A stretch of 63,622 nt of DNA, the filler included, from Squatina squatina (taxonomy: Eukaryota): assembly GCA_031763465.1 (NCBI GenBank). It is 4 parts of 4 records of this genome, joined end to end, with 100 filler letters (N's around TTAATTAATTAA, not from the genome) between each part and the next. Parts side by side here need not be neighbours in the genome. Positions count along the whole stretch, not along the records: positions 1 to 18,032 come from JARFOE010000189.1; 3 more parts are not named here. One strand, written 5' to 3'. A program made the translations under genes and the position numbers. Below the pieces are notes generated by a model. That model ran no database searches. It had not been told where the DNA came from and saw nothing but the letters and a program-made list of their open reading frames with translations. Shown here piece after piece: positions 1-63,622 of the stretch. Each line of letters begins with the position of its first letter. Position 1 is the stretch's first letter.

Positions 1-1759
1 TAAAATAACTTGGAGGCATTTTGTGAGATCTTCTCAATGCTGCTATTTTTCATAACCTAGAAATCACGTTTCTTATTGATTCAAATACAATACATACAAT
101 GACCTTTTTTGTTTAATTAAAGATATTTGCCCATGGTACTCCCCAGTTAAGCTAAACTAGCTTTTTTTGAGTGAGCTCCAACAGTCCCCACGCAGTCCAG
201 CAGACAGGATTGGTCAATGTTGCTCAATGTAAACCCAAGGATGGAGTCTGCCGGCTTCCATTGTTTCATGCACTACATGATGCACTCTATAATTAAACTA
301 ACCCACTCATCTCTTCCCCCCCCACCCGTCAGTGCCGTCTGAAACTATTAAAACATATAAAATATGAGTCTCTCTCATTCTTCATCAATTTTACATTTTT
401 ATACTCAGCTGACTCCATTAAAAATATAACCCATTCGATATAATTAATTGAATCTTCCTCTATGTGATGGTGAGATATTGCACACACACTTTACTAAGTG
501 AATATAAAATCACAAACACTTTTGTCTTTGTTGGAGCACATTGTACACTGCATCATACATTCAACCATCGCTGGTGAAATGATGAAAGACATTTCTACCA
601 AAATACAATGTTAGTCATATCACTTCATATTAAATTGACAGAAATAAATATCAGGGAACATAAAATATTGCAAGAAGTATTGATTGTCTTGGTTGCCAAA
701 GGTTTATATTGATAACCTTGCTGGTCATATTCAATGGCTTCCCTGCAGAAAGCCAAGTAACTTGAACCTTCGTGAAGATGAAAGGTGGTGAACCATTGTG
801 AAAGTGCTGTTGGCCAATAGCTGTATTTGGGAATGGGTTAAGCCTATAACAGCAGAAACGACCTGCATAAATGTAGTGCCTTTACCATAGACAAGATGTC
901 CTGATACATTTCAGAGATGTGAGAAAATGGACACTGAACTATCAGGGGAGAGATTAGGAGGGCAACCAAAATCTTGGTTGAAGAAGTGGCGTTTAAGGAG
1001 CATCCTGAAGGAGGAAAGATCTAGGGAGGGAATTCCAGACAGCAAGACCTAGACAACTAAAGGCATGGCCACCAGTACTGGAATAAAGGGAGGGGGCATA
1101 CACNNNNNNNNNNNNNNNNNNNNNNNNNNNNNNNNNNNNNNNNNNNNNNNNNNNNNNNNNNNNNNNNNNNNNNNNNNNNNNNNNNNNNNNNNNNNNNNNN
1201 NNNTTAAACCATAATAAACAAAGCTGCTGAGTGACTGCATCGCTGGAAATCCGTTGGGAGCACCAACAGGAGCAGATTTCTGAGACAACTGAAAAATGAA
1301 AATTCGCACTTTAGTGTCTGGGACATCAAATTTCAATGGTTGCGAGCATAAAGCCAGATGGGTTTCCCACACTCTAATGGGTGCCTGATGAATCTATAAT
1401 TGCTCTGATCACATATGCATCCACAGTATGTACGCTTTTGTGTCAAATAATTGCACACATTATGGGGATGAGTGCGAGATTGCAAACTCGCTCACCTCTT
1501 GCTCAAATGCATTGCAGGNNNNNNNNNNTTTAAATCCAATTATTTTCCCCTCAAAATCCAGAATGCTATTTTAGTAAAATATAAAACTGCAAGTTAAACT
1601 CATCAAGTATTCTTGCCCTGTCATCTCCTATTCTCTATTAAGCTAATCTAAACTGTCTGTCCAATACCTCAGTTCCATAAAATTTGCTGGCAATCCCTGA
1701 TCATTCAGACGGCTCAACCAGTCCACAGCACTTGAATGGTCATTTCAGCTCAGGACATT

Positions 1760-1872
1760 TCAATAAAATACATTCCCTAGCCACCGATTCCATCCCTCTC
1801 TGTGGCCACTGTCTGAAGCTGAACCAGACCGTTCGCAATCTTGGCATTGTGTTTGACCCCGAGATGAGCTTC
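1760..1872 (+). mobile_element. L2-clade LINE reverse transcriptase fragment
   Basis: Translates ...LKLNQTVRNLGIVFDPEMSF, typical of the C-terminal part of L2 RT. A related fragment lies on the minus strand at 5394-5540 (LNIEKTEAIVFGP). Confidence 0.65.
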
Positions 1873-2129
1873 NNNNNNNNNNNNNNNNNNNNNNNNNNNN
1901 NNNNNNNNNNNNNNNNNNNNNNNNNNNNNNNNNNNNNNNNNNNNNNNNNNNNNNNNNNNNNNNNNNNNNNNNATGCACTACATTGTCGAATTGTCACACC
2001 AGAACAGTGGTCATGTGAGCCACCGGCAGAATGCCAACACCCATGAACTGTACCTTTTCTCTTCAGGGGAGCAGGGAGCCAAAGGGAAAGGCTTCTTTCT
2101 CTAAAGTCCAGTACAATCTGCTCGGAGTG

Positions 2130-2380
2130 ACAACAAAATGCTACCAAGTTGCCCAACTTCTAAATGAGACGTCTAACTCTTCCAGCAGTTCAGGTGGGTA
2201 TAAAAGATCCCACTGCACTGTTGAGAAGAACAGGGAGTTCTCCCAGTGCCCTGGGCTAATATTCCACTCCCAAACACTTACCAAAAAAGAATAGAGATGA
2301 TCTGGTTTTTCATCTTGTTTGTTGTTGGCAGTAATTTGCTATGTGAAAATTGGCTGCTGTATTTGCCCTAACTGACACTG
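2130..2380 (+). mobile_element. Decayed SacSINE1/DeuSINE-like SINE body
   Basis: Contains GGTGGGTATAAAAGATCCCACTGCACT...GGGAGTTCTCCCAGTGCCCTGGGCTAATATT, collinear with the reverse complement of the 46440-46886 copy. Confidence 0.55.
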
Positions 2381-3057
2381 ACAAGCTAACCCAAAGCCTT
2401 CCAATTCATAACATACTGCACCAATGAGGGACCCAGANNNNNNNNNNCAGATGAACTCTAAGAAAGGTCATAAAACAGAGAACAACTTATTCTTGAGCAT
2501 CAACTGAACCCTCAGCTGAATGGATTCTGTTATCCTATAGTCGGAGAAAGCATCACATCTGTGACAAGAGTCGACAGAGCACCTTTTAATTTCTGGCTTA
2601 AATCACTGAAGGAGTGAGCCATCTACTTTGTTATAGAATTACAGCAACATTTTCATTTCTAAAGCAAGACAGTTTCTGCATTGATAAATTATATTACAGT
2701 ATGTACCGTGAGGGAAGGCAAATACATGCTCGCTCACTATCTGATCAATTGTTCAGGATTTCCATGGCAACAGCCATATTGCTAAAACAGCAAGCCAATA
2801 CGAAACACACATCTACAACTATCATGTTATTTTATTCCATTATTTTTGCTATCAATATTCATTGCAGCATCTTTTTCTTAAACAAAGAAATATGAACTAT
2901 TTTAAATCCTCATTCATACATACCCTTAGGACTCTGTTAAGCATCTGTCTTTAGAAAAAATGTTTCCACAGATCCTAAAACAGAACCTTCCGGTTTTAAA
3001 CATGTTTATCTTTCAGCATTAATGTAGCCAGTGCAACATCACAACTACTCAATCCAC

Positions 3058-4122
3058 CCATCCATCGACATTGCCACCCTGAGTGAGACTCGGCGGGCAG
3101 AAGGCCAGCTCAAGCAACAAAGCGGCGGATACATCTTCTTCTGGAAAGGTAAACCAGAGGAAAAATGGCGTCGCCATGGGGTTTGGCTTCGCCATACAAA
3201 ATAAACTAGTCGGGCGTCTTAGCAAATCCCACTGTGGGNNNNNNNNNNNNNNNNNNNNNNNNNNNNNNNNNNNNNNNNNNNNNNNNNNNNNNNNNNNNNN
3301 NNNNNNNNNNNNNNNNNNNNNNNNNNNNNNNNNNNNNNNNNNNNNNNNNNNNNNNNNNNNNNNNNNNNNNNNNNNNNNNNNNNNNNNNNNNNNNNNNNNN
3401 NNNNNNNNNNNNNNNNNNNNNNNNNNNNNNNNNNNNNNNNNNNNNNNNNNNNNNNNNNNNNNNNNNNNNNNNNNNNNNNNNNNNNNNNNNNNNNNNNNNN
3501 NNNNNNNNNNNNNNNNNNNNNNNNNNNNNNNNNNNNNNNNNNNNNNNNNNNNNNNNNNNNNNNNNNNNNNNNNNNNNNNNNNNNNNNNNNNNNNNNNNNN
3601 NNNNNNNNNNNNNNNNNNNNNNNNNNNNNNNNNNNNNNNNNNNNNNNNNNNNNNNNNNNNNNNNNNNNNNNNNNNNNNNNNNNNNNNNNNNNNNNNNNNN
3701 NNNNNNNNNNNNNNNNNNNNNNNNNNNNNNNNNNNNNNNNNNNNNNNNNNNNNNNNNNNNNNNNNNNNNNNNNNNNNNNNNNNNNNNNNNNNNNNNNNNN
3801 NNNNNNNNNNNNNNNNNNNNNNNNNNNNNNNNNNNNNNNNNNNNNNNNNNNNNNNNNNNNNNNNNNNNNNNNNNNNNNNNNNNNNNNNNNNNNNNNNNNN
3901 NNNNNNNNNNNNNNNNNNNNNNNNNNNNNNNNNNNNNNNNNNNNNNNNNNNNNNNNNNNNNNNNNNNNNNNNNTCCCACCCACTCGTCCCATCAAACACC
4001 ACCTGCCCCACCTGTGGCAGAGTTTGCGGATCCAATATAGGACTATTTCGTCACCTCAGAACCCACAATACTGGAGTGGAAGCAAGTCATCCTCGACCTC
4101 GAGGGACTGCCTAAGAAGGAAG
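3058..4122 (+). mobile_element. RTE-clade (BovB-like) LINE, 5'-truncated, with 17-bp TSD and a gap in the middle
   Basis: The 5' part reads IATLSETRRAEGQLKQQSGGYIFFWKGK...HG/GFAIQNKLV (AP endonuclease, with a frameshift). The 3' part reads CPTCGRVCGSNIGLFRHLRTH (terminal C2H2-like motif), followed by a TAAGAAGGAAG tail. ACAACTACTCAATCCAC is duplicated at 3041-3057 and 4123-4139. Confidence 0.85.
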
Positions 4123-5094
4123 ACAACTACTCAATCCACGCATTTGTTACCTGTAGTGAATTATTGCACTGTTTGGACCTGTGCTGGAGATGGTTGAAAA
4201 ACTCAAGTCTACAAATTTTTCTTGCTGCCTGCAAAACATTAATAAAGGGGTTAAAAAACTCTTTATATTTTGAAATCCATTCCTTAACTGCAGAACTCAA
4301 TACCAAATAAATTGGAAAATGTTTGATATAATTTACCAGTTTTTAATATCAATCTAGCATTTTATTCAACTATCAAATTTCACAATTCCAAAATCTACTC
4401 CAAACCCACATGGTGTGTTTCATCATTAAGAAAATATTCGCTGATTAAAACAGTCAATTCCATTTAACTCAAAGCATCTGATCAATTCAACATGTTAGCA
4501 CTACAAAAAACACTTTATTTCCATTGGTTCTTTCAAATTATTGAATAATTACATTTTCTGGTGCAAAATAAAACAGCTTCAAATTATGAGTAGATTGTAG
4601 ATGGGAAATGTGATCCAACATAGAATGCATGATATATTTCATGGCCCGCCCTCACCCCCACCTCATCACATGCTAATCTTTCTGGACCACATACTTACCC
4701 TGAAAGGCAGCAGATGGCTGGCCTGTCTCCAGACCTCCGCCCATGGAGCTTTATAATTCAGCGCAGGAAGGAGCTTAAGAATGCACCGTGAAACTCTCTC
4801 TTCAGTATTTCCTTCTTTGCTGCACTTAATCCCCTACTCAGCTAATATCCTTCGCTCCCAATGGGGTAAGTGTTCCTTTGTGTGTGACAACATCATTAAG
4901 AACAAGATTACGACTTTGCTACACTCAAGTGTCCCGTATGGGGAATGGGGAGTGTAAACCTATGTCCTATCGTTCCTCATCACTTTGCATTACAGCGCCA
5001 TTAGATAATAGAGAGACTGTAAACGACGAATGACCAAAATTCAATCTCATTCTTGCAGAAGCTTCATAAACCTCACTGATTTCACACTGCAGGT

Positions 5095-5293
5095 TAGGGA
5101 TTTACACAAACTAGGGTTTTATTCCCTAGAATTTAGAAGGTTAAGCGGTGATCTGATCAAAGTTTTCAGGATATTAAGGAGAGCAGATAAGTTGGATAGA
5201 AAGAAACTATTTTGCTTGCTTGGGAGTCTGGGACTCACGGGCAGTCTAAAAATTAGAGCCAGGCCTTTCAGGAGTGAAATTAGGAAACACTTC
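5095..5293 (+). mobile_element. CR1 LINE 3' ORF2 fragment
   Basis: LHKLGFYSLEFRRLSGDLIKVFRIL...FRSEIRKHF matches the CR1 ORF2 C-terminus. Confidence 0.85.
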
Positions 5294-5968
5294 NNNNNNN
5301 NNNNNNNNNNNNNNNNNNNNNNNNNNNNNNNNNNNNNNNNNNNNNNNNNNNNNNNNNNNNNNNNNNNNNNNNNNNNNNNNNNNNNNNNNNNNNTCTCAGA
5401 GTCAAATATGACATCAAGGTTGCGAAAAGTGCTGTTCAGTCTCAGACAGTTGCCAGAGAGATCGAGTCGGTGGCAAGGGAATGGAGTTAGTGACAGGGTC
5501 CAAAGACAATGGCTTCTGTCTTCTCAATATTTAGTTGATATTTAATTTTTTTCCTCATTTCCATACGGAAATGCTGCTTGTTTTTCTGATGCAAAGTTAA
5601 TCTAATAAATAGTTTAATAATATTTTGCATTGATCTGTAATCATTATTGCTCAGAGTTTGATGAATTTCGGTAAAATTTTGTAGCTGCACTTTGCTCCTT
5701 CGATAAGGCCAGATGATGGGGCTCAGTCACGGAATGATTCTAGTATGATTCTGGCAAGTCAGTTATGAGCTCAAATCCTACTATGACAATTGAGAAAATC
5801 CAGCCACTTGAGAACCAGCACTAGAAAAAAATAATAAAAACTTCAGAATTATACCAAATGTCTTCCGACCATCAATGATATTTACTCAGATTAAACTTTA
5901 TTTTATTGAACTCTGGCTTGCGACAAAGTACAAGGAGACAGAAGGTTTCCAACAGAGAACAGACTTAC

Positions 5969-6112
5969 CAGTATAACTGAGATCCATAACCAACAGAGGT
6001 TTACAAGGTCGGCTAGGCTGGTCCTTCCAAATCACATCGACAAGGTTTTCTCTGACAGGCACAAGGGAATGCCCTGCGCTCCTCAGTGCTTTAGACAGGT
6101 TCTTCCATTGAT
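5969..6112 (-). CDS. XPNPEP1: Xaa-Pro aminopeptidase 1 internal exon (144 bp)
   Basis: tttttcag|ATCAATGG...ACTG|gtaagt. Encodes [49 protein letters not shown]. Phase 1-1, in frame with the upstream exon. Confidence 0.95.
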
Positions 6113-6506
6113 CTGAAAAATAAACACAGTACGTCCCAACACACCGGCTAATGGACACAGAAATGTAGTAAACGCCACGTTGTGATCTCTCCATTCACCA
6201 CCTTAGTTTGACCATCCCAACAGGACAGCAAACAGAGCCCCTGAAAAAACAAATACTTCTTAAAACTTTAAAGGCCAATGCTTCTTGCCANNNNNNNNNN
6301 NNNNNNNNNNNNNNNNNNNNNNNNNNNNNNNNNNNNNNNNNNNNNNNNNNNNNNNNNNNNNNNNNNNNNNNNNNNNNNNNNNNNNNNNNNTTTTTTTGAT
6401 TTTAACATGTTATACAACTTAACACACAAGGGGGAAAGAAATGAATGTATGGAAATAAGAGGTGATCCTTTTTAAAATATTAGGGCAGTATATGCATTGT
6501 ACTTAC

Positions 6507-6599
6507 CAGCTGCAATCACAAAAGGATCCACGCCAACCTTTGACCCTTCAGGGAGTACCTTTACTAGCCAATCTTCCTGGCTAAGCGTGGTCTTCAGAC
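6507..6599 (-). CDS. XPNPEP1: Xaa-Pro aminopeptidase 1 internal exon (93 bp)
   Basis: gtattgtag|GTCTGAAG...GCTG|gtaagt. Encodes [31 protein letters not shown]. Confidence 0.95.
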
Positions 6600-7342
6600 C
6601 TACAATACAAGGGGGAACAGATTCAGAAATAAATGCGTACATCAAGTGTTGACACAGATTTTCCACCTCAGAATAGTAGGCAGGCATCAAACAGTTTGAG
6701 TGTTACATTGGCCTATCAATTTAGCATAACACACAACCTGAAAGGAGGAAAACTTGCAGAAAACTGAAGGCCAGTGTCCAGTAACAGTGATATTGAAAGC
6801 TTTTCAGTGAGATTGAGGTGTGTGTACAGCCACAAACATGCTGCAATATAAATAAAATAACACTTTATCCAAGCTTCCCAGTAATGTAAGAGAATGCTTA
6901 TAAAACTGAAGCTCATCAATCTACAACAGGGTAAGGCAAGTAAAATTACTCTATTTAACAGATCATCCCCATCAAATAAGTCTGATCAGCATCAGGGGAA
7001 AGAGCAGGGGTGTGGCACTAATTGGGTAGCTCTTTCAAAGAGTCGGTACAGGCACGAATGGCTTCCTTCTGTGCTGTATAATTCTATGATTCTACTGGTT
7101 TGCACACATTCCAGAAATCATGTGCATTGTATAAATCTTCTTCCTAAGGGTCGTAAAATACCTTGGCTAATTTCTTACGTTAGTGCTGATCCTAACGATG
7201 GACAGAATACCTTAAATCTGATTTTATCCTGACCCTGCTACACTGGAATTCCTGCAACCTGTTCAGTAATACAATCAAGTATTAATAAATACACACACCT
7301 AATCTCTCAGCCGCTAAAGTGTTGCTTTAGCTATTCACTCAC

Positions 7343-7447
7343 CCAATTTCATCAGGGTCCAGTTGTCATCCATTTGCTGGGCAGCCTGAAGGAAGTAACG
7401 ACCGTCTGTCCACATTGCTGCATGTGCCTCCGTTACAATCGCAGTGC
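7343..7447 (-). CDS. XPNPEP1: Xaa-Pro aminopeptidase 1 internal exon (105 bp)
   Basis: cctgtag|GCACTGCG...TTGG|gtgagt. Encodes [36 protein letters not shown], containing the aminopeptidase P WTDGRY motif. Absent from the supplied ORF track. Confidence 0.96.
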
Positions 7448-8830
7448 CTACAGGCAAACCAAATTACAAGCTCTCAACACATTTCTTCATTGCTTACAAC
7501 TAAAACACAAAACACAGTCAGGATCGCGGTTCTCACTCGCCGGGAGCAGAAAAAAAAATCCCTCAACACAGCCAACCAATTTATTTGCATTGAAATGAAT
7601 GGACAGAAAATTGTGGAATATTCACACACCATTTCTTGATGTGCAAGCCCAACAGCTGGTAGAGTGAGGAAAGGATGAAAGTCATCACAGAATAANNNNN
7701 NNNNNNNNNNNNNNNNNNNNNNNNNNNNNNNNNNNNNNNNNNNNNNNNNNNNNNNNNNNNNNNNNNNNNNNNNNNNNNNNNNNNNNNNNNNNNNNGCGCG
7801 ATCCAGATCACAACTCGCTGCGTGAATTTTTTTTACCCACCTCCCCTCTGGTTCTTTTTGCCAATCACCTTAAACCTGTTGCCTCTGGTTACCGACCCTC
7901 CTGCCACTGGAACCATTTTATACCCTTTCAGTGCTAAAGAGTCCAAATTTCTCCCTAACTCAGTCATTTGATGCTAGGGATCAGAGTCATGAAGTGTCCT
8001 GTTACCCAAACATCAGCACAGCTCAGTTTGATGAGCACAAACTTCACAAAAGGAAAATGACAAAAGTCAGTATCATTGTTCGGAACACAGTTTGACAACA
8101 GTTACACAGCTATTAATAGTTAAGATAATACCATGAGCAGTACTGCAGAGCCTTTGGTGTGCATACATAATAAATGACATGGCTACATTGAATGTTAATG
8201 AATACTCTATAGTGCGACGTGGAGAGAGATGGTTTCTCCAGGACTGAATAGAATAGGAGCTGTCCCTAACTGCTGTTATCGAAGAAGTGGTGTAACCTTC
8301 CTCTTGCATTGGAGCAATGTGGAAATGTGATCAATTTCTGTCAACACAGAAAAAAGGTAGGAAACCACAAAACATTAACCAATAAAGTTGCAGGAATAAT
8401 TATTTCAACATCAGAAATTCAGTAACCCTGTGTGCAAAGTATTTCAATCTTAGCAAATCAAAGAATTACAGCTTTTATTTAATTATTTCAATAAATAATT
8501 GATTTTAAAACATTGTCCAAGATTACAATTATGTTCATCCTATATTATTATTTTTGAGTTGTTACCATAATTCCATCCCCCCCCACCCCTAAAAAATGAC
8601 CATGTTTTCATACCTGAAGCAGTGGAGTATGTGACTTGTAATCACAAGTTTATGGGGCTGTAATTCCCTTGCCCCATGTTCATGGNNNNNNNNNNNNNNN
8701 NNNNNNNNNNNNNNNNNNNNNNNNNNNNNNNNNNNNNNNNNNNNNNNNNNNNNNNNNNNNNNNNNNNNNNNNNNNNNNNNNNNNNCTGAGGTGAAATAAA
8801 TCAGACAGGTTACCAATTTTTGAATCTTAC

Positions 8831-9028
8831 CCCATGATTTGCTTGGAAGGTGGATGTGGCATGAGAATAGAGTCAAGTTTGGTTGCAATCAACTGGGACT
8901 GCCGCTGTCCATGGTCAATAGCCTGCCAAAGCTCACTGTCAAAGCTCACAAGTGAAGCATGATCACTTTGATGAGGTGTCAGAGAGCTGCTGGTATTCCT
9001 GGAAACAGACCTCAGCATCAGTCTGCAC
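8831..9028 (-). CDS. Candidate internal coding exon of an unidentified gene (198 bp, phase 2-2)
   Basis: Polypyrimidine tract ttttctcttccctcctgaag| and donor |gtaaga. The only open frame reads CRLMLRSVSRNTSSSLTPHQSDHASLVSFDSELWQAIDHGQRQSQLIATKLDSILMPHPPSKQIMG. Confidence 0.5.
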
Positions 9029-9481
9029 CTTCAGGAGGGAAGAGAAAATTGGAAAAAAAAACTGGCGGATAGAAAGCATGAGTCTTGCCACCATTTTTAC
9101 AACAACTCCTCTTGGGTCGTTTTGAAAATCCAACATGAATGTAAAATCTTGTACATAAAAAGATAACATTTTTAAAAACTGTTCAGAAGAAAAAAAACTA
9201 GATTTTGCACCAAACAATCTGGGTTCAGGTACTACTGCTGTTGTCACATACATGTCACCACTATAAGCTATCTTTCCCCATCACCAATCTTTTTAAGGCA
9301 CTTATTAAAGATCAACTTCTACAATGCAAAACAGGCGGCATTTAAACAAATTAAACACATTACAGTGAGGGAATGTGAAGCAACACCAATTAGTGTAAAT
9401 GGCATTGGTAAAAGAGTTTCCCAATACTTGTCATTTTGCTACTCTAATTCTGAATTCTGTTTTGCCATTTTTCAATCCATA

Positions 9482-9651
9482 TAGGTCATTTTCACCTTCA
9501 CTCCTCAGGTGGTAAACTGATGTCTGCCTATGATAGAATCTGCCCAATTTCCATTGATTTCAATGAAAATGAACATTGAGCAGGTTCTATAATGGGTGGG
9601 CAATCCCCTCAAACAGGCTACTGCCTAAGTGGTCAAGGTGAAAATTACCCT
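9482..9651. mobile_element. Palindromic MITE, probably PIF/Harbinger-related
   Basis: Terminal inverted repeats TAGGTCATTTTCACCTT / AAGGTGAAAATTACCCT, with a central palindrome CATTGATTTCAATG. Confidence 0.6.
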
Positions 9652-10317
9652 CCTATTAGTCCAATACCTGATTTTATTTCTGTTTTCAGATGTAGCCACA
9701 CACAGTACTTGCTTCCCAAATTCCCAAACTAATTATATGTCATTTGACATCTAAAATATCCCAATACAAAGATAATTACAATACAGATTATTTCCCATTG
9801 TTTTTCTGGAAAGTCACATACAAATATACAGATTAACCAATTCAAACTAGTTAATTAGATCAAATCAACTTTAAGCTCCTTATAACAAAAATTATCCTAG
9901 TCTACATTAAAATTTCATGTCGGTACATAAAATCTGTTAAACTAAGTGATTAATTTCAGATAGCACAGCATCAATTTTCAAATGCAACATTTTTTTCATG
10001 TTTACGTAACAAATATAATTAAAAGCAAAACATTAATACAAAAATGGATGAAGCTACAATGAACTCAAAGGTACTTTGGTAAATATATGTAGGAATCTGT
10101 CAGAATAACTTGTATTTATCTGGTGTTACTTCAAATTATATTGTGCTTGTGGTTGCTCCAGGATTGGTTTATTTCTTGCATGAGTGACCTCGGGAGCCGT
10201 TTTATGAATTTCACTAATAAATGTGGTATAATTAGGGTCAAAATATTGTAAGCAGTGGTTTCCTGACAAATAAATTGATTGACTGCATCTAAACTACAGG
10301 GCTCAAAAACTCACAAA

Positions 10318-10549
10318 AGCAAAAGCAAAATATTGCGGATGCTGGAATCTGAAATAAAAACAGAAAAGATTGGAAATACACAGCAAGTCAGGCAGCATTT
10401 GTCGAGAGAGAAACAGAGTTAATGTTTCAGGTTGATGACCCTCCGTCAGAACTGGCAAAAGGGTCATCGGCCTGAAACGTTAACTTTGTTTATTTCTCTA
10501 CAGATGCTGCCTGACCTGCTGAGTATTTCCAGTATTTTCTGTTTTCATT
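10318..10549. mobile_element. Palindromic non-autonomous retroelement (Penelope-like terminal repeat derived) with hammerhead-like cores
   Basis: Imperfect inverted arms of about 90 bp (10351-10442 / 10460-10552). A 15-bp direct repeat TCAAAAACTCACAAA lies at 10303-10317 and 10550-10564. CTGACGG-AGGGTCATCAACCT-GAAACATT is present on the minus strand. Confidence 0.7.
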
Positions 10550-11826
10550 TCAAAAACTCACAAAGTAGTTGATATATCAGTAATCCATTATTGGCAATAT
10601 AAATTATGTATCCATAGACAATATTCACTGGTATAGAATTTTCCTGCAAATTATTTGTGGATAAAGTTGCAGTATGTCGATTAAAAAGAGAGATTGAAAA
10701 GGCAAAGTAATATGCCAGTCAATATAAAGGGAAAGAGCTTTTACAGGCACATCAGAAGTAAAAGGATAGTTAAAGGTGTGATAGAGACAAAGAGGCCATC
10801 TTGTACTTGAAAGTAACTTGCCTCAGTTTTCACAGAGACAGGTGGAACTGGGAATGTAGGAATAACTGAAGAGGATATGGACAAAGCGCTACTGCAGATA
10901 AGTATTCAATGGGACCAAAAGTAGAACTGTCCCAGAATACTGAAGGAAGTTGGGAAGGAGCTACCACAGGCACCAAACATAATTTTCAAAAAGTCTTTGG
11001 AAACAGGAATTGTCCAAAGGACATGTTGCACCTCTGTTCAAGAAAGGGCAAAGTGAAAAGCCAGGAAATTAGAAGCCAGTTAGTCTTAATTTAGTTGTAG
11101 ATAAAGTTCTAGAGTTCCTAATACAAATGAAATTAGTGAACATGTGCAGAAGCATGGTGTGATCATATAAAGGGCATGTTATGCTTGATTAATATAATTT
11201 TTTGAAGAAATCATGGAGTAAACAGATAAAGAGAATGCAGGTACACACAAGGTTTATAATCATTCTCATACACTTGCACGAGTCACACTGCATATGCATT
11301 TTACACAGTTCAAGGCTCATATTGAATCTTCATTGTGCTGAATATATATTCTACCAGTATGCTTTTAGAACTAAATATCTGTTCAATTTCTCTCTATAGT
11401 ATGATGTGGCCAACTTTCCATCTGTTTATATAACACACAGATTAGAATATAGTCTTCAATCTTATTCAATCATGTGTTGTTATATGACATACTGTATATT
11501 TACCAAAAACACATTCCTTGAGTTCATTATTTTATGACATCTTAGATCTCTGATGTCTTAAAATTACACTCTTTGAATATTAGTGCACAAATGCTTCCTG
11601 TGTTGCTCTGATGTTTCTTTGTCCGTTGCATTAATGGAGGCATTAACTGGTGTCTTTAAAATAGCAGGCAAATGAATTTCTTAAGAACTTTAAATATTCA
11701 CACACTAATATTTAAAGGTCCTAATTTCAGGGCAATACACATTGATTCATCGGAAAATAAAGTGCAAGTCTAAGAATGGACCATTTGGTGCAATCTAAGG
11801 AAATCAACAGAAGCAAAACTCCTGGG

Positions 11827-11832
11827 TTTATT
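11827..11832 (-). promoter_or_regulatory. Candidate polyadenylation signal of the CSRP gene
   Basis: AATAAA on the minus strand, about 95 nt downstream of the TAG at 11926-11928. Confidence 0.4.
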
Positions 11833-11925
11833 TAAATGCATTGCATGATTTTTTTTGTCATGAAGGCAGCATTCTGCACCAGATGGAGGTGCTGAAGCAA
11901 ATGGATGACATCATTTGCAATGCAA

Positions 11926-12029
11926 CTATTCAAATACACTGTACAAGACAAGCTGCACCATCAGCGTCAGTATCCAGAAAACAAATTGTTCGACATTCAG
12001 AAAAAGGCCTGGAGCGACATCATTAGGAC
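11926..12029 (-). CDS. cusr: Probable terminal exon of the Cu-only SOD repeat protein (GPI-signal-like hydrophobic tail)
   Basis: ttttaacag|GTCCTAAT... encodes GPNDVAPGLFLNVEQFVFWILTLMVQLVLYSVFE*. Phase 1 matches the 13365-13448 exon on the same contig. Assignment to CSRP is by position, strand and the expected GPI tail. Confidence 0.7.
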
Positions 12030-13364
12030 CTGTTAAAAATCACAAAGAGGTTACAATTAGTCCATCCATTTATCAACAATGAGAAAAAAGAAATTGGCCT
12101 CATGTAAATTGTTATCTGCATGACTGCAGCACAGACTGAGTTACCACTTAATCAGGCAATTTACAAGACATAACTAGATTTACATGTTGCATAGTTTTGC
12201 CTCTCTTTTTAAAAAAATTATGATGTTTATTATTTCTTTGTCCTGCAAACCATTTTAGACAGGCTGGAGATTTGTCCCAAACTGCCATCAAGAGAAGCCA
12301 ACAACTAGTCATGAGGACATTTACAAGAGTGGAGTACTTAGCTTATCAATTTTCCCTAGCTCCTAGTGTAGAGGGGCTGGACTCCTTCAGTTCCTCCTTG
12401 CGATAGTACAGCTTAGATCGAGAATTCACCACATAGGGAACCTTGGGCTTAAAACCAGCTTCTCAATACCCTTCAACATAACAGCTCAAAGCTCCAGTGA
12501 GCCTTGCCTCTGTGCCATGTTAAATATTTTAAATCTCAGTTTTTTGACCAATACTCCAACACAGCCTATCCAGTGTCAAAGCAATGTGAAATTTTTAACT
12601 TTATGATCATTAGTATGAATGATGTCAGTACTGAGAAACAGATAATTTTTCAATATTGTGCACTCTGGGTGTGAATCATGCACTCCCAGGCAGCATGAGT
12701 TACATGCAGAATTAGTTTTTACATTGCTTAAATAATTCACTTTAACCTGAGAAAAATACCCCCCGACCAGTCCAACATTTTAATTTCCTATTCTAGCCAT
12801 CCTCGTTACATCTGAACAAAACTGTTGATTGGGCGACAATTAATGCTCAGTCATAGGCAGTCTTTACCTGTAGTTCTTTATCCACTAGGAACTGGCCTGA
12901 GGCTGCTGAAAAACTAATTTCACATAGAACCCGTACAACCAGAGAAAAGAAATTTCAATCTTATGAGAGGTGAAATGGCAGTGTACTAACCTACTGTCCC
13001 ACCGAGTCATAGAATATTGTAAAAGCGTCTGTAAATTGCACATCGTCTGAGTCAGGATATATACAGCAGCGTCTCATCATATATCACTAATACTGTGCAA
13101 GTGATACAATGATGCAGTTGAACACAATGTACATCTTTGCATTGGGTGACATAATGGAGTTCTAAGCTTGAATGAATACTGGCCTACGTGGGAGGAAATT
13201 GAATTGGTACGCTGGAGTCCTATACTCGGATCAAGTATCTACCTATGTAGTCTGAGCTGCAATATCATTGGAATGGGGACATGATTCATTCTCCATCAAT
13301 GTTACTTAACAAGCACCGAAAACATATATGTTTAAGTATTTCCAAAGCTAAAACAGTAACATAC

Positions 13365-13448
13365 CTGCTGTACATGATTTGGAGGCTTTGAATTTACCCA
13401 GTTTATCTTGTTGTTCTAAATTGTCCAGTTTGCTCTTATCAACATCTC
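13365..13448 (-). CDS. cusr: Probable penultimate exon of the Cu-only SOD repeat protein (84 bp)
   Basis: tcttcttttcag|GAGATGTT...GCAG|gtatgt. Encodes (G)DVDKSKLDNLEQQDKLGKFKASKSCTA(G). Phase 1-1. Confidence 0.7.
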
Positions 13449-13774
13449 CTGAAAAGAAGAAAACATTTTCTCAATTAGAACTGATATAGCTTTGGGGAAC
13501 AGAAGAACATACGAAATAGGAGCAGGAGTAGGCTATTCGGCTCTTTGAGCCTTCTCCACCATTNNNNNNNNNNNNNNNNNNNNNNNNNNNNNNNNNNNNN
13601 NNNNNNNNNNNNNNNNNNNNNNNNNNNNNNNNNNNNNNNNNNNNNNNNNNNNNNNNNNNNNNNGGGAGAAAACTAAAAAGGTAGGAGTTTAGCATTCCAG
13701 AATGCAAGGCCAACCTGGTTGAAGGATTTGCCAATGAATTTGCTTCTCAACTTTGAAATCCATTCAGATCAATA

Positions 13775-14110
13775 AAGTCCTATGATTAATCCCTGGTTTG
13801 TGTTAATTTATCAGATTTCAGTCAAGGTGGCAGTGCAATTGAACCAAGGCTTCAAATTTAGCAGGAGAAATATCAGCCATGGCTTTCATTCCTAATCTCC
13901 ATCCAGTGATTTCTGATGGAAAGTATGCATAATTGGATGAAAACAGAATTGGGCTATAACACTTCCCAAAGTTCAGTAGGTTGCTGTCACTCACTACTTG
14001 GGCTTACACATATAAAGACCAGCCACTTGGGCAAGGTAGTGAGTAGCTCACTGTTAGTGCCCATGGAACAGTATCCCTGTCTGAGACACCATTTTGAAGA
14101 GAGGAGTAAG
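13775..14110 (+). mobile_element. Decayed LF-SINE-like element in a CSRP intron
   Basis: Contains the blocks AATATCAGCCATGGCTTTCATTCCTAATCTCCATCCAGTGATTTCTGATGGAAAGT and GGCTTACACATATAAAGACCAGCCACTTGGGCAAGGTA, which resemble the LF-SINE consensus as I recall it. Confidence 0.6.
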
Positions 14111-14238
14111 TTGGGAAAAATGGAAAGATACTTTTGGATACCTAGTATTGAAAGCCTAAAATGTCTAGAGTATTAAGAACAGTGAACTATTCAATCAGCC
14201 TCAAGCAGCAAAAAAATTGATAAGTTTGTAAAACTTAC

Positions 14239-16086
14239 CGTGATCCATTTGCCTGATAAATAACCAATGAACGTCTTGCAATGCTATGAGGTCCAAACAA
14301 GGGCATGTTCCTGTCCATGTACTTATCAATGTGTTGGTCCAGACCATTCAGTGTTCCAAATTTCCCACTGATATCACCAACTTCATACTGGTCAACTGTA
14401 CCATGTCCTGGCTTGGGAGACAAAGATCCATTCACATGGAATGGGTTGTAACGGCCTTTAAGACTAATGTCAGAACAGGCATCGGTGTTTGAAGAACCGG
14501 TTTTGATGGGAAGTGTGTGGATGTTGTAAGTTCCTGCTTCACCATTCAGATCTGTTAAATTAACATACACAAAAGTACAGTCTAAATCAGAAAGTTGTTT
14601 GAATGCCACATTTCCTCTTACTGTTCCAACACCCCTCCATGAATCAATCTCCATTGAAGCTGGACGAAGAAAGGTTACATTAGCACAAGCTAAGCGAGAG
14701 GATACGCGATTTTCTCCATGAATGACCACTGACCGAGGAGCAATGGACAGTGGCCCAGCAAGTGCTGAAGTACTATCAGTAAAGAAGTACTTAGTGTCAA
14801 CTGCTCTGGTAAGATTGGTGAGCTTTATTGCTTGATGTTTTTTAGCATAGTCACCAACTTCACATCGGAAAGGGCTGTCCGGGCTACACTCCATGTTATA
14901 CTGATGACCAACATCTACTTTGAAAGGGTTAAAATGCCCCTTGGTACTTAAGCAAATGTTTGAGTCAGAATCCAACTCAGAGCTGATTGGGTNNNNNNNN
15001 NNNNNNNNNNNNNNNNNNNNNNNNNNNNNNNNNNNNNNNNNNNNNNNNNNNNNNNNNNNNNNNNNNNNNNNNNNNNNNNNNNNNNNNNNNNNNNNNNNNN
15101 NNNNNNNNNNNNNNNNNNNNNNNNNNNNNNNNNNNNNNNNNNNNNNNNNNNNNNNNNNNNNNNNNNNNNNNNNNNNNNNNNNNNNNNNNNNNNNNNNNNN
15201 NNNNNNNNNNNNNNNNNNNNNNNNNNNNNNNNNNNNNNNNNNNNNNNNNNNNNNNNNNNNNNNNNNNNNNNNNNNNNNNNNNNNNNNNNNNNNNNCTTCT
15301 AAAAAGCCATGTCTTCCACTCAAGTCCCCTATTTCATACTGATCATGGGTTTCGTTTGTGTCTCGGGGGTAGGAAGGACTGGATGAAACCTTCCCAAATG
15401 GATCCCAGTGCCCTCCTAGATTATCATTTCCACAAAGCTTATCTTCTGGGGTACGGCGCTGAGGCACTGGGAAATTGTGGACATGGTAGGCACGAGCCAA
15501 CTGTTGCAGATTCATCAAAGACACAGTGTAGTCCGTGGCATCAAATGGGGAAACTTGACGAAACATTAAAGTTCCTTTGACAGCGTTCATATCTATGTAA
15601 GCCCAGACCTGCTTTGCTCCGACCGCCTGAACTTCAGTGCAAGCCCACTCGCTGCCATCGTACATGTATAGGAATTGTTTGCGGCTCCTGTCTGGTAGAG
15701 TGACCCCATCACTGCGACTTTTTATAGGATTTAAAGGGATGCCCACTTTGAACGTGCCGAGCAAAGTCCAATTGTTCGGCCCGTTGATCTGTGCTGGTGG
15801 GGTACAACTCGCTGCCCCTACTTGCAGGTACAGAGACACGTTCATTTCCACCTTGCTGTTGTTAATCGCCATCAGATCGGTCAGTATCCTTGCCGAGCTC
15901 TCTTCATCATTCTGGCGGATGTAGACATCTCCGGCTATGGAGCAGAAAAATTTCCCCTGCCAGGTCTTGGTGTTCCCAACTTTCCTTATAGTGCCACATG
16001 CTTTACGTGCGTTTCCACAGCCCTCAATGATGACTGTCAGATCGGAGAGGTCAGATTTGAGCTGGAAAAGCCGGCTCTCCATCAGT
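14239..16086 (-). CDS. cusr: Large exon of a Cu-only superoxide dismutase repeat protein (CSRP); 5' end lies in a gap
   Basis: Tandem SOD1-fold repeats: YHVH...GGHWDPF...YEIGDLSGRHG; GHFNPF...CEVGD...RSVVIHG...RLACANV; YNIH...GRYNPF...YEVGDISGKFG...RRSLVIY. These show the E-x-G-D motif and short loop VII of Cu-only SODs. Donor CG|gtaag at 14238. The 303-N internal gap preserves the frame. Confidence 0.9.
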
Positions 16087-16369
16087 NNNNNNNNNNNNNN
16101 NNNNNNNNNNNNNNNNNNNNNNNNNNNNNNNNNNNNNNNNNNNNNNNNNNNNNNNNNNNNNNNNNNNNNNNNNNNNNNNNNNNNNNAAGTGTGCGGAAGG
16201 GGGCTGAATAATAAAAGTTAAGTGAAAGTTCATATGAATAAATTCTGTTTGTGTAAAGAAAGGTGTAATTTCATCTCTATTTAATGAGTGTTGTGCTGGA
16301 TCAGTGCAGAGCATCAAATGAAAGGGCAACTGTGATGCATGTACCATTATGTGACAGCGGAGGCTAAAT

Positions 16370-17517
16370 GAATAGCTCGCAGATGAGTTGCAGCCACACC
16401 TTCAGACCAGGGTATGTTCGACAACGCCTTCCTCGACCTCCTTAAAGCCAATGAGGGGCTTGGACCTCTTGCTCCTCTGAAGGCAAGTCTTGTTGGGTGC
16501 CACCATCTTGCTGATCCACCTGATTCTGAGCAAGTGTGGGCAGAGAAATGAGAGACACTGCAGATGTTAGCTGTCGTTCCTTGAAAGGTGCCATTGNNNN
16601 NNNNNNAACGTGGAGAGCCAGTGTGAGGTTAAGGGCCACTGAGAGCAGTAGAAGGCCTGTTTTGAGGCTGAAGGGCAGGCTGCAGGAGTTGGCAGAGTTC
16701 ATTCAAGACCACCTTTCTGAAAGGCAGTCAACGAAGGGGTTGGTCGTCTGTCATCTGCAGGTAGTTGAATCTGCTTCTGTGAACTCTGTGGGCAAACCTC
16801 CCTGTAGGTGGCCTCTGCCTCCACCCTCTGCAGTGGCCTGGGCAGTGCCACCAGTGGTGCAGTGGCTCTGGGAGGTCAGGTAGTTGTTGCTGTTGGCCTG
16901 GTTGAGGATCTGCTTCTTCCTCAGCCCTGGCCTCATTTATCTCTGCCCCTATATCTATCTGCCTGTCTTGAAGGTCTCCTCTGTTCATCTGGTTATGCAC
17001 CTGATGTTGTATGAGTATCTATTCGACCATGAGTGCATCACCCATGTCGTCTGGGGCAGAAATCTTTAAGATAGTGAAAGCTCAGATGAAACCAACGAGA
17101 AGTCAGAGTGAGGCTTTAAAGTGAAAAGTCACATGATTTGATTGAAATGGAGCTGGGAGACAAAGTTATCATGAAGCCCAGTACCAGAGCTTTCTATAAC
17201 GCTAAAAGTTGAGAGTAGAGGTGTGTCAACGCCCAAAAAACAGGGTGTTGACAACGCTAAAGTTAAGGCATTGTAGCCTTGTTCAATTCCAGGGCGTTAC
17301 TCTTATTTGGGCGTTGCGCCCACTGATGACGTCATCAGGACACTCGAACGCTAAAACTCGCGATTGTGACCAAAACCCATTAACGCCCGTTTAGTGCCGG
17401 CGTTAATGGGTAGTCAAAGTTCGCGCCAAAAAGCTTAATGCTATAAGTTGGCATTAAGCACTTTGCGCCCATTTAGCGCCATTTTAACGCTTAAATAAAA
17501 CTACGAATTGGGCGCCC
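16370..17517 (-). mobile_element. PIF/Harbinger DNA transposon remnant (HARBI1-like nuclease pseudogene plus terminal region)
   Basis: Minus strand reads HRVHRSRFNYLQMTDDQPLR*LPFRKVVLNELCQLLQPALQPQNRPSTAL...NGTFQGTTANICSVSHFSAH, the Harbinger nuclease N-terminus with stops and frameshifts. CpG-rich subterminal repeats at 17195-17500 end in GAATTGGGCGCCC followed by TAA. Confidence 0.75.
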
Positions 17518-17561
17518 TAAATATTTTTGGCAACAATTAAATAGTTGCCAAAAATATTTAG
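17517..17561. repeat. Perfect 18-bp inverted repeat with a 9-nt loop
   Basis: CTAAATATTTTTGGCAAC-AATTAAATA-GTTGCCAAAAATATTTAG. Confidence 0.95.
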
Positions 17562-18032
17562 TCTAAACCTAAACCTCTTTCACTATTTTTAAGAGTCCTA
17601 CAGCAATATGGTTTTATTTCTTACGTAGCTCACTTTTGGAAGTTTAGTCCAAGGAATTCTCCCAACACATAAATATCAGTTCCAAACAGCTCAAAAAATT
17701 GACATCCTGTTCATGTAACTGAAAGTCACTGATAGAATAAATAAATGACTGTGTCCTTAGAGAGATGACTCACCACTGCAAACTGTAGCTTCAGTCCATG
17801 TCTTACACATTGGATAGGCTGCCTTTATACTGCCCGACTATTCTGAGACCATTGGTTTGCAGCGCCACATTTACACTACAGGCAGATCATTCCAAATCTA
17901 TACTCCAACTGCTATAAGAGAATTTTACATAATGTGCTTACGTGCATCTGCAGGCATTAAATTACAAATGTTTTCAGAATGTGGGCAGAAACATTCAGTT
18001 TGGATTTTTACTCCATGTATTTCGGCTTACGT

Positions 18033-18132
18033 NNNNNNNNNNNNNNNNNNNNNNNNNNNNNNNNNNNNNNNNNNNNTTAATTAATTAANNNNNNNNNNNN
18101 NNNNNNNNNNNNNNNNNNNNNNNNNNNNNNNN
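18033..18132. other. Artificial scaffold linker (44N + TTAATTAATTAA + 44N)
   Basis: A 12-mer with stop codons in all six frames, at 18077-18088, centred in a 100-bp spacer. Confidence 0.97.
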
Positions 18133-18830
18133 ACTCCCCTCTAATCATTCTACCAATTGCTTTTAAATCTATGCCCCCTGGTTATTGACCTCTCTGCTAA
18201 GGGCAATAGGCCCTTCCTATCTAGGCCCTCATAATTTTATATACTTCAATTAAATTTCCCCTCCACCTCCTCTGTCCCAAAGAAAACAACCCCAGCCTAT
18301 CCAATCTTTCCTCGTAGCTAAAATTCTCCAGCTCTGGCAACATTCTTGTAAATCTCTTCTTACCCTCTCCATCACAATCACATCTTTCCTGTAATGTGGT
18401 GACCAGAACTGTACGAAGTACTCTAACTAATGTTTTATACAATTCAAGCATAACCTCCCAGCTCTTGTATTCTATGCCTCAGCTAATAAAGGAAAGTATC
18501 CTGTATGCCTTCGTAACCACCTTATCTTCTTGCCACTTTCAGGGATCTGTAGACATGCAGTCCAAGGTCTCTCTGTTCCTCTACATTTCTCAATGTCCTA
18601 CCATTTATTGTGTATTCCCTTGTCTTGTTAAGCCTCCCCAAATGCATTACCTCACACGTCTCCAGACTGAATTCTATTTTGCCAATTTTCTCCCCACCTG
18701 ACCAGTCTATTGCTATCTTCCTGCAGTCTACAGCTTTCTCCCTCACTATCAACCACATGGCCAATTTTTGGATCATCTCCAAACTTCTTAATCATGTCCC
18801 CTATGTTGAAATCTAAATCACTGATGTAAA
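18133..18830 (-). mobile_element. CR1 LINE ORF2 3' portion, degenerate
   Basis: IKKFGDDPKIG..., EEQRDLGLHV, LELYKTLVR and ERLDRLGLFSLGQRRWRGNLIEVYKIM, read across frameshifts. Confidence 0.9.
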
Positions 18831-19079
18831 CCTCAAAATGCAAGGGATTTTGTGATCTTCTAAATATTTAAAATTATATTTTGATATTTTTATCAATGTG
18901 AAATACCAAGAGGGAGCAACTAACAATTAAAAACAAGAAGGACTATTAGTCACCAGCAATCAAGCCTTAAACATCAATATTCGTTTTGCCATATTTCCAT
19001 CCAGAATTTCATCAATAAAGACATCAATGTGAATACTTCTCCATAATTTAATAGAAGCAAAAAAATCTTTGACCTGACT

Positions 19080-19270
19080 AGTTGAGGCCAAATCATTGAA
19101 TATATTCAAGAGGGAGTTAGACATAGTTCTTGGGCTAAAGGGATCAAGGGATAGGGGGAGAAAGCGGGAACAGGGTACTGAATTTGGATGATCAGCGATG
19201 ATCATCCTGAATGGCGGAGCAGGCTCGAAGGGCCGAATGGTCTACTCCTGTTCCTATTTTCTATGTTTCC
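19080..19270 (+). mobile_element. CR1/HER1-type LINE 3' tail
   Basis: Ends GAATGGCGGAGCAGGCTCGAAGGGCCGAATGGTCTACTCCTGTTCCTATTTTCTATGTTTC. The same tail occurs at 13495-13563, 41185-41283, 45675-45750 and 48655-48975 (minus) and 56200-56350 (plus). Confidence 0.85.
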
Positions 19271-22189
19271 ACATGCTTATATTTCAAGTAATAACGAACA
19301 AGTAGGGACACAGTTTTGGGAGCAGTTTCAGAGTGCAATTACTTCATGTAATCCAGCAAATATATACTCATTCCTTTGTTATAGAACCTGCTATAAGTCA
19401 ACAGTGAAGCTAAAGACACATTTGAAACCGAACTGATTCTGTCAACAGGCTTTGTCCTCTAGGTATGAGATTTCCAATTCCCTAGATCCAGTAATTACTG
19501 TATATTTTATAGAAGATTAGGCAAACAAGTACTAATTGAGTTCCTGGATGACAGCCAAACTGTCACTACATACACACACAAGGCTGAAGACATGCAACTT
19601 AAAGGAAAGGTGTTAAACAAGTGGCTATTTGGTTGTAGCCTCACGTCATACTTATATATTCCAAAGACAACTGGAGTTAAATTAGAATGGAATCTTAAAC
19701 TAGTAACACAAATTAAAAGAAATTTGAGTTCTCTGTCAATTTGTATCAAAAGGGGGGGTTGGATTTTAACTCCATCCACCTGATGGGAGTAGGGTTGCCA
19801 GCTTTGGTTGTGTGTATTCTTGAAGGTTTCATCACATGACCTTCCACCTCCAACTGGGAGAAGTGGCCAACAGTGTTGGCGTCNNNNNNNNNNNNNNNNN
19901 NNNNNNNNNNNNNNNNNNNNNNNNNNNNNNNNNNNNNNNNNNNNNNNNNNNNNNNNNNNNNNNNNNNNNNNNNNNNNNNNNNNAAACATCAGGATCCTAT
20001 TGACCTCATACGACCCCGGTTTAAATAACTAACTGAGCTGTGTGTTTGCTTCAGGTGGCCCCGTGGTCTGTCTATTCCAGGGAGCCCCTCTACTGTGCAG
20101 GCAAGTTGGACGATTACAGGACTGGATGTGCACCCTCAGCCTTCAAATTATGCTGACTATTTTCAGTTTTTTGATATAGTACAGCTGGTTAGCTTAAGTT
20201 TTGGATCATAGACATTTATAGCGCAGGAGGAGGCCAATTAGCCCGTCATTCTCTGTGCTGACTCTGCTTGAACAATCCAAAGCTAATCCTACTGCCCTGC
20301 AATCAATATTGAGCCAAAAGTCTACATGACCTTTACCGTTATGAAGACAAATGCTCTCCCTTGTGTTGGAAATCAGTGGTGTCCAAAATATATATGGTTA
20401 TGCAAACAAAACTGTGACGTGAATCATGCTGTGTTTGCATAATTGTGTTAGAACTGGAGACAAAATGTCTCCTCAGGCCAGTATTAGAGTAATTAGATAG
20501 GTGCTTGGAATGTGCTAATCTTTTGGTTTCTTTAAGAAGTTTCTTAAAAATTGTTTTGGTTACAGCATCCTGCACTTTGACAGCTATACATGATCTTGTT
20601 TCCAAGCAACTATCTGTTATTTTCAAGTTAGGATTTCAACTTTGTTTAGATATCTTTAATTGAACCAACTAAGCTCTATATTATTACGAAGAATCAAGTT
20701 ATAATTAAAAGTTGATTGGTATAGAAAGGCTTAGAATGGAATGAATTTGGAGCAGTTAAAATATCCATTTCAGAATCGAGCAGTTTGTTAGATTAAAAGG
20801 AGATAATGAACGGCAGGAGGGAGACAACTCTAGCTAGGGCCTCATGATTGATAAGGTACAAGACAAGGCATGCTAGGGACCAGAGAGATAAGACATAACT
20901 TCCAAAGGAAGAGCCATCAGAAAGTTTAAACAAGATAAATTGGCTGAGACCATGAGGCCCCTATTGGAGGAGGGCTTTAAGTCAAGAATAGAGACAAAGA
21001 ACTCAACACCTCATTGGGTAATAAGTTTAAAGGGAACATCCATAGGTTGAATAGTCTTGTCAATATCTCATTACAGGCCCACCCCTAAAAAGAGAATAAA
21101 AGTAGCACCCCGAGGGTCTAACTGAGCAGACAGTGATGGGGAGAACCATACAGAAGTTGGGCTGGTCGAACGCTCTTTCGAGAGTGATCCCATGCTCACC
21201 AAAGGAAATTCTGGATGAGAGGAAGACAGGCCACAAGCCAGAAAACTGTTCACGTGCGCCAACCGTTTGTCCGATTGTGATCTACTTGTTACGGTTGTAT
21301 GTTTTTGCTATATAACTAGTGTGTTACATACCATCTGAAACTCTAATTAAACACAATATACCCATCATATTGGTTTACAGTCAATTCTGACTACTAAAGT
21401 GACCAGAGATAGCCATAAAGTGGTTATTTAATACACTTGAGTCCCCCAGACTTTCCTTGTCCACTAATTACTTTATATATTACAGGTAAAGTTCTGCATA
21501 GTTGTTTTAGTCACAAAAGGAATTAGATTTTCAACTTACTGCCCAGGCTTTAAACTCGTTCTCTTGGTCGGCCACCATAACTTCGCCAGAAATCCCATGG
21601 ACGTGTAAACAGGGTTTTCCACTGATCTTGGGAGAATCTCCGAGGAAATTTCCGATAATACAATTTATACTTTCATTTGATTACATGGTGCAAAGTTTAT
21701 CACATTGTTGAGTTGTCAATCAATGTGTATCCCACTTATACATTTAAAAATGCCAGTAACCTATCTTGTAATTATAATTTGCCTAATTTTTTTTCTGGGT
21801 AGGCTCATTAGAAAATAAAGCAGTGAGATGAAATAAACGGCTGGTATAATTGCAGTCAGTGAGTAACAACAAATTTGTCATTTAGTCTGCCTCTTCTTCC
21901 ATCACTCTTGCTTAAATGATTCTGTGAAATCAGACAAAAGACACTAATTAATCAAACCAGTTGGCTCTGTGCACCGACAGCACATCTGGCTGTGGAAAGG
22001 TAAAGAAGTGGATAACAATAGTCAAGCTGCCTTTTTCCCTTCCAAAGGTTTGGAACAGTCTGTTACAGTCAGCAGAGCAGATGGCAGCGGCCATTCAGCA
22101 CAAATGTTGTAACTGGATGAAGGCAGAGTTAAACTCGACATACCTTCACTTTGCCAGCTGAACTGACAAACTGCTTTTGTTGGGTTATT

Positions 22190-22505
22190 GGACCAGGAGG
22201 AGGCCTTTCAGCCCCTCAAACCTGTTGCATAGAAACAGGAGGAGGCCGTTCAGCCCCTCGAACCTGTTGTATAGGAACAGGAGGAGGCCATTCAACCCCT
22301 CGAGCCTGTTACATAAGAACAGGCATAGGCCATTCAGCCCCTCAAACCTGTCACATAGGAACAGGCATAGGCCATTCAGCCCCTTGAGCCTGTTACATAG
22401 AAACAGGTGGAGGCCATTCAGCCCCTCAAACCTGTCACATAGGAACAGGTGGAGGCCATTCAGCCCCTCGAACCTATTACATAGGAACAGGCGGAGTCCA
22501 TTCAG
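22190..22505. repeat. Minisatellite, about 7.5 copies of a 42-bp unit derived from a LINE 3' tail
   Basis: The unit is approximately AGGAACAGGAGGAGGCCATTCAGCCCCTCGAACCTGTTACAT. Its reverse complement matches the CR1 tail at about 57344-57385. Confidence 0.92.
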
Positions 22506-24857
22506 ATGTTGTAATATAGTTTTTGTAAAGATCTGTGACCTGTTAGAGATTAAATAAAGCCACTNNNNNNNNNNNNNNNNNNNNNNNNNNNNNNNNNNNN
22601 NNNNNNNNNNNNNNNNNNNNNNNNNNNNNNNNNNNNNNNNNNNNNNNNNNNNNNNNNNNNNNNNACAGCACCATTCCACCACCCATGTGCAGAGAAAATG
22701 TGCATACCACAGTCATAAATGATCTATTTAAAGTACTGTAGAACCACCCAGCTCAGCCTGTTTTCTTATGGCCCACTGAGGCAGAATAATACCTAGCTGA
22801 CCGTACAAATCAGCTTCCTTCTCAAAGAACAAAACCAGTGTATCCTTCCTGACAGAGTACCAGCTTTCCTGATGCAACCTTCAATTTAGTTACAAAATAA
22901 GAAAGGATGCTTGAAAGACTGATACGCCAATAATTACTGGGATCAGTAAACATAGCTGTTCGGTACACGTGGTTGGTTCAGTCCTCAAAATAAAAATGTT
23001 CTCGGCCAATTAAAGTTGCTTTTAACTGTGGCCTAATCGGTGGTTGCGCCAATCAATCACATAGTCTTTTCTAAAGAAGTTATCCTGTCATTTTTCTGTA
23101 GCCGTACTTTACAGAATAAGAACGTATGCTCTTTACAATAATCTAGGAGAATGACGTAGCCAGCCCCTTACTGTTCCTATTAGACAGCATAATAAAGAAA
23201 GGTGGTGTCACTCACAATGAATAACACCAGAGAATAACTTGATCCAATTTCTAACTATGTCCAGAACTGGTTTCAGAGCCCAGAGTTAACAACTGTCAGA
23301 AGGACGTGGAGGTCCCTTCAAGTTGANNNNNNNNNNNNNNNNNNNNNNNNNNNNNNNNNNNNNNNNNNNNNNNNNNNNNNNNNNNNNNNNNNNNNNNNNN
23401 NNNNNNNNNNNNNNNNNNNNNNNNNNACACCAGATTTATGGAGATTTTAAAACTGGTGTTTTCTTTCCTCCGTTATTGCACTTACTTATGCAGAATATAA
23501 AGAAGTTTATTTTTTTAATCTGTTGAAAAAATATGTTTAACTTAAATTTAGATACAAATTGGGTATTTCCACAACTGGCTTTTTACATTTTTCATTAAAA
23601 CTATAGTCTGAATGTAAATTATATTGTGCTTGTTTTCTCTGGAGTGCCTTGAGGCAGTTTTCAAAGTTAGAGGTGGTATATAAAGACAAATTGTTATATC
23701 ATTTCCTCGAATCAGTTTTTGAGCATTGCTCAATAGACTTGCAGTATTAAATCACGTTCATCCTTCAGTATAGAATAACATGGATGCACAACCTAGAGTA
23801 TAATGATCATTAATGTTCTCCTTGACACATGCCACCAGTAAAAATGCTAAAGAACAAAGGATGAAATCAAACTGCCCTGTGAACTTCACAGTATGTATAT
23901 ATTGTACAAACGTCACATACACGCAAAAGCGATTACTGCACAATCATTTTAGCTTGAGAAAATTGCTGCAAACACTTCAGTGTTGCTCGAGGTTTATGGT
24001 GTGATTATTCAGTCTCGTAATCACCCTCAACCACTTAGTTTGTTCTCTCTTTTCCCCATCAGTCTAAATTATGAGTCAAAATTATAATTTGGCAGCTGGA
24101 AATGCTATTTCACAACTGATAATAGAAAACAATGTACAGACTGAGTGACGGAACAGCTTTTCAGTTTCAAACGCCACATGACGAGCATGACATACTGTGA
24201 TTGGCCATGTCTGAAGTACTTGGCCTGGCATCTAAATACTGGAGTGCAGCTAGCCTGGGTCTGCTGGCACAGCTTCTTTTGGGACTAGGAGCCTTCACCA
24301 CCAGCATTACATCTGCCAACGTGAGGTCTTTTCACCTCTTCCTGCAGATGTGGGTGTGTCAGTACAGCCGAAAGGACACAGAGCACCACTCAGGCAGCCT
24401 GACTTGCCTGGCATTCTTCCATAGTCCTTCCTCTTCTTCCAAACACATCAGCTTGTTGATAAACACATTGATGCCAGAAAAAGGAGATGGGGCAACAAAA
24501 AATAAAGAAGAATTAATGACAACTGGCAAAAATAACGGTAATGAAAGCCTACTTGCCAGCAGAAAAGAAAGAAGGAAACAATGATTAAAAAGGCCCCCAA
24601 ATAGCCTAAAATACACTTGCCTGAAATACTTAAATGCTTTCCCCCTGAAAGCCCACCACAAGCCATCCTTTCAACCAGGTTTTGTAGGCATGCTTTAAGC
24701 TTGACGTTCAGCCACCTACCAGCCAGAAAATAGGCCAGGGGTCTTTCATGCCTGATTNNNNNNNNNNNNNNNNNNNNNNNNNNNNNNNNNNNNNNNNNNN
24801 NNNNNNNNNNNNNNNNNNNNNNNNNNNNNNNNNNNNNNNNNNNNNNNNNNNNNNNNN

Positions 24858-25256
24858 GCAGTTCCAGGAGCCAGATGGAAAGAGAGAAGCTGCAAGCAAA
24901 TCTACGGGGCAATCGTGGTGAGCATATTGCCTGCACCTACACTTATCCACAAGATCACTTAGCTGTTTAAGGGCTGACTGTAGGTCCCAACCAAACCATA
25001 GGGGTTTAGTCTGGGGATCCTGCAATAGTGTAATTCACGGGAGGGTTTTCTACTAGGCTGTGGTAACATAGGGCACGGTGGGGCTTGTTGGACAAGCCAG
25101 TGTCGAGTCGATCTCAGATTTCAGGCAGTATTGCAAGCTCTGTTGTAGTGTAAATAAAACATAACGGTTGAGCCTGAAAACCTGTGTCCATGTCTGATCT
25201 GTCCACATAATCCCTATCGGCCAGAACTTGTAGTACGCCCGAGAAAACTACTTACA
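24858..25256 (+). mobile_element. Possible 3' part of a solo LTR
   Basis: Composition shifts at the boundary, AATAAA occurs at about 25153, and the segment ends ...CTACTTACA. The 5' end is lost in a gap, so no TSD can be checked. Confidence 0.3.
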
Positions 25257-28200
25257 CCATGCATCATTTTATGTTTCCTCTGCCTACCAGTCCAGTTCAG
25301 TGTGTTTGCCAATGCGGATGTGTAACTGCACATTTATATTCTACACTTGACATTTTTAAGTATCATGAATTGTGGGCTGCATTTTTTCAGACACAAGGCA
25401 AGCCATTACACTTCTGGAACCAATGCTGATGGGAGACCAGGAGCAACCTTTTCATCTGTAAACTGCTTTCCTGGCCTTCCTCAGCTCTTCCAGCAATTTT
25501 TATGCTGTGAACGTGATTAAATCTGCAATTTTGTGTTATTGAATTGAATCAAATTCATTTATTTTTTAGCTAAAGCTAAGCATCAAATGATCTGCAAAAC
25601 AAATATTGAAGGTAGTTTATGAGTGGTCAAACCTGGAGCAAAAACTGATCAGCTGTCACCCAACAGGGACTCAAGCCATGAGCTGAATCGTCACATTTTG
25701 CCTCGAACATCAGCTAAACTGGAACAGTTGTGGGAAACATATGGCACCGACATGGAAGAGAAGCTGCTGTGTTTGTTGAGCGAGACCCTGATCAAAGTGA
25801 TTGATGTTGGATATAATGCACAAATTCACCAACTATGCTTCTGAGAAAAGGATGTACCAGAGCTAAACTCAAAATGGACTAATAAATGACACAAGCAATA
25901 ATATCTGTGCTTCCCTAAGGATTTTGCCTAATATTCCTTGGAACCCATCTTTTGAATCATTTCTTTGGTATGTTAAATATAGGAAGTATACAACAGAAAT
26001 TGTATCTTGCACAGTTTATACTTCATTGGATAACCCACATACAATAATCACTAAGTTTATTAGTACTCAACCATGTCCAATATAGCCTAACACATTAGTA
26101 CTAATGTATTGTATATTTACAAATGCAATGAATAAAAATTATAATTAGTTTAATCTCTAACCTGCAAAAAATTCTGAAAGCGTTCGATCTTGGTCCTTTT
26201 AAGCCTATTGTGTTTCATCATTTCTACCACCTGTATGAAATACAGACCTGAGTTTCCTTCCTCACCTTACTCCAGTGTGCGTCATGCTTTTCTCAAAGAG
26301 ACCAAATTTACTTTGGTTATAACTGGCCATTTTTCCAGGGTCATGTGTTTTAAACATGCTGACTGCATGCTAAAGTTATCTGCAGTGAAATCGTGGCTGC
26401 TGGCTGCTGTCAGGTACAGCAGTCAAATGTCCTCCAGCACGGAAAAGGAGTTCTGCCGCACCAGACAAATTGGAAGACTTACCTTTCTGCAACTGCCAGG
26501 AGGTCACTGGCAGCTACTTCACAGATCTTTTGATCTGACGAGGCAGCCTGCAATCAAACACTTGGAATCCTTGGGGAGTCATCTGTGCTGGCAGTAGCTG
26601 GGCTGAATCCCCCCCCAAATGCCACAGCAGATATTATGATGTTGATTCCATGCATTGCTTCAGTCTGCTGCCTTTGCCATGCTGAGAATGTGGAGCGGAG
26701 CCCCGATCCTCTGCCGAACACCCTGGGAACTGGCACACAAGGGGCAATGAGCTGAGGAGCATCGGGTCTATGACTTCTTGGGCTAGCTGCCTGTACTTAT
26801 ATATACACTGGTCCCTAGGGAATTCTCTAAATTAGCACCTGATGTTACATATATTGGGTATGGCTCCCATACACTCACTATCAAATGTGTTCTTTGTTTT
26901 AACATGCTTTTTGCATGCATCGAAAAGACTCTTGGCCAGATTTGTCTTTTTCCTTCGCACGAGCAATCTTTTTGTGTTGCCAGCAAGTCATAGACGCTCT
27001 ATAATGAAAATACTTTTTTTAAAATGCTAACACTGTTACTTGAATTGTAAAATTATTGAAATAGTATTACAATGCAAATTTAGTTCTCCTTGCTTTCTCG
27101 TCAGTAGTTATTTTATCAGTACCTGCATCCATCACAAGCCAAGAGAGTGAAGAGACTACACAGGTGCCGCTGCTAATCATGCTAGATGACTGGCACAGAG
27201 GAGGTGTGTAACTGTGGGCTGATGTGATGATAATTTTACCTCCTTCCCTCCTTCTTGAGGTTTTATTTTTGGAAAGACCAGCGGTGGATCTGTGAGGTGC
27301 GAGGCAGCGATGGGAGAGCTTAAATTGAGCAGTGAGGCCCGGGGAGCAGCAGACCAACGATGAGGTGATTGGTGGTGAGTATTTCTATTTCTATTAGGAC
27401 TATTTCTATTAAGTTACAGAAAAGGGTAAGAATTTAGAACTAAAGTTATAATTAATTAAACAGAGTATGATAAATTTACTAAACTAAACAAGTTTATTGC
27501 CTAGATTACTAAATAAAAAACCATAAACAGACAATTNNNNNNNNNNNNNNNNNNNNNNNNNNNNNNNNNNNNNNNNNNNNNNNNNNNNNNNNNNNNNNNN
27601 NNNNNNNNNNNNNNNNNNNNNNNNNNNNNNNNNNNNAAGGTGAAGCTAAATCTTTTCATCATCGACCTTTCCTGGCTTCAGGGTCTCCCTTGCAGAGCAG
27701 CTTCCTCGAGGAGCAGGAGAGCTCCTGCGGGCTCCACAAAAACACCCTACCCCCACCCCGCCACCACTCCCCCTGGACCTACCTCTTTCCCCAGATATTG
27801 TGGAGGCCTAGAGCTGGAAAGCTGCCTCAGGACACAAGTTTATCCTCACAATCTAAAGCTGTATGTTAACGAGGCACTGTTTTCAAAATGGACTCGGCTT
27901 TCCACCAGCACACAGGTCTGATATGTACCATAATATGCAGACAATTCTGCAACAAATAGTGCACAAATGAAAGCTCGTCCCAACCTTCGGAATACTTTGC
28001 ATGTGAACTAGGGGACGTGAAAGTAAGATAGAAATCAGTGTGTTTTATTGTAAATACAAAACTATGCTTTAATTACCACTTATTTCTAAATAAATTGTCT
28101 AATTTTCACAAAATCTTCCCAAATGATACTATCATAACTGCTCTATTATTGCCGCCTGCTTCATCCCATTAATTATAGAACACATCCCCTTCTACACCAA

Positions 28201-30534
28201 ACACTGCAGTGTGGTTCAGCAAGCACCACATCTGCTTTAATGATATTCATTCCTTTGTAAGGAGAAATGAGTCATACAATGTATTCAAATGCAAATAAGC
28301 ACTTGAATACAAATTATATAAATTTGCATTATTTATCATGAAAATATATAAATTTGCATTTTAGTCATCTTTAATGCAGTACAAGTTTTATATGCTTTGT
28401 ACAATCCAGCACTAAGAATAATCACATAACTAGGGGGGGAAAAAAATCACTTCTCAGACCCATTAGACATGATCAAAATTTTAAAAATCCTTCAAAGACA
28501 CTGATGCCCTACATGCTAGAATCTACCTGGGTCTTCTTGTTTCAATTTGTCAGTTATTAACTGGTGATGAGTAGTGTGGTGCTAGCTGGCAGATGCACAA
28601 ATAAGAAAAGGTTAGCATTGATCGTGGCTCTCCATCTATCATGGCTTTTTTTGGAATTTTGATGTACTGTCAGTTCGAGGAACAATCCTCTCGCCAGGTT
28701 TTCGGGTGGCTCTTTTACTGAAAATTAACTGTTCACTTGTTTTCCCTCCTTTCTTTTTCTTCTCCTTTCTTGAACATTCCAACTCAAACTGGCATTCGCT
28801 GCAATATAATACACGGCCTACGTGGTCATATTTCACGTGTGAGCTTACACAGTTACCACTCGCAGGTTATTCAACCATGGGGAGCATGCGTTCATTTGCT
28901 GATTTTCTCCTCACTCACACACTACTGTCCAACTGCTGTCACTGGATAGAAATCAGGAATGGTGAATCTAGCTGATTTTCTCTTGCCCAACTCAAGGGCA
29001 CTGAGATCAATTNNNNNNNNNNNNNNNNNNNNNNNNNNNNNNNNNNNNNNNNNNNNNNNNNNNNNNNNNNNNNNNNNNNNNNNNNNNNNNNNNNNNNNNN
29101 NNNNNNNNNNNNAAATGTGATTCACTTCTCTGAACATCCTGACAACATCGTTCACCGTCTGAAGTTCATCCCTCTATGCCAATCTAGGACAAACAAGTTA
29201 CTCTATTTTACACCTTCACTATCCCCTGCTTCTCACGCCGATCTAATACGATGAAATTCTTGGTCATTTTTTACCATACCTATGGTGGCCAAACACAACA
29301 ATATCTGAAACAAAGTAGATACTAGTTTTGGCTCAAAAACTAGTTTTCTAGCCACTCTGGTGCCAATGGTGTTTACTGCTTGGCTCCAAATGAGAATACG
29401 TTTTCCTATCAGCAGCAGACCTTTCCAATGCAATCTCCAGAACTTAGAATTTGATTGATTGTTCCATGGTACACAGACTTGGCTATTGTCCTATCAATCA
29501 CAAAGAAAGCTCCACTGCCTGTTCTACTTGTAAGGAAAGGGAGCTGCGTCAGGCAGGCTCGTGCAAGACTGCTTTGTGATGTTGGACTCCTCATTGAAGA
29601 GAAGCTTGGCTCAAGGGATAGGATTTCACTAATGTCTAGCCAATTCAACAATCGTTTTATCTGCTCTTGCCAATATCAATTTCAGCTGAAGCAAAACTGC
29701 AAGCTTTTGTTTATCACAAACCTAAGCTGAGACAGCCTAAAGCCTGACAGAATCAGAATTTTCTTAAAAGCAAATATCTGAGTCAAAACCGGAATCAGAT
29801 GATAATGTAGAAAAATATATTCGTAAACACCTTCTCGCATACAGTTAGTGCTGCTCACCTCAATTTGCAATACCTTACAAAATATATTCAGGTCTGTTGC
29901 ATATTTAGGGTTACTCACCCTCCCGGATTGTCCGGGCGTCTCTACAGATGGAAGATAAATCTCCTGGGCAATTTTGCTAGCAACCTGGGAAANNNNNNNN
30001 NNNNNNNNNNNNNNNNNNNNNNNNNNNNNNNNNNNNNNNNNNNNNNNNNNNNNNNNNNNNNNNNNNNNNNNNNNNNNNNNNNNNNNNNNNNNCCCCCATG
30101 AACACAGTCACACACACATTCAAAGCTAATATAATGTATATATAATAGATACCAGTTGATATTCTGCGGTGTTGCACATATGGACACACATAGAGGTTAC
30201 AACATGAAATACAAGCCATGCGACCCGTACCAGTCCGTGTTAGTGTTCACTCTCCACACGAGCACATCATCCTCAGCACATTTACTCACCCTATTCCTTT
30301 ATCCCTTCAACTGCTTTTCCTTCATACACTTATCCAATCTAATTGTGAATTATTTCTGCCTCAACCAGTAACCCTGGAAGTGAATTCCACAGGCTCACCA
30401 CTCTGTGTATGAAGAGGCTTCTCTTGCTCCATGTTCTAAATCCCTTACAGTTAATCTTGTATCTATTTGGTTTAGACATTCATCTGGCTGAACCGTATCA
30501 AGCATTATCGGGCCCTTCTTTCCTCTGCCAAAAA

Positions 30535-30700
30535 GTGCTTGAGACTGAGTGGGACTGCCCTCGACTTGCTCTGCTCTTGCCTGTCCAGTTGTAGCCAGAG
30601 AATCACCTGCAATGGCTTCTCTTCCTGCCCACATACCATTACCTCTGGAATCTGCTCAGGATTCATCCTTGGCCCCTCCCATTTCTCACCTGCATGCTGC
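30535..30700 (+). mobile_element. L2-clade LINE RT fragment
   Basis: LSGTALDLLCSCLSSCSQRITCNGFSSCPHTITSGICSGFILGP is a decayed version of the ...TSGVPQGSILGP RT motif B region. Confidence 0.7.
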
Positions 30701-31724
30701 CCTTTGGCAACATCAACTGAAGAGAGGCCGTCAGGTTCCACATGTACTCTGACGACACACAGGTGAAATGCACCCCATCTGTTTCAGAGAGAAGCTTACA
30801 CCACTGACCCTGGAGCCAGCCAATATATGGAGTAGGGGAACAGGCTGACAGAAATCATAGTGGAACTGATTTTTGCCAAAATTTCCAGTCTGTTGCAACC
30901 CTATCTGCATCCAAACTTGAGGCTTAACAGTCACAAAAAAGCAACTCCAATCTTGCTTTCCCGATTTCAATTAGGTTAGAAATCTGAACGACAATTTCAA
31001 GCCTATTTTGGCAAACATTGCTCCGATGCTTATCTAAAGAACTGCAGCATCCTCCTGCAAATTAAGCTTTCTTCAGTAATGAAGTATTTAGCAATGAAGT
31101 AATCAGCATCAGTAATGAAGTAAAAGCAAACCTGAAAAGAGAAAACAAGCCTAATGACAATGTCTCCTTCAGAGCTCTTTAACATTTCAAAATTGGCTGT
31201 TTTTTCCAAAACCACTTAATTAGCACTAATTACATAATATCACACCTTGAGTTTTCAGCTAGATGCAAACAAGATGTCAAATGATTTTAAAATTATATTT
31301 CACTCCCGACTTGTGTTAGCTAATAACACTTAAATCAAACTAAAACTAATACTTGTTTTTAGAGGACCCAGGTAAATCAACAATGATTATGGGTTGATTT
31401 TCTGAAAACCGCACTTGCAAGTTCTCTGCCCATACTGTACAGCCCAACAACTTCTAGTCAGATAGGACTTTTGTTGAAGCTTATATTCAAATGAAAGCTC
31501 AGAAATTTTGCTATGATTCATGCTTGAATGCAACATACATTCTGCCTGCCCGCACAAAACTGGTGTTCCAGTTTGCTGGGTTCCTGCTGACAGAACGTCA
31601 GCATTTAGAGAGGGGCTGTTGTTTTAAAGTTCAATTTTGATAGCCTGCGGAACTGGAAGATTGAAGATTTTGTTTGAATTGGGCATTTATTTTGCACCAT
31701 CATCTTTATTTTCAATTTGTTTGT

Positions 31725-32146
31725 GTCAAGAGTTGGCATTGCCATGTTCACCCGTATACTGTACACTATTTGCCTTCTTAGTTGCTTGCTGTACCTGCAT
31801 GTTAACTTTGTGATTGGCGTACAAGGACACCCAAATCTCTCTGCATATCAACATTTACTAGTCTCTCATAACTCACATTTCCCCACATTATACTCCATCT
31901 GCCTCCTTCATGCCCACTCACTTAACCTGTCTATATCCCTTCGCAGCCTCCTTGCATTATCCTCACAGCTTACATTCCCACCGACACCCGGGTCCCCTCA
32001 TCTACCTAAATATAGATTGTAAATAGCTGGGGCACAAGCACTGATCCTTGCGGCACCCCACTACTTAAAACCTGCCAACCTGAAAATAACCAGTTTATTC
32101 CGACTTTTTTTTTGTCTGTTAACCAATCCTTAATCCAAGCTAAAAT
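31725..32146 (-). mobile_element. CR1 LINE RT fragment
   Basis: Minus strand gives the GVPQGSVLVPQLFTIY region at about 32010-32065. Confidence 0.8.
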
Positions 32147-32246
32147 NNNNNNNNNNNNNNNNNNNNNNNNNNNNNNNNNNNNNNNNNNNNTTAATTAATT
32201 AANNNNNNNNNNNNNNNNNNNNNNNNNNNNNNNNNNNNNNNNNNNN
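32147..32246. other. Artificial scaffold linker (44N + TTAATTAATTAA + 44N)
   Basis: 12-mer at 32191-32202. Confidence 0.97.
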
Positions 32247-33282
32247 GATGTTTCATTTTTAATGCAAAACTATGAATGCCTAATGTGCAGTCAAGAGCAT
32301 TGAGCAATCAAACAGTAGTTATGAAAAAGGTTTATGCTGCATATAATGAGGAGGAGATGGAAAGAGTCTACTTAATCAATATGACTATGTTTCAATATTA
32401 ATGTTCTATTTCCATGCTGCTGTTTGATCACCAGCGTCCTTATAAAGGACATTGCCTCAGTTTAGAAACAACAGGACTGCACACTGATCGTCAAATTTGC
32501 AAGTGTTTAATGGAAGTGCTGTATTAAATTTCTGTGTAGCTTATGCAGCATGTGTGAGTGTTGGAGTCTTGAGTGTGATGATGGGGTTCTAAAGCCACTA
32601 CTGTTAACTTTGACAAAATAATATTGATGCCTCTGATTAAGGGTACATTACACAAAGAAAATCTAAGTGATGGTCAACTCAAACTACTTCTGTATTGACT
32701 AGTTTTCATTGTTGATGTGGAAGTTTATTTTCTCCATTTTTCCCCCCTTCGGAAAGCCCTCCTACTTTCTCCATGTGAGGATTATACCACAGACACAACA
32801 TGGCATGTAGATGATCAAGCTGTAGAATATTCTAAAATTGTCTTGCACTTGAATTACTGCACTGGTTCTGTTTTCTCTGATTTATTTGCCTTGTAGGACA
32901 AGAAACTGTTTTCCATACTTTTTGATGAGCAGATTAGATTCTTGCAGCTTCAGATGTGCTCTTTGCTAGCTCTTAGGACAATTAGATGCATAGTTTCTAT
33001 GAAGCTTTGATGAATTATTGAGTATCAATTCACAGTAACCAGAGAAACACTGATCACCCCTCCCACAATTTTTCACCTCCTATGGCTGCTTGCCTTCAAA
33101 TAGATGGCAGGGTGGTCCATGCAATAGATTGTGATCTTAGCTGCAGACTGCACAGTTGCAACACTACTCCACAAGAAAAGCAAAAGGCACATGAATTACT
33201 TTTTCTGGCCCTACTTCAGGGAATGCCTGGATATCATGAAGCACTCTACCTAAAAGCCAGCCCAGTCAACAACTGCCTAAAG

Positions 33283-34288
33283 CTTTTAACGAGGTGACTA
33301 AAGTAGTGGACAGGGGAATGTCTATGGATGCTACTTATATGGACTTCCAGAATGCATTTGATAAGATACAGTTATCTAAGGTAGAAGCCCACAGAGTTGA
33401 GGGCAATTTATTGGCATGGTTAGGAAATTGGTTGAGCGGCAGGAGACAAAGGGAGAGAAATTCCCCAGCGCAGTATCAGGAGCATTCGTGTTCCAGGACC
33501 GGGTTTTTTAACACTGGTCCAGGACATCTCGTTCCCGGCGCGGGATTCGGGTTAACGCTTGGACATGAGGCGGAGCGCTGTCCGCCTCATTTCCAGGGCA
33601 TTAATGGAACCCTGAGCCGGGAGCGTCGGGAGCATGGTGCTGATGACATCAGGGCTGCGCTGCCGATGCCAGCACGCTGACATCATCAGTGGCCCCGTCC
33701 CCGGAACTAAAGGGGAGGGCCACTGAGTAGCAAAACGGAGCCCCGATGGCGGCCACTGGGCCATCAGGTACGCCACTGACCGGGCCACCAGCCCGGCATG
33801 CCCGGCAGCGTGCCGGGCAAGCGAATGGCGGCCCAGTTGGGGTGACGGCCACCATCAGTTGGCAGACAAAAAAGCGCTCCGGCCCTCCCCTTTAACAGGT
33901 CGTGGCAAAGACAGCTTCAAGCTGTCATTGCCAATGACAGTTGCCGGCCTCACGTTNNNNNNNNNNACGTTCTGCGGGCGAATTTGACCCGCGGGCGCAC
34001 CCGGGGAACTAAGCGTGTGAGAAGGGGTTGCGGCGCGGCATTGAGGGGTCAGCGGGCCTTTTGATGACATGGTACGCCAATCACTCCTAAAATTCCCCGA
34101 GGAATTTCCCAGCAGGCGAGATGGATGCCTCATCCTGCCCAATTTGGGAGACGCTAACGGTCGTTAAAAAAGGGGAATTTCGGCCCCAAAGAGTAGGGAT
34201 AATTGGCAAGATGTGACTCGTGGTGTCCCACAGGTATCCATGTTGGGGCCTAAACTATTCACAGTATTTACTAATGACTTAGATGATG
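33283..34288 (+). mobile_element. CR1 LINE RT fragment interrupted by a MITE
   Basis: VTKVVDRGMSMDATYMDFQNAFDK...WLSGRRQ runs to 33450 and resumes as RVGI.../VTRGVPQVSMLGPKLF after 34188. Confidence 0.85.
33451..34187. mobile_element. GC/CpG-rich non-autonomous DNA transposon (PIF/Harbinger-like MITE, about 737 bp)
   Basis: TIRs GGGAGAGAAATTCCCC and (reverse complement) GGGGCCGAAATTCCCC. A 3-bp duplication AAA lies at 33448-33450 and 34188-34190. Removing the element restores the host CR1. Confidence 0.8.
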
Positions 34289-35082
34289 NNNNNNNNNNNN
34301 NNNNNNNNNNNNNNNNNNNNNNNNNNNNNNNNNNNNNNNNNNNNNNNNNNNNNNNNNNNNNNNNNNNNNNNNNNNNNNNNNNNNNNNNAAAAAAATTAAA
34401 AATTACTTTAATATGGTACTTAGACTTGAAATGATAAGACTTGTCTTTGTGGCTAGTTTAGTTCATATCTACCACGCAAATACTTCAAGCCATTCAATAT
34501 ATTTCAATGGTGAGGCAGACAGCGAGATGCCGTTTTCGTAAAGTCACTCAGATAGAAACTTTTGGATATTTGTATTTAACTGTGCATCTGCCTCTCGCCT
34601 GAAGTTGCGGTACCATTTGTGCATAAATAACGGCGAGCGCCATTAGTCTCACCATTATTTTGACAGCAAAATCTGGTCCTATATCATGTATTGTGAATTA
34701 TTTGTTAACATGTGTAGGCAAATAAAAAAGCAAGACTGATTGGATAAATTAGTGGGACAGAACAGCTTCTCAGAAACCTGAATTTCAATTTATTAAACAC
34801 TGATGGGATAAAAGTTCTCATTCTGCTGACTCTATTACATTTACAAAATAAATACATTTTAGTCTCAAAGTTCCTTGTGGACATGATTCTACAACATAAA
34901 AAGCTCATAATTTGACAAACTGAATTGTAAATAGCAAGGCCACAAAGTTGGCTCATACAGAATGACTGCTCTGACATGGAGATTATGACAAATTAATAGG
35001 GCAGTTGAAGTAATTTAGCTCTGTATCAAATCTAAACTGATCCCACTGCACCTCTCTCACCCGAACCCTGTATCAATCCTGG

Positions 35083-36838
35083 ACGACACAAATAACCTCC
35101 TGGAAATGCGAGGGAACCAAGGGTTCATTGAGAATGAGGAATTGAAGGAAATTAGTGTTAGTAAAACAATAGTGCTGGATAAATTAATAGGACAGAAAGC
35201 CGATAAATCTACATCCCAGAAAGCTAAAAGAGGTGGCCATGGAAATAGTGGATGCATTGATTGTCATCGTCCAACATTCTATAGATTCTGGGACAGTTCC
35301 TGCTGATTGGAGGGTGGCAAATGTGACCCCCCTATTTCAAAAGGGAGGGAGCAACAGGGAATTAAATCAGTAGTGGCGAAAATGCTAGGATCTATTATGA
35401 AGGATGGAATAACGGGACACTTGGAAAGCATCAACTGGATTAGACAAAGTCAACATGCATTTATGAAAGGGAAATCATGTTTGACAAACCTACTGGAATA
35501 TTTTGAGGATGTAACTAGTAGAACAGATAATGGAGAGCCAGTGGATGTGGTGTCTTTGGATTTTCAGAAGGTTTTTGATAAAGTCCCACATAAGAAGTTG
35601 TTAATATGCAAGATTAAAGCACATGGGATTGGGGGTAATATACTGGCATGGATTAAGAACTGGTTAACAGACAGGAAACAGAGATTGGGAACAAATGTGT
35701 CATTTTCCGGGTGGCAGGCAGTGACTCGTGGGGTACCGCAAGGCTCAGTGCTTGGGCCACAGCTATTCACAACATATATAAATGTCTTGGATGAGAGAAC
35801 CAAATGCAACATTTCCAAGTTTGCTGACAATACAAAACTGGGTGGGAATGTGAGCTGTGAGGAGAACGTAAAGAGGCTTCAAGGCGATTTAGACAAGTTG
35901 AATGAGTAGGCAAACATATGGCAGATGTAGTATAACGTGGATAAATGTGAAGTTATCCACTTCGTTGTGAAAAACAGAAAGATAATATTATTTAAATGTT
36001 GATATATTGGGAAATGTTGATGTACAAAAGGACCTGGGTGTCCTTGTATACCGTCAATGAAAGCAAACAGGCAAGTGCAGCAGCAGTTAGGAAGGCAAAT
36101 GGTATGTTGGCCTTCATTGCAAGAGGATTTGAGGACAGAAGTCAGGATGTCCTACTGCAGTTATACAGGGCCTTGGTGAGACCAATACTGGAGTATTGCG
36201 TGCGGTTTAGGTCTCTCTACTTAAGAAAGGATCCACTTGCCGTACAGGGAGTGCAGGGAGGGTTCACCAGACTGATACCTGGGATGGCAGAACTGTTGTA
36301 TGAGCAGAGATTGGGTCGACTGAGCCTATATGCACCAGAGTTTATAAGAATGAGAGGAGATCGAATTGAAACTTAAAATTCTGACAGGGCTAGACCGACT
36401 AGATGCAGGGAGGGTGTTTCCCCTATTTGGCGAATCCAGGGGACATCCTCTCAGGATTTGGGTAAGCCATTTAGGACTGAGACGAGGAAAATTTCTTCAG
36501 ACAGAGGGTGGTGTACCAGTGGAATTCTCTACCCGGTCCCTGAGCATTTTCAGGAAGGCAATCTACAGNNNNNNNNNNNNNNNNNNNNNNNNNNNNNNNN
36601 NNNNNNNNNNNNNNNNNNNNNNNNNNNNNNNNNNNNNNNNNNNNNNNNNNNNNNNNNNNNNNNNNNNNTACATTCAAAACAGAGATTGATAGATTTCTAG
36701 ATATTAAAGGCATCAAGGGATATGGAGATAGTGCAGGAAAATGGTGTTGAGGTAGAAGATCAGCCATGATCCTATTGAATGGCGGAGCAGGTTCGAGGGG
36801 CCGAGTGGCCTACTCCTGCTCCTATTTCTTATGTTCTA
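35083..36838 (+). mobile_element. CR1 LINE, RT domain to 3' tail, frameshifted; the part after the 100-N gap may be another copy
   Basis: QHAFMKGKSCLTNLLEYFEDVT, SLDFQKVFDKVPH, GVPQGSVLGP, FADNTKL (catalytic DD changed to DN), LYRALVRPILEYC; terminal CCTATTTCTTATGTTCT. Confidence 0.95.
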
Positions 36839-38164
36839 ACCTCAGAGAACCATCCCTTAAGCCCATCCTTTGGGCTTTATTTGAAACATCCACTTTATTA
36901 CTGAATTACATCTAGTTTTGTGTTGCCGACCCACACCAACTGGGAACTAAGTTTGGAACACCCAAACTAATACGATTGTTACTTAACAGGGGTTGAAGAA
37001 GATGGAGACTTTCCATTCGAGAGGTGAAAGTATGTCCAATGGAATACACCCTCAAGTCTCAATTTATTTTATTGATTTTTAAGTATTCAGACAACTGATC
37101 CCTGGTCAGAGTGTGGAAATGTGTAGTTACTGTGCTCACTGGACTGCTGAGTTCCCATTTTCTGTCACTTGAACAGAACATAAGCTACCATTGTGTTTTT
37201 GTAGGTTATCTTATGTACACTTGTTCTTCCAAAATAAACTGTACCCTGATGGATGTGATAAACACCGTGGGTTGATGCCAAAAATGTTGGAATTTAAGGT
37301 CTGGATAAAAGCCACATGCTTGGGTTGTCTCCAACTTAAAATAGAAGCCGGTGTTATGACAGCCTGGATATTTTAAGTATTGTAATAGAAAAATGTAATC
37401 CCTGTTCATAATTAATGGACAATAGGAGGGCTTAATGTTTCCCTGGTAGATTCCAAAAGATGTTTTGGTTCAAGAGAGTGCCTTTTTTTTTAAAAAGCAA
37501 GGAATCCTAGATTGGTATAAATAATTTTGCAAAATAATTTTAGAGCAAATCAAAATACTGTTAAATTCATTGTCATTTAGAAACGCCAAGTAAATCATAT
37601 AATTATACTCTGCTTATTTTGTGTGTGCATATAAATCTAATAAGTGATAGTACACAATGGTAGCTGTTCATGTTGAATTTTCTTTGAAATCTGCTANNNN
37701 NNNNNNNNNNNNNNNNNNNNNNNNNNNNNNNNNNNNNNNNNNNNNNNNNNNNNNNNNNNNNNNNNNNNNNNNNNNNNNNNNNNNNNNNNNNNNNNNATAG
37801 AAAGCTGGGTTGCAAAATGTGCGATTTCTCTTGTCTTCACATTTTGAAATTGCTCCCTGTTTTTTGTGGCAATGTCTGTTTCATAACATTGAGCAAACAT
37901 AAATATAGGTTAACGCTGCCCTGGGGACATTTGGTTTTGACCTACATTTGATTACTAGGGAAGGACTTTGCTGTAGCATTCTTCCATCACCGCGCAGGCC
38001 CCTAACCCAAATGAAAATAATTTTACGGTAGTTCAAACTCGTTGCTGGGTGACTGCCCAGAAATACCTGGATCTGCGCAGATTTAGACTGACAGACATTT
38101 CAAAGGGATCTTACAATGACAGAGTAATTCTGGAATGTAGACACAGGAAGAGCTTTTTATTAAA

Positions 38165-38880
38165 CAACATTTACTAGAATGAAACCAGAACTGAGAGGTT
38201 ATACCTAGCAGGAAAGAGTGAAGAGACTGGAGCTCTTTTCTCTCGAAAGGAGAAGACTGAGGGGTGACCTGATAGAGGTCTTCAAGATTATGAAAGGGTT
38301 TGACAGGGNNNNNNNNNNNNNNNNNNNNNNNNNNNNNNNNNNNNNNNNNNNNNNNNNNNNNNNNNNNNNNNNNNNNNNNNNNNNNNNNNNNNNNNNNNNN
38401 NNNNNNNNCTGGAGAGGGTGGAAAAAAAGATTGACAAGGTTGATCCCAGAACTGAGAGGTTCTAACTATCAGGAAAGGTTGAACAGGCTGGGGCTCTTTC
38501 CTCTAGATAAGGGAAGGCTGAGGGGTGACCTGATCGAGGTCTTTAAGATTATGAATGGGTTTGATTGGGTCGATGTGGAGAAGATGTTTCCTCTTCTGGG
38601 CGAGACCAGAACTCGTGGCCATCAATATAAGAGAGTCACTGATAAATCCTATTGGGAATTCAGGAGAAACTCCTTTACCCTGAGAGTGGGGAGAATGTGG
38701 AACTCGCTCCCACAGGGAGTGGTTGAGGCGAATGGCATAGATGCATTTAAGGGGAAGCTAGATAAACACATGAGGAAGAATATGCTGATGGGAGATGAAA
38801 CGAAGAGTGGGTGGAACACAAACACCGGCACGGATCAGTTGGGCCGATTGGCCGGTTTCTGTGCTGTAAATTCTATGTAA
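38165..38880 (+). mobile_element. Two CR1 3' fragments either side of a 100-N gap
   Basis: RLELFSLERRRLRGDLIEVFKIM and RLNRLGLFPLDKGRLRGDLIEVFKIM...MWNSLP. Confidence 0.9.
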
Positions 38881-38947
38881 AGCCGGACTAATTCACTGCT
38901 GCCAAGGTAAGTGGATCTGTAATGGCAAAAGGTAATGTAATCGATAC

Positions 38948-39037
38948 CTGAGAAACATTTTTACAGTCCCTGAAGAGAAACTCTAGTCCATGAGGATGAG
39001 TAGGTTCCACAGACTGACTGACATCGATCAACCAAAC
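38948..39037 (-). CDS. RIOK3: RIO kinase 3 exon (90 bp)
   Basis: gttcacag|GTTTGG...CAG|gtatcg. Encodes [30 protein letters not shown] (metal-binding IDVSQ loop). Confidence 0.96.
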
Positions 39038-39727
39038 CTGTGAACAAACAAAAACACAGCAAAGGTTATAATCATGTCAAGTATGTGAAAAATCAATCAG
39101 AAGTCCAGTGGGTGTAGTAAAGACTTTTAATGGAAGGGATGCGTTTGTGCGGCACACGTCCCTTTAACTTCGATGTCGGGGGGGAAAGAGGGCAATTTTT
39201 GTGTATGTGGTCAGATCTGTTAGCATCTGAACCACTATTAGGAATTAAGACAAAGCAGAAAGAAATAAAACAAAAAAATTCTATAATTCTAGATGTCAGA
39301 AAGCACTTCTTCACACAAAGGGTAGTGGAAATTTGGAACACTCTCCCACAAAGGGTGGGCATCAATTTAACATTTCAAAACTGAGATTGGTAGATTTTTT
39401 TTTTTTAATAAGGCAAAGGTATTAAGGGTTACAGAACCAAAGTGAGTTGATGGAGTCGCGATACAGGCCAGCTGTGATCTCATGGCGAACAGACTCGAGG
39501 CTATGAAAGGCCTTCTATGTTCCTGATAGGATGAAAATACTCCATTAGAAGGAAGTGGATTAATTTAGTTGGATTCATAGTTAAGATACAAGCATTCCGA
39601 GAGAACTTAGCGCTCAGTTCCAATAATTTCTGATTACAGTCTGGTAGTCCAGCTTTCTCTTTCTACTTCACCCCCAGTAAAAATCATTGAACTTTCTTAA
39701 TCCCTATACATCTACAAGTCTTCTTAC

Positions 39728-39808
39728 CTTCCCCATATGCCACAGCATGTTGTACGCACTGAGATCAGCATGAACAAGCTTGCATTCAGTGTACAGCTGC
39801 TGCATCAT
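39728..39808 (-). CDS. RIOK3: RIO kinase 3 exon (81 bp), catalytic loop
   Basis: cttgcag|ATGATG...AAG|gtaaga. Encodes MMQQLYTECKLVHADLSAYNMLWHMGK. Confidence 0.96.
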
Positions 39809-40131
39809 CTGCAAGACAAGACAGACCATCAACCAATAGCACTAAGCACCTGTCCAGCAAACATTGACCAAGAGGTGGCCTGATACAGGTCTTTAAGACA
39901 ATGAAGGAATGAACAGACGTAGAGAAGATGTTTGAACCTGTGAGGGAAGGCCAAAATAGAGGCCGTAGATATGAGACACACACACAAATATCCCCCTGGA
40001 AGCTTCCAGACTTGATGTATTTTCAATTCTTTTGAATCACACAACACTTGAGTCAGTCAGTATTAGAAACAGCAGAGTTTTCATACTGTTGCCAAATTGA
40101 GCTTGTGCAGACAGAAAAAAAAATAGCTTAC

Positions 40132-40291
40132 ATGCAAAACCTGGTAATAGGCCTGTTTCATATCTTCGGTGCTGAGTCTAACCTCCTTCAACTTAGGAGC
40201 TGGCACGCGATCCTGGCCTATGAAGGACATCACCAGAATATGCTTCTTAAGGATAACCACCTCCGGACAGGGAATGCCGACTTTCTGCATT
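40132..40291 (-). CDS. RIOK3: RIO kinase 3 exon (160 bp)
   Basis: attctgcag|AATGCAG...CAT|gtaagc. Encodes MQKVGIPCPEVVILKKHILVMSFIGQDRVPAPKLKEVRLSTEDMKQAYYQVLH. Confidence 0.96.
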
Positions 40292-40976
40292 CTGCAGAAT
40301 AAAAGAGGGCATCAGACTGTGCCACTGCCACAACAACTGGCATTTATATAGCACCTTTACAGGAGCATTATCAGACAAAATTTGACACCAACTCACAAAA
40401 GGAGATGAAGGCACTGCCGCCAATGGTGGAGCGATTAACAAAGGGGATGTTCAAGAGGCCCAGAATAGGAGGGGCGCAGAGATCTTGGAAGGTTGCAGGC
40501 AAGATTTCCTATAAGCTGCATAGCTCTCTGCCAGTCCCGCACAGTCAGAGACTGGCTTTTTCAACGGTAAGTGTCACACATGCGCGAAAATGTGAATGGG
40601 TTTCACAACCCCTTAAAGGGGCCGGCTGGAATACAGAGAGGTGGCAGTGATGTAACAGTTACACAGAGCTCTGGTTAGACCCCATCTGGAGCACTGTGTT
40701 CAGTTCTGGACACACCCTCACATCAGTCAGGGCTACACCAGCCAGTCCCCAAAAAGTATCTGTGGGAGCAATTGTTGATGCATATCGCAAACTGCAGCAA
40801 TTAAGCCTATTGCTGCCAATAGGATTGTAATTTGGCCTGTAGTAAAAAGGGCAGAATTAAAAATGTGCAATAAGCAAGCACAGAACTGCAGTGGTACAGA
40901 AGGAAGTTACTGTCTAAAATAACCAGTTCTGACCAAACTTCAGGTCAATCTTTCGTTTCGAAAAAGGAGACTATAC

Positions 40977-41159
40977 CTGGCCAGGTTGTGCATTTCCTTT
41001 TCTGCCCACATGCGGATGATTTTGCGAGGGTTCAACTTGCTAAAGCGATCTTTGAATCTGTAATCGTCCTTGATGTACTTATCGCGGTTTTTGAACTCAT
41101 TCAGTGTCGTCTTAAAAACCTTGATGGCACACTCTGAGGGAACCATTTTTTCATCCATG
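40977..41159 (-). CDS. RIOK3: RIO kinase 3 exon (183 bp)
   Basis: ttctgtag|CATGGAT...GCCAG|gtatag. Encodes MDEKMVPSECAIKVFKTTLNEFKNRDKYIKDDYRFKDRFSKLNPRKIIRMWAEKEMHNLAR. All four exons join in frame. Confidence 0.97.
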
Positions 41160-41959
41160 CTACAGAAGCAGAAAGAGGAATAAACTACATAGAAAATAGG
41201 AGCAGGAGTCGGCCATTCGGCCCTTCGAACCTGCTCCGCCATTCAATATGACCATGGCTGATCATCCAAATTCAGTACACTGTNNNNNNNNNNNNNNNNN
41301 NNNNNNNNNNNNNNNNNNNNNNNNNNNNNNNNNNNNNNNNNNNNNNNNNNNNNNNNNNNNNNNNNNNNNNNNNNNNNNNNNNNTTGCTGCGGGCTTGCTG
41401 CCACACTGGTGTCTGTTAACAATCAGCTCTGCTCATAGTTTTCATCCATCTCTTTAACTTTTTATGCAAAATTGCAGTACTTGTGTATCAAATCTAGCTC
41501 GGTGCGGTAAGTGTAGAGATTCGCAGTATGTGCTGACAGGCCAAATGACTCACCCTTGTGATCATTAATTAGGGTGAAAGTGAATTAATGTAGAAGTGGT
41601 CAGTCATCTATTTAGAAATGTATGTTGACATTCACCGCAACATTGATGTTTCCAAATGTATCTGGAGCGCTCTGCCGCCAACCTCTTGCTGTAACCCTGG
41701 CATCCAACTGTTTCATGCGATCATGTGGCACAGTTCTCATGCTGGAACTAACTAATGTGAGATTGTGTATTCTTCCAGTAAGTTATGGCAACGGGATACT
41801 GTTTTCCCCATTTCCATGTGGCCAGTGATCTAATTAAAATTGCTGTTGTGTTGATTGATGGCCCCTTGTTTCTGTCAATTTGCACCTAGTCATACACTTT
41901 ATATAGAGCTGCAATTGCCAGTCAGGCCCACAAATTGTAACCGAGTGATTTGCGTTGTG

Positions 41960-42172
41960 TAGTATAGTTCCCTCCCTAAATCTCGCCGTCTTGCTACGGA
42001 CCTCTTGCCTCCTTTAGTCTCTCCGTAAAACCTCCCTCTTTGACCAAGCTTTTGGCCACCTGTCCTAATTCCACCTTATGTGGCTCGGTGTCACATTTTG
42101 TCTGATAACGCGCCCACGAAGTGCCGTGGGACATTTTGCAAGGTTAAAGGCGCCGTCTAATACAAGTTGTTG
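41960..42172 (+). mobile_element. L2-type LINE 3' end
   Basis: CTCTTTGACCAAGCTTTTGGCCACCTGTCCTAAT...GTTAAAGGCGCCGTCTAATACAAGTTGTTGT. Related tails occur at 42793-42885 (+) and 860-1100, 40330-40500 and 56045-56500 (-). Confidence 0.7.
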
Positions 42173-42950
42173 TGCAGTCACATACTTGCGAAAAGATAGT
42201 TATGAATATCTTTTCTACTTAGAATTCAGGAATTGCCACCAAGAATTATGGAATATTACAAAAGGCAACAGACCATTTGATCTGTCAAGTCTTTGCATGT
42301 GTTTTCTCCACATCAGCAGCCAATTCTAATGCCACTCTTAAGCTTTTTCCCCATCCCCTTTAATGTTACCCTTGTTCGATCAACTGTCTAATCCCTTTTA
42401 AAAGAACGCACGAATTCTGCTTCAACTTCGTATCTGAGAATTCTGCATTCTAACCACCCTCTGTAAAGAATTTTTTTAAACCTTTTTTGGCGATCATCTT
42501 TAATTTGTTCTCTCTTGTTACCACCTCGCTGCTCAGTGGAAACAATTTAGCATTTTTATCTATCATAAGTCTTCATAATTTACAAGACTAGGTCACCCCT
42601 AACCTCTCGTCACTGATAACATCCTAGTGAATCTGTGCTGTGCTGTGCTTTTTCCATTACTCTCCTATCTTCACTGTAATTTTTGCTAGATGNNNNNNNN
42701 NNNNNNNNNNNNNNNNNNNNNNNNNNNNNNNNNNNNNNNNNNNNNNNNNNNNNNNNNNNNNNNNNNNNNNNNNNNNNNNNNNNNNNNNNNNNCTGTCCTA
42801 ATATCTCCTTATGTGGCTCGGTGTCAAATTTTGTTGGATTGTGCTCCTACATTAAAGGCGCTATATAAATACAAGTTGTTGTTGTCGTACTGGAGTAAAG
42901 CCTGGTTTGTCTGTGTTTGTGGCTGAAGAATAAGAGGCTTACACATGTAA

Positions 42951-43208
<258 letters not shown>

Positions 43209-44646
43209 TGGAGAAACAACCTGAGTTCTTGATTTTCGGACTCCCTGGTTCCTTTTTCTTAATGCGCCCACACAGGTTGGAAGAAATACGAGTGAAGTGT
43301 GTCAACTTTGCTCTCTCAACTCTTTTTTTTCTCTTCATTCTTTATTTCCTGTATTTTCCTCTTTTTTTTATCCATCTCATTCTTTTTTTTTAAAACTCTG
43401 CTTTTCCCTCTCTCTCTGGTTCCACTGAGCCCTCTGGCTACCTCGGTGTCTGACAGATGTCTGAGTACACCTGGGCCTGTCTCACTGCAGGCTCGTAGCT
43501 CTACCGTCTGGTCGTCTCTGTCCCCCCTCCGAGGGCAGCACGGTGATGGCACTACCTTCAGACCTCTCTCCCTGTGTGGGTTTCTTTTCAACACAACACT
43601 TGAGAGTACTTGATGGGGAAAATATATTAGGATGAAAATGCACTTTTTAACAACAGGTAATAAAAAAAAAGAGAAAAAAAAACCGTTGANNNNNNNNNNN
43701 NNNNNNNNNNNNNNNNNNNNNNNNNNNNNNNNNNNNNNNNNNNNNNNNNNNNNNNNNNNNNNNNNNNNNNNNNNNNNNNNNNNNNNNNNNNNNNNNNNNN
43801 NNNNNNNNNNNNNNNNNNNNNNNNNNNNNNNNNNNNNNNNNNNNNNNNNNNNNNNNNNNNNNNNNNNNNNNNNNNNNNNNNNNNNNNNNNNNNNNNNNNN
43901 NNNNNNNNNNNNNNNNNNNNNNNNNNNNNNNNNNNNNNNNNNNNNNNNNNNNNNGTCCACAATGATCCCTTAGCTTAGATCATGACTGGACAAATAGTCC
44001 TACCTTTGATTTTATTTTTTTTTTGGTTTATTTTATTGCTGGATTATTATCTTGTACAGACTGTAAAATGTATTATTTTGTACAACTTTATTGAAAAAAA
44101 AAATACTTGTAGAAGATCTTTGTGCCTTGATTATGGCTGTAGCTGTAAAATGAGCTAAGATGTAAGTATGTTTGATTGCGCTGTACAGCTTTATGTCAAA
44201 AAAAAACCCTGTCTACAGCAGTGGCTGGAGACGGAGGAGTTTATCTGTAGAGATTAGGTTTTTTTCTGGTTTATAAAGAACGAAAATGCTCTTTAGTAAA
44301 AAAAAATGAACCTGTATAAATTATGCAAATTAACCACTTACCTTTACAAGAAGAGGTCGGAGGTGACGAGACGTTGCAACATCATGCCTTGTTTTGGATT
44401 CTCAGCTTTAACACATCGGAATCCATCCAAGTGTCCAAAATGCAACGTGGAATTATTTCTATGGGAACCAAGGTTTTTTTTTTGCTAGAAGTATACATGT
44501 TTGGTAATTCTTCGGTCATTCATAGACCCTTCACAGATGCACAGGCNNNNNNNNNNNNNNNNNNNNNNNNNNNNNNNNNNNNNNNNNNNNNNNNNNNNNN
44601 NNNNNNNNNNNNNNNNNNNNNNNNNNNNNNNNNNNNNNNNNNNNNN

Positions 44647-44995
44647 TTTGAATGAGGTGCTCAAAATCATGAGGGGTCCAGACAGAGTAGATGGAGGGAA
44701 ACTGTTCCCATTGGCGGAAGGGTCAAGAACCAGAGGGCACAGCTTAAAAGGTGATTGGCAGAAGAACCAAATGCGACATGAGGAAAAACCTTTTTACGCA
44801 GCGAGTGGTTAGGATCTGGAATTCACTGCCTGAAAGGGTGGTGGAGGCAGATTCAATCGTGGCTCTCAAAAGGGAAGTACCTGAAGGAAAGAAAATTGCG
44901 GGGGAGTGGGACTGGCTGAGGCGCTCTTGCAGAGAGCCGGCACGGGCTAGACAGGCCGAATGGCCTCCTTCTGTGCTGTAACCATTCTATGATTG
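44647..44995 (+). mobile_element. CR1 LINE 3' end
   Basis: EVLKIMRGPDRVD...NLFTQRVVRIWNSLP, followed by the tail GGCCGAATGGCCTCCTTCTGTGCTGTAACCATTCTATGATT. Similar copies lie at 50360-50715 and 62140-62610. Confidence 0.88.
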
Positions 44996-45850
44996 AATTT
45001 GTTTTTATATAGGAATAGAATGTTGATGGGGTTAGATGAAGAAGGTGGGAGGAGGCTCATGTGGGGAATGGACCTGTTGGACCAAATGGCCTATTTCTGT
45101 GCTGTAAATACTATGTCATTAATGTGTACGCTTTAATTTAAAAAAGTATTCATCCAAATTAGGGATATGCGTGTTAGTAAGAGAGCATTTCTTCACATTT
45201 TGCACTCCCCAGTTCAGATATAACCTACGCAAGAGTCTTGATGAATCTGGAGGAGATTTCCATTCCATCGCTCTGGGCTGCATTTAAACTCTGCTGCAGA
45301 AATAAGGAGGACAGTGTTTAAATTCACTGTGGTCCCCAGGCTCCAATGATTCAATTTTCCCGACTAATGTTTAGACAGCACACCTCGACTGTCCTGAGGC
45401 ATGGAGGAATGTGCTAGCAATGTGGAGAGGACACTGCTGTGCGAAAAGACCTTGGAGCTCATTTCTGGCAACGTTCCTTCCGGCGAGGGTCAATGTTAGC
45501 TCGCTGAGCAATTTGATGTTTTCTCTTTTTTAGATATCTCAAAGGCCCTGATATTAACTGAACTTGGCTCAATTCGTGATCCTGTGGCAGTAAAGATGCT
45601 GTTTAATAACATGGAGAGGTTGCTTAAGGTGCAGGCACATGGGTAAGAATGTCTAAATGATGCATATATTAACTAAGAACATAAGAAATAGGAGCAGGAG
45701 TAGGCCATTCGGCCCCTCAAGCCTGCTCCGCCATTCAACAAGATCATGGCNNNNNNNNNNNNNNNNNNNNNNNNNNNNNNNNNNNNNNNNNNNNNNNNNN
45801 NNNNNNNNNNNNNNNNNNNNNNNNNNNNNNNNNNNNNNNNNNNNNNNNNN

Positions 45851-45913
45851 GTTACTATGGAGACTCCCACTTGCAACTGGAGAGAATCAATGTCTATTAC
45901 AATGAAGCGATGT
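45851..45913 (+). CDS. TUBB: Beta-tubulin exon 2 (3' part; 5' part lies in a gap)
   Basis: Encodes YYGDSHLQLERINVYYNEAM, then T|gtaagt. Confidence 0.93.
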
Positions 45914-46103
45914 GTAAGTTTCATTTTAAAAAGTAGCCATCTGGGTGTATTAAACGTGGATTCTGAATCCAGGGGGAATCGACATTCTTGATACAGCAGC
46001 TGGGTTAAGGGCGACATTTTCATGGATTTTTTTCGTCTATTCATATGTAGCAGCTAAACTTTTTTATACATTGTAACTTTTTTAAAAAAAATCAATCCCT
46101 CAG

Positions 46104-46214
46104 CACAGAAATATGTCCCCAGAGCGATCTTGCTGGACTTGGAGCCAGGGACGATGGACAGTGTTCGATCGGGTAACTTAGGACAGCTTTTTCGACCCGA
46201 TAACTTCATTTTCG
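46104..46214 (+). CDS. TUBB: Beta-tubulin exon 3 (111 bp), TUBB6- or TUBB1-class isotype
   Basis: ccctcag|CACAG...TTCG|gtaagt. Encodes [38 protein letters not shown]. The exon size is canonical for vertebrate beta-tubulins. Confidence 0.95.
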
Positions 46215-46439
46215 GTAAGTGATCGGTCCCTGTAATTCAGAGCCTCTCACAATAGTGATGTGCGGATTGCGCATGCGCTGCCAATGTGTTGCAGTCTACC
46301 TTGATTCCCCGGCCCAAATCAATTTCAGGTCGATTTCTTGTTGGCTGAGTCGGCGATGTGAGAGCATCCCTGAGGACAAGGGGCAGGAACACGAGCAATA
46401 TTCCCAAATGTTCGGGCTGAGATAACCGCGAAGTGTGAA

Positions 46440-46886
46440 AAAGACTTGCATTTAATTAGCGCCTTTCACGACCCTCGGGACATCCCCAAGCGCTTTACAG
46501 CCAATGAAGTACTTTTTGAAGTGTAGTCACTGTTGTAATGTAGGAAATGCGGCACCCAATTTGTACACAGCAAGATCCCACAAACAGCAACGTGATAATG
46601 ACCAGATAATCTCTTTCTTTGTTAGGTTGATTGAGGGCTAAACATTGACCAGGACATCGGGGATAACTCCCCTACCCTGGGATCTTTTACGTCCACCCAA
46701 GAGAGCAGATGGGGCCTCGGTTTAACACCTCATCCGAAAGATGGCACCTCTGACAGTGCAACGCTCCCTCAGCACTGAACTGGAGTGTCAGCCTAGATTT
46801 TCGTGCTCAAGTCACTGGAGTGGGACTTGAACCCACAACATTCCAGTCCAGAGGCGAGAGTGCTACCCACTGAGCCACAACTGACA
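46440..46886 (-). mobile_element. Near full-length tRNA-derived SacSINE1/DeuSINE-like SINE
   Basis: Minus strand has A box TGGCTCAGTGG (46867-46877), B box GGTTCAAGTCC (46823-46833) and a Deu-domain-like CACTGTCAGAGGTGCCATCTTTCGGATGAGGTGTTAAACCGAGGCCCC. The tail ends ...AATGCAAGTCTT. Confidence 0.85.
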
Positions 46887-47003
46887 GGCAGAGAGTGTTA
46901 TAAAAATCACATGATAGGAGCTTGCAGATGCATGAATCGCATCTAAAAAACTAACATGCCCTCAAATAAATAAATCTAGTTCTATTTGTGTTAATGGGAC
47001 TGT

Positions 47004-47103
47004 NNNNNNNNNNNNNNNNNNNNNNNNNNNNNNNNNNNNNNNNNNNNTTAATTAATTAANNNNNNNNNNNNNNNNNNNNNNNNNNNNNNNNNNNNNNNNN
47101 NNN
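47004..47103. other. Artificial scaffold linker (44N + TTAATTAATTAA + 44N)
   Basis: 12-mer at 47048-47059. Confidence 0.97.
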
Positions 47104-47364
47104 ATCTGTGTTAGTAGTGGTGATTGAGGGACAAATATTGGCCAGGACACTGCAGATAAGTCCCCTGTTGTTCTTCAAAATAGTGCCGTGGAATCTTTTA
47201 CGTCCACCCGAGGGGTTTAACGTCTCATCCGAAAGTGCGGCACTTCTTCAGTACTGCCCTGGTGTGTCAGCCTAGATTTTTGTGCTCAAGTCTCTGAAGT
47301 GGGACTTGAACCCACAACCTACTGACTCAGACAAGAGTGCTATCCACTGAGCCACAGCTGACAC
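47104..47364 (-). mobile_element. SacSINE1/DeuSINE-like SINE, 5' half
   Basis: Same A and B boxes and body as 46440-46886. Confidence 0.85.
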
Positions 47365-50300
47365 TGAATTCACAAAATAACAGTCCACTGTTTCAAAATG
47401 CCAAAGAGCAACGTCACATCTCAGCCGAAGCTTGATGACTTCTCCACGCTATTAGTATTTATCTCCTTAGTCCTTATTATGCGAGCGCACGCACACACAC
47501 ACACACACAAAAGCAGGGGCATTTCCAGTGTTTAATATAAATAGAGCTGTATTTAACATAGGAAACAACTGTTCACAGCCAACCCAGAGGGACATGGATT
47601 TTTCCAGTGACTGGCGCCAGTCCCGGTTCATTGAAGGGATACTGTGCTCCTGGTCTAAACCTTACAGCCCCAATAACTCAGCGGATTAGCACATAAACAG
47701 CCAGTGGCACCAGTGGGCAAACTCAAGACATGATACTTATTGGAAATAAGGGAATAGCAAGATACAAGTGTAATCACAAAGACAAGTTGTGAAATAGAAA
47801 GACTTCAATCACATGGTGCAGATTACAAGCTCCCTGCCTCAAAGATCAGAAGCTTTTGCTTCAGTTGGTTCGGAACATCAATGCACCACATCCTCTCAAC
47901 ACTTAACTCTCGGAATACTGGACAAAGAATTGGACAAAGAATTGGACAAAAAAAATCAATATCAGGATACAGCGCCTCCATTTAATTTGTATNNNNNNNN
48001 NNNNNNNNNNNNNNNNNNNNNNNNNNNNNNNNNNNNNNNNNNNNNNNNNNNNNNNNNNNNNNNNNNNNNNNNNNNNNNNNNNNNNNNNNNNNAACAGGCT
48101 CAAGTGGTTGACTGGCCTAATATTGCTCCCAGGTTCCTAACCTTGGTTAAGTCCTGCACTATGGGTCTTGGGCTTCACCTCGGTTTCTCAATAATCAGAG
48201 ACAGCTAACTTCGTTGCTACTTCTAAAACATATTTTTGTATCTCTCTGTCTCAGGGCAAAATGACAGGAAGATAACTCAATATTGGCTCCACAGTCATAA
48301 CCATTTAATGGATGATTGCTCGGAGAGAAATGTCACAGGAGCGCCAGAAACACGGATGTCACCCAGCAACAGTGACAAATCAACTGAGAAATACACTCAA
48401 AGCATTTCAGTTGTTTTTTGTTGCTTTGGAGAGTTGATGGGGGCTGGGGGCCACTGCCCTCACTTGCTCACCGACGTTCTGAATTTTAATTTATTCGCAA
48501 GGGCACTGTAGTTACACCGAGGGGGACACCAGTTGATGAATCCTTAACCGTTGCTGCTGGAATTCTCCTCATTCCAGCTCGCTCTCTTGTTGCATATACT
48601 AATATCAAATCTATTAATGGCATTCAATAGCAAAGTCAGGCATAAGTACATTAAAAAGAAAATAGGAGCAGGAGTTGGCCATACGGCTCCTTGAGCCTGC
48701 TCCACCATTCAATAAGATCATGGCCAATCGACCTCAACTCCACTTTCCCGCCCGATCTCGGTATCCCTCGATTCTAAAAATCTATCTCAGCCTTGAATAT
48801 ACTCAGACTCAGCATCCACAGCCCTCTGGGACAGAGAATTCCAAAGATTCACAACCTCTGGAGTGAAGGAATTCCTCCTCATCTGTCTTAAATGGCCAAC
48901 CTCTTATCCTGAGACTATGCCCCCTAGTTCTAGGCACTCCAGCCAGAGTAAACAACCTCTCAGCATCTACCCGGTCATGAAGGATTCTACGATTGCAAAG
49001 CTGGGATTAAAACAAAGGCTTGCTTTACACAGCATAGCGAAAGGAATATAGAGGTGATTTGTCAGACTATGCCTTTTGTCTGATTTGGAGGCCACTGCAT
49101 CCAAGTAAAGTAGGGAATATCTATATAAAAATGAAGTCAGTCATGGCATGCACTTCTGAATAATTCACATCACAAGATTAAATATAATTTGCTCAGAGCA
49201 GTCAGCATTACTAGACAAAATGATTTGTGCACAGCTGACCTCTTTCAGGGTTTCTGCTCATTGAGTGAGCGACACAGAATATAATAGAATTACTTCAAGG
49301 CAGCAGATATGATGTGACAGAACTGACAGGCCTGCTCCAACCCCTAGACTTCGTTAACAAACATACTGAGCTTCACCATAATCACAATCCACTGCCTCTT
49401 TTTTTTTGGGCTTCCAAACCACAATGATGTTTCCTTTCTTTAAACAATGGTGTCTGTTCAGTGTTTCGACCTGCATATCGTAAGGGTCTCATCTTACAGG
49501 CTGGATTTAGATACAGGCAAAATCTTAATTTTTGAAGTTTCCACCCCCCCACTTTTACAATTGGCTCAAGTTGACTTGTTCACTGAAACCGTGTTGAAAA
49601 CAAAACACAGGTAGGAGCAGTGTTTACAATTCATCTTTTGCAGACTGCAGGTGTGCAAATGTACTATGAGGTATTCAAATAAAGACATACCTGCCCTGGG
49701 ACATGTGAAGCTAAGAAAATGTCTGTCTTACTNNNNNNNNNNNNNNNNNNNNNNNNNNNNNNNNNNNNNNNNNNNNNNNNNNNNNNNNNNNNNNNNNNNN
49801 NNNNNNNNNNNNNNNNNNNNNNNNNNNNNNNNAGCAATGAAGTGGGCTGTTCGGTAGTTGGAAGCAGTTAAGCCAACTGAGGTATTTGCATGCTGAAGCT
49901 GAGCACGAACAGATCTGTTAAGTCTGGGCCCTTTAACGTTTAAGTTTGCGCGTGTTTGAATGCTCAAATTCTGAAGTGACTAATTGGGGGGCTTAAAGGA
50001 AAAATTTCAAAGAGTCCCATTTCCAGCGCTAAATTCAACGCTTGGCGCTACCAACGCCCAAACCCCGAATTGGGCGCCCTTACGATCTATCTTTAACAAG
50101 TGATCTCTATTTGTATGTAACAAAAACCATCCAACAGAACTGGGAGAGTCAAACAATAACCTCCGACCTGTGCAATGGAAGAGTTTTGGCCATTTTCATT
50201 ATGTGGGGCATGAGGCGAATTGAGCAACTCTTTCTGGAAAATTTGGGATGTATCACTGATGTTGACATTGGTTCAAAACCAGCGTCAACATCTCAACCAC

Positions 50301-51891
50301 TCCCAGCTGAGATACTTCAGTTATATGGAGAGCTTGGAAAGTTATGAGTGTTCATCGTGAAACAGAGAAGGTTAAGAGGTGACCAAATAGATGTTTTCGA
50401 GATGATGAGAGATTTTGATCTCGGTCAATAACGATACAAAATCTTTTGAAAAAAGTTCGAGACGGGAGATGAGGAGAAATCTTTTCACTCAGAGATTTGT
50501 CAGGATCTAAAACGCTCTCCCTGAAAAGGTGGTGGAAGATGATTCAATAAATAATTTTAAAAGGGAGTTAGACAGGTGCTTGAGAATGAGGAACTTACAA
50601 GGTTATGGACAAAAAGTGGGGGTGTGGGACGAAGCATGACTGCTGTTTAAAAGAGCCAACACAGGCATGACAGGCTGAATGGTCTCCTTCTGTGCGGTAA
50701 GTTTCAATGGTTCTATGACTGGATGGGCAAAAGCAGAGTAATTATAGTGCTACATTGTCTATCAAACAATCATCGATCAGGCGAAATATGGACGAGATAC
50801 AGAGGAAAGTTGCTTCACAGCTATCCATCAATGACTTCCAGATTCAGTAACACTTGTTCAAATTTCTCTAAACCCTTGAAGGTCAAGGAACACTTGCGAA
50901 ATAGCAATATAATGTGACAACTGATGTTCCAATTCTAGTCCTGGAGGGCCTGTGGGAATGCCAACTGTGAAATGTACCTAGTCAGGGGTGAACAGTGTCA
51001 ACCGTAATGTTACGTCACGTTAAGATACTCGAGTCTTTGTTTGGTTGCTTTCATGGCAGCAAGGAGAAACTTGAGAGAGTTTGTTTTTCTCCTCTTGCAC
51101 ATTTTCCCTGTGAATCTTCACCTCCTTCAGGTGATTAATAAATAATGAGGAGTTTGTGGCAGTGCAACTTCCTAAACGTTTGGTTGGAAGGATTGTTTCA
51201 GCAGGCAGAAGCCCAATTCTCATTCCATGCTTGCTTACTCTCCTATCTGAGTGGTGGGTCACAGGCTAACTCTGGTCCGTCCTGTAAGACTCAGATTTCT
51301 TCCTTTTTATTGGTCAATTTGACCAATTATAACCAGCATGCTTTGCAGAGGTAAAAGAGAGCTTCGGATAAAATGCTTCGCACGTCTAAAAAAGAGAAAT
51401 GTTTCTGGAAAACAAGAACCTGAAGGTTGTGGCTGCCATCATGGACATAAATGATTTTTAAACAATGACAGCCAACGAAGCCAGACAAAACATGATTTCA
51501 TTTTTGTATCTCAGATATGAACTCTGTGTACCAATATGGATTGAAAGGTTATTATGGGAAGTACATGGGCAATTTGTCAGGTTTTTGGATATAACGATGC
51601 TGAGCTATTACATCTCAAGTTGCTCTGTAGTCGGGGAACAGGCTGGACACCTGGGATACAGCACACCTGGAGAAGCTGACCATTCGCTGGTGGGTTCATA
51701 TGGAAAAGTAGTTTGCTTAATAGTCAGGGGCAGGTTCAAGGGTAAAGGGATAACGGCATCTTGGGGGCCAGAAGTACTTGGTCTTACTGCATGTAATGTA
51801 TTACCGGATGCTTTCTTTCTGTCAGCTTTTTAAGTGAACAGGAGTTATCTTCAGGTAAAGGGGTAACTACATGTGGGGGACCTGAATTACT

Positions 51892-52405
51892 TGGCAGAAT
51901 TCACTCAAGGGACACAGCCACAGCGCCGGTCGGTTACAACGACAGCAAAACCAGTTTCTGCAATGGGCCTCTTAAAGGGGAGGGCCTGAGTGATGGCGAC
52001 CGCCATCTTTATTTGTTGGACAACTCTGTGGTCAGCCGACTGATGGCGGCCCACGACCGGATCGGGCCACCATCACCTCGCCTGGCACGCCAACTGCCCA
52101 GCTGCCCTCCTCCTTAAAGGAGGCCGAGCAATCGCGTGATGTCAGCGCACTGCTTCAGATGTCAGCGCACTGCAACGCAGACGTGACGCTCTGACGTCGC
52201 TCGTGTGGCGCTGACACCACGCCAGCAATGTCCCCGGCCGGCCGCCCCAGTTCTGCCCTGGGTGTGAGGCTGACATCGCTGCACGTTGCTCCCACCGCGG
52301 AACAGCAAATTCAGCAGCGGGTGAAGAGTTTTGGGAGCCAGAAGGAAAAATGCCGGCTCCCACCCACAACCACCCCGGAAACACCTGGGCCGAATTGTGG
52401 GTCCA
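51892..52405. mobile_element. CpG-rich Harbinger-like MITE related to 33451-34187
   Basis: Shares TTAAAGGGGAGGGCC and CTGATGGCGGCC blocks with the reverse complement of 33845-33900. Confidence 0.55.
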
Positions 52406-52479
52406 AAGAGTACAACAATATACAGAGGAGTCCTTCATGTTTCTCGTGTGAATAAACTGCCTTTGTCCCTCTTCAGCAG

Positions 52480-53625
52480 CACCAACTCACTCTGTCTCAG
52501 AGCTGTCCTGGTTCGCTGATCCATTTCATCCTTCACCTCATCCGGTGCTTTAACAAAACCCTCCTTTCAGATGTGAAGGATCGTAAGCTTCAGCAACCCT
52601 TGGGCACCAATGCCCCTCCGGAGCCTTCTTCCCCTTCACTTCCCTCTGATCCCATCCCTTCTTCCAATCTCACCCCCTGCCGTGTTTTCACTACCCCCTC
52701 GGACCTTCCCCTCTCTCACCCCGAACGATCAGTCCTCAGCAAAGGCCTGAGCTTCATCCCCTCACACCCCAACCTCAATGAATTTCAAGCTTGGCACGTC
52801 ACTGAGCTCTTTTTCCATCACCTTTGTCTCCGTGCCCACTGCCTTGGCCAGGAGCCTTCCCACCACACAGCTGACCCTTTCTTCCATTTTCAGAATTCTC
52901 TCTCGACCAGAACCCCTCCCTCTGGCCTCTTACCCTCTCTCGATCTTTTCATTGCGAAGTGCCGGTGTGACATCGGCCACCTCAATTTCTTGGTTCTCCT
53001 CACTCACTCCAACCTACCTCCCTCTGAATTTGCAGCACCCGCACTCTCAGATCCCACCCCACCATTGTCTTTAAAACGACTGACAAGGGTGGTGCTGGTG
53101 TTGTTTGGCGAACCGACCTCTACCTTGCGGAGGCCAAGTGCCAGCGCTCTGACACCTCCTTCTGCTTCTCTCTGGACCATGACCACACTACTGAACATCA
53201 AGCCATCATTTCCCAACCGTCACCAGCCCCATCTCCTCTGGAGATCTTCCCTCCATAGACGCCAACCTCATAGTTCCCCAACCCTGCACAGCTCGCTCCT
53301 ATCTCCTTCCCATGATCCACAAACAGGACGACCCTGGCAGACCCACTGTTTCAGCTGTTCTTGCCCCATGAACTGATTTCTCCCTGTCTCAACTCTGTTT
53401 TTCCCCTTGTCCAGTCTCTTCCCACCAACATCCCAACTCTTCCGGTGCTCTCCGCCACTCTAACAGCTTCCTGGCCCGAACTGCCTCCTTTTCACTATGG
53501 ATGTCCACTCACTCTATACTTCCATTCCCCACCAGGACGGCCTGAGGGCGCTCCGCTTCTTCCTTGAACAGAGGCCCAACCAGTCCCCATCCACCACCAC
53601 CCTCCACTGCTTTAGCGGTGGATAT
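52480..53625 (+). mobile_element. Penelope-like retroelement (PLE) RT pseudogene fragment
   Basis: Read across frameshifts: LPLSHPERSVLSKGLSFIP, KTTDKGGAGVVWRTDLY (DKG motif), LLPMIHKQDDPGRPTVSA (LPKIHK...GRP) and FTMDVHSLYTSIPHQDGLRAL (RT motif A). These are PLE-type motifs. Confidence 0.88.
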
Positions 53626-53642
53626 GGAGCTTCATTTTTCCA

Positions 53643-54226
53643 GATGTAACTAGTAGAATCGATAAGGGAGAAACACTGGATCTGGTGTACTTGGACTTTC
53701 AGAAGGCTTTCGATAAGGTCCCACACAAGAGATTGGCGTGTAAAATTAAAGCACATGGGATTGGGGGGAAGATACTGACATGGATAAAGAACTGGTTGAC
53801 AGACAGGAAACAAAGAGTTGGATTAAACGGGTCTTTTTCCGAGTGGCAGACAGTGACTAGTGGGGTACCGCAGGGATCAGTGCCAGGACCCCAGCTATTC
53901 ACAATATACATTAACGACTTAGATGAGGGAACTAAATGTAATATCTCCAAGATTGCTGACGACACAAAGCTGTGGGGGAGTGTGAGCTGTGAGGATGATG
54001 CAATGAAACTCCAGTGTGATTTGGACAGGTTGAGTGAGTGGGCAAATGCTTGGCAGGTGCAGTATAATGTGGATAAATGTGAGGATATCCAATCTGCTGG
54101 CAAAAACAGGAAGGCAGAGTATTATCTGAACGACAATAGATTGGGAAAGGGAGAGGTGCAACGAGACCTGGGTGTCCTTGTGCACCAGTCGCTGAAAGTA
54201 AGCATGCAGGTGCAGCAGGCGGTTAA
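53643..54226 (+). mobile_element. CR1 LINE RT domain fragment
   Basis: YLDFQKAFDKVPH...GVPQGSVPGPQLF...IADDTKL. Another copy lies in the opposite orientation at 54327-54535. Confidence 0.95.
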
Positions 54227-56559
54227 NNNNNNNNNNNNNNNNNNNNNNNNNNNNNNNNNNNNNNNNNNNNNNNNNNNNNNNNNNNNNNNNNNNNNNNNNN
54301 NNNNNNNNNNNNNNNNNNNNNNNNNNCCATTCAGATAATAATCTGCCTTCCTGTTTTTGCCACCAAAGTGGATAACCTCACACTTATCCACATTATACTG
54401 CATTTGCCCACTCGCCCAACCTGTCTAAATCATTCTGGAGTTTCTCTGCATCCTCCAGACAGCACACACGCCCACCCAGCTTTGTGTCATCTGCAAACTT
54501 GGAGATATTACATCTAGTTCCCTCATCTAAATCTAGTTCTTAAGGGTCACAGAAAAATGCTTTATTTTAATGGTGAATTTTTGGCTGGAAGAAAAGCAGA
54601 TCTCAAGGACTTCATTACATTCTATACGGTGTACAGTAATTGGCACCAAATAGATTTTCACAGTCACTACTGCTTGCATAATTATTCATTTAAGATCCCT
54701 ACTGTGTCACCTTTCAATCAACGCCACGCGTATGGTTATTATTTTGCTTTTATAAGAACAAACTCAATGCTGTCGAGATATAGCCGTCAATCACCCAGCA
54801 GGTATCACAGGAAAATGATAAACAAAGAGCAAACCCAAGCTCTTGAAGGATGCCAGCCACGCACTGCACAGCAGCCGTGAAAGTCCCTGGTGTGCAGAGT
54901 CTGTATACCAGTTGGGTCAAATCCTCTTTAAATTACAGAACAGCAGTGCGAGGCACCCAACCGAGGGGGCAATAGTCACCATCTACACAAAGGCAAAGTA
55001 CTAAGGATGCTGGAAAAGTCACCTTCTATCACTGCTCGTCATTGCAAAGCAAGAGGCACTGTACTTGTAGGTGGAACTGCACACACAACATGCCATGTGT
55101 AGCGGCTTTAAAAAAAAAACCCTCTTCTTTATAATTCATCCGTTGCCGCTTTGCAGCTTCTCTAGCCCTACAAGAACACAAACTCCCCCAATTGAGGGGG
55201 CGGGGGCAAGTCAGTCTCCAGTTCTCAAACCAGCACCAGTGCTGCTCTATACTGACAAGTGGCCCACAACGCTCCCACTCCATCCCGACTCAGTAACTTC
55301 TGAGCAACCAGTCAGGGAATCAATTCTGCCTCATCAATTCTGTGGCCAGAGTTTTTAAAAAGAGTTGTGTACAAATTCACTTTATAAATTGTCTCGCGCT
55401 AAATTGAGGGATGTCAGAGCTTTGAACTACTGTCACTATATATCAGCACACCCAGCCTATGCATAGCACAGGTTAAATGCAGACTGAAGTATTTTTATTT
55501 TGTCCCTACAACATGCCTTAACCCCAACCTCAAATGTACACCACTTACTGCACCACAAATATTTTCCACTTCCCACAACAGCCATCCCTGAGGACGATTT
55601 CAGGATGTGTCAAACTGTGGAGAGCTTTTGTGCTTATAGACAAAAGGCCATAATGGTGATTACAGAGTTTATCTCATATTGATGCTCTCAAGCACCCGTC
55701 TCGCAGCTGGAGCTGCTTCTCTCCAAATCAGCTGGAGTAGGAGACAAGATAGTGAGCCAACTGTACCAAAAGACTCCCCATGAAACTGGGTCCAACTGTA
55801 AGTGGGCAAGATTTTGCATGTGAAAATTAGCTCAGCCTATGCACGTTGAACACAGCAGTCTTGACATGGTCATGGCTTTACAAAATTCAATTCTGGATTT
55901 TTAATTTTATTGCCAAAAGCCTCAATTAATCCTTGGCCCAAAAAACAGTAGCTGAAACCATCTTGAGGAGCCCCACAGGCAAGAAATGAACTTTCAGCAC
56001 CCAGCAATAGAACAGGGCCTGTTGCACACATCCTTCCGCTATACAACAACTTGTATTCATATAGCACCTTTAACACAGTAAATGTCCCAAGGCACTTCCC
56101 AGGAGCGTTATCAAATGCAATTTCACACCGAGTCGCATAAGGGGATATTAGAGATGATAAAAAGCTTAGTCAAAGAGGTAGGTTTTAAGGGGCGTCTTAA
56201 AAGGCTGAGATAGACAGATTCAGCAAGGGAGTCAAAGGTTATGGGGAAAGTAGAGTTGCGGACAGAATCAGATCAGCCATGGTCTCACTGAACGGCGGAG
56301 CAGGCTCGAGGGGCCAAATGGCCTACTCCTGCTCCTAGTTCTTATGTTTAAAGGAGGAAAGAGAGGCTTAGGAAGGGAATTTCAGAGCTTAGGGCCACGG
56401 CCATCAATGGTGGAGTGATTAAAATCAGAAGCCAGAATTGGAGTGCAGCTATCTCCAAGGGTGAAGTGCTAGTGGAGATTACAGAGACAGGGAGGGGCTG
56501 AGCAAGGGCTCAAAGATTTTGTTGTTCCAACCTTTTCCCCTCTTTTAAAGGCTCTGCTC

Positions 56560-56810
56560 CCTTGACCAAGCAATCATTCACATGCGAGCCAAGAAACTAG
56601 AACCAGCAGGCTGTTTGTTTATGGAGAACATCACAACCAAGCCCAAAACCAGCCTTCAGCTGATGCCCAGTTTACAATATGAATCACAAAACCTGATTGG
56701 CTCTCCCTAGCCCAAGGGCATGAGGGTTAATTGTAATATCCCTCTTGCTGCCAGGATGTGATCAACTCAGTCAGCACAGACTGGGGATCAAATTGAGATC
56801 TACTGGTCTG
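56560..56810 (-). mobile_element. Decayed LF-SINE-like element
   Basis: Reverse complement gives GATCCCCAGTCTGTGCTGACTGAGTTGATC...CCCTTGGGCTAGGGAGAG...GGCTCGCATGTGAATGA, collinear with 13775-14110. Confidence 0.55.
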
Positions 56811-57035
56811 AAGGTCTTGTGAAAACCTACTTGCTGGTTATCAAACGGTTGTCCCCAACCTGCAGGGGACCCCACAAGGCCCTTCCCACAAACCCCCCCC
56901 ACCCCCCCAGGTTATTTGTTTTTTGCCCATGTCATNNNNNNNNNNNNNNNNNNNNNNNNNNNNNNNNNNNNNNNNNNNNNNNNNNNNNNNNNNNNNNNNN
57001 NNNNNNNNNNNNNNNNNNNNNNNNNNNNNNNNNNN

Positions 57036-57390
57036 ATCAAAGTTGGAGATATTAAGGGGAACAGATAGGGTAGATCGAGAGAAACTATCTCCTCTGGTTG
57101 GGGTGTCTAGGACTAGGGGGCAGAGTCTAAAAATTAGAGCCAAGCTTTCAGGAGTGAAATTGGGAAACACTTTGACACACAAAGGGTGGTAGAGGTTTGG
57201 AACTCTCTTCCGCAAACAGCAATTGATGCTAGGTCAAGTGTTAATTTTAAAATGAAGATTGATAGCTTTTTGTTAACCAAAGGTATTAAAAGCGGGTAGA
57301 TGGAGTTAGTTCACAGATCAGCCATGACCTCATTGAATGGCAGAACAGGTTCGAGGGGCTGAATGGCCTCGTCCTGTTCCTATGTTCCAT
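57036..57390 (+). mobile_element. CR1 LINE 3' end
   Basis: ILRGTDRVDREKLSPLVGVSRTRGQSLKIRA..., followed by the tail AACAGGTTCGAGGGGCTGAATGGCCTCGTCCTGTTCCTATGTT. A copy of the same subfamily lies on the minus strand at 61425-61850. Confidence 0.88.
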
Positions 57391-58112
57391 AGTGTGTCCT
57401 CCCAGTGCCGGTCAGCCACCGCTTTCCACCAGGAACAGCCAATCAGCTGACCGGCAGGAATCAAAGAGGAACGCTGCCGATTTCAACTTTGACTCCCACT
57501 CCCACGCGGACAGCCAGCAGTTAAAAATCGGCTTTCCAGTTCCTCATAGGTGCTGGCAACTGTACAGCGTTCCCAATCAGCCCAATTGTTGATTTGAGAT
57601 GCTTCTTGGAAGATTTAAAGGTTCAAAGATGGGTCCCAAGTGCCAATCCTACTCAAAACTGATTGCCTTAGAAGCCATGCTCACTGTCAAAATATGTTAG
57701 TTATTCTGATTAGAATTTTGTAATTATTTCAAGGATAGCACTGTTGAGCTTTGTTTACTCAAACCTTGATTAGTTATGAAAGTCATCATCAAGTCATTCT
57801 GATTTCCCCCCCCCACCACACAAATTACCTGTCTTTACTCTAATTGTGTGTGAAGGTTTTCTCGATAAAGGTGAGGGGAGTCAGCGCTGAGGTACTGAAC
57901 ACTTGGGTAGGGTTTTCTCTGCTTTGCAGGGTACGCTCATGAGCCGGGCACAAAGGGGCTGAGCCACGTGACTCTGGGTCTCCGCCATTTTGCGCTTCAC
58001 TCGTAAATTCCAGGGGCTTCGGTGAGGCTGTGTGGGGGGCGCGGGGAGGGGCAGAGCATCGCCACATGGAACAGGAGGAAACATCAGAATGTTATCGTAA
58101 TGATGCAGGAAG

Positions 58113-59175
58113 AACTTGCATTTATGTAGCGCCTTTCGCGACATCCCAAAGCACTTCACAGCCAATGAGGTGTAGTCACTGTTTTAATGTAGGAAACGTG
58201 GCAGCCAATTTGCGCACAGCAAGCTCCCACAAATAGCAATGTGATAACGACCAGTTTTNNNNNNNNNNNNNNNNNNNNNNNNNNNNNNNNNNNNNNNNNN
58301 NNNNNNNNNNNNNNNNNNNNNNNNNNNNNNNNNNNNNNNNNNNNNNNNNNNNNNNNNNNNNNNNNNNNNNNNNNNNNNNNNNNNNNNNNNNNNNNNNNNN
58401 NNNNNNNNNNNNNNNNNNNNNNNNNNNNNNNNNNNNNNNNNNNNNNNNNNNNNNNNNNNNNNNNNNNNNNNNNNNNNNNNNNNNNNNNNNNNNNNNNNNN
58501 NNNNNNNNNNNNNNNNNNNNNNNNNNNNNNNNNNNNNNNNNNNNNNNNNNNNNNNNNNNNNNNNNNNNNNNNNNNNNNNNNNNNNNNNNNNNNNNNNNNN
58601 NNNNNNNNNNNNNNNNNNNNNNNNNNNNNNNNNNNNNNNNNNNNNNNNNNNNNNNNNNNNNNNNNNNNNNNNNNNNNNNNNNNNNNNNNNNNNNNNNNNN
58701 NNNNNNNNNNNNNNNNNNNNNNNNNNNNNNNNNNNNNNNNNNNNNNNNNNNNNNNNNNNNNNNNNNNNNNNNNNNNNNNNNNNNNNNNNNNNNNNNNNNN
58801 NNNNNNNNNNNNNNNNNNNNNNNNNNNNNNNNNNNNNNNNNNNNNNNNNNNNNNNNNNNNNNNNNNNNNNNNNNNNNNNNNNNNNNNNNNNNNNNNNNNN
58901 NNNNNNNNNNNNNNNNNNNNNNNNNNNNNNNNNNNNNNNNNNNNNNNNNNNNNNNNNNNNNNNNNNNNNNNNNNNNNNNNNNNNNNNNNNNNNNNNNNNN
59001 NNNNNNNNNNNNNNNNNNNNNNNNNNNNNNNNNNNNNNNNNNNNNNNNNNNNNNNNNNNNNNNNNNNNNCCCACATTACAACAGCAACTGCACTCAAAAA
59101 GTACTTCATTGGCTGTAAAGTGCTTTGAGATGTCTGGCGGTCATGAAAGGTGCTTTATATAAATCCAAGTCTTTT
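58113..59175. mobile_element. Two SacSINE1-like 3' ends in inverted orientation flanking an 811-N gap
   Basis: 58113-58258 matches the SINE tail on the minus strand; 59070-59175 matches it on the plus strand. Confidence 0.75.
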
Positions 59176-59234
59176 GTTCATTCATTTCAAAGGGTTAAAA
59201 AGTGGAGCCAGAAAAAATAATTTGATGCTAATGC

Positions 59235-59590
59235 ATTTTTTTTATTCCTGGGATGCGGGCATCGCTGGCAATGTCAGCATTTATTGCCCATCCCTAATTG
59301 CCCTTACTTTATACAACGGAGTGGCATTCTAGGCCATTTCAGCAAAGACATTGCAGTCTGGAGTCACATATAGGCCAGACCAGGAAAGGATGGAAGATTT
59401 GCTTCCCGAAAGGGCATTAGCGAGCCAGGTTGGTTTTTACAACAATCCGATAGTTTCATGGTCACCATTACTGATCTTAGCTTTTTATTTCAGATTTATT
59501 TAATTAAATCAATTAAAATCCCCCCAGCTGCACTGGTGGGATTTGAATTCATGATTGTTAACCCAGGCCTCTGGATTACTAGTCTAGCAA
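59235..59590 (-). mobile_element. tRNA-derived SINE of a second family
   Basis: Minus strand has a head CTAGACTAGTAATCCAGAGGCCTGG...GAATTCAAATCCCACC (B-box-like) and a tail AAGGGCAATTAGGGATGGGCAATAAATGCTG...CCCGCATCCCAGGAATAAAAAAA. Confidence 0.65.
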
Positions 59591-60002
59591 CATAAGAACA
59601 TAAGAAACAGCAGCAGGAGTGGACCATTCAGCCCCTCGAGCCTGCTCTGCCAGTCAACAAGATCATGGCCGATCTTCTATCTCAATGCCATTTTCCTGCA
59701 CTATCCACATATCCCTTGATGTCTTTAATATCCAGAAATCTATCGATCTCTGTATTGAATATACTCAATGACTGAGCCTTCACAGCCCTCTGGGGTAGAG
59801 GATTCCAAAGATTCCCCACCCTCTGAGTGAAGAAATTTTTCCTCATCTCAGTCCTAAATGGCCGACCCCTTATTCTGAGACGGTGACACCTAGTTCTAGA
59901 TTCCCCAGCCAGGGGAAACATTTTCTCGGCATTAACCCTGTCAAACCTCTCAAGAATTTCATATGTTTCAATTAGATCACCTCTCACTCTTCTAAACTCT
60001 AG
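59591..60002 (-). mobile_element. CR1 LINE 3' end
   Basis: LEFRRVRGDLIETYEIL...FFTQRVGNLWNPLP, with a (TTCTTATG)n-type tail. Confidence 0.92.
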
Positions 60003-60394
60003 NNNNNNNNNNNNNNNNNNNNNNNNNNNNNNNNNNNNNNNNNNNNNNNNNNNNNNNNNNNNNNNNNNNNNNNNNNNNNNNNNNNNNNNNNNNNNNNNNN
60101 NNAGTATGCACTGACTGTTACTGGGGTACAATTACACAAGCTCCAGAAACACTCTGAGTCCTTTCCAAAGTCGCTATTCTTTTATATGTGGGCCAAGAGG
60201 GTGAGTGTTAGCAGGTTATCCAACCATAAGGAACATCAGTGCTGAAGTCAATCTTGTACTTGTCTGACGCATTGTCCATAACAGATTGAATATTTTTTAA
60301 CATTGTCAAATTAAAGCGCAATAATTATCACTCATGATCGATTAGCTGGCTAATGTAGTTTAGCCATATGGACCTGAACTATCTCAAGCAGCCC

Positions 60395-60735
60395 GTTTGA
60401 TCAGCATCCCAGCCACCACCTTAAATATTTACTCCCTCCCTCCAGTGTGTATGATGTATCGGGTGCACTGCAGCAACACGCCAAGGCTTCTTCGACAGCT
60501 GCTCCCAAACCCGCGACCTCTACCACCTNNNNNNNNNNACCTAGGGCAGCAGATGCAAGGCAACACCACCACCTCCAAGGTCCCCTCCAAGTCACACACC
60601 ATCCTGACTTGGAAATATATCGGTGTTCCTTCCTTCATTCGTCGCTGGGTCAAAATCCAGGATCTCCCTCCTGAACAGCACTGTGGGAGCACCTTCACCT
60701 CATGGACTGCAGTGGTTCAAGAATGGTAGCTAAGG
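60395..60735 (+). mobile_element. Non-LTR retrotransposon ORF2 C-terminal fragment (CR1/L2 supergroup, clade unresolved)
   Basis: LNIYSL...YRVHCSNTPRLLRQLLPNPRPLPP...HHHLQGPLQVTHHPDLEIYRCSF, read across frameshifts. Confidence 0.55.
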
Positions 60736-63072
60736 AAGGCATGTCAGCCAGGCCAGGATATGCAGAGAAATAGTGACACGGGATCAGCTTAATTTAGCGC
60801 TTCTATCAATTGACGGCACCGCACTCCTTCGCCGCACNNNNNNNNNNNNNNNNNNNNNNNNNNNNNNNNNNNNNNNNNNNNNNNNNNNNNNNNNNNNNNN
60901 NNNNNNNNNNNNNNNNNNNNNNNNNNNNNNNNNNNNNAGGGTTTCCCCCTGGTCTGCCTGCCCCAGCGGTTCAGATGGGATATTAACGATTCCGTGGAAG
61001 TATTTCGCAGAAGGTGGCGAGCGTCCTGGGCAACATTTCTCCTTCACCCAACACTCCCAAGAAGCAGGTTGTTCATCTCATTGCTGTTTGCTGCATGTAA
61101 ATTGGTTGCTGCATTCACCTCCACAACAGCAGCGACTAGATTCAAAAATAATTCATGTGAAGTGCTTTAGGACACAAACACAAAGCCTTCTTTATAGCAC
61201 ACACAGGTATTTGATTCAATGATGTTGACCAGCGCACTCTAAATAGTTCACATTGGAATTTCAATCAGCAATCTGGGTCCTAGACCCCATAGAGGTGGCT
61301 GGTGTGCAAAGTGTAAAGCTTCATGCTGGTACTGAGATATTATCGGGGCCAAGTAATCAGAGCATTACACTGCATTTGGCTAGTACCTGACCTGACTTAA
61401 TGGGATATTCGGTACGCAATAGGGGAACAGAGTAACGGCAGGAGGCCATATAGCCTCTCGGGCCTGTTCCGCCATCCAGTGAGATCATGGCTGATCTGCG
61501 ATGTAACTCCATATACCCACCTTTGGCCCATATCCCCTAATTACTTTGGTTAACAAAAATCTATCAATCTCAGATTTAAAATTAACAACGGATCTAGCAT
61601 CATTTGCCGTTTGCGGAAGAGAGTTATGAACTTTTACTAACCTTTGTGTGTAGAAGTATTTCCTAATTTCACTCCTGAAAGGTCTGACTCTAACTTTTAT
61701 ACTAGTCCTAGACTCCCCAACCAGCAGAAATAGTTTCTCCCTATCTACCTTATCTGTTCCCTTTAATATCTTGAGAACTTCGATCAAATCACCCCTTAAC
61801 CTTCTAAATTCCAGGGAATACAACACTAGTTTGTGTAGACTCTCCACTCAGAATTTGTGCTGCCTGCTCATTATAATGATTGCAGCCAATGTTCCCTCTA
61901 ATTTTTTTATTTGTACTGAGCAGGCGACAAACTCCTCTGAGTGCGACTATTTTGTCCATGGAGAGTTAACAACAACACCTACTCAACAACAGCAGCTTCA
62001 GATCTTTCATTATTTTTGTTCATTGTGCAAATACTTTTGGAGTGTTTGAGTAGTTAATGACTTGATATCATCTTTATATCTCTTTCTCCTAACTCCCCTC
62101 TTCACATCACGCAATCCCAGGTCGGGTTCTAATATCTTGAGGCCTTGGAGAGGGTGCAGAGGAGACTTACTAGATTTACGAGAATGGTACCAGGGATGAG
62201 GGACTTCAGTTATCTGGAGAGATTAAAGAAGCTGGGTGGTAGAGCAGAGAAGGTTAAGAGAAGATTGAATAGAGGTGTCCAAAATTTTGAGGAGTTTTGT
62301 TAGAGTAAATAAGGAGAAACAGCTTCCAGTGGTAGGACGGTTGGCAACCAGAAGACACAGATTTAAGGTGATTGGCGAAAGAACCAGAGGCGAGTTGAGG
62401 ATAATTTTCTTCACGCAGTGAGTTGTTATGCCTGAAAGGGTGGCAAAGCAGATTCTATAATAACTTTCAAAACGGAATTGAATAAATATTTGAAAAAGAA
62501 AAATTTGCAGGGTTATGACGAACGAGAGGGGAATGGGACTAATTGCATAGCTCTACCAAAAAGACGGCACAGGCATGATGGGCTGAATGGTCTCCTGTGT
62601 TGTATCATTCATAAAATCTTTGCCAAATGCAACATTTTCTAAGTTTAGTTTCAATTTACATCACACAGTGGTATTCCCCTTTTTTTAAAAAATGGATTAC
62701 ATTATTCTGAACTAGTTGAACTAGTTAAACCACTTCGCTGTGACTTTATCAGGATAATGGTTATTTCCCGTAAAATTTGAAGAAGTAGGTATTCATCGAG
62801 GAACTCAATTGAAATGTACTTTAATGAAATGAGGTAAACATAGTGTTCTCTGTGACTGCTATGAGACATCAACATTTTGTTTGTCTAAAACACAAATTAA
62901 AGGTTGATATGATCTCTGCTGTGTAATTCTCTCAACCTGCCAATATACCCACTTGCACGTACCATGGTACAGTCACGCAGATTGTCCCCTGTGCGATTAC
63001 TTTCTCTCTTACTGCAGATCTTGCTAGTGATCATGGCTTCAGGGATCTGTTACGTGTTGAAACAAAGAAAAA

Positions 63073-63467
63073 AACTTGCATTTATGTAGCAGCTTTCATG
63101 ACCTTACGATGCTCCAAGTGCTTTTGAAGTGTAGTCACTGTTAGGCAATGTAGCAGCCAATTTGTGTGCAGCAACCGCCCACAAACAGCAGTGTGAATAA
63201 TAACCAGATGTGTTTCAGTGATGTTGGTTGAGGGATAAATATTACACCCCTTTTGAATCGTGGCGTGGGATCTTTTACATCCAGCTGAGAGGGTAAACGG
63301 AGCCTTGGTTTAAAGTCTCATCTGAAAGATGGCGCCTACGGCAGTGCAGCACTCCCTCTGTAGTGTTGGTCAAGATTATGTGCTCCAAGTCTCCAGAGTG
63401 GCACTTGAACCCACGACCTTCTGACTCTGAGAGGAGAGAGTACTACCAACAGAACCAAAGCTGACAC
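63073..63467 (-). mobile_element. SacSINE1/DeuSINE-like SINE, more decayed copy
   Basis: Collinear with 46440-46886 from the tRNA-like head to the tail. Confidence 0.82.
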
Positions 63468-63622
63468 CAGGGAAGCAATTTTTGAAGGACTGTTGGTTTC
63501 TTGTATTTCAAGCTATCACCATCACTTTAAAGCAACATTTTTAAATAGCTGCTTTTATTGATGGGCAGGAAGGTATGTTGGGGTGAATGCTGCAAATCTA
63601 AATTGTAAATTGGAATTGCTCA

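Follow-up and report, generated by a model that had tools for sequence, protein, structure and literature searches.

A Cu-only-SOD-like repeat without an intact copper site in the cusr (CSRP/SOD4) protein of Squatina squatina and other cartilaginous fishes

Animal CSRP proteins, also called cusr or SOD4, are tandem arrays of repeats related to Cu-only superoxide dismutases (SODs). According to the available text of a 2026 review, many of these repeats, not all, have an intact copper site, and the N-terminal repeats never have one. The review defines the E110/D113 signature of Cu-only SODs in its section 6 and proposes that the repeats without copper are folding or structural helpers (PMC13017621). 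The original prediction on the DNA studied here had called the function of the family poorly known, which is partly dated. In the accessible parts of two further papers a recombinant oyster CSRP shows SOD activity, with the active-site arginine marked (PMC12217663), and knock-down of sod4 in Xenopus blocks regeneration of the tadpole tail (PMC10416458). The Xenopus paper gives the name SOD4, reports that every vertebrate it analysed has three SOD domains, and describes the loss of CSRP in amniotes; the oyster paper cites three copper-site repeats for zebrafish.

Cartilaginous fishes are represented in this literature, with Callorhinchus in Table S1 of PMC13017621 and Heptranchias in the oyster tree of PMC12217663, and the chondrichthyan pattern may already be drawn in Fig. 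2B of the former and Fig. 1 of the latter. The main text of PMC13017621 contains neither Arg143 nor arginine, the word histidine is absent from the text of PMC10416458 as far as it was available, and cusr is absent from the main text of the shark skin proteome paper. Literature searches, with most subscription papers outside reach, returned no per-repeat ligand loss in cartilaginous fishes. A repeat without its histidines is thus a known kind in this family, while the position pattern of repeats 5 and 6 (R5 and R6) was not found in print in the accessible sources.

The window is the whole stretch of DNA analysed (63,622 nucleotides from Squatina squatina), and its cusr stretch lies at G000:C189. 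One cusr locus was found in the genome (7/7 candidates scored); the best genome-wide matches to cusr were this locus and, on small contigs, exons that the scaffold lacks. The gene is 85% identical to annotated shark cusr, of which it is an orthologue. The window gene passes as a CSRP, with Pfam Sod_Cu matches in both exon halves; the orthologue has four Pfam stretches and two N-terminal barrels. The last exon encodes a hydrophobic C-terminal tail (helix 972-993 in the orthologue model), and orthology with vertebrate cusr was found both in the per-repeat tree and in the aminopeptidase-P-like exons downstream. These exons lie on the minus strand at 4150-7463 and belong to a gene that is, by its Pfam accessions, presumably xpnpep1-like. 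A teleost annotation (P0107) fuses cusr with an aminopeptidase-P-like protein, and conserved synteny of the two genes is suggested. Five teleost cusr annotations (P0001-P0004 and P0007, 1751-1923 aa) contain two copies of the repeat set and are either annotation-merged tandem duplicates or true doubled arrays. Elsewhere in the window, a kinase-like exon frame on the minus strand at 40943-41242, in another of the joined stretches, resembles what we take to be RIOK3, and a tandem array of units of about 42 bases at 22162-22554 has repetitive open frames on both strands.

The features of the cusr locus are given in Table 1. The minus-strand frame stays open from 16085 to 14238, through the 303-N gap, and the large exon has its GT donor at 14238-14237; its 5' edge is concealed by an N gap at 16087-16186. 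The exon is 82-87% identical to cusr of Heptranchias and Pristiophorus, and 103 residues lie between the motifs flanking the 303-N gap in the window and in the orthologues P0005 and P0006 alike. Two of the missing exons were located on small contigs (G000:C617833 and G000:C518082), and the first of these carries the WHVH of R6 (945-1001). For the rest of R6 the genome searches gave only this short fragment, the exon after the large one, with the end of R5 and its second cysteine, was not found in the assembly, and the first exon with the signal peptide was found neither in the window nor in seven flanking loci nor in the genome search. Because the assembly is so fragmented (1,152,659 contigs), the unfound parts of R6 and the unfound first exon do not imply loss, and the whole-protein picture for Squatina squatina was taken from orthologues. 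After R6, a small alpha/beta domain without a Pfam match was modelled confidently (P0006 residues 874-962), encoded at G000:C518082 431-574 and by the penultimate exon at 13365-13448. Its structural look-alikes, including KIAA0319 and ALE2_N regions, reached TM values of 0.56-0.68, all below the naming bar, and the fold may be SEA-like.

Table 1. Positions of cusr features in the Squatina squatina window
Feature	Position	Strand	Detail
Large coding exon of cusr/CSRP	14239..16085	minus	end of R1, R2, R3, R4, most of R5
Visible R3	15296..15617	minus	YHVH, GHWDP, EIGD; fourth His and Arg inside gap
303-N gap within large exon	14993..15295		frame and length agree with orthologues
Visible R4	14676..14992	minus	GHFNP, EVGD, SVVIH, Arg; HxH inside gap
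R5, Cu-only-SOD-like barrel without intact Cu site	14239..14663	minus	last strand in next exon
R5 ligand site 1, Asn replacing His	14523..14525	minus	codon AAC, motif YNIH 14528-14517
R5 ligand site 2, His retained	14517..14519	minus	
R5 ligand site 3, Arg replacing His	14451..14453	minus	codon CGT, motif GRYNP 14456-14442
R5 EVGD, E110/D113-type Cu-only SOD signature	14373..14384	minus	
R5 ligand site 4, Tyr replacing His	14256..14258	minus	codon TAT, motif SLVIY 14270-14256
CG, first two bases of split active-site Arg codon	14239..14240	minus	R5 GSR motif
100-N gap	13564..13663		exons for R5 end, R6 and following domain missing from scaffold here
Penultimate cusr coding exon	13365..13448	minus	AG/GT edges seen in sequence
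Last cusr coding exon	11926..12029	minus	hydrophobic C-terminal tail and stop

R5 of this six-repeat protein reads N-H-R-Y at the four ligand positions. The motifs, codons and open frame reported for it in the original prediction were exact, EVGDISG is intact, and the first cysteine is present, the second belonging to the next exon. R3 and R4, the two preceding repeats, do keep every visible histidine. The original prediction called it the last SOD repeat in the large exon, which holds for that exon, but in the protein it is the fifth of six. A profile-to-structure alignment matched its columns to the His motifs of Candida SOD5 (YHVH, HFNP, SIVIH) and to those of SOD1. When R5 of the window was tested as an active Cu-only SOD domain, the four histidine ligands failed, while the E110/D113 signature was present, as was the active-site arginine three residues ahead of the last cysteine (GSR at the exon end). 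The profile alignment to SOD5 and SOD1 placed a glutamate at the zinc-histidine column and gave a short loop from the fourth histidine to the arginine, i.e., no zinc site and a short loop VII.

The R5 model of the window had a pLDDT of 95.6, and its best structural match was SOD5 (4n3t; Z 17.1, rmsd 2.1, 129 residues). The model and this match support a predicted barrel fold with the conserved disulfide in R5. A single-sequence search of the window R5 against the PDB gave 0 matches at E 0.01; the profile search found SOD5. The full-length model of the Pristiophorus protein (pLDDT 90.4, pTM 0.89) was confident throughout the repeats and found SOD5 and SOD1 in the PDB.

For comparison with other species, the best 120 of 241 longer homologues were used. 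Of these, 114 were shorter than 1100 aa and entered an alignment that included the window; the six longer proteins, checked by motif outside the alignment, had intact R5-type HxH and HxNP. Among the matches listed, R5 was non-intact in 15/15 chondrichthyan rows and had all four histidines in 100/100 non-chondrichthyan homologues. Addition of cluster members to the matches listed brought the named chondrichthyans to 22 species, of which 12 are sharks, 9 are batoids and one is a chimaera, and all 22 had an R5 without an intact site. Site 1 was non-His in every species (S, N, G, E or F), site 2 retained histidine in 20, site 3 was R in 18, H in 2, C in 1 and I in 1, and site 4 was tyrosine throughout. 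Pristiophorus had the same N-H-R-Y as the window. The active-site arginine of R5 was present in 12/12 sharks and in the chimaera and was replaced by proline in 9/9 batoids. The first cysteine was found in 15/15 rows and the second in 14/14 orthologues, and several residues, among them D594, L647 and F689 in P0006 numbering, were invariant in the R5 of chondrichthyans but rare outside it. A search for short homologues produced 3 proteins and zero additional chondrichthyan species; the short fragment P0288 reads SLVIH. Stegostoma has a second cusr-like model of 280 aa (P0162, LOC132210777) with the R4/R5 pattern of its full gene.

In the vertebrates sampled for these alignments, loss of R5 ligands was confined to cartilaginous fishes, so the fallback that this repeat is degenerate in all vertebrate CSRPs does not hold. 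It is also old, clade-wide and stepwise. Each of the three codons had been described as one base from a histidine codon, but site 1 is S, G, E or F in other species and the chimaera keeps the site-3 histidine, so the changes were stepwise and clade-wide and not three recent ones.

Tree lengths calculated without the ligand columns for 14 chondrichthyans, which are amino-acid proxies of rate (60 bootstrap replicates, tree topology fixed from general knowledge), were 2.30 (1.96-2.76) for R5 and 2.21, 2.02 and 2.17 for R3, R4 and R6 in the His-intact comparison, while the long Cu-less repeats R1 and R2 had 3.21 and 3.34. Invariant over the 22 species were 46 of 148 columns (31%) in R5, 37-40% in R3, R4 and R6 and 19-20% in R1 and R2; the somewhat lower share in R5 than in R3, R4 and R6 points to some relaxation. 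In decayed repeats outside chondrichthyan R5 the site-2 histidine survived in 47/102, and the remaining sites had histidine in 9, 14 and 15 of 102. In SOD1, His48 forms a hydrogen bond with Gly61 and anchors the disulfide loop, according to the available text of PMC8247289, and the site-2 histidine as the usual survivor is consistent with this bond.

R5 is predicted to keep the SOD5 fold, has the E/D pair and the arginine and evolves about as slowly as the His-intact repeats, which makes a role as a structural pseudo-enzyme unit likely. Judged from sequence and model, chondrichthyan R5 is very probably a folded, metal-free and putatively catalytically dead structural unit of a six-barrel extracellular array. 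From SOD chemistry, one histidine would be unable to hold catalytic copper, and the surviving site-2 histidine would be kept for its structural hydrogen bond. Dismutase activity of the array would come from R3, and from R4 where it is intact.

Re-purposing of R5, in which the x-H-R-Y pocket with the arginine and the E/D pair would bind an anion, a small molecule or a partner protein, appeared improbable. The R5 rate is not raised, sharks retain the arginine and mostly the E/D pair, some residues rare in other repeats are invariant in the R5 of chondrichthyans, and H-R-Y varies little (site-2 His 20/22, site-3 Arg 18/22, Tyr 22/22), as a new ligand site would give. However, with 31% of R5 columns invariant a fixed tyrosine is unremarkable. 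Tyrosine is moreover the commonest site-4 substitute in other decayed repeats (16/102) and arginine the second commonest at site 3 (17/102), site 1 is highly variable (S, N, G, E, F), and batoids are without the arginine. Even less credence is due to metal binding by substitute ligands, i.e., the histidines of PFHV, GHGT, QHID or GPHS. The window R5 does contain five histidines, and that of GPHS occurs in 19/22 species, but the GPHS histidine aligns with the histidine in 'GDHSIIGR' of SOD1, which we take to be outside the canonical copper-ligand set, and the QHID histidine was found in 0/22. The histidines of PFHV and GHGT, which the original prediction had named as ligands that could fill the site, were too poorly conserved, with 5/22 and 0/22 (window only), respectively.

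Contigs X1 and X11, which come from related organisms (90-95% alike; contigs drawn from 4 runs) and are not reads of this individual, span the R5 stretch. Per-kind tallies, worked by hand, showed no difference of a His-giving kind at the three codons in either contig; the Tyr codon is the weakest of the three sites, as the fitted part ends just some 20 bases away from it. X1, X11 and X19 diverge from the genome sequence at 14239-14241, i.e., at the GT donor, and hand translation of X1 and X11 past the donor gave the next exon; the relatives therefore splice the large exon. The other loose end of X1 and X11 yielded the intact HxH of R4. Sequencing or assembly errors, or decay of the gene as a pseudogene in Squatina squatina, are hardly credible as the origin of the R5 changes and already largely refuted, in line with the original prediction's dismissal of sequencing error. 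The assembly is indeed fragmented, and its scaffold lacks several exons. However, Pristiophorus has identical residues and each of the 22 species has lost ligand histidines in R5, the frame is open with splice sites and stop intact, two missing exons were found on small contigs, one with the WHVH of R6, and one cusr locus was found.

In the per-repeat tree, which covered 19 taxa with 75 repeats, the sequences grouped by position, with support of 0.999 for vertebrate R5 and 0.997 for vertebrate R6, and the window R5 grouped with that of Pristiophorus. Shuffling of R5 and gene conversion of R6 from R4 were excluded by this grouping. All of R3 to R6 in amphioxus have four histidines, the E/D pair and the arginine. 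Four lampreys retained R3 to R5 and lost R6, and the gar R6 retained three histidines. Among the matches listed, 96 rows were of the lamprey/bony-vertebrate type, the unnamed ones placed there by similarity; R6 is covered in 87 of them, and 0 of these have its four histidines. The R3 signature was complete in 22/22 named chondrichthyan species and R4 in 3/22 (Heptranchias, Pristiophorus and Callorhinchus). R4 ligands and arginine were lost in the galeomorph sharks and batoids sampled (19/22), with substitutions differing between the groups. In tunicates R5 reads N-H-V-Y in Ciona and G-Y-L-Q in Phallusia, with R6 intact in both. Diverse full-length representatives, 51 of 144 new matches, most of them unnamed and with imperfect alignment of divergent repeats, included 8/51 that score four intact sites in R3 to R6.

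The position pattern in the species compared is that lampreys and bony vertebrates lost R6 and cartilaginous fishes lost R5. By parsimony, the jawed-vertebrate ancestor would have had four histidines in each of R3 to R6, those of R5 then being lost in cartilaginous fishes, while R6 decayed repeatedly in other lineages. The change of R5 site 4 to tyrosine and the loss of the site-1 histidine would fall on or near the chondrichthyan stem, and the change of site 3 to arginine on the elasmobranch stem. The site-3 histidine of Mobula hypostoma would then be a reversion, as M. birostris has arginine. Batoids would later have lost the R5 active-site arginine, and galeomorph sharks and batoids R4 as well. 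The chimaera and elasmobranch lineages separated roughly 400 million years ago.

R6 is the odder domain of the two. All 22 chondrichthyan species have its four histidines and the E/D pair, and 0/22 have the active-site arginine; the position of this residue, which orients superoxide in SODs, is occupied by Leu, Phe or Ile. Four-His repeats outside chondrichthyans had the arginine in 293/293 cases scored in one alignment and in 180/183 in a second, overlapping one. R6 of other vertebrates had it in 0/86 scorable cases (10 unscored). A search with the R6 region returned the same 14 chondrichthyan clusters and 4 others. As R6 lacks the arginine in chondrichthyans and in the other vertebrates scored, the loss of this residue likely dates to the vertebrate stem, the histidines being kept by cartilaginous fishes only.

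A tentative reading of these alignments, less likely to be right than wrong, is that R3 (and R4 in some species) is the dismutase, R5 a metal-free scaffold and R6 a putative non-catalytic copper site that would store the metal or load the array with it. The R6 copper site would then have been under selection since the chimaera split with the catalytic arginine absent, while lampreys and bony vertebrates let the R6 histidines decay and only chondrichthyans kept them. If this were true, galeomorph sharks and rays would have one full enzyme per six repeats. Against a non-catalytic R6 stand a lysine between the fourth histidine and the last cysteine in 22/22 chondrichthyan species and the partial activity retained by Arg143 mutants of SOD1.

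Independently of the role of R6, the clade map shows which repeats to express for measuring copper binding of single repeats, a question open in the available text of the 2026 review (PMC13017621). Natural variants separate the ligands from the arginine, as shark R5 has the arginine without the histidines and R6 the histidines without the arginine. The presence of one or two complete sites in sharks and rays bears on whether the role in regeneration needs SOD activity.

The closest described system is the animal CSRP/cusr/SOD4 family itself (PMC13017621, PMC10416458 and PMC12217663, as far as their text was available), which shares with the window gene an array of six Cu-only-SOD-like barrels, N-terminal repeats without copper, a varying number of intact sites and a hydrophobic C-terminus. 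The array is mixed, as the original prediction had it for this lineage, but mixed arrays are described as usual for the family (PMC13017621, section 8), so the claim was overstated. Internal loss of R5 with R6 kept in cartilaginous fishes is unstated in the accessible text of that review. Candida albicans SOD5 (PDB 4N3T) shares with R5 the fold, the short loop VII, the E/D pair and the arginine three residues before the last cysteine; however, it is an active single-domain enzyme with four histidines, while R5 has one. Domain II of CCS and oyster dominin, as presented in the available text of PMC13017621, are like R5 SOD barrels without an intact copper site, and theirs are non-catalytic, but they belong to the Cu/Zn SOD branch, whereas R5 differs in origin and sits in a tandem array. 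The R6 of bony vertebrates and lampreys and the R5 of tunicates show the same position-specific ligand loss as chondrichthyan R5. By parsimony their decay would be independent of it, because amphioxus is complete in all four repeats and lampreys and bony vertebrates keep R5.
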